Below, one piece after another: positions 1-64,000 of a stretch of DNA of 64,000 bases (within the stretch, counting starts at the first letter, position 1; each line of letters starts with the position of its first letter). The notes beneath the pieces are model-generated. The model had not been told where the DNA came from. It did no database searches and was given only the letters and a program-made list of their open reading frames with translations. Both the position numbers and the translations under genes were made by a program. The stretch is from Tubulanus polymorphus (taxonomy: Eukaryota; Animalia; Nemertea), in the NCBI RefSeq assembly GCF_964204645.1, contig NC_134026.1:21672150-21736149 (forward strand), given 5' to 3'.

Positions 1-1746
1 GGCCCTTAGTTGAGATAAGTACTTAGACAATTCAAATCTTGGGTTTTTGCACATATCATATCGAAACCGAATCACACGCGTAGTCGTTCGTTTCAGAGCA
101 CATGAATCAACATCTCCTGCGGCAGGGGTTCGAACCTGATCGTGTCGCTAGGCTCAGCCACGACACGAAAGGAGAGTCTCGATCCTATCGATGCCGGGGA
201 GTATGACAAATCAACTAAATAACGTATTTCTCCGCTGCCATCGTCGAAACACGTTTATAAGTGGTAAATGGACATTGAAGCCTCGGGGAGACGGGCCTGA
301 CCAGGATCTGAGATCGTTATTTGATGAGCTCCAGAAAACCGAAAATGAAAGACTATCGCAGATATTAAAACCAGTGAAAGTCGATTACATATCGTTATTT
401 ATTTCAAATATATTAGATTTATTATTTTTCTTTTAAAAAATTCTTACATCCGTAGCTGCTTACAACATCTTTTATACTCACATAATGTAATTCATAATAC
501 GACCGGGGTTTTCAAGAATTCTTCCAGAAACCAAGCTGGAATTCTTCCAAAACTAAATGACACATTTGGTCGAAAAACCTCAAAAACCAATGACTCATTT
601 TGTCAGAAATCGACTAGAAAACAGTTCTCCAATTTAGTAGTTGAAATCATGAACAATTGTTTAAATTTCGCTAACATACATAAACATATTTTTCTTGGAT
701 AAATGATAATGCTATAATTTGAAACATTAACAAAAATCTTATCTTAAACGCACAATAAGATTATATTATTCACCATAAATACACAATCATCAATTCGATA
801 AGATTTTCTATTCCATAAATCAAGTCCATAAAATGCTTCTTCTGTGGAAATATAGAGAGTTTAATAAAGAAGAAAATGATATCATTCTTACAACTATAAA
901 TGCAACATTATACATGTAGGCCTACTATACAGCACCCAGCTCCAAGGCTATGGAATCTAAATCGTCGAGACCAAAAAACCTACTTTCCATAATAGAGGAA
1001 TTCCATCCTAGTTAAACAATGGGATCGCCATTTTCCCCTGAAAGAAATATCTGAATGTGATACCGTCACTGGTCAGTAATATCATATAAAAACTATCTTA
1101 ACCAGTTGAGCATCAAAAACAAAAACTCGAATATCAAAATTTCAAAAAATAATGTAGGTAGCGATTCAATTTCTAAAAGCAACCAAAAAAAATATCATGA
1201 TGACCATAAAATCCAAAATTAACAAGACAATACGTCAAGAACAACAAGTCATAGATTCTGAAGTAAATGGTGTGTTAAAATTCTGTTTTTTTTTCATTTC
1301 CCGGGCTTGTTTCCTAGTTTTTGAGTTGGAATGTTGATACGAAGATTCATAACATTGAAAAGAATGTATGCATAGAAATTCTATTCAGTCATGGTAAATC
1401 AAGTCTATATATCAATACATATAGTGATAACAATAATACAAATGCAACCACCATACGCAAATACGTGGGTCAATTAATTAGCAATAACACAATAAGGATA
1501 TTCTTTGAAGAGAATTTTATAATCTGTAAAAAAATATTTCGATATAGTGGTACGGCTTTAATGTAGAGGAGAAAACCTTTTGAATATACCGTTTCGTTTA
1601 GGCTTCATAAATTTTTTAAGATTATTTTAATACCCTATAATGAATGTCATACAATGATAATGTAATTGAAGATTATGCGATTAACATGGCTTTAATTTTG
1701 CAATTGTAACAGTTATGTTTATCATTGACATAAGACAAGTAACTAT

Positions 1747-1994
1747 AGCCGCGATCACACAGAGACGATGTGGCCCGGGCCAAATATCCCTGGACCAGGG
1801 CCGCGTCAAATTTGGCCCGTGCCTAATTAGAGCGCACGTTCACATGTTAACCATTCACTCAGTACTAAATGATGCTTAAACAAAGCAAAGTGAGTCAATT
1901 CCAGTTACAATTCACACGCAATAATTTGTCCCGTGCTAAAATTTGACTCTGGCCTAATCTGGCCCTGGCCAAAAAAGCTCATGTGATTGCGGCT
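1747..1994. mobile_element. Harbinger/PIF-like MITE, family A
   Basis: TIR AGCCGCGATCACA...TGTGATTGCGGCT with 3-bp TAT duplication; related copies at 18191, ~19060, 20635, 26644 and 29394. Confidence 0.75.
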
Positions 1995-2576
1995 TATGAT
2001 ATTCAATATTGTTGCATTGACCAGGACCATTTGTAATTCTGTTATTCTATCTTGAATATATTGAAACTCAATTCTATTACATACATAGAGAAAACAGCAC
2101 ATTTGCAAAAAAAAAGATTTCTAAAGATGAGAAAATTTGTCATTTATTTTTCATCTTTGATTACATCGAAACACAACGTATATATCTGTATATATCAACT
2201 CATTTGAGAAGATTCGATTTGATAAAAAAGATACAACGCGATAATACCATAAAAGTAGGGCATCACAAAACATTCAGAAAGAATACAATTCATCCTTGGA
2301 ACATAAAACTTGGCAGATCACTGAACAAAAAATGCATTTTATTGAGAGTACCACTCAACTAATACTTTTGTAGTACAGTGAAGCTAACGCATGTCAGATC
2401 GCTGTTCGTCGGACAGTTTGACCGGTTGGAAAGAGTTTCTAGGTCCAGAATTTTCATTCGGTTAATTTTCCTATCAAAATCTATCTAAGCCGGATTTATA
2501 AGTCTGTCGTCCCTAAGTCTGACGAACCTCTGAAAAAAAGTTTGTCAAAGGATTAGCAGTGTCAGGTGGTTGCCTG

Positions 2577-2707
2577 GGGCCAGTCGCTCAAAAAGTTGGT
2601 TAGAAGAGTTAACAAGTGGATAGTTGACATAGTGACGATTAAAAGTTCATTGTTAATATGGTATTTATCAGCCAGTTATCTTTTATCAACTTTTGAGCAA
2701 CTGGCCC
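2577..2707. mobile_element. Palindromic MITE, family B (CWG target site, Harbinger-like)
   Basis: gggccagtcgctcaaaaagttg...caacttttgagcaactggccc flanked by CTG/CTG; homologous to copies at 23873 and 31501. Confidence 0.75.
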
Positions 2708-3951
2708 CTGGTTTGTTTTCTTTGAGAGATAAAATATCCCACACAAAGTAAGTTTAATTTGTACTTTTACTTGAAGTTGAATTTTTTCAAATGTCCATAA
2801 ATTCCACTTTTCTGATCTACGCAATTTCTTCTGTAGTGTACATTTGACCTCAAAACAGAATATAGATGAAAACACATCCATTCCATTCCAGCAAACAAAT
2901 TATAACTTACATCTCATGACCATAATCAATATAACATAATTATGATCTAGTTTAACAATTAACCTTTTACAAAATTTACAAACTTTAACAATATCCGTAT
3001 ATATGACTATTGTATGTCAATATGAAAACTGCTATAGCAAGACTAGTCTCAATCTAGGAATTACCATATTTACATTAAAAACTTTTAAAATGATTTTTCC
3101 ATTCAGTCAATGAGAATAGACCATAAACCCTCTATGACTATGAAAAGAATTAGAATTTTGTGTATAAAGGACAAGGACTTCCTATTGGTATCATAGATAC
3201 TGTCTAAGTTCCATTCTACTGTGCGACTGTCAGCAATCCAGATTATTCTTCCAACGCGGCAATCCATAGATTCGACTTTTCCTTCTTGTTTAAATCAACG
3301 GAAATGGAACCTTACCGACGAACACTCAAAAGATAACCTTCTGATGTTTAATGCATTTCCTTCCTGTTCATAGGCTGTAGCGAGGACTCATGAAATCCAA
3401 CAGCTACATAAACATTATTATTATCATAACCATGTATTCATGTCAATGATGTGTTATGGCTATATATGGTCGCGGCGGAATTAATGGCTGCGTGTCCATG
3501 CACACCCGGTGCTGAGGTCGTTATTCTCCAGCGCTAGTGATTACAGCTAGCACTCGTAGAAATACATTTCTTACTTGATTTACCAACGACAGACAAACCG
3601 TATCAATGTTGCGTATCGAAAAGCATTTCTTCATACATCTTAGGGCAATCACGAACGCGCAAGAATTGTATTCGTCAGTTATTCAAAGATCTTGACTTTC
3701 AATCATACAGTCCAGTCCACATTCGATGTCGCAAGATGAACGTTTCATCCGACTTCATATCATCAGCTAGAACCGGCGTGCCTGGGTGACAATGAAATGC
3801 AGATAGGCAAATTCTCAAAGGGACACTCGAAGACAAAATCTTGGAGAACGATCAGGCAATTTATCCCATTCGTCGATAAAGCGACGCATTTGAAAGGAAC
3901 TGAATATCCTGAGTCGAATGACACTAAAACTGAATAAATGAATAGCTTTAT

Positions 3952-32558
<28,607 letters not shown>

Positions 32559-33192
32559 AGTGCACCCTATTTTGGCAGCTGTTCACTTAAAGCATCAGAT
32601 CGGGGAAATGCCCGATCTATGCTTTCAAATATCAATTAAAAAATGAACGTTCATTTGGTTGATAATCCATTCACGTTCATTATATAATCCATTATTCATA
32701 ATCTGCATACATCATCACTCACTGAATTTGTCACTAATGGATTCACAATTATCGCAGTGTTCTGTATAATGTTTCTACTTCCACGCATTTTTATTGCTTT
32801 AGATACCAATATATGGTGAAGTTAAGCAGAGACACACAGTAACCGCATCGCAGTTTAGTTTCCCGATAGGATATTTCCGCGCAGCCCAGAATGATATCTG
32901 AAGAAGTCAACAACCAACGAATAGGTCACTATCAGATACAACTGCTCCGGGGAACATGCTCAGTAACCATCATTGCAGACACCATCTCTGAAGATATTAA
33001 CACTATAAGTAACAGTTCAGGTTAGGCCTAATTGTTAACGAATACATCCAGCTGCGTATTAAAAGCTAAACATTGATTAGCGATGAAAAAGTAGCCTACC
33101 CATCAACACATAAATCAATCAGCCATCTAGTTCAGCTAGTTCAGAAGATTGAAACTATCGCACATAAGCTCAGTTAAAAACGCAAAACTCAC

Positions 33193-33430
33193 CACAACAG
33201 TCAACCAAAAAAACCAAACAAAAGTCTTATGTTCCTTTTAATCTTATATCTCCTCAATGAGTTGAGACCAAAATCCACGGTTGCTGATTAAAAGCTAAAA
33301 TAATTATTGAAAAGTTGAATTTAACTCACAATTGCGGATAACAGTAGAATGGAGCCCGGTTGTACTGCGCGCTTAAATCGTACACTGCTGAACTGAAAAT
33401 GACTGACTGTCCATTTTCTCTTCCGGGTTC
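33193..33430 (-). promoter_or_regulatory. Probable non-coding first exon and promoter of STK32
   Basis: Donor gtgagt at 33187-33192, candidate acceptor cag near 32898-32900 upstream of the ATG exon, ETS-like CCGGAAG (minus strand) near 33420-33426. Confidence 0.4.
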
Positions 33431-34880
33431 AGGGTTTTCCAATTTCTGTAGCTAGCGAGTGTTGTACTTGTTAGGTCTCATACCTCGGTGCGAGCGCGTA
33501 ACTGGAAACTCGGGGACCCGAAACGATGATGATATTAACGACATTGTTATCAAAATAATCGTTCCACGAAATTGAATGATTTAATCTATTTAGCGTAGAG
33601 ATCGCTGCGATGATAGCTTGTTACATTCCATGATTTTTTATTCTACGCATTTTATAGTAAAGGGATATGTCACATCCAAAATCTATGCAAGCCACACGGA
33701 AAAGCCCTCACAGTTCAAAAAGATGATAAAGTAATATAGTTATATAGGTTTTCCGTGGACCATAATTTGACGAATCTCATGCGGTGATTTCGTCAAATCA
33801 ACCCCTTGATCAAACTTGAATTTGAGAGGTGAATTTGACAAATTGCGTACCAGACGTGATTTTTTGCCCGAGTCATGAATTTCTCGAACTTTTTCACGAT
33901 TGAATTTTTCATAGCGCCTACTTTCAAATCATTTATTTGGGCGAGATCTGACTTCTAGTCGAAAATCTTAATCCCTTGATACCCGGGACCAAGGACATCC
34001 ATCCTTGCACGAGATATCGTAAGTAAGTAGGCCTACGCTGTGAGGCTAAGAAATTTTGGACTGTAGGCCTTCTAAGGCCATTTCCGCGAGTATGGTACAT
34101 TCAAAACAAGATCTCAAAAAATTCAAGCTAAAAACAAAGCTACCATTTTCTACATCTTATGGTTGGGCTATTATTCTTAAAACGTTTTTGAGATTCAAAC
34201 ATTTTTGGCTATGGGCGTCTCAGAAATTGGAGAACCAGACTTCTTGACCCCGAACTTGAAGAGTTAATAGAAAATGTGACAGGGGCCGGGGATCTAGAGG
34301 GGCGCACTCCCAAAATCCATATCACATATCAATTAAAAAGTCGTAGTCCCTCGAAGCCTTTGGAAAACCAGGGATTTGAAAAACCAGTTTTTTATTTTAC
34401 AGGGATACTTGGGTTGGTGATTGATAGGCCTACTGGTTTTATTCATTCACTATCGGTTGCGAGCCTGTGTGGAAAGAAAATACTCATTTTTGCATTTTTG
34501 GAAATACAGAGGACAAACATGAATTTCAACTTTTTTATGTATCAGTTAAATATTTTTCATTATTCCGTGAAGTTTGAACAACTTGACATTTTACGGGCGC
34601 ACCCATCCGGTCTCCCCTTGGATCCGCTCGCGGCATCTGTTAGTGTGTAACTGTGCCGATTCGGTGACGTTTCGTACTGCGGTTTCGCAATCAGAAATTG
34701 TCCCGATGCGGCGTCGAATCATTCCGCGCCATACGCTAACGATAAAACAAACAATCGAGCATCAATTTGATTTTCATTTCATTGTTCGCCGCCGGTGTGC
34801 TTTTTTGATTTAACTTTGGTAGATTATCTTTTCTGACTACACGAAGGACGGGTATTATTAGCTGTGGATAAATATTAAGA

Positions 34881-37800
34881 ATGCCGTGCGGTATAAAGAG
34901 AAGCCACAATATGCGCACAGATGAGGCGTGTGGTGTGGTTGTTGAAGACGAAGAAAAGAAACGAGATCTCAACCAGAACGTCCATCATCATCATGTGGTG
35001 GTAAATCCACAGGGACTTGACACAAAAGGATTTTGACTCCAGTATCCTAGGTACTATATATAAAAAGTCTGGTAAAAGTGCAGATCCGCACCTCCTCGTG
35101 ATCGACGCAATCTACTGAATGACAGAATCAAGGCTAAAATCTAGTGAAGATATCTTAGAATTAACCAATGGAAATCGTACTGAATTGCTGCTGATGACAT
35201 TTTGAATCTGAAACAATGATAATTAATGTAATTGATTGAACCGTTTACGGGGAGAGGTGCGGATCTGCACTTTTACCAAAAGTCTTTTTATAATAGTACC
35301 TAGGATACTGGTGTCAAAATCCTTTTGTGTCAAGCCCCTCTGTAAATACCATATAGTTAAAGCTTAGAACTGTTGAGTAGATTTCACAGAAGAACTATAA
35401 ATGGGAAAACCCGGGCTAAAATGAAACAGGATATCTGATTGGCTAATAATGACCTCATCTAAGCTGCGCATATACCTGCGCACCTAGTCTTGTGTGGCAC
35501 GGTTTTGTACCGTGGCGAGTCTCGATGCAATCAGGTTCGAATCCCTGCCGGAAAGGATGGTATCAACAGCGACGTATCCTTCATTTTTAGGGGGGATGTA
35601 GTCTGAATACCAGTCGTTGTTACCGGTTCCCTACAACGTCTGACGCTAAAATATCATATAAAGGTTACCTCCTGTTAATTGCAATGCAACAACTGATTTT
35701 AGTGTCAAATCAAACCTTTGTACTCAAATAAATTAATTAGTTAGGCTACCTTGTTGACTTTGAAAACGGGTTTTAGGCCTATAGCCTAATAATATTTTTG
35801 ATGATTTATATCGCGAACAGGAGAATTTATTGATTTGATTTGAATTGATTGCCACAATCGGGATTTCCAATAGGCCTACGGACTAAATGTGAAAATTCAA
35901 TATGTCTCTCTAAATGTTTTTTTTTGTTGGTAAAACGCATAAATTTTGGTCAATTTTACCATAAGAATTTGAAAGAAGAACAATATCTGCATTGGCATCA
36001 ATGTCAGTCCAAGTTCAAGTCCGAATCTGTAATTTATACTCCCATCATGCAACACGAAAAACCGTCATGTTTGTTAAGTTGCTTCACTTCAACTGTTTTT
36101 TGAGGCGACTAGTAAAAAGTTTTGAGTTACTACGATCGTCAAAAGCTACTTAGGATTACAAATTCATGCACAAACAATAGTTAACTTGCATCTGATTACA
36201 GAACAGTCAGTTTGAGGTAAGTTGATGGTGATTTGAGGAGTGAAATAGATGCTCAAAGCCTCGGCCCTCAAAGTGAGGGACGAAAATTAACCTTATATGA
36301 GCACTTTCGCCCTAGACGTTGTTTGAGGAACGACGGCTAGGTACTAGACCAGGGGGATGTGCACCCTTGTCCCCCTAGATCAACCCCTGCATAGGCCTAG
36401 TCAGTAACCTGTCTGTGGTTTAGTTTCAATATCGGATATTTTCACCAACTCACAGGGACCTGACATAAAGTTTTTGACCCCAGTATCCTAAGAACTAAAG
36501 TTTACACTACAAACTAACTAGCATGGCCTTACAGACAAACCATATAGTTTTGATGTTAAAAGTGTTTTAATGTGATGAGAATTTTGGTGAACTTGAATTT
36601 GATAGTTCCATTTTTTCTTTGAATTCTTTTTCCAATGAGATTTTCAATCATCATCATAATTTTTCAATATATTCTGATAAATCATAGGCCTAGGTCTAAT
36701 ATGATAGATATCTTCACAGTGAAGATTCCATATGATAATTCCAGTAAATCACTGGAATTATCATCCAATTCGAAATTTAGTCATTCTTTTCCATCGAGTC
36801 TGGCTTCAAAAACAGTGCAGATGGGCTACTTGCCCATTTTTGTAGTAGCCTAAATAATTTAAATATACCCTCCTAACGATCTCGCAATTTTGCGAGCGGA
36901 ATAGGCCTATATTGAAATCTCATTGGAAAAAGAATTTCCTTGTAGCAGAGTTGGATCCGGGTTAAACTAATAAAAATCGATGTAAATTTGCGTGTGTGAA
37001 ACGGACTACGATGATTAAACTCAAAATTTTTATTTGAATTACATTTAGCTGATTAACCTGAACTAGGGCCTTGATCTCCGTGGATGAATAAGCCCATCCG
37101 ATTTTAAAAGCTTACCACCAAAGATTTGGTAACTAACTACTCGGCACACCCATTGCTTAAGACTTAAATAAAAAATGCAACATAGTTGTACTCGAGCTAA
37201 AAAACAAATGATGATACTTCTTTCATATTTCTTCTCAGGATGCCTCAATCTACATGAATATGTATGATATTAAAGAGTTCAATTGAGTTGAATGATGCCA
37301 TTTTATTTTTTTAAAGTGTTTACCTATGATATACCTTAGTGGGCTATGTACTGACTTCATACTTGTTCACCTATTGCCCGAAGGGTTGTTATAAATTGAT
37401 TCTCAAGTTCGGCTCCTAGGATTTGCTGTTACCATCACGTTTATGACCCACTTTCATATCATTAGAACATAACCCGACCGAACGATTCGATAATGGTGTC
37501 AACTTAGTTCAGAATAAAGGCGACCTGCTAAAGAATGTAGTGCTTCCTGGTGAAATAGGCCAAACTACGTTCGAAAGTGTCATTTTCCCGACACAATTCC
37601 GCTGTACGATAAAGCGTGTCGCAATAAAAATCAATTGTCTGTCGGGAAACAAAGAGATGATCGGTTTTGTACAATAAAGAATGAAATATAGTTGATATAA
37701 TGATATTTGCATTTTTAAAAGTATTTACGTGGCAGGAGATTATATGCGCGTTGACTGATTACAGTTGGCATTTTAGGTACATTGGTAGTAGACAACTCCG

Positions 37801-39109
37801 AATTCCAAATTATTTAATTACAACTCATTTGAGCGTAGAATCAATCCCTTTTTAACTCAGAACTGAATCTAGTGGAATTGTTTTTATCCTAGACTCAATT
37901 CTATGTCCCATGAATGGAGTATTGTAACCCAGGGGCTGGTTTTATCTTTAACCCTAACCCAAGACTTTTAAATCTTGTGAAGAAAAGTTTTATTTTGGAT
38001 ATGCGTAAAACTACCGGTACTTAAGCTTGGGTTAGGTTATTGATGTCATGGTGTGCAAGATATGTTTTTTATAAAGAATTATTGGCTTAGTCTTCTAATG
38101 CAGTGTGTTGAATGTCTGTACAGTAGTTAAAGGCTATTGTCTTTCCTTGATTTTTTTGCTGTTCATTTCGTAGCGAATAAAACTGCTTGAAATTTGTGTC
38201 TTAATCTAGGAGTGTATCATTAAGAAAATAAAACCTAAAATCATACTACTGTTTTTTTTTTTCAGAAAAGACCATGTTATGATATGTTAGGCGTTCACGA
38301 AAGGTTAATGGATGTGAATGAGAGCGACCACGCAATGGACATAGGTGAGCGTAAAAACATAAAATTGAAAATGGTAGGCCTACCTAAAATCTTGAAAATG
38401 GTAGAATAACTTTTGAAATCATGCAATTATTGATGGCAAATACAGTAGTAGCACTCGCTTAATTCGGATTTTCCAATCCGAATTTTCACTTGATTCGGAT
38501 GAAATAATTGGTCCATCTGGAACCGTATAAACTATTATGCATTATATGGAGAAATCTGACAGTCCCTAGTCATCCGAATTAAGCGAGTTCTACTGAACAA
38601 CTGAATTTTTTACAAATGAGAAGATTTTCAGAATTTTCTCAGAAACTCAGGGTGTAGAGTATCGGGGTACATTCCAAAACCTTTGCCAGAAATTGTCATT
38701 TGGGGTTTTGTTAATTGTCATTCTATGGCTAAATTTTCAGAGTATGATAATTCTGCAGAAAATGTTCACCTCAACTGCACCAGTAATTCGTCTTTACAAA
38801 CCGTAACACCGAGTCACAATCAGGTAGGCCTATGATGATGGTCTTGGGTTTCTTTGTAACTCAATTTCGTTGTACTAAACCATACATTTTGTTGTGAACT
38901 TTATTTTCAAATTCATTTCGCAGGCATTATTGAACACACCAGCAGAGATTGACAGCCGGCAATGTCCTCGCTGTTTGGCCGGTGAATCAGTACGTATCTA
39001 CAGTAAATACAGTAAATCGAATGAAAGGCCGAGCGGGATTGGTTAGAATGGTGTATAATGATATTTTTCTTACTCATTTCAGGGACATATCACCCACATT
39101 ACTCGATAA
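34881..39109 (+). CDS. C10orf143: Small uncharacterised protein, C10orf143-like, 5 exons, ~124 aa
   Basis: Exons 34881-35000 (MPCGIKRSHNM...HHHHVV), 38266-38344 (KRPCYDMLG...), 38741-38823, 38924-38989 (...QCPRCLAGES), 39083-39109 (GHITHITR*). All GT-AG and in phase. C-terminal CPRCLAGESGH matches the CPRCIAGESGH motif I recall for human C10orf143. AATAAA at 39859. The first exon is the least certain. Confidence 0.8.
35010..35342. mobile_element. Foldback MITE with ~90-nt inverted arms
   Basis: cttgacacaaaaggattttgac..cagtatcctaggtacta..ggtaaaagtgcagatccgcacctc is mirrored at 35255-35335; a related fragment lies at ~36452-36495. Confidence 0.75.
35512..35560 (+). mobile_element. tRNA-derived SINE fragment
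   Basis: B-box caggttcgaatccctgc followed by ggatg; related copies at ~30345-30400 (+), ~105-160 (-) and ~40441-40485 (-). No full cloverleaf. Confidence 0.55.
38443..38595. mobile_element. Tc1/mariner (pogo-like) MITE
   Basis: TA-cagtag..actcgcttaattcggat / atccgaattaagcgagttctactg. Confidence 0.65.
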
Positions 39110-40605
39110 ATGCCGCAAACGTCGAACAAGTTCAGCTGATCTCCAAAACATATCCACAAATACTTATAACAATTCCACAAAACAGCCCAAATTTCTTCTG
39201 TTTTTCATTTCTACAGTTGAGAACCATACGTGCGCATGACCCACCAAAATATTTTTCGGACAACTAGGCTTTTACAGTTGTTTGTCTCAAAGCTGCATTT
39301 TATTTTATTATCATTAATGTTTTACTTAACCTATGTCCTTATCCCAGGATTCATAGCGAGTCTCCAAAGTATTTCCTTTTCATACAAATTTCAAAAAGTG
39401 CTTAATTTCTTAGGTACCCCAAATGATTTTTTGGCGTTATGTGTTTTACCAATGACCAATGTTAAATGCCTATTTATTTGCTGTGGGCTTCAACAAACTT
39501 TATGTGACGGATTAGGACGAGAGTCGCAGTCTTATATGATAAGAAAAGTGTCACAAAAATGCTTAGCTTACTTCTACCTCGGCCTAACTACATTTACTGC
39601 CGGTATGAACCCTGTTGTATCAGACATAGGATTTTTAATGTGCTGAATGTACAAAGTACAAAAAAATATAATTGTACCAAATTATAATATCTTATTTTGC
39701 ATTTGTTATACCTGGTAACAGAATAACCGCTATAACTACCAGGCAGCTGTAGTTTAATGCCACATTAAGCGTTTAAGACTTTGTATTTTTTTAGCTGGTA
39801 TTCTTGTTAGTGCTATATATACACTGTATATACATGTTGTAAATATTTATTACCCTGTAATAAATCTGAAATCAAAAGTTTATAATTGCTTTTTTGTCAA
39901 TATTTTAGGATGTATTGACGGAGTTAAGCTAAGCTCAGGTCAACTTGCAACCCGACTAGAGTGGTAAGAACAGTGATAGTACTCACAGGACTGTTGATTG
40001 TCGATTCATGTGTCTCATGATCTTAAGAGCGCCAGGTCAATTATAACTCGATCATCACCACGTGACGTTACACTCATCCCTGATTGGCTACAATGATCTG
40101 ATCTGGTTGTAGAAACATCTTGTTCTATCCGCACGATCAGTTTGCGATCAATCCACCGCAGTTGCAAGTAAACTAGTGCCGATAAGGTTCCCGATTGTCA
40201 CTGACTCGCCTCTGATTTGATCTGATTAGGTCGTAAGTCGATCAGAGCTTAGCTTTAGTTCCAATGGAAGGTTTATCAGTGGTGGATGGACAAATTCTGT
40301 GTGAGAAAATGTTGAGGGAAGTACTTACCCTATAAATGTTCAGAAATGCATGCACTGTAGACATCCGGAGAATGATTCTTCAACAACACTTGAAGCAACC
40401 AATTGATGGACCCAACATAAGCTCTGCATTCACAATGGACAATTCATCCTCCCTGGCAGGGATTCGAACCTGGTGATGGCTTAGAGACTGCTGTGGGTAT
40501 GAAATGATGGTTTCATGCCATGGCTGTGTAGTAATTACATTTTGCACCCTCAATCAAAGTAAATAGGCTCTTCAAGGCAACAGATCAATCACTAAACTGG
40601 GCATA

Positions 40606-40673
40606 CAGTCATACCTCGATTTAACGCCACCCTTGGGGATTCCTGATATTTCTGTTAAATCGAGGTATGACTG
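40606..40673. mobile_element. Minimal 68-bp Tc1/mariner (pogo-like) MITE
   Basis: Perfect 20-bp TIR cagtcatacctcgatttaac / gttaaatcgaggtatgactg with TA on both sides. Confidence 0.75.
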
Positions 40674-42042
40674 TACATATATTTTATAGTTCAAACCAAT
40701 GCGAGTATGTTCCAAGTTATGGAGGTCAAGCGACTCAATGAAGGCAATTTGAAGATAACCATGTACTGGTAACCTACCAACTGTAGGCTGGACCCATATC
40801 CACTACTAATAACAATAATCAAAGATGAACTGCCTATATAATTCAAGTAGGCGTCTTTATTGCAATAACCAGTTATTACATGTACTATAACATTGGCCAT
40901 AATAATAATGTACAAAATTCTGTAGAATTACTAATCAATACATAAGAAAGCATGGTCCAGATTTTCCATAAATTTGTCGCAGACATTGATTTAGTAAGAA
41001 TTCATGTAAGGGGCCGTGCATCAAGTATGTATGCTATAGGTTTTTAACCCCACGTCCACAGTATGTATGCCTTTAGTACATTTATCTTACTAAAACCCCT
41101 TTTGCAAACATACTTTGTGACCATACACCCTCCCCCCAATAATGATGTTGACAGGCAGTGAATTAATAGGTATTGATACGATGTTCAAAATTTAAAATAG
41201 ATGAATATTTAATCGAAAAATCACTCCTGTGCTGAACATCAAGTCCCCCATATAAAGTAATGCACGTTTTGGCTTGACCCCCCACCTTAACCATGTACAC
41301 TTTTGTACTGATTCACCCACATACTTTCTGTACAGCCCCAAACAGCATACCAGTAGCTATTTTATAATTCTGTGTTGTATGTACAGCAAACATTAAAATT
41401 AATTTATATAAACCCATTATGAATAAAATATCCAGATAACATTTCTTTTTTAAATATTCATGTACATAAATACCAATCAATAAGGCCTTTCACGCGCCGA
41501 AAAAACCAGTCATAATTACACTTATAAAAGTCCTATCTACAATCATTCATTAATTTTGTTTTTGAATGAAGTAATCAACTTTTTCTTCTACTATCAACCG
41601 AAGTTACCTATCACACAAACGCTTAAATATAAAATTGCCATCAAATTCACAATGCCATCAAGATTACTAGTGCCTTTAGGTCAGAGCTCACAAGACCATT
41701 CTGTCTATCTCGAGACGAATATCATTTCAGCCATCAAACTTTTCCCCGAATTTCCGAGGAATCATATGATTAAACCTAACATACGCAATCAAGTCAGTTG
41801 TTCAGAAATCGAGGCGATACCCAGGGTAAGGTAGAATCTACCCTGACGAACTTTGTTTAATTAAAAATCTTACAAAACACAAGCCCAAATATACTGAATC
41901 TTGATACTTTTCATATTCTTCCGTAACATTTGTCAACGTATTATGAGTACTACTCGGATTGAATCGAAATTATTCAACTCATATCACACTTTCCAAATCC
42001 TTTTTCTACCCTTTTAATTGGCGCACATCTACATTGCATATT

Positions 42043-45000
42043 TCACTGATTTGAACTGCGTAGCGGTAATTTCGAACGCGGGGCACTTTTCGGCGTCGCC
42101 GCATTAGTTTTCTTTTTTGGTGTCCGAGTTGACGAAGCGATTCGAGCTTTTTTCACTGGCGCTACGGTGGCAACCTTCTCTTTCTGGGCGATTTCTATGT
42201 TTTCTTTCGATTCAACATCGGCGAGCTGGAATAATACAAAGATCGGGTTACAAAATTTGCCAATATAAGAGATGGTGATCTTAATGGTAATCATTCCATT
42301 CATTTCAAATGATAAAATCAAATTGTTACCCGTAGATCTTCACAACTGAAGCCAATTGTATCGGCAATAGCAGAATCAGCTGTAGAGTCCTACAAAATCA
42401 TCAAGTACAAACATCAATAGACTGAAATAGTGACATGAAGCATTGCTGCAGGTGCAAAATGACGATTGCCATTTTTCAAGCAGTCAAGAGTTAAAAGCAG
42501 ACTAATACCAGTAAGTATTTACCAGACCAATTGATCAAAAATGATTTAGGCCATTAACAGAGAAGTACATACTTAGTGTCAGTTCCAAGTTGCTTCCAGT
42601 TGACACATTACTTCCAGTTCACTGGGGAAATGTACTAAGTGCCATGGAACTGGTGCCAAGTGTGCCAAATTTCATTAATCAAACAACAAATTTACCTTAG
42701 AAATACTAGCTTCACTAGCTACACTTTCTTCACTCGACGAATTCTGAAGAAGATATAAAGGTAATCATTTTCATCTTTTAAATAATTCCATCGCATGGGT
42801 CAAATTTTACGCACAGGGATCATTCATATTTATTACGTACGCATGAAATTTGACTTTTTCATCCCCCCCCTTCCTGTACGCAAAATTTCCATATACATAA
42901 AGCATAACAGTACGCAATTGCAATGACTCCTCCCCTAATGCGTATTTAATAAATGAATGATCCCAGAATCAAATTGAAATCCAATTCTATCTATTACTAA
43001 CCAGTAAACTATAATCGCTATCCTCTGGTAACGGCACCGTCGTCGCCTGGTTCAGATTCTCCTCTTGCATCATTTTGTGGAATTGACCGAGCAAAATATC
43101 GTGAGGCTGCGTTTTGACGATTCGTTTCGGGTACGGGAACTCGCGTCGAACGGGAGTCGTGCCGGTCGGCACGTCTTTCATCAGTTCCTCCGTGACGAAT
43201 CGCTCCACGTTTGCGCCTTGATATTTCACCGATTGCGACGTTCGCGCGGCGAAATCGCCCGCGCTAGATTCGTGCTCCGCGACAGAGTGCCGCAATTGAT
43301 CGACGTTCTCTTCGTGGTATTCCTGTTGCATGGACATCAGACTGATAATCTCCACCGTTCGACTAGAACTATTCGATGCAAGCTCCTAAAGTGAGAAATA
43401 TTCGAAGTAAGAAATAGAACTCGGGCCGAACTAGGGGTCCAGGGATACATAATGCCTGTTTGTTTACCTGACAATCAGTAGAGAGCTGTTCATTCATTGT
43501 TTCTAATGTCGAGCTGTATTCATTTACTGAAGCTAATAGATCATCCGTATGCCGAGTGCAACTCTGAAATAATCAAAAAAATTTTTCAAAAATTATTTAC
43601 CAGCTCATCTTAATACTGTAAATAATGGCAAATCAAAATTAGGCTAAACAAAAATGATACCTTGTTTCTCCACAGCGGCCGGGTCATTTTTGTAAAATAT
43701 GATAAAATTTATAAACAGTTCATTTCTATAGCGGCCGGGTCTGTTACGGTAAAATTGATCACGATTTTAAAAAAAGTAATGTATAGGGTAGATAGGCGGC
43801 CGGCCGGGTCAACATTTAAGCTCAGCAGAGCGGAGAAACAAGGTATCAATTTTTTTTTAGCCTTATTTAACAAACCTCTTCTTGTTGCTTCAATAGATTT
43901 GACACAGCAGATTCAACTTCACATTTTGACTCTTCTAATTGACTAGTTAATTCTTCAACCTAAAAAACCATACAGATAATCTTATTCATGTAACAATGCA
44001 CTTATATTGTTCTTTCAATCGAATAAAATTTGTCATCCTACTACAGTTCAAGCACTAAATCTACCCTCTGTAACTCTTGAGAAAATATCAAACTTGCAGA
44101 GTTTTTTTTTTCAATTTCAAGACGTAGCGACAATACGATAAAGCTTTTTCATCGAACATTTATTTATTACTAATTCCTGCAATAAGTCTTGGCCAACACG
44201 CGTTGATCACTGTGCATTTTAAAACGTCAAAGCTGGCTGTGATATGGACAATACACAAACTACACAGTCACAGCCAACTTAAACATTTCGAAAATTTGCA
44301 CCACCTCTTTTATGCCTGGAGTCACAGTTTCGTAGATATCAAAATGCGTCAAAGCAGGCTGTGATATGAAATAACACATAACACAAACACAACCATGTTT
44401 AACGTATCAAAATATCCTATTTCTCGAACTTTTTCTGCATCAACCACAGTCTTTAAGTCGTCCATCGTGGGCAGTATTAGTAATCACTGACATCACTTCA
44501 GACGTCTCTATTTTGGAGACCCAATTCGTATTTCCAATATCGAGCGCAGGTTATAATTTTGATCAATTTAACATTATGTTGGTCACAACTACTGAAGTTA
44601 GCTTCACGGCAAACACCATTCTTTATTATTATTATTATCACTTATTTTCCAATCCTGTCATAATAGTCACCGTAAAACGTCAAAGCTGGCTGTGATATGA
44701 TTACACTCAAGTGAAGAGATAATATAGCATACTCACAGTTACCTTTAACGTTTTGAAATGACCAGTTCCTTTATGAAGACGCGCAAGTAGCATTCAAAAG
44801 ACGTCAAAGCTGGCTGTGATATGATATAACCGTACATAATCACAGGTACCTTTAACGCCTCTTAGAAATGCCATCAATTCGTAGGATTCAGACATTCCTC
44901 TAAGACTTTTCATCGTTGAATAGCTTTGTAAATCGTAGCACGTCAAAGCTGGCTGTGATATGACCTGAATTAAACATTGCATACTCACAACCACCTTCAA

Positions 45001-48000
45001 CGCACCACAAAATTACTCTCTAAAAATCCATGTAAAATCTATACAATCACTTTTGCAGCATTCTTACAATTCACTGGTTTTATCTACAGTCCAGACACGG
45101 TCCCTACCGATCAGTCATTCCTGGATATAAGAAGTTTTCAAGGAGAAAATTTCAAATTTTGAGTGTCCATATCACTTAGGTGCCAATTACTGTAGAATCC
45201 TCCTTAATTAGTACTGTTATCTCCGTTAACCGGTTACAAAGTGGTTTTGTAAGCAAATTTGTATCCTTAACACCACTAAACTCAGTTTCTAATTCGGTAA
45301 CTGCTAATGGGATTAAAAAAATTTCTGGTCCGAACTGTACCAAGTTGTTGAGGAATCAAGTTGTAGGAGCCTGCTCGATATCGTGCTAACATTTAACCAA
45401 GCCTAATGATATTAGAGCATATTTTTGATATCGAACATTATCGTTGCGATGGTAGGTAGAACAGAATAATCGCAACACGTCAAAGCAGGCTGTGATATGA
45501 ATAAAGTCTCGACATATTCACAACCAGTTTCAACGCGTCTCGGTTACTATTTCCAATGGCCATGAATTCCAAGAGGAATCGCATTGAACACCGTGTTACA
45601 CCCTAATAAGCTACCTTGGCACGTCAAAGCAGATTGTGATATGGTATGACGAACATATTCACATAATCACAATCAACTTCAACCCGTCAAAATAACCAAA
45701 TCTTCTTTCATGAGAACAGCAATTTCCGACCATAAACTTAATTCATTATCCCGGAAACACTAATAAGTCATAATAACGCGGCATCGAATGCTATTTCAGT
45801 CGACGAAAGTGAAGAAAAGCTTAGAGCATAAAATAGAAACATACCTTCTTTATGTGCGATTGTGTTACCGACTGGTCAATTTGTGATTGCTTTTCATACG
45901 TGCACCTCGCTATGGCAGGATCTTCGTGTACAGTTTTCAATGAACTGAAATTAAGCGGAAGACAAACGTGTTGATTGATTTTCGTTACCACTTGCTTCGT
46001 TCTCAACCACCGAAAAAATGTGCATTTTTAGAAATATTGAAAGAAAACATACCATAAAGTTAACTCTTCCATGTCAGTGACCAACTTTCTCGTTTGTTCG
46101 ACATTCTCGGTGAGCTGTTACACAAGAAGAAATGACATTATCATAAATGGCTATTCAGAAAGTCTAAACAGTTAACAGCAGGACCCAGTTCCACAGCCAT
46201 GAGTTGAGAGTCAACTCTGAGCTCCTTTTCAAATGTTCCACTTATATTTATTTGACTTGCTCTTCCCCCGTCTCTCCTCTGAGATGCAGGTAAGTGGCTA
46301 CCCACTTAAGACTCACCCACCACAACTGTGAACTCAATCATTCAATTAACTTACACCTGCATGTCCTTGCTTTAGATGATTTTGTTGTTCACAAACCATA
46401 TTGTCCAGTAAATCGCTTATTTCCGACATGACTTTCTTTTTAATATTTTGTGCTAGTTCATTATGCGAAGATGTCAATTGCGATGTGAGTTGATTTTGAC
46501 GGTCGAAGCTCTGATTGGACTGCTGTATGTAACTGACAACATGCGATTGTAACGAATCGACTTTTTGCTGTTGGGTTTGTACGAAATTCCTGAGAAAGCT
46601 TTCTTGTCGAGCCATCTGAAAATCATCAAAAATTTCATATTCTAGTTTTTAGTGCCTATTCAGACCTATTCAAGCACGAAAGCTTTTATAGAATTTTAAG
46701 AAAAATCAAATATGTTGATACAAAATGTAGAATGCTGTTATATTACACCTACCTGTTCTTTCACCATTGCACTGAGGTCCTGTAAAGCCTGGTGTTGTCC
46801 ATCAAATCGTCCTTGAATAGTATCCATCAGAGGTTGATAAAGTGTTTGTCTAAAATTGCCCAAATGCGATATCTGACCAGACTAAGAACAAAAAAATAAA
46901 ATTAAAAAAATATTTCATGTTAGAATAAAATTTTTCTATAAAGCATCAGTACGAAATACTTTTCCAAGATTTTACCTGCCGTTGTTGTATTTTATGCGAT
47001 AGACTTTCAGTTGTCTGTTGAAGATTCTGTGAATAGCTTTTGTGATGATTTTGTACGAGATCTTTATGTTGATGAACAGCAATTAGAAGAGTTGACGTAG
47101 CCTCGGATAACGCTTTCATTTCGTCCCTTCGTTCTTGGATACTTGAATCTACATTGCACGAAACCAACCGAGTTGAGAAGTAACAATTGAGATTATGTTT
47201 TTAACCGGGGTCCCTATAGATCAATCACTCCCCCGATACATGTTTCAAAGGAGAAAAATTTCAAGGAAGCGCGGAACGCGAGTACATCAGTGCCTAATTT
47301 CATAAGCAAATTTCCATGCTGGACACTACTAAACTTGGTTTCTACTTCGGAAGCCACCTAATAAGGTATCAAAAAGATCCTGGTTCCAACTGAACTGAAT
47401 TAGGCAAAGTCCAGTGCACAACCACTTCTAAAGTATCTAGTTGCTTATTTCTCAAAATTGAAGGAGTTTTTTTAAAGGAGTTTCTGGCATTTTGCTCAAA
47501 TTAGGACTTTCCACCACCTTCAAAAGCATTTTCTGTTTAAAAGCAGTTTTCAAGGAATCGTATCAAGGAGTCATCTCATAGGGACTGTGAGAAATCATCG
47601 AAAACTGTCACTGGTTATAAACATTCAAAAATTTCAAATGAGCTACAACAAGGTCTATGCAGGAGTGAATGATTTTTACCTAACATGTGCTGCATCGTCC
47701 GACACCAGTCAGTCTGAGATGAGCTGAACGACTGCAGATCCGCATCGATGGTACCGATATCGCTCGTGAACTTCGATAGAAACCGCGTCTGACACGATTC
47801 ATTTTGCGTCTCGACGCTGCGAAACCGGTCGAGTTTAGCGTGAAGACCGATCACATCGGTCGTCGACTCATCGACCGTTTGTAATAACTGCGACAAAAAA
47901 AAAAGAAACACGTTTACACTAACGTTGATACCGGGATTAATCAAAATACTATAAGAATGATCGTAGATAATAAAGAGGGGGTAATCGCACGGAAAAATCC

Positions 48001-51000
48001 TATCTATCCAGTGCAAATCTAGCGAGAGACTTTTCTTCAGGGCTGCTAACCTTTGAAAAGTTCTATCAGTTACAACTGAATTTTTTTAATTGAAATAAAT
48101 ATGTCAGAGAAGATCAAATCAATCAGTATCAATATTAAAGCTCTCAGTAAAATCTTTCATATTTCTATATGCATCAAACAAATCAAATCAGCATTTCTCG
48201 ATCTTACTACATAATTCAAATTCTGGTAGGCCTACTTGAATTCTAATTCTAATTCTAATTGGGAATACACATATGACATTGGGCCAGCGTTGAATATAAT
48301 CACCTCATTAGCTTGTGAATAAAGTGTCTTCTCGGTTTTCACGTGTTCGTTGACGAGATGTTTTTGAGCGTTGCGTTCGTAAATCGTCGTTTGCAGTTTC
48401 GTTTTCGTTTTGTCGAGCGTTTTCGTCGTCTGTTCCAAATTCACAGTCGTCGTGTGCAGCTGTTCGGTCATTTCGTCCAATTCCGCTTTCGTTATATTGA
48501 ATAGATCGGTAATCTTCAAGAATTCGTCGGTCGTCAATTTGATCTTCTCTTCCAGGTCGATTATCACGTCGCGTTGTTGAGAAATTTTTGTGGTCATTTC
48601 GCTGCAAATCAAATCAACGCAAAATGTTTTAACTAGAAATATTTTGATCCGATGATCAAACTTGACCCGTACTCCTAGAGAAGATGTTATGCCCTATGAA
48701 AGAGCAAATACGATCAACTTACTTGTAATTTTCGGTATCCAAATAAATTCCATTCTTTTCTCTGGCGGCTAGCAAATCTTTCCTCAACTTTTCGAGCTCT
48801 TCTGTGTATTCCTACAGTAAGTGTACATTGACATTCATTAGGATCCCGTCGAACAAAAAAATTCTGGATCCAGTTCCACAGTTCTGAGTGTAGATTCGAC
48901 TCCCCAAGTTATAACATTGAAAATTAACTAATTTCAACTCTGTCGTTAAAGCTTAACTCACACTGTGGAACTGGGTCCAGGGAACCGGGCTAAATTGAAA
49001 ATATAAGATTAGTAGAGATAAAAGTAAGTGATATAGGCATTACACGATCCACATTACACACCTTCAATAATGTTTTCTTCGATAATTTCTGATTAACCTC
49101 CGGTCGATTGGTAATATTCTTAGCTCTGTAAGCGTAATCAAGCGTGCTCAACGTTTCCTTTAAAAATAAATCAGATAAACAATCAATACCTAGACTGTGT
49201 AAACGTGTTTCTAAAATAAATGGCCAGCTACGTACTTCTAGGTTAGCCGATGCCGGGGAGATAGTGGCGATGATGGACGTTTTAGTTCGTCCTCCAAGGG
49301 AATCTTGAAGCAATCTCGTCAGTTTACTCTCCCTGAAACAAGAACCAAGCTACATGTAGAGTGGAACCTTCAGGAGACCTGAAAATCTTGTTCCAATATG
49401 ATAGATAACAGGGACTCTCATCACAGATGATGTTCTGTATCAAATTTTCTTAATTCATTGAAGTCTAGTTTGTTATTGCAAATGAAACTTAATTTCATGT
49501 CGCAACTGGCCAAGCTTTTGATGCCTACCTGTACGGAACGTGTGGCGCGTGTTCCACAAGAGCCGTTATAACGCGTCCCAGGGTCAACAGACTCTGATTG
49601 ATATTACCAGCTTCGCGAGCTTGTTTGTTGATCGCTCCCGACCGTCCGATATTTTCACTACCAGCAAGATCGACCTAAGCATGGAAAATTAACTAAATTG
49701 TTACTGGTGGCAGACCTTAATTGGAGTCAACTTTATCTCAACTTTGGGATTGATTTTTTGGAAGCATGGCTTATAAACATACCAGATTCAGTTTCCCAGT
49801 TTTCAACAGTTCTTCGCCTTCAATGTTGTTCTCTTTTATGTGGATCGTCACAGAGAAAATTGTGTGCGAGCGACTGTAATGAAGACGAAACCTTTATGTT
49901 TTTTCTTACAAACGAAGCTTTTCCTAATCACACGATGTTGGCCATCATCATATAATGGATGCAAATTTTCCTGGACTTTTAGGGGAGACGAACCTGGATC
50001 GTGCATTCATAAGCGTCTCCGCGGTGCGCCTCTTGTGCGCTCCTTTTTCGAGTATCTGATAAACTTCATCCTTGTTGTGCACGACAACTTCATCCAGTCC
50101 TTGGATAACGACCGACCCCTATTGAAAATCAATAAACAACCATCTCAGCATTTTTAAGCCTTAAATTGACGAAAGGTTCAACAACCGAATCGATTTCAGA
50201 CCTTTCTGGCGGAATCTTCGAAAATCCGTAATCGCAACGAGTCGTCTTGATTTTTCAACAAGTCAAAAAGCTCTTCATTGTACAATTCCATGTATGAGAC
50301 GCGAACTGAGTATTCTATATCCTGAAATAGAAGATCAATGATGTTTGATATAATGAAGTAATTTTTTTGCAATTTAATCCCCTGCGGTTCCTGCTCACCA
50401 AGGATTACACTATAAACCATGAGCCGGTTCCATAGTTATGGTTTAGACTTTTAAGACCAATCTAAGACCATTTTAATTCTTTTATAGCTAATCTAACAGC
50501 ATAAAATAAAACCAATCTAAAGATTTTAAAATCACTTTTGGATTTTTGTCTCAACTATGGAACTGGCAACAGATTATTGCATCGTATTATATCATTATTT
50601 TTACATAAGAAGCATTATTTCCAATAGCTAGATTAGAAAACAATTTAAGACACGTTTTCGTTAATGGCACTTTCCTTCAGACCTGAACACTATTCATATT
50701 GTACTAATTTTAGTGTAACTTATTAGTAGGCCGATTGAGCATTGTTGATTAGATTTTCACGGACCTTTTTGGGACTGTTATTCCTTACCCAAAATATGTT
50801 TAGGACACCTAGAAGTGTACAGTCACCAGGATTTTGAATCCAAGAACACCGGATTTACCAGACTATGATGCTCAAGACAATTTAAAATCACTCTTTAAAC
50901 CATTTCTGTCAGATAGATATCCATACGACCATGGTTCGCACAGTAATATGAATTCAAAATTCCCAAGTATTTCATGGGTGATTTTTCAATTTTCCCAAAT

Positions 51001-52728
51001 GCAAATGCACACATATCGTCATGCTACAGTCAACATATTAGCGGTGACTGGTTAATAAAGGTGATTTTCAAGGGAAACTGCTGAAGAAAGTTGCCCTTGG
51101 CAAATGCAATTTGTGAAATGTAATGAATTTTCCAAATACTTCCCTGATATGAGGAAGATTTTTCAAATTCCCAAATATTTCCAAACCGGGAATTATTATT
51201 TAAAAATTCCCAAGTTTTCCCAATTTCCCTGTTCTGTGGGAACCATGTACGACAGAGTTATGTCAAAATCTTTTACCTGTTGTTGAAGGCGATGAAACAA
51301 CTGATTCATTGTTCTTGGCACGATACCAGCTAGAGGGTCGTCCTCCCAGGATAAATCACAATCAGGACTTCTTTCACCTTCCATCGTAAAAGTTTTACCG
51401 GTTCCAGTCTGCCCGTATCTACCAGAAAAACGACATGGATAAATATTAACTTGTTAACTTTATGGTCTTTCTCCACAAATTGTAATTGCAATTGTAAATC
51501 AATAAAGCTAACAGACAGCATAACCCATAGGATGTACATGTATCAATACAATGACAATTGATCTCAGGGATGAAAATGGCCCATATTGAAAGTCGGAAAA
51601 TATTTTCAAAAAAAAAAAGAATTTTTTTAGGGAACAAAAATCAGTAACTTTTAGCCAAAAAACTTACTTCCTTTTGGTCAAAATGTTAATAGTTTGGGCC
51701 TGAATTATAGCCGCTTTTTGAATGAGACGCCATATTGGTTTCTCCGACTCCACAGTTGTACTAACAACTGCCAAAAACCGTCTTAAGGAGCGCTCCGATG
51801 TGACGCCCGCGATTGAGGTGATTAAAGCGATTGAGGTGATTTACACTGTTCTCAGGAACAAAGAAAATGTTACAAAAGGTCGGAAATCTGTCTATGGTCG
51901 GAAGATTTTCATCCCTGTGATCTACTCTCAAACATTTTTCTTAATAAAATCCTCGGCTCATAACTTACGCAAATATGGTGCAGTTATATCCGAGCAGAAC
52001 TTCATCGAGAATTGGTAAAACTACTGATTTGTAGAGTTCGATTTGTTTCGAATTCGGTCCGAACACTTTGTCGAACGTGAATGTCTTCGACGTCGACGCC
52101 AGATGAGGCTTCTCTTGTATGAAGATTTCCTTCTTATCGGGCCGACATTCAATGACCGAAAAACATCCATTTTTTCGCTCATAGTTGTTCATAGGTCTGA
52201 AAATTGACAAAACGAATATAGTTACACAATATTTCGGATTCGAAAATCGTTGGGAGAATTTTCCGAAACGCGGATTGTATCGGGCACATGTTTCACAAAG
52301 TCAGACACAAAGAATCAGGGAAATCGAATGAAGTTTTGCCAATCCACAGAAAATTTTCTCAATGTCGTTAATAGTGACAAGTATCAGGTCGGAATCTATT
52401 CCGATAGTTATAAAGGCAGGTTTTGGATTTCTTCCAACCCTCAAGTGCATTCTTATGGATCGAATTCCGTGGTTGTGGGTAAGAGTTAACTCATGAATTG
52501 AAATTAGTTCATTTTCGATGAGTTAACTCAGGGTCAAATCATCACTCAGAATTGTGGACCCGGGCAACGGTGCTTTATTTTGGAACAGAATATACACTAG
52601 ACATATTCCAAAGTTGGAATATGTGTTAATCAAAACCTGCCTAGGTCCAGAAACTTTGAAACTGACCTGCATCGCACAACTGAATGAATGTGCTGATTCT
52701 TTTCTTTTTCCTGTCTTCTCGGGGCCAT
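42043..52728 (-). CDS. KIF11: Kinesin-5 (KIF11/Eg5/BimC family) mitotic motor, 23 coding exons, ~1093 aa
   Basis: Exons: 52667-52728, 51969-52196, 51277-51418 ([10 protein letters not shown]-loop), 50202-50321, 49994-50118, 49783-49873 (SRSH), 49529-49674 (DLAGSE...HVPYR), 49236-49332, 49062-49157, 48723-48811, 48304-48601, 47680-47887, 46976-47148, 46753-46881, 46355-46615, 46053-46114, 45845-45944, 43876-43959, 43468-43563, 43002-43385 (BimC box PTGTTPVRR), 42696-42743, 42330-42389, 42043-42225 (KEN box, KLPLR tail). Total 3282 nt, all phases consistent. Confidence 0.96.
42816..42964. mobile_element. MITE
   Basis: gggatcattcat..ttatta / taataaatgaatgatccc; a similar element lies at ~41010-41338. 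Confidence 0.55.
43642..43862. mobile_element. Harbinger/ISL2EU-like MITE
   Basis: ggctaaacaaaaatgataccttgtttctcc / ggagaaacaaggtatcaatttttttttagcc with TTA duplication; internal cggccgggtc x3. Confidence 0.7.
44212..44300 (-). ncRNA. mir-2: pre-miR-2 family hairpin 1 (mature 3p TATCACAGCCAGCTTTGACG)
   Basis: Plus-strand cgtcaaagctggctgtgata at 44225-44244 is the reverse complement of miR-2. Complementary star arm tcacagccaacttaaac at ~44268-44284. Confidence 0.9.
44335..44416 (-). ncRNA. mir-2: pre-miR-2 family hairpin 2 (TATCACAGCCTGCTTTGACG)
   Basis: Core 44347-44366; star arm cacaaccatgtttaacgta; closing stem gatat/atatc. Confidence 0.87.
44666..44762 (-). ncRNA. mir-2: pre-miR-2 family hairpin 3 (TATCACAGCCAGCTTTGACG)
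   Basis: Core 44678-44697; star arm tcacagttacctttaacgtttt; lower stem gtca/tgac. Confidence 0.87.
44790..44871 (-). ncRNA. mir-2: pre-miR-2 family hairpin 4 (TATCACAGCCAGCTTTGACG)
   Basis: Core 44802-44821; star arm atcacaggtacctttaacgcct; lower stem gcatt/aatgc. Confidence 0.88.
44928..45016 (-). ncRNA. mir-2: pre-miR-2 family hairpin 5 (TATCACAGCCAGCTTTGACG)
   Basis: Core 44941-44960; star arm tcacaaccaccttcaacgcac; lower stem gtaa/ttac. Confidence 0.87.
45085..45365. repeat. Interspersed repeat inside the miR-2 cluster
   Basis: ggtcccta..gatca..ggagaaaa..aagcaaattt..cactaaact..gtttcta is also found at ~47204-47400. Confidence 0.5.
45466..45547 (-). ncRNA. mir-2: pre-miR-2 family hairpin 6 (TATCACAGCCTGCTTTGACG)
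   Basis: Core 45478-45497; star arm tcacaaccagtttcaacgcgt. Confidence 0.87.
45610..45696 (-). ncRNA. mir-2: pre-miR-2 family hairpin 7, seed variant (TATCACAATCTGCTTTGACG)
   Basis: Core cgtcaaagcagattgtgata 45622-45641; star arm atcacaatcaacttcaac carries matching changes that keep pairing. Confidence 0.8.
48867..48977. mobile_element. Palindromic MITE related to family B
   Basis: ccagttccacagt / actgtggaactgg arms, CWG flanks; relatives near 46180, 50420 and 52420. Confidence 0.65.
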
Positions 52729-53599
52729 ATTGTTGTCGTTGTTGCCGTTAGATATCAGTAATAAAAGCGACTACGATTTCTTCTTTCTTTCTACTCGTAT
52801 CATATCATTATCAAATAACCCTGCAAATACAAGATTTTATTTTTACAATAATGAGTATAATTTCGATTCTCAAAAGGCAATATAAATCCCATTTTACTTC
52901 ATCAGTTCAGCGAACTTAGAATTCGATGATTAAATATGATTTCTTTACAACTTTTACATATTTTCCTGCATTTTCATGTGTATGCAAAGAATAAAGATGG
53001 GACTGGCAATTAATGAAAAAATATCTCTCTTCTTCTGATGATGGCTAAAGTAAATGTGTCAACTTAAAAATCATTCACTCTTTCACATAGCCTATTTACT
53101 TCTACTAATAATAATATCGACAGAGAAAGTTTCTCAGAAAAAAATGTCGGTTTTTTCTTCTAGAAATAAAATGTCCTCGATCCAAGCCTAACAAACATAA
53201 CACTAACAGCCAAAAGTTAGAACTTTCACCATACACGACTAACTACAGTCGAAAATTACTGTCCAGTTTGAATAATTATTAAATACCTCTCCAGTTTGAG
53301 CATAAAAATTGCGCTCAAACGGATGACAAAATTATCCATCATTTTTAAATCACCCGCTCCCGCTCCTTCCGTCCGGGGATCTGCAGCCAACCGCCATTTT
53401 TATTTTTTCCGTGGGAGGAAAGAGAAAAAGATGCGAACAAATTTCATCGTCTTCGAGTCAACTGTCGAACGTTCGTCAATAATTTGACCGACATAACTAG
53501 CGCAATTAGTTGCTCAAACTTTCTGTTGTATTTCATTTGATATTCATTAAACGAAAATCGGTAAAATAACACTTACAAATTGCTAAATTCGCTGGTCGC

Positions 53600-53725
53600 T
53601 TCGCCGTCTTTCTTTGGTGGTTCCGAATTTTTGAAAATGGTGCCGCAAAAGCTCTCAGCCAATGACAGCGACTGTCACTTACTTAAGGCGCCACCTGTCA
53701 GCGATCGACGGAAGTAGTCGAGTTC
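53600..53725 (-). promoter_or_regulatory. Putative KIF11 promoter with CHR (TTTGAA), E2F/CDE-like and CCAAT elements
   Basis: TTTGAA 53630-53635, GCCGCAAAA 53642-53650, CCAAT 53659-53663, next to a probable non-coding first exon (donor gtaagt at 53571-53576; acceptor near 52821). Confidence 0.55.
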
Positions 53726-55234
53726 GTGGTTCGAATCCTATTATATTGTTCGTAAGTCCGGAATTGATAATTTCGATTTACATATGGTAGATGCAGTTTG
53801 CAATCGAAAATTGGTTTAAAATCGTTTTATAAACCTCGCTACTGCATTTCATTTTTTTAATGAATAGGTTTATGGATCGTTCGATCCCAGGTTTTTTTAT
53901 TACCGTTACGTAGCCTACACGCCTAATTAGTTCGAATTCCGGCGTCTATCCTATCTCGATAAAATTTTTTTAAATCGAAAAATGGTTTTAGAACAATTTC
54001 GTCACAAATTCTTTGTTTTACGCTTCATAACAGATTAAGTGAGAAATTTTCATCATTTGGTGTTCAAAGGAGCGCGCCACCGTGTGAGCAATGACAAAAC
54101 TCATGCAATGATAAAGATCAATCTTTACTGCTATGCACCTTTCGGATCCTACCAGGCCCAAGGACTGGACAAAAATATGCAATTTTCCAGCTAAAACGAT
54201 GACACTGTAAACTTGTCCTAACCTAACACTGGCGATTGAACTGACGAACTAATATTGACATTTATTCCTGGAAATGCGTGTATTGGAAACACCTGCGGCG
54301 ATCATTAAGTTGACCCAATGAGACAATGACCTTGACTACAAAATAACCTTTTTTCTTAGATTGCTAGAAGCTATCCAATATTATAGGTCAGTGATGAACA
54401 CGAAACTATCGAAGGATCGAGACTGAACCAGAGATCAAGTTGATCGAGACGCGTAGTGACGCGCGCTTATAATTATTGCGGTACGAGTCACAGGCCCAGC
54501 CGTACCCCAGGGTTCACCCAGCACTGATTGTCTCCACCAGTGATCTCCGTCGCTCTACGATCCTACTAGCGTAACCAACCATTGTGTGGTACATCAGACA
54601 TTAAGATTTTTGGTGAAACCCAGGGGTGCATTGGGAACGAACGCAAAAAAAATCTCGATTTCCATAAAATTTTGTCAAAGAAAATTTCTTAGACTTTATT
54701 TCATATCTCTCTTCCTTTGCACTTGCTCACATTCATATTTAACTATGATATCTATAGACTGTATCAACTTGCCAGTATCCATAAACGAAGGATAGACTCC
54801 ATAGTGTTTGGATTAATAGACCTAATACAAACTTATTCATAATATGTTTCGAGGATTTACATTTTTCAATGACATTTTTATATGAATTCACTAAAATTTG
54901 GCCGAAAATGCATCTAGGAGTACGTTTTTTTTCAAAATTTTCCCCATACCCAATTTGTTGATGGAAATTGGAGCTCGCCGTTTCCAATATTAACAACATT
55001 GGGTCTAGGGGGGGGGGGGTGAATAAACATGAGGGATTTCCCTGAAGATCAAAAAATCAATTGGTAAAATACTTTAAATGTGCAGGTAACTTTAAATTTT
55101 ACTATTTCCACTTTGAGCAAATTTTGATAGTTTGCTCAATTCCAGATTTTGTTGAAATTTTTCCTTTTGAAAAAAATAATTACGCTAATTTCCTGATTAA
55201 TCGAGTTAGCTAGATTGAGCATCGCATTGATGCA

Positions 55235-55365
55235 GGGATCGCGTGTGATCAGGCAGCCCACGTGGTTCTCATGTGGCAGGAAATGGAGCACGCGCTGGAT
55301 GAAACGGTTCGCGATTGGCTCGATCGAAATTCGCCGGAAACTTACGAGGCACAATTGACCAATCG
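55235..55365 (+). promoter_or_regulatory. MXI1/Mad proximal promoter: E-box cluster plus two CCAAT boxes
   Basis: CGCGTG 55240, CACGTG 55259, CATGTG 55270, CACGCG 55289; ATTGG ~55314 and CCAAT ~55359; 190-310 nt upstream of the ATG. Confidence 0.6.
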
Positions 55366-55551
55366 CCAAGCTCAATTCGGGTTCGGGTTAGTTCGGGATT
55401 ACCGATGTTAAATTGTAAACAAACCGAGCCGTCGTCGCTGAGTACTTTGAGAGAGCTGTTGGATCGCGCACTGTGTAGACACGGAACTGTCCTTTACTTC
55501 CTAAATCTCTGTGGATTTACATACACCCTACTCACTTTTACGGCTATAAAC

Positions 55552-58500
55552 ATGAGCTTAAACGTATTGCTTCAAGCTGCTGAATACTTAGAACGAAGGG
55601 AACGAGGTAAACTATTGCCTGATCATGATGTTTTCGTAGTGGTTTTTGCGATTTATTATGTAGAAATTAGTAGAGCACTGTGACGTGTGCTGCGCTGTTG
55701 TTTTTTGTGTATTGACGTTTAGGATATATGTACTGTGTACACTGTTGTATTTGCCACGTAGGCAAACCGTTGGATGGACCACTTTCAGTTTAACGACCCA
55801 TGTAAAAACCGCATTGTTTTTTTTTGTAAGAAAAATGGCTGAGAATCTTGCCACTGAGCCAGATCGTGGATTTGAAATATTGATTATGAGTAATTGAAAT
55901 ATTTTCACCGGGAAGGATCTCAAAAGTCCTACTAACTACACCTAAGACCAAAGTCAAACAAATTCTTGCTCTCTCTTTCCATATTTCACAATTTGTTAAG
56001 AAGAATGTTATGCATAGGCCAACATGAAATTAGGTTGAAATGAAATCATGGTTATTGAAATTGTTGATTGTTGCATTTAATCTGCGTTACTAAGGCTTGG
56101 TGACCTATCTGACCTATCATTATTTAATTCCTTCCCTTTTGAGGTGGCTAGGATACTAAACTAATCCTAGGCATGTCCCTGAGTGGACAAATTACTCTAA
56201 GCAAACATCACTGGTATTCGAAATCAAATTTTTAAAGGCGTTTGTGTGTGTTTTATTTCATTTTGATCATTCATTTTCGTAGAAGCCGAACATGGATATG
56301 CAACTACGTTACCAATGCCAACATCTATGGATTATCACTCGCGAAGCAGAAAGATTAAATCGAAAAAATCTCAGGGAAACCGGTAAGAATCTTAGTGTTT
56401 TAGGCCATATTTAGCGTGGGTTAGAATTCTAAAAAGTTGATAGTTCTACGGAAATAATTATAGAACTCGATTGATAAACAAATGTAGCCTACAATGAGAT
56501 CGGGGAATTTTTTTTGTATTGTGCAACGATTTCGAAACTGTCACATGGGAGTGTGTCGGCACGTAGCCTCGAAAAAATTTAGAAAGACTTTATTTCTCTT
56601 TTATCATCCGTTTGCAAATGTGAATCTAAAGCGCTATCACTTTTCTTCCTTTATTAGATCCACGCACAATGAACTAGAAAAGAACAGGTATGTATCTCTT
56701 GATGCTGCTGATTACTGTTTAGGCTACGTGTACGTGTAGCTGGTGGTTTGTGTACATTATGTGCAATGTCAAGGTCGTTTGTGGCACTGAGAGAGTAGAT
56801 AACTGCGCATACTGAAGCTCCGTGTGTTATTGATCTTTAGTGCACTTTGACTTTCTATAATGATGCATCATCATGTTTCACGATGATTGGATGTTGCATG
56901 TTCCGGTGTTTCGATGTGATTTCTTTTCGCATTAATTAATAACATTTCTTCGAAAATTTGTATATTTTCAGGCGTGCGCACCTGAGGTATTGCCTCGAAG
57001 GTCTGAAGGATATAGTGCCTTTGGGGACGGAAACTAGTCGACATACGACGCTAGGATTATTAACCAAAGCGCGGAATTTTATACAGGTTAGTGTGTGGGA
57101 CAAAAAATGAATCGGTGACCCCACATTGTTTGCACTGTGAAAGCCAGTAAAATTCGGTCTATTGTGATTATGTCTGTAAGCTGAAATGGGAATGAGTCTA
57201 TTCTATTGTTCAGAACAGGTTTTGGTTTGTTGCTCAACATACAGACAAGAGTTATATTAGAATTAGCTTTGAAAATAATAGTAATCTTATTTTCGAATAG
57301 AAAATGCCTTTTTCGTTAAGATAACCATTTCGATTGTAGCTCACTGTGTTTATATGTATTATTTGTCTTCTTCCGACACAGTCATTACAGGACAAGGAGC
57401 GAAAACAGTCGTTAATGCGGGAACAATTATATCGGGAACAGCGTTACCTGCGCCGGAGACTAGAACAATTAAAAACCGAGGAAAACCTGCAATATCGCAT
57501 ACGCAATGAACGGAGTATTAGTGAATGCAGCGCTTCCACATCATCCACGTCCACGTCTATTTCTGAATCCGGAGAGTCTGGTAAGCATTCAATATAATAG
57601 CTAGCTAGTTGTAGTTTTAACCGGGTTTTTTACAGGTTTTGGAAAGTTTAAGAAAATGGGAATTTTTTTGAGGCCCTGGAAAAGCTATGTTTGGTTTTTT
57701 TTTTCTGTATCAGAAAATGGTCTCAATATAAAATAGCTATGAATTTTGAATTTTAAGCTATGTCTAAATGTCTTACTACACATTTGATATTAACAAACAC
57801 TTAGTATTGATAATTGGCACTTACTTTGAATGGACCTACATTCATTACCTGTTCAAGGTTGGCAATGTGTAACTTCGGGGTATGGAAAATTAATTTAGGC
57901 AACCTGTAAGAACCCTGTTTAATTGAATCAATAATTGAATACATTAGAGAATTATGTTAGCTACCTGCGCCGCCATGTAGATATGGTACACATTCCTGTA
58001 CATCGGGGTCCAGGTGTCTATAGTTGATTTAGAGCCATCTGTCGTCATCATCAGAGAAAAGTAGGTTATATCATGAGGTGCTCTCTCGCCTTTTTGATAC
58101 CCCTTTGTACCGGGTAGGGCATGCGCCTTTGTCGTTGGGTAGAATCTTTTGTACCCTGCGCGGCTCAAAAACCGGGGTAGATCATCACAATAATGTGAGT
58201 GTACGTTAATTGTTGCAGTGTGCATTCATGAGCGCACTATGAACGTGTGCCGACGTATGCCGGCATGTGGCCTAGATTTCCTGGGCAGGTGATAAATATA
58301 ATGGTCTTTGCGGACAAAGCATTTTTTGTGATGAATGTAGAATGTACCAGTTGGCGGCAAAATCAGTTAAAGCCCATTCTGTAGCGTGCGTCAATAATCT
58401 AAAGCCCAAGCTGTTGTTTTGAAATTGGATTCTATGGCTCGCCGTTTGTTCAGCGACTTTTTTTAAAAGCTTCGCCTTTTTTTTGAAATGCCATTTTTCT

Positions 58501-58632
58501 CTTGCAGATGAAGTAGACATACTGGGGTACAATAGCAATAGTAATCATAGTGACACTGACGACCACAGCAGTACCGGCAGCAGCAGCATGTGTTTCGGAG
58601 CTAGGCACCTGACGATTTCGGAATCTTTATGA
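55552..58632 (+). CDS. MXI1: MXI1/MXD (Mad) family bHLH-Zip Max-interacting repressor, 6 exons, ~207 aa
   Basis: Exons 55552-55606 ([18 protein letters not shown], Sin3-interaction domain), 56283-56382 (EAEHGYA), 56658-56687 ([10 protein letters not shown]), 56972-57086 ([18 protein letters not shown]...[10 protein letters not shown]), 57382-57580 (zipper, [13 protein letters not shown]), 58508-58632 (DEVDI...*). Likely co-orthologous to vertebrate MXD1/MXI1/MXD3/MXD4. Confidence 0.94.
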
Positions 58633-58772
58633 GTATGGTAACCGGATCTAGTAGTCGTGTATATGCAACCTCTGTCTAGATCGAATTCCGTGGATTATTC
58701 TTCACACTTCCATCGTTTTTTTTTTTTGTTGTTTTTTTTTTTGTTAAAAAAATAATATGTTGTTCTGTGTAC

Positions 58773-58803
<31 letters not shown>

Positions 58804-61800
58804 ATATATATTGATATGTATTATATATATATGTATATATTGGTATATATCATTAGTTTCCTGGCTGGCCACCTGTGGCTTTTCCCTTGGAAAAAAATAA
58901 GAATAATTCGAAATGTTACGCAAACTTCTAGATTCATTCGTTATGCGACATTGTAAACGCACATAATTTTTTGCGCTCGGCCGCTCAAAACTAGTAAGTT
59001 TCTTCGAGGAAAAAGGAAAAGAAAACGATGATAGCCCTTTGTATTTTCCACACTGTTTGATCGTTCGGTCTTCGCACCGGATCATGATTCGTATTCTAGA
59101 CTAGCGGTGCATCATCAAACGAAACGGCAGCAGGACTTCTTCAGAATGTATTATAATATATGATAATTAGATAGGAAAATAGAGAATTTCGGATTATTAT
59201 TTATTTCGCCGAGCCCCTTCACTCTTCGCTGGGTGCTTTAGTTGTTGGTTCTGTACATGTCCGTCCTTCTCGGTTATTTTCGAAATCGTGTTAGTCTAGT
59301 AGTACCCACCATTATCATACTTTGTCGTCTCATAGGAAAATTGAATGGAAATTGCCATCGAAATGCAAATAGCGACTAAACACACTCTCTCTTCGATAAT
59401 ATCTATCTATCATCCCCCTCTGGTAAATATTTGACTAGCAAGCAAATGATTTGCAGATCCAGATTTTGCACCCGCTTTGTGGTTCCAGCACCGACCGTGG
59501 TTCCAGCGCTGGACGGGTAGTTTTGTAAACGTAAATATGTTTAAAAGAAAAACGAAAAAAAAATGTCATTGTTTTCAAAACTTGCCATTCTTTGACGACG
59601 TCGACGTCGTCAACATATCTCTTACGCTCCGCCTTACGAAGGTTGCAGTCATGGACTGATTTCACTTTATAAAGTAGTGCCGGTTGATTAAATAATCTGT
59701 ATACCGTAGTATTGATTCTCCGCGAAGAACAACTCATTCAAACGGAGAAGAAAAAAATACGTTTAATTTATTATCCGCGTGTGCGTCAATGATGATCACG
59801 GGTGGATTAGATATATAAGATAATTGTACATTTCTAAGATCATTCCAGCTACGTATCATCTGGTAGCTTTTTTTTATGAAAAAGAATATATACGAATATT
59901 CAAACGAACGGTGACATTGATGGTGGATTGCGTGTTGGTTATGATGAGAACATTTCTAAATACCAGTCCAAAGGATTTTAATTCACGAAGTAGTAGTATA
60001 CTTGTCGATCAGGCGCGTTGTAGTAGTTTGGCTACCGGTGTACAAATAAGTTAGTTGATAATGTTAACTACCGGTAACTTATTTGTACGGCCTAACAACA
60101 TCTAGTCATACGCGAGCGAAGAGTTCATTGCTCGCGTTGTCGTTGAAAAGTGAAAGATTTCAATTGATGATCCTTCAACTGGTCGCTACTGTGTATGGAT
60201 AACTATATTGTTTTATGCTCGCGCTTGCATGCGAAAGAGATCGGCGCGAAGCACACGTCACAGGTTTTATAATAACTATAATGATGATGATAATAATTTA
60301 TTCGCTGCTGGCTCTCGTAGCGGTTCGTCCTTTGTGAAAAAGAAAATGCATAGATTTCCAAGAGATGATCAGCTCGTTCCATGTTGATACAGTGTGTGTG
60401 TATGTTCATCATTCACGTCAGATGATGATGATGATTGAATGAATGCGTTTGCGCATGATGACGCTTAAGTTGCTTTTAATATCGAAACATTATATAGGCG
60501 TTTTAAAAATGTTCGTTGCGATTTTAATTTCGGCATCGAAACGCTCCCTTGAACTTGTCTCATATGAATCTATGTATAGATAATTTTTTTGTTCGCTGGG
60601 GGGGACTGAGCAGTGACTCGTAAAGTTGATAACCGACCCTCGATGCGTTAGGTTGACTAGTTCGGTCAGGTTCATGTATATTTACGAAGAAGCAGTCGAA
60701 TAGAAATATAAGGTTTTTAACGTGCTTAATGTGCTTGTCTAATACGTATAGTGTCATAATGCTTCTTCTTCTTGTTTGGGTAGGACGAATTCTACTTATT
60801 AGTGTGTATGTGTTTAGGTTACACATTTTATTGTCTGTGTTTAGCGAATAATAAACTTGCCTTGTGTCCATCTGTAGAACTCTCAAGCAACATTGTCGAT
60901 AATGATGATGATGATGGCTTGATGAAGCGCATGATCTCCCCCACACATACAATGTATGTATGAGAGAATAGAAGAACCGTAGCTATGGTGGTTTGAAGGG
61001 AGGCGCGTGTCTAATTAAATCCCAAGGCTTCTCGGAAGAAAACATCTACATAGCTTTGAACTTGCATCAAAAGCACTTTGTATTTAATTCCGTCTTCAAT
61101 GCGTTCCCTTCTTCAACTAGTGGTAAACAGAAACAGCTGTGATGAATGATTATCACCTTGCTTCACATTTTTCGAGAATGGATATGTTTCTATTACAGCG
61201 TCTAAAACTGCCCTCCCCCCCCCCCTGAAATAATTCTACTTAGATACGTGTAGTATGTAGCCTTAATAATTTTTATGTGATTTTTCGATTGGAAGATGTA
61301 CGCGTTGGCATTGACATAACCAAACCATCTGCTAGGTATATATGTAATATCGTTTTATGAATTAAGCATGATTTGTAAAGTTTGGTGAAGGCATACAGCG
61401 ATTTTGTGATAAACAGTGCAACCAAGTGCGCTGTGCAGTGCAATAAACAAGATATGTGCCTACATACATATAGTACCTTTACGGCTGTTGTTGACACCCG
61501 AATGTTGAGACCATGACGGGTTAGCTTTGTTGAAAAGAGGTTGAAGTATAATATGTATATTTAATATGTGGTTGATATTTATATTGAAATTAATCGTTCC
61601 AACGCATAGGAACTCATCTATTACACCGTAGACACCTGTATGTAAAAACATGTCATTGGTGGTATGTTCTTTGAACACTAAGGTGTGTGACTAACGTATT
61701 GTGACTAGTATATATGCCGCTCACTACGGGTGTCTCCCATATAGTTGTTGACCTTGCGTTGAGTGATTAATTCTTGCGTGTATTGGTACTGTGTGTAGAT

Positions 61801-62990
61801 AAAAAGCTTTATCGAAAAAGAGTTAATGTTGAGAAATAAGAATGCTAGTAAATTGTTGATTTATTTATTTTTTTCCAGTTGGTAAAGCTATACATAAAGG
61901 CGAGGGTATCAAATAGTGCCAATTGCCAGAGCAGTAAATATATATATGTACATGTATGTTATGTATGACATTAAAACAAAGAACAAAATCAGGGATCTAC
62001 AAGGCTCACATTATCTCCCAGAGAGCCCGAAGTAGAAATGTCGGAATTTTTTAGCCAATGCTCATTGACATTTTGTTGTTAGTGTGTGTGTCTGCGTAAT
62101 GCATGTGACCTGGATTTAAAAATTCCTACTACAAGCGGGCACGATGACACTCGAATAATGAGAAAAAACCTCGAGCCACGGAAAAAGAAAAGAGGCACTG
62201 TGAGCTTTTGTAGCGTTGTTGTTATGGTGCTAGTGATAATATGTTGTATAGGATTATAAAAACCGATTGATGAAATATGGGCCGGAGTGTTGTCTGGGAA
62301 ACAAACTAATGCTTAATACGTGAGTTATGTATCGTTTTTCTAGAAGAATGTTCTCACTGGATGAAGAGTTGTTTGAGATGTGTTTGATTAAGACCTGCTA
62401 AGTGTTTTATTTGTGTAATATTGTACTCGATTTGTCCTCAGTCTGTGTAAGAATATGCTTGGTTTTGCACGTTAATGTATGTATCGTATTATTATGATTA
62501 TAATGATAATTATTAATATTATTAAGTATATATGTGTATTTATGCGCGAGCTCTCTCTCTTTCTCTCATATTGAAAGTACCGAATGAAAATTATGGCTTT
62601 TCGATGCCCGGTCATTGATAAAAGTATATAGATATATATGCACTGTTTGATGGTAGTGTTATCCATTTCGCTTGAGAATCTCATTTCAAACTGTAATGTT
62701 GCCACAGCAATATCGCTCCTGTAGTAGATGGAAGGTTTCCGTGTATAAAGTATTGATTAATGAAAAGCAATCGGAAGCCTTCCATGAAAAACAAAACAAC
62801 TTCCTGAAGAATGTTTGCGCGAGCGGGATCACTTCTGAATTCTAGCCTGGCGGTGCTGGTATTAAGAAATAAAAACATAACATTAAGAACTTAGAGACAC
62901 ATTAAAATGTGTGTAAATATACCTTAATATAATTATTGTTAACATTCTCATTATTGAGAATAAAATTCTATTTCATGTACAGAATAAAAT
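58633..62990 (+). other. Probable long (~4.3 kb) 3'UTR of MXI1/Mad
   Basis: Stretch after the stop codon with no recognisable transposon copies, containing TGTA(C/A)ATA motifs and ending in AATAAA signals at ~62959 and ~62983. Confidence 0.55.
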
Positions 62991-64000
62991 CAATGCTTTT
63001 CGTTCCTTAAATTTTCGTAGGATAGCCATTTGGCCTTGACTGCGGTTGTTGTTTGGTCAGGATGACTGGTGGAAGGTATATAGATATCAAACTGTCTGTA
63101 TGCTTATCTGTTCGTTCGGTAGCAGGTGAAAGCGTATGAGCTTTTATCGTTTTGCACTTGGACTCGCCTCTAGTGGGTTCGTTCGGCCATAAGAATCGCC
63201 GATTCTTATTCCCACCTCATCCCATCCTTTGTCTCCAAATGATGAATGCAGCAGCCCTTGTTTCGTTTGTGGCGATATTGATTGTTGTTGGACCAATACG
63301 TGTGGTAATGTACCTATACTACCTTTGTTAGATTTCGTCCGGAAACTCATTATCAAAATTAAATAGCTGCTAGGGAATACGGCAAATGTTGGATTCAATA
63401 ATTTATTATTTATACGCTATGGTAGTGTATATGTATATACTGAATTAACAACCGCACCCATTGAATTAACACTTCAACATAAATAATAGCCGTTTACAAT
63501 TTTACTTTCATTGAGTTCACCGAAGCGTTTCGACTGCACTGCTGTACGCACTTTGAACGTGTCCTTTTCGAACACGTCTGTGCCGAGTTTCGGTGACGCA
63601 GTATTCCGATAGAGATAAAGAATATCTCGAAAAAAGGATTCTGAGCTGTTTTTCATTGTTTGCCCATCACTATCCAGTTCGACGACTTCCTTACGAACAA
63701 GTGCCCAATGGCGAAGCGGTGATTGAACCTGATTTCACGTTAGTCGCGTTCCCAAAGGAGATTTATGCTGCATATATCTAAATGTATATATACTACATCG
63801 GAATCTAAAAATATCTCATCAAAAATATATGTACGTGCATAGGGCTATCTCAATATGCAAATCCCGGAGATTTTTAGCGCTCCCAGGGGTGGCCTAGATA
63901 CTACGCCAAACTGTCTGTACTGAATACTGAAATTCATTTGTTACAAACAACACCAAATATGGCATCAGATTACTACGATGGGGGTCAGGCGTGGGCTCAG

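Follow-up and report, generated by a model that had tools for sequence, protein, structure and literature searches.

A seven-copy miR-2 cluster in a kinesin-5 intron of the nemertean Tubulanus polymorphus, with two predicted miR-2 sites in the host 3' UTR

Moves of microRNAs into cell-cycle genes have been described in insects, with mir-11 and mir-998 having entered E2f, mir-995 cdc2c and mir-279 POLA2 (PMC4238352). The Drosophila arrangement, with mir-11 in an intron of E2f1, mir-995 in cdc2c and mir-279/996 in POLA2, resembles that of the locus described here, in that an ancient family occupies an intron of a cell-cycle gene, and mir-11, a member of the K-box family, has the AUCACA seed in common with this miR-2. 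The function described for mir-11 runs through cell-death genes and not through the host mRNA: miR-11 holds in check cell-death genes that lie downstream of its host (PMC4109884), and embryonic apoptosis is limited by miR-6 and miR-11 (PMC3321623). The present locus differs from mir-11/E2f1 in its host, a mitotic motor, and its animal, a nemertean, as well as in the seven copies of miR-2 and the seed sites of the host UTR.

Intragenic miRNAs with sites in their host transcript are likewise known, as with miR-92a/b and jigr1 in the fly (PMC4441384) and miR-93 and MCM7 in human, MCM7 being, like kinesin-5 here, a cell-cycle host of a cluster (PMC6049507). Those two cases have in vivo or CLASH evidence, whereas the kinesin-5 case is known from sequence and involves another seed family. 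Host targeting by an intragenic miRNA is therefore not new in itself; at this locus the anatomy (the hairpins, their strand, the splicing of the intron, and the place of the sites in the mature mRNA and their class) is real, and the circuit is unproven. The ancestral protostome mir-71/mir-2 cluster is similar in having tandem mir-2 hairpins whose 3' arms are conserved and whose number varies, with mir-71 as the ancestral partner of mir-2 (PMC3384581), but here there is no mir-71 in the window (the whole 64,000-nt stretch that was analysed), and the copies have a distinct common 3' end, one position-8 change and a location in kinesin-5. Finally, control of a kinesin-5 mRNA through its 3' UTR is described for Xenopus Eg5, whose EDEN element works through a CELF protein and not a miRNA (PMC2330240), whilst control at the present locus is predicted, and UGU here is within dinucleotide expectation.

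The host gene was identified as kinesin-5 (KIF11/Eg5) through a 1093-aa protein of Tubulanus polymorphus named kinesin-like protein KIF11-A (P0001), which is 100% identical to the tail exon of the window and whose exons were mapped on the window by tblastn, the final one ending at 42046. The Pfam Kinesin profile (the N-terminal motor domain) matches two exons (E 5e-13 and 9e-14), and Microtub_bind, the kinesin-5 tail with its BimC-box region, matches with E 1.4e-14. A homologue search with the tail exon gave three matches among 123 candidates, none of them from a close relative. The end of the terminal exon encodes a KEN-like (SKENI) and an RxxL-like (RSKLPLR) motif, of types that we take to be APC/C degrons of kinesin-5 tails, and clearance of the protein after mitosis may already be provided for by these degron-like motifs.

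Four of six listed sequencing runs were compared with the window, none of the six being recorded as RNA. Runs X2 and X3, from two studies, were read as RNA because their contigs join exons. Record 9 of X3 joins 45944-45843, 43957-43876, 43563-43467, 43384-43002 and 42225-41132, consecutive in record coordinates, with a single 108-nt gap that corresponds to a 48-nt and a 60-nt exon; record 3 of X2, from the other study, has the identical gap and extends to 41250. The contigs join the exons that flank the cluster intron, which is therefore spliced out, and both predicted sites are carried on transcripts with the coding exons. The transcript thus does not stop upstream of the sites in at least one isoform, an ending that the earlier note had named as fatal to its proposal.

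Separate contigs stop at 40851 (X2) and 40838 (X3), 5 and 18 nt past the candidate AATAAA signal, and the UTR is probably ~1.2 kb long rather than the 430 nt spanned by the sites; its end at 40838 is a weak hint, as contigs cannot map ends and these end contigs are unjoined to the spliced ones. The variant ATTAAA signal, if used, could give a short isoform without site B and probably without site A. The UTR (minus strand) holds one Pumilio-type element (P 0.27) and five CPE-like motifs (P 0.06), neither above dinucleotide shuffles, and ARE motifs showed no enrichment over the same shuffles; the CPE came nearest of all motifs tried. Just past the inferred UTR end, at 40604-40675, two perfectly matching 22-nt inverted arms, 28 nt apart, lie in a repeated stretch, and the whole looks like a miniature inverted-repeat element. 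At 39700-39813, a 989-nt X2 contig ends at 39813, and GC skew flips sign near 40 kb; there may be the end of a neighboring transcript near 39813. Coordinates of all features are collected in Table 1.

Table 1. Features of the kinesin-5 locus and its miR-2 cluster, in window positions.
Feature	Position	Strand	Details
Kinesin-5 (KIF11/Eg5) coding span	42043..52728	-	multi-exon, 1093 aa; tail-exon identity, tblastn, Pfam
Intron with miR-2 cluster	43958..45844	-	GT..AG, 1,887 nt; spliced out in contig X3 record 9
mir-2 hairpin h1	45615..45689	-	position-8 variant (A); Rfam 35.2 bits (E 1e-3), below gathering; z -6.0
mir-2 hairpin h2	45471..45540	-	Rfam 49.4 bits; z -4.9
mir-2 hairpin h3	44934..45007	-	Rfam 55.6 bits; z -7.0
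mir-2 hairpin h4	44795..44862	-	Rfam 44.5 bits, below gathering; z -6.0
mir-2 hairpin h5	44671..44755	-	Rfam 39.1 bits, below gathering; z -4.7
mir-2 hairpin h6	44340..44409	-	Rfam 42.0 bits, below gathering; z -4.4
mir-2 hairpin h7	44218..44290	-	Rfam 46.0 bits; z -5.4
Terminal exon, coding part	42043..42225	-	match to P0001 C-terminus; splice junction 42225 in spliced contigs
Stop codon TGA	42045-42043	-	end of kinesin-5 coding part
3' UTR, ~1,205 nt, distal end inferred	40838..42042	-	spliced contigs to 41250 (X2), 41132 (X3)
Variant poly(A) signal ATTAAA	42013..42018	-	25 nt past stop; putative
Predicted miR-2 7mer-A1 site A (TGTGATA)	41982..41988	-	55 nt past stop
Predicted miR-2 7mer-A1 site B (TGTGATA)	41609..41615	-	428 nt past stop
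Candidate poly(A) signal AATAAA	40856..40861	-	only AATAAA within 2 kb

The intron carries seven mir-2 hairpins between 44218 and 45689, all on the minus strand and hence in sense relative to kinesin-5. The Rfam family RF00047 matches all seven (E 7e-9 to 1e-3), and three pass the gathering score, the four below it having E 5e-6 to 1e-3; against shuffles, fold z ranges from -4.4 to -7.0. The 5' end of the mature product was taken from the Rfam register alone, and with that canonical end the seed AUCACA occupies positions 2-7 in 7/7. All predicted matures start with TATCACA, the next base being G in six, which read UAUCACAG, and A in one, which reads UAUCACAA. The 3' arms, which give the mature product, are near-invariant, whilst loops and flanks are divergent among the hairpins, as would be expected of working miRNAs. 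A downstream CNNC processing motif stands at offsets 17-19 past the assumed 22-nt end in 3/7. In the variant h1, position 8-9 is altered (UAUCACAAU) and the 5' arm carries matching changes; judged from its sequence, the position-8 change may have shifted the target set of h1 for 7mer-m8 sites.

It is improbable, in our estimate, that cluster and sites never meet, whether through a promoter of the cluster's own within the intron, expression in other tissues (e.g., neurons) or an mRNA ending at ATTAAA. The short form that the last of these calls for is set against spliced contigs with the long UTR in both studies, and the hairpins are in sense, within a short intron and with ~155 nt from donor to h1, which speaks against separate expression.

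No match to mir-71 was found in the window with Rfam, and the closest approach to a miR-71 sequence has 6 mismatches in 21 positions. Metagenome contigs hold at least 125 miR-2 loci, and miR-71 lies beside 27 of the 125 listed. Among these 125, none has a kinesin-5 match at E<=1 (a positive control was matched), and none has the 3' end that is common to all seven copies here. This negative is weak, as only 19 of the 125 listed are flanked by 2 kb in both directions, many of the loci are redundant and no locus is known as nemertean. The distinct 3' end, the lack of miR-71 and the lack of kinesin-5 among the listed loci nevertheless fit a local move followed by expansion, and the sequences suggest a lineage-specific move of miR-2 into the kinesin-5 intron with tandem expansion there. 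The evidence for a seven-copy, miR-71-free cluster in this intron is stronger than that for the target-site claim. A literature search that lay outside most subscription papers found no paper placing miR-2 inside a kinesin-5 gene, and the accessible part of PMC12257675 does not mention it.

High-copy interspersed repeats, with very high contig depth, are also present in the kinesin-5 introns, at 42828-42964, 43639-43857 and ~45095-45300; one of them has 26-nt terminal inverted repeats, and one sits between h2 and h3. Mobile elements beside the cluster may possibly have a bearing on its move.

Two plus-strand TATCACA heptamers, at 41609-41615 and 41982-41988, had been reported in the earlier note; the coordinates are correct, and in the mRNA they are two copies of TGTGATA that do lie within ~430 nt of the stop codon, with 373 nt between site A and site B. 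On the spliced contigs, both sites pair perfectly with positions 2-7 and place an A opposite position 1. The assignment to the 7mer-A1 class is therefore right; the leading C of the K box is absent, both sites having a G opposite position 8. There is no pairing at position 8 (8mer or 7mer-m8) anywhere in the UTR, whether the copy has G8 or A8, no further instance of TGTGAT besides sites A and B, and no site for a +2 isomiR seed. All seven copies, the variant included, match both sites as had been claimed, since all begin with TATCACA. A mature start one base earlier than the Rfam register gives would turn both sites into 7mer-m8.

Site A lies near the stop codon in a context of 67–70% AU and is predicted to be more accessible than most of the UTR (92nd percentile); its 3' pairing is at background, equaled by 62–65% of UTR contexts. 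Site B is at the 65th percentile for predicted accessibility, and pairs 4 nt to miR nucleotides 12-15, which 12% of UTR contexts equal. In the fly, efficacy falls in the order 8mer, 7mer-m8, 7mer-A1, 6mer (PMC6172730); the accessible supplements of that paper name Klp61F, but in the miR-1 and miR-4 sheets, and are thus uninformative on K-box sites. The 7mer-A1 class, the 373-nt spacing and the background 3' pairing speak for a mild effect. A second sample retains both sites, with one substitution and one insertion over 911 nt of UTR, and being near-identical it says nothing on conservation.

The stretch 41972-41988, which contains site A, is complementary to 44954-44970 on the loop side of h3 (17 nt, 88%), and the extension of site A would also pair with 5'-extended isoforms. 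A further reading is that the 7-mers arose in a different way, site A as an inverted remnant of a hairpin fragment, or both as by-products of a UGU-rich, CELF/EDEN-like UTR. The match runs on 10 nt beyond site A, 8 of them complementary to h3 (P ~0.017, with the length chosen post hoc), the tetranucleotide null given below takes up part of the signal, and Xenopus Eg5 does use a UG-rich EDEN (PMC2330240). However, similar inverted repeats are common in the stretch (at least 15 pairs), site B has no such extension, and UGU, UGUG and UGUA counts in the UTR are not above dinucleotide shuffles. Overall, we consider such an origin very improbable.

Enrichment over chance was assessed on the 1,205-nt UTR. 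Two or more copies of TGTGATA were obtained with P 0.025 in 20,000 dinucleotide shuffles, and with 0.024 and 0.061 in trinucleotide and tetranucleotide shuffles (10,000 each); from the window rate (12 sites in 123,021 nt, a background from which the focal UTR and the intron with the cluster were removed) the probability is 0.006. For any site of at least 7 nt it is 0.04, or 0.095 when the variant position 8 is counted, and a 434-nt interval gives 0.004, but the end of that interval was fixed by the second site. Only 3 of the 210 anagrams of TGTGATA occur twice in the UTR, including TGTGATA itself (2 of the other 209), and when the background was cut into 99 non-overlapping tiles, none contained a pair. 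The same window has a more closely spaced pair (15518 and 15663, 145 nt apart), which serves as a natural chance control; it is antisense to a minus-strand protein kinase gene (9206-15888, with Pkinase matches on exons 15535-15888 and 9206-9445), and is therefore not a site in that mRNA. The suggestion of the earlier note that two copies are more than chance thus survives nominally: for the exact 7-mer, three of the four nulls give P 0.006–0.025 and the tetranucleotide null 0.061, whilst the wider site definitions give 0.04–0.095. The enrichment is modest and nominal, and comes from one locus picked from a very large scan.

The same note had proposed that the host transcript yields the miRNA that represses it. 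The hairpins are intronic and on the same strand, the intron is spliced and the sites are in the mature mRNA, all of which agrees with this, but the sites are of the weakest 7-nt class with 3' pairing at background. Where one promoter drives a host together with its repressor, the strict term is incoherent feed-forward loop and not feedback. Stated in full, the proposal is that such a loop has been selected as a self-limiting circuit, with one promoter giving kinesin-5 mRNA and miR-2, and both sites buffering motor dosage or clearing the mRNA, either once mitosis is over or during early embryogenesis. Its support lies in the occurrence of both sites in spliced mRNA in two studies, the nominal enrichment, the usability of both sites by every copy, and the favorable position and accessibility of site A. 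Several precedents are consistent with it: a doubled 7mer seed (positions 2-8) strongly raises repression in the fly (PMC1043860), in insects, miRNAs with the AUCACA seed have been connected with the clearance of maternal transcripts (PMC4691753), Xenopus Eg5 mRNA is deadenylated through its 3' UTR by EDEN-BP (PMC2330240), and miR-92 targets its host jigr1 in vivo (PMC4441384).

Against such a circuit, there is no 8mer or 7mer-m8, P climbs to 0.06 under the tetranucleotide null, and a mismatch at position 8 strongly cut regulation by miR-7, though not by miR-278 (PMC1043860). Further miR-2 loci in the genome could also provide the seed, and the loop therefore need not be local. Where host targeting has been measured, in human interactomes, it is rare (2 of 193, 2 of 121 and 17 of 188; PMC6049507), whilst predicted host targeting is ~20% (PMC3091682) and hosts have a raised target probability (PMC7016697). 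We hold the selected circuit to be a tentative possibility, because a low prior is combined with a several-fold gain in likelihood from two weak sites. Somewhat unlikely in our judgment is the bolder history, in which a captured miR-2, its expansion to seven copies and the gain of two sites produced a selected self-timer that clears kinesin-5 mRNA after its mitotic or early zygotic burst.

The explanation that we prefer, whilst giving it only about even chances, is that the hairpins are made from the host pre-mRNA and act mainly against other K-box genes, and that the sites in the host trim its mRNA slightly, being tolerated and not selected. A single copy would have entered the intron and then expanded in tandem. 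Co-transcription from the host promoter would mean that the cluster likely borrows the promoter of a cell-division gene, the seven hairpins being likely cut from kinesin-5 pre-mRNA wherever the host is transcribed, and the product would arise in dividing cells or oocytes. Repression of other K-box genes would be the main job, and the pair of weak sites that the host UTR carries would damp kinesin-5 slightly at most and is probably tolerated. The main function is placed in other targets in view of the insect miRNA moves, the part that miR-11 and miR-6 play in apoptosis and the tie of the seed family to maternal clearance.

What counts against tolerated sites is the nominal P under three of the four nulls, the scarcity of doubled anagrams, the absence of pairs from the background tiles, and the open, AU-rich context of site A. 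Site avoidance also speaks against it, as neutral sites might be expected to disappear from an mRNA whose transcription also yields seven copies of miR-2.

The design itself is known, and to specialists the locus would therefore be neat with little surprise. If the loop were true, a dosage-sensitive spindle motor would limit itself through its own intron, and the locus would offer a traceable case, through move, expansion and site gain, of how a host-targeting loop originates. If the self-timer were true, evolution would have arrived independently, by way of a miRNA, at a parallel to EDEN control in Xenopus Eg5, and the origin of a host-targeting loop in the wake of a miRNA move would have a dated example. 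Even without the loop, the pattern seen in insects, of ancient miRNAs entering cell-cycle genes, would extend to a spiralian.

Follow-up and report, generated by a model that had tools for sequence, protein, structure and literature searches.

The 64,000-nucleotide stretch of the Tubulanus polymorphus genome analyzed here (the window) contains the gene for the mitotic kinesin KIF11 (kinesin-5) on its minus strand. The coding span (42043..52728) comprises 23 exons and encodes a protein of 1093 aa, with Pfam Kinesin and Microtub_bind domains, that is identical to the NCBI protein KIF11-A of this species. The longest of its 22 coding introns is intron 17 (43960..45844, minus strand; 1885 nt, GT-AG, phase 0), flanked upstream by exon 17 (45845..45944) and downstream by exon 18 (43876..43959). 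A spliced contig agrees with the gene model and skips the whole intron: in record 16 of contig set X5, positions 45843-45944 (record 2458-2559) abut positions 43876-43957 (record 2560-2641). The two contig sets that are spliced served for exon joins only.

Seven mir-2 hairpins in intron 17

Intron 17 holds a tandem run of seven miR-2 hairpins, all on the minus strand and thus sense to KIF11. From the upstream end, these are hp1 (45615..45689; predicted mature start, 45641; Rfam score, 35.2 bits; fold z score, -5.0), hp2 (45471..45540; 45497; 49.4 bits; -4.5), hp3 (44934..45007; 44960; 55.6 bits; -6.9), hp4 (44795..44862; 44821; 44.5 bits; -5.0), the long-looped hp5 (44671..44755; 44697; 39.1 bits; -4.6), hp6, which has the weakest fold (44340..44409; 44366; 42.0 bits; -3.0), and hp7 (44218..44290; 44244; 46.0 bits; -6.1). 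The common core begins exactly at 44225, 44347, 44678, 44802, 44941, 45478, and 45622 and was recovered as one repeat family (D1) in a repeat search of the window, with the star arm as a second (D2). Rfam mir-2 is the best match for all seven on the minus strand (E values of 6.5e-9 to 1e-3; 35.2 to 55.6 bits); three reach the Rfam gathering score of 45.5, and the other four lie below it, at 35.2 to 44.5 bits. With mature starts placed by homology, the canonical K-box seed on the 3' arm occupies mature positions 2-7 in 7/7 hairpins and positions 2-8 in 6/7. The variant copy is hp1, which has A instead of G at mature position 8 and departs from the mir-2 family at positions 8-9, a change mirrored in its own star arm.

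The hairpins are spaced 120-540 nt apart. The widest spacer, between hp2 and hp3 (537 nt), contains a high-copy dispersed repeat (45095..45300, borders approximate, no strand assigned) whose depth runs into the thousands and whose ends are loose; over 44044-44791, depth is that of single-copy sequence (about 39-44 in contig set X1). Several transposon-like hairpins occur in the window. A model built from the seven found no eighth copy, the next best match outside the cluster scoring 19.5 bits, and it lent no support to a decayed eighth hairpin suspected near 44560-44620. An alternative fold at 45515-45604 overlaps the star arm of hp2 and was not counted, and the sequence around a miR-8-like seed near 44465 neither matched Rfam nor folded into one stem-loop below -19 kcal/mol.

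Each of the seven folds as a single stem-loop (-20.7 to -39.4 kcal/mol), with z scores of -2.97 to -6.86 against 200 dinucleotide shuffles per hairpin; no shuffle folded as low for six hairpins, and 2/200 did so for hp6. The predicted precursors measure 58-77 nt with mature and star arms paired, the family expectation being about 60-75 nt. Pairs of copies are on average 94% identical over the mature arm, 75% over the star arm, 43% over the loop, and 44-45% over the basal stem, and the combination of near-identical mature arms and diverged loops points to old copies under selection. In the stem alignment, 90% of the cells are paired across the seven, compared with 34-47% in slid controls, and 18 cells have changed on both sides, compared with 8.4 in shuffles (0/500 as high). 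One star-arm change, giving a U-G pair, is common to all seven (alignment columns 16/83).

A bona fide animal miRNA gene is recognized, under the MirGeneDB criteria, by reads from both the mature and the star arm, homogeneous 5' ends, and 2-nt overhangs, and the Microprocessor motifs basal UG and downstream CNNC are listed among these criteria. Here CNNC occurs at +16 to +18 in two to three of the seven hairpins and a basal UG near -14 in three to four, both being raw counts that vary with the assumed mature length. Judged by fold, substitution pattern, and family match, the seven hairpins are very probably working miRNA genes.

These results largely confirm a preliminary description of the locus. 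It had reported a 20-mer recurring seven times, and all seven starts are exact; its placing of the cluster in the KIF11 intron 43960-45844 agrees with the NCBI protein and the spliced contig, and its assignment to the miR-2 family agrees with Rfam. Minus-strand stem-loops with the mature sequence as the 3' arm, and conserved mature arms beside star arms and loops that diverge yet keep pairing, were likewise borne out. The 8-mer that it named in each copy is present in six but absent from hp1.

miR-71, PP4R1, and the origin of the cluster

The preliminary description placed the ancestral mir-2 cluster, with miR-71, in an intron of a phosphatase-4-like gene. PP4R1 as this ancestral host is upheld by fetched loci, in which the intron holding mir-71/mir-2 in other animals follows about residue 141, and by the available portions of work on oyster, with six mir-2 copies in PPP4R1 (PMC4138081), and on Caenorhabditis elegans, where the ancestral host of mir-71/mir-2 is ppfr-1 (PMC3410857). 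The KIF11 cluster resembles that arrangement in being a tandem, sense-oriented mir-2 run within one intron but differs in its host gene, in lacking miR-71, and in that PP4R1 is listed on a contig of another length. As had been claimed, miR-71 is absent: Rfam mir-71 has no match in the window at E values up to 1, and the same model, as a positive control, scores 51-73 bits adjoining mir-2 in metagenome loci. The miR-71 arm of one fetched locus (L027) finds at best a match with 7 mismatches in 23 in the window, and a 7-mer at 45710 that resembles miR-71 does not mark a miR-71 hairpin according to either the Rfam mir-71 model or the arm comparison. The window contains no PP4R1-like exon, and the PP4R1 protein of T. 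polymorphus is listed on a contig of different size (27.8 versus 31.9 Mb). The earlier term "relocated" therefore holds insofar as the cluster is not in PP4R1, whose protein is listed on a contig of another length, but the KIF11 cluster may be an extra mir-2 cluster rather than a moved one.

Of 77 metagenome contigs that carry the mature motif, 37 contained miR-71 or PP4R1 exons, and KIF11 exons had no match in any, in a comparison that could miss stalk exons. Five loci of at least 2 kb lacked miR-71 and PP4R1; two of these proved to be bacterial genes in which the motif had matched by chance, and the other three gave no Pfam domain in the ORFs scanned (48 of the 162 listed). PP4R1 scores proved unreliable for assigning fetched mir-2 loci to phyla. 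The mature motif had no match in viral contigs, and 49 single matches in prokaryote genomes, none with a KIF11 match, were read as chance background.

In a tree with 45 other mir-2 hairpins from fetched loci (71 columns; no identified nemertean or other named lophotrochozoan among the compared rows), the seven hairpins form one clade (99/98). This suggests in-place amplification of a single founder and agrees with the tandem amplification proposed earlier; gene conversion could also yield one clade. The hp5-hp4 block is 69% similar to the hp7-hp6 block, a likeness that suggests duplication of a two-hairpin unit and to which the tree is not a clean match. The mir-2 family at large (RF00047; MirGeneDB MIR-2; PMC3384581) shares its seed and 3'-arm mature sequence with the KIF11 cluster and likewise displays, in the available parts of that account, a kept mature arm, a diverged but pairing star arm, and lineage-specific tandem amplification. 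Unlike the 45 hairpins compared, the KIF11 seven have a derived star arm and sit far away in the tree.

Relation of the cluster to its host

The closest parallel is in oyster, where two mir-2 hairpins without miR-71 (cgi-miR-2a/2b) lie in sense orientation in an intron of SMC4 (PMC4138081). Like the KIF11 cluster, this pair is lophotrochozoan, secondary, and housed in a mitotic gene; it differs in its host, in having two copies rather than seven, and in its central and 3' mature sequence. Its expression has been measured, whereas the KIF11 cluster is known from sequence alone: SMC4 correlates with the four arms of the pair at r = 0.91, 0.79, 0.92, and 0.59, and miR-2a-5p reaches 2798 RPM in blastula but never exceeds 63 in the 15 remaining samples of the table (PMC4138081). 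Expression of the oyster PPP4R1 gene and of the mir-2 copies within it is likewise highest in egg and blastula (r up to 0.93; PMC4138081), so that moving to a mitotic gene may have little effect on expression. In Drosophila, miR-11, a miR-2 seed-family member, sits within the cell-cycle gene dE2f1 and limits the pro-apoptotic output of E2F1 and proliferation-linked apoptosis, its shown targets being the fly genes reaper, grim, sickle, and hid (PMC4109884, PMC3321623). That locus differs in being a single hairpin of another subfamily, beside miR-998, in a host that is itself the transcription factor.

We give a probability of about 0.65 to the reading that this is a secondary seven-hairpin mir-2 (K-box seed) cluster in KIF11 intron 17, derived from one amplified founder and likely cropped from KIF11 pre-mRNA. 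One mir-2 hairpin was likely copied into the KIF11 intron and then amplified in tandem. By homology to the mir-2 family, Drosha/Pasha would crop each hairpin and Dicer would free a 3'-arm product that measures ~22-23 nt and bears the canonical 2-7 seed. Cotranscription with KIF11 is probable, as the oyster SMC4 pair suggests by analogy; miR-2 output would then follow KIF11 transcription, and dividing cells would likely be the main site at which a cluster within a cell division gene is produced. Such cells, as well as eggs and cleavage embryos, could thereby receive an additional, several-fold supply of a single seed, directed at K-box mRNAs, among which are pro-apoptotic genes in flies.

The hairpins could instead be working mir-2 genes with an incidental host, either driven by a separate promoter within or close to the intron or indifferent to host timing, with a copy number set by neutral birth and death. 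Marco et al. (2012; PMC3384581) attribute the number of mir-2 copies to just such drift, fly mir-2 loci occupy the unrelated hosts spitz and CG7033 (PMC4138081), strong correlation is absent from 55 of 76 oyster intronic host-miRNA pairs and present in 21 (PMC4138081), and intronic mir-71 of C. elegans was studied with a reporter under its own 2.4-kb upstream region (PMC3410857). We nevertheless consider an incidental host unlikely, given the sense orientation, the fact that only about 155 intronic bases (45690-45844) lie upstream of hp1, and the oyster SMC4 pair, which tracks its mitotic host.

It is less probable still that this is the main mir-2 cluster of the species, moved off PP4R1 and miR-71, in which case most miR-2 in T. 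polymorphus would depend on KIF11. Seven copies match a full cluster in size, both central-sequence variants of other mir-2 clusters are present among them, and a comparable mir-71/mir-2 split exists in Drosophila; against this, the seven form one clade instead of pairing with ancestral paralogues, oyster has a second locus in addition to its retained PPP4R1 cluster (PMC4138081), and a mitotic promoter would poorly serve the neural role predicted for the family (PMC3384581). An unprocessed satellite or transposon remnant that merely resembles mir-2 is extremely improbable: the high-copy repeat in intron 17 and the transposon-like hairpins of the window would fit such an origin, but the arm-specific conservation, the compensatory changes, the correct strand and arm, the Rfam matches in 7/7 hairpins, and the single-copy depth over 44044-44791 speak against it.

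K-box sites in the KIF11 3' UTR

The KIF11 3' UTR, 912 nt long with an end at about 41131 that was inferred from the size of the spliced contig, contains two predicted K-box 7mer-A1 target sites on the minus strand. Site 1 (41982..41988) lies within the part covered by X5 record 17, and site 2 (41609..41615) is a sequence match in the inferred part. Two sites compare with 0.19 expected (P = 0.014, 5000 shuffles), an excess noticed post hoc, and two or more occur in 2/140 tiles of the window; neither is an 8-mer, pairing is weak (-8 to -13 kcal/mol), and K-box 6-mers in this UTR are not significant (P = 0.15). The two 7-mers hint at host feedback, in which miR-2 products might damp KIF11 mRNA through these sites, a feed-forward loop that could sharpen its decay. 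From these site matches, such feedback is conceivable but rather doubtful.

Secondary mir-2 loci in cell-cycle genes

The locus is a known miRNA family in a new host gene. The family, its tandem growth, and its host switching are all known, making this a neat case for the specialist rather than a surprise. The preliminary description knew of no earlier account of the host arrangement. We found no description of KIF11 as a mir-2 host in the literature, but secondary mir-2 loci that lack miR-71 and occupy other hosts have been published, among them the pair in the mitotic gene SMC4 of oyster (PMC4138081). The mir-2 copy number or host in the nemertean Lineus longissimus, which MirGeneDB 3.0 includes, was not found in the available portions of its paper or supplement, and the text of the MirMachine 2 preprint makes no nemertean mention.

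With the KIF11 cluster, there is a third lineage in which a proliferation gene houses a microRNA with the miR-2 seed. What were two isolated cases thus become a pattern that can be tested, namely whether secondary mir-2 loci favor cell-cycle hosts. A bolder proposal, which we regard as rather unlikely, is that cell-cycle genes have captured K-box miRNAs on three or more independent occasions within protostomes (insect E2F1, oyster SMC4, and ribbon-worm KIF11). The recurrence would then reflect a selected design that supplies dividing cells with extra miR-2, here amplified sevenfold and with feedback on KIF11 mRNA through its two K boxes. The cluster can also be followed during cleavage and regeneration, and it provides a synteny marker for relationships among nemerteans.

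Results and Discussion

The seven hairpins (hp1 to hp7) in KIF11 intron 17 are almost certainly genuine mir-2 genes. All seven repeat positions in the preliminary description were borne out, each repeat forming the 3′ arm of a minus-strand stem-loop as it had proposed; folding on that strand gave z-scores of −2.97 to −6.86. The family assignment also held, with mir-2 the best Rfam family for 7/7 hairpins (E = 6.5e-9 to 1e-3; three exceed the gathering score). A seven-way alignment agrees with the claim of conserved mature arms and diverged yet pairing star arms: mean identity is 94% in the mature arm versus 75% in the star, 43% in the loop, and 44 to 45% in the basal stem, and stem pairing is kept in 90% of alignment cells, compared with only 34 to 47% in slid controls. 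Double-sided stem changes numbered 18 versus 8.4 in shuffles. They support selection on the hairpins, short of proof because the shuffles take no account of relatedness and the structure comes from the same seven sequences. The hp1 hairpin deviates at mature positions 8 and 9, where its star arm remains paired. A model built from the seven hairpins found no eighth copy, and a whole-window scan found no other convincing microRNA.

The proposed host was likewise confirmed. A 23-exon coding model (52728 to 42043, minus strand) encodes 1,093 aa identical to P0001, the Tubulanus polymorphus protein listed by NCBI as kinesin-like protein KIF11-A, and carries the Pfam kinesin motor and kinesin-associated microtubule-binding tail. 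Intron 17 (43960-45844), where the cluster lies, is the longest of its coding introns. A spliced contig from a public run joins exon 17 straight to exon 18, which leaves the cluster uninterrupted by any hidden exon in that transcript. The cluster's widest spacer holds a high-copy repeat. What appears to be a miniature inverted-repeat transposon occupies 43638-43857 in intron 18; its terminal inverted repeats span 26 nt, and contig depth over it is very high. In the spliced contig, 38 unaligned bases precede 52820 (minus), which follows a splice acceptor, making a further non-coding exon upstream, or else a spliced leader, probable for KIF11. Possible donors for such an exon lie at 53576 and 53682 (minus) in the region 52821-53700, near motifs at 53635-53693 that we take to be CCAAT-, E2F-, and CHR-like.

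Metagenome contigs scanned for the 18-nt mature motif yielded 95 matching stretches in 81 loci, or 77 contigs once four contig-sharing loci were merged; some are near-identical, so these are not 77 independent animals. A hairpin fold passed our own cut-off in 54/77. miR-71 was present on 30 contigs, HEAT-repeat gene exons on 27 (same strand in every case, opposite strand in none), and one or both on 37. Named homologues identify the HEAT-repeat gene as PP4 regulatory subunit 1 (PP4R1), in which the cluster-bearing intron comes after roughly residue 141 (Tubulanus protein numbering). Available extracts describe PPP4R1 as mir-2 host in oyster (PMC4138081) and in C. elegans, which, with the metagenome exons, upholds the claim of an ancestral phosphatase-4-like host. 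The KIF11 cluster is not this mir-71/mir-2 cluster: as the preliminary description had noted, the window yielded no miR-71, and no PP4R1 exon was found in it. The two genes are probably unlinked in this species, because they are listed on contigs of 27.8 Mb (PP4R1) and 31.9 Mb (KIF11). None of the 81 loci matched KIF11, a weak negative for short contigs because the exons on either side of intron 17 code for stalk of low conservation and those for the motor are 3 to 8 kb off; no nemertean, the ribbon worms to which Tubulanus belongs, was recognisable among the source animals. Three loci (L015:594-1761, L017:909-3409, and L035) are animal-like mir-2 loci on contigs without miR-71 or a PP4R1 exon, and the L017 hairpins cluster with PP4R1-hosted ones.

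In a tree of the seven hairpins with 45 others that pass Rfam as mir-2, taken from 20 scanned loci, and built on only 71 alignment columns, all seven fall on one side of a branch with support 99/98, and all share a star-arm change leaving a U-G pair. Both results back the tandem amplification proposed earlier and are consistent with a single founding hairpin that multiplied within the intron, at a time remote enough that loops and spacers no longer resemble one another. Concerted evolution is an alternative source of the single clade.

The arrangement most likely represents a polycistronic intronic cluster cropped from KIF11 pre-mRNA. Cropping would release several near-identical products with a single seed, making the seven copies a putative dosage device, and the extra mir-2 dose would fall in dividing cells because KIF11 is a mitotic gene. 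We liken the KIF11 cluster to two miR-71-free mir-2 hairpins lying sense in oyster SMC4, the best support for the proposed KIF11 coupling: extracts of that study report that the pair follows its host (r = 0.59 to 0.92 over four arms), with a blastula peak for one arm (PMC4138081). Partial accounts from flies place miR-11, of the same seed family, within E2F1, where it limits apoptosis (PMC4109884, PMC3321623), and have Yorkie acting on reaper via miR-2 members (PMC3744074). Against this reading, strong correlation is reported for only 21/76 oyster host pairs; ancestral PPP4R1 is itself highest in oyster egg and blastula (both PMC4138081, in extract); and Marco et al., as excerpted, see drift behind mir-2 copy number (PMC3384581). 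A bolder reading, in which cell-cycle genes have captured K-box microRNAs repeatedly and under selection, with feedback on the host, seems unlikely.

Feedback on KIF11 would act through K boxes, the target motif of the mir-2 seed. The KIF11 3′ UTR, inferred beyond 41800 from the spliced contig's extent, has two predicted 7mer-A1 sites (41988 and 41615), first noticed by eye, versus 0.19 expected (5,000 dinucleotide shuffles, P = 0.014). Two or more such sites occur in 2 of 140 window tiles, and of 210 permuted 7-mers, 2 occur twice, the K-box site among them. Counts of 6-mers do not differ significantly from expectation (P = 0.15), the UTR has no 8-mer, and predicted pairing is weak at both sites; mir-2 feedback on KIF11 mRNA through them is possible, if doubtful. 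Full 8-mer matches occur on the plus strand at 15517-15524 and 28388-28395.

Earlier work already describes the mir-2 family, the product of its 3′ arm, and how its tandem copies arise and are lost (PMC3384581, in extract), as well as duplication of the whole mir-71/mir-2 cluster in flatworms (PMC4405270, in extract). MirGeneDB includes a nemertean according to the accessible text (PMC11701709), and the available part of a Platynereis microRNA account names no host (PMC12257675). A literature search that covered few subscription papers found no published description of mir-2 in KIF11.

Elsewhere in the window, five long near-perfect inverted-repeat hairpins (9110-9215, 10345-10480, 23865-24005, 26990-27140, and 40585-40695; −40 to −70 kcal/mol) are probably of transposon origin; weak matches to plant miRNA models, far under gathering, occur in three of them. 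Head-to-head with KIF11, at about 55490-58600 (plus), is a gene whose exon translations we take to resemble the Myc antagonist MXI1/MAD, and an exon at about 32170-32254 (minus) presumably resembles the beginning of a protein kinase of the STK32 type.
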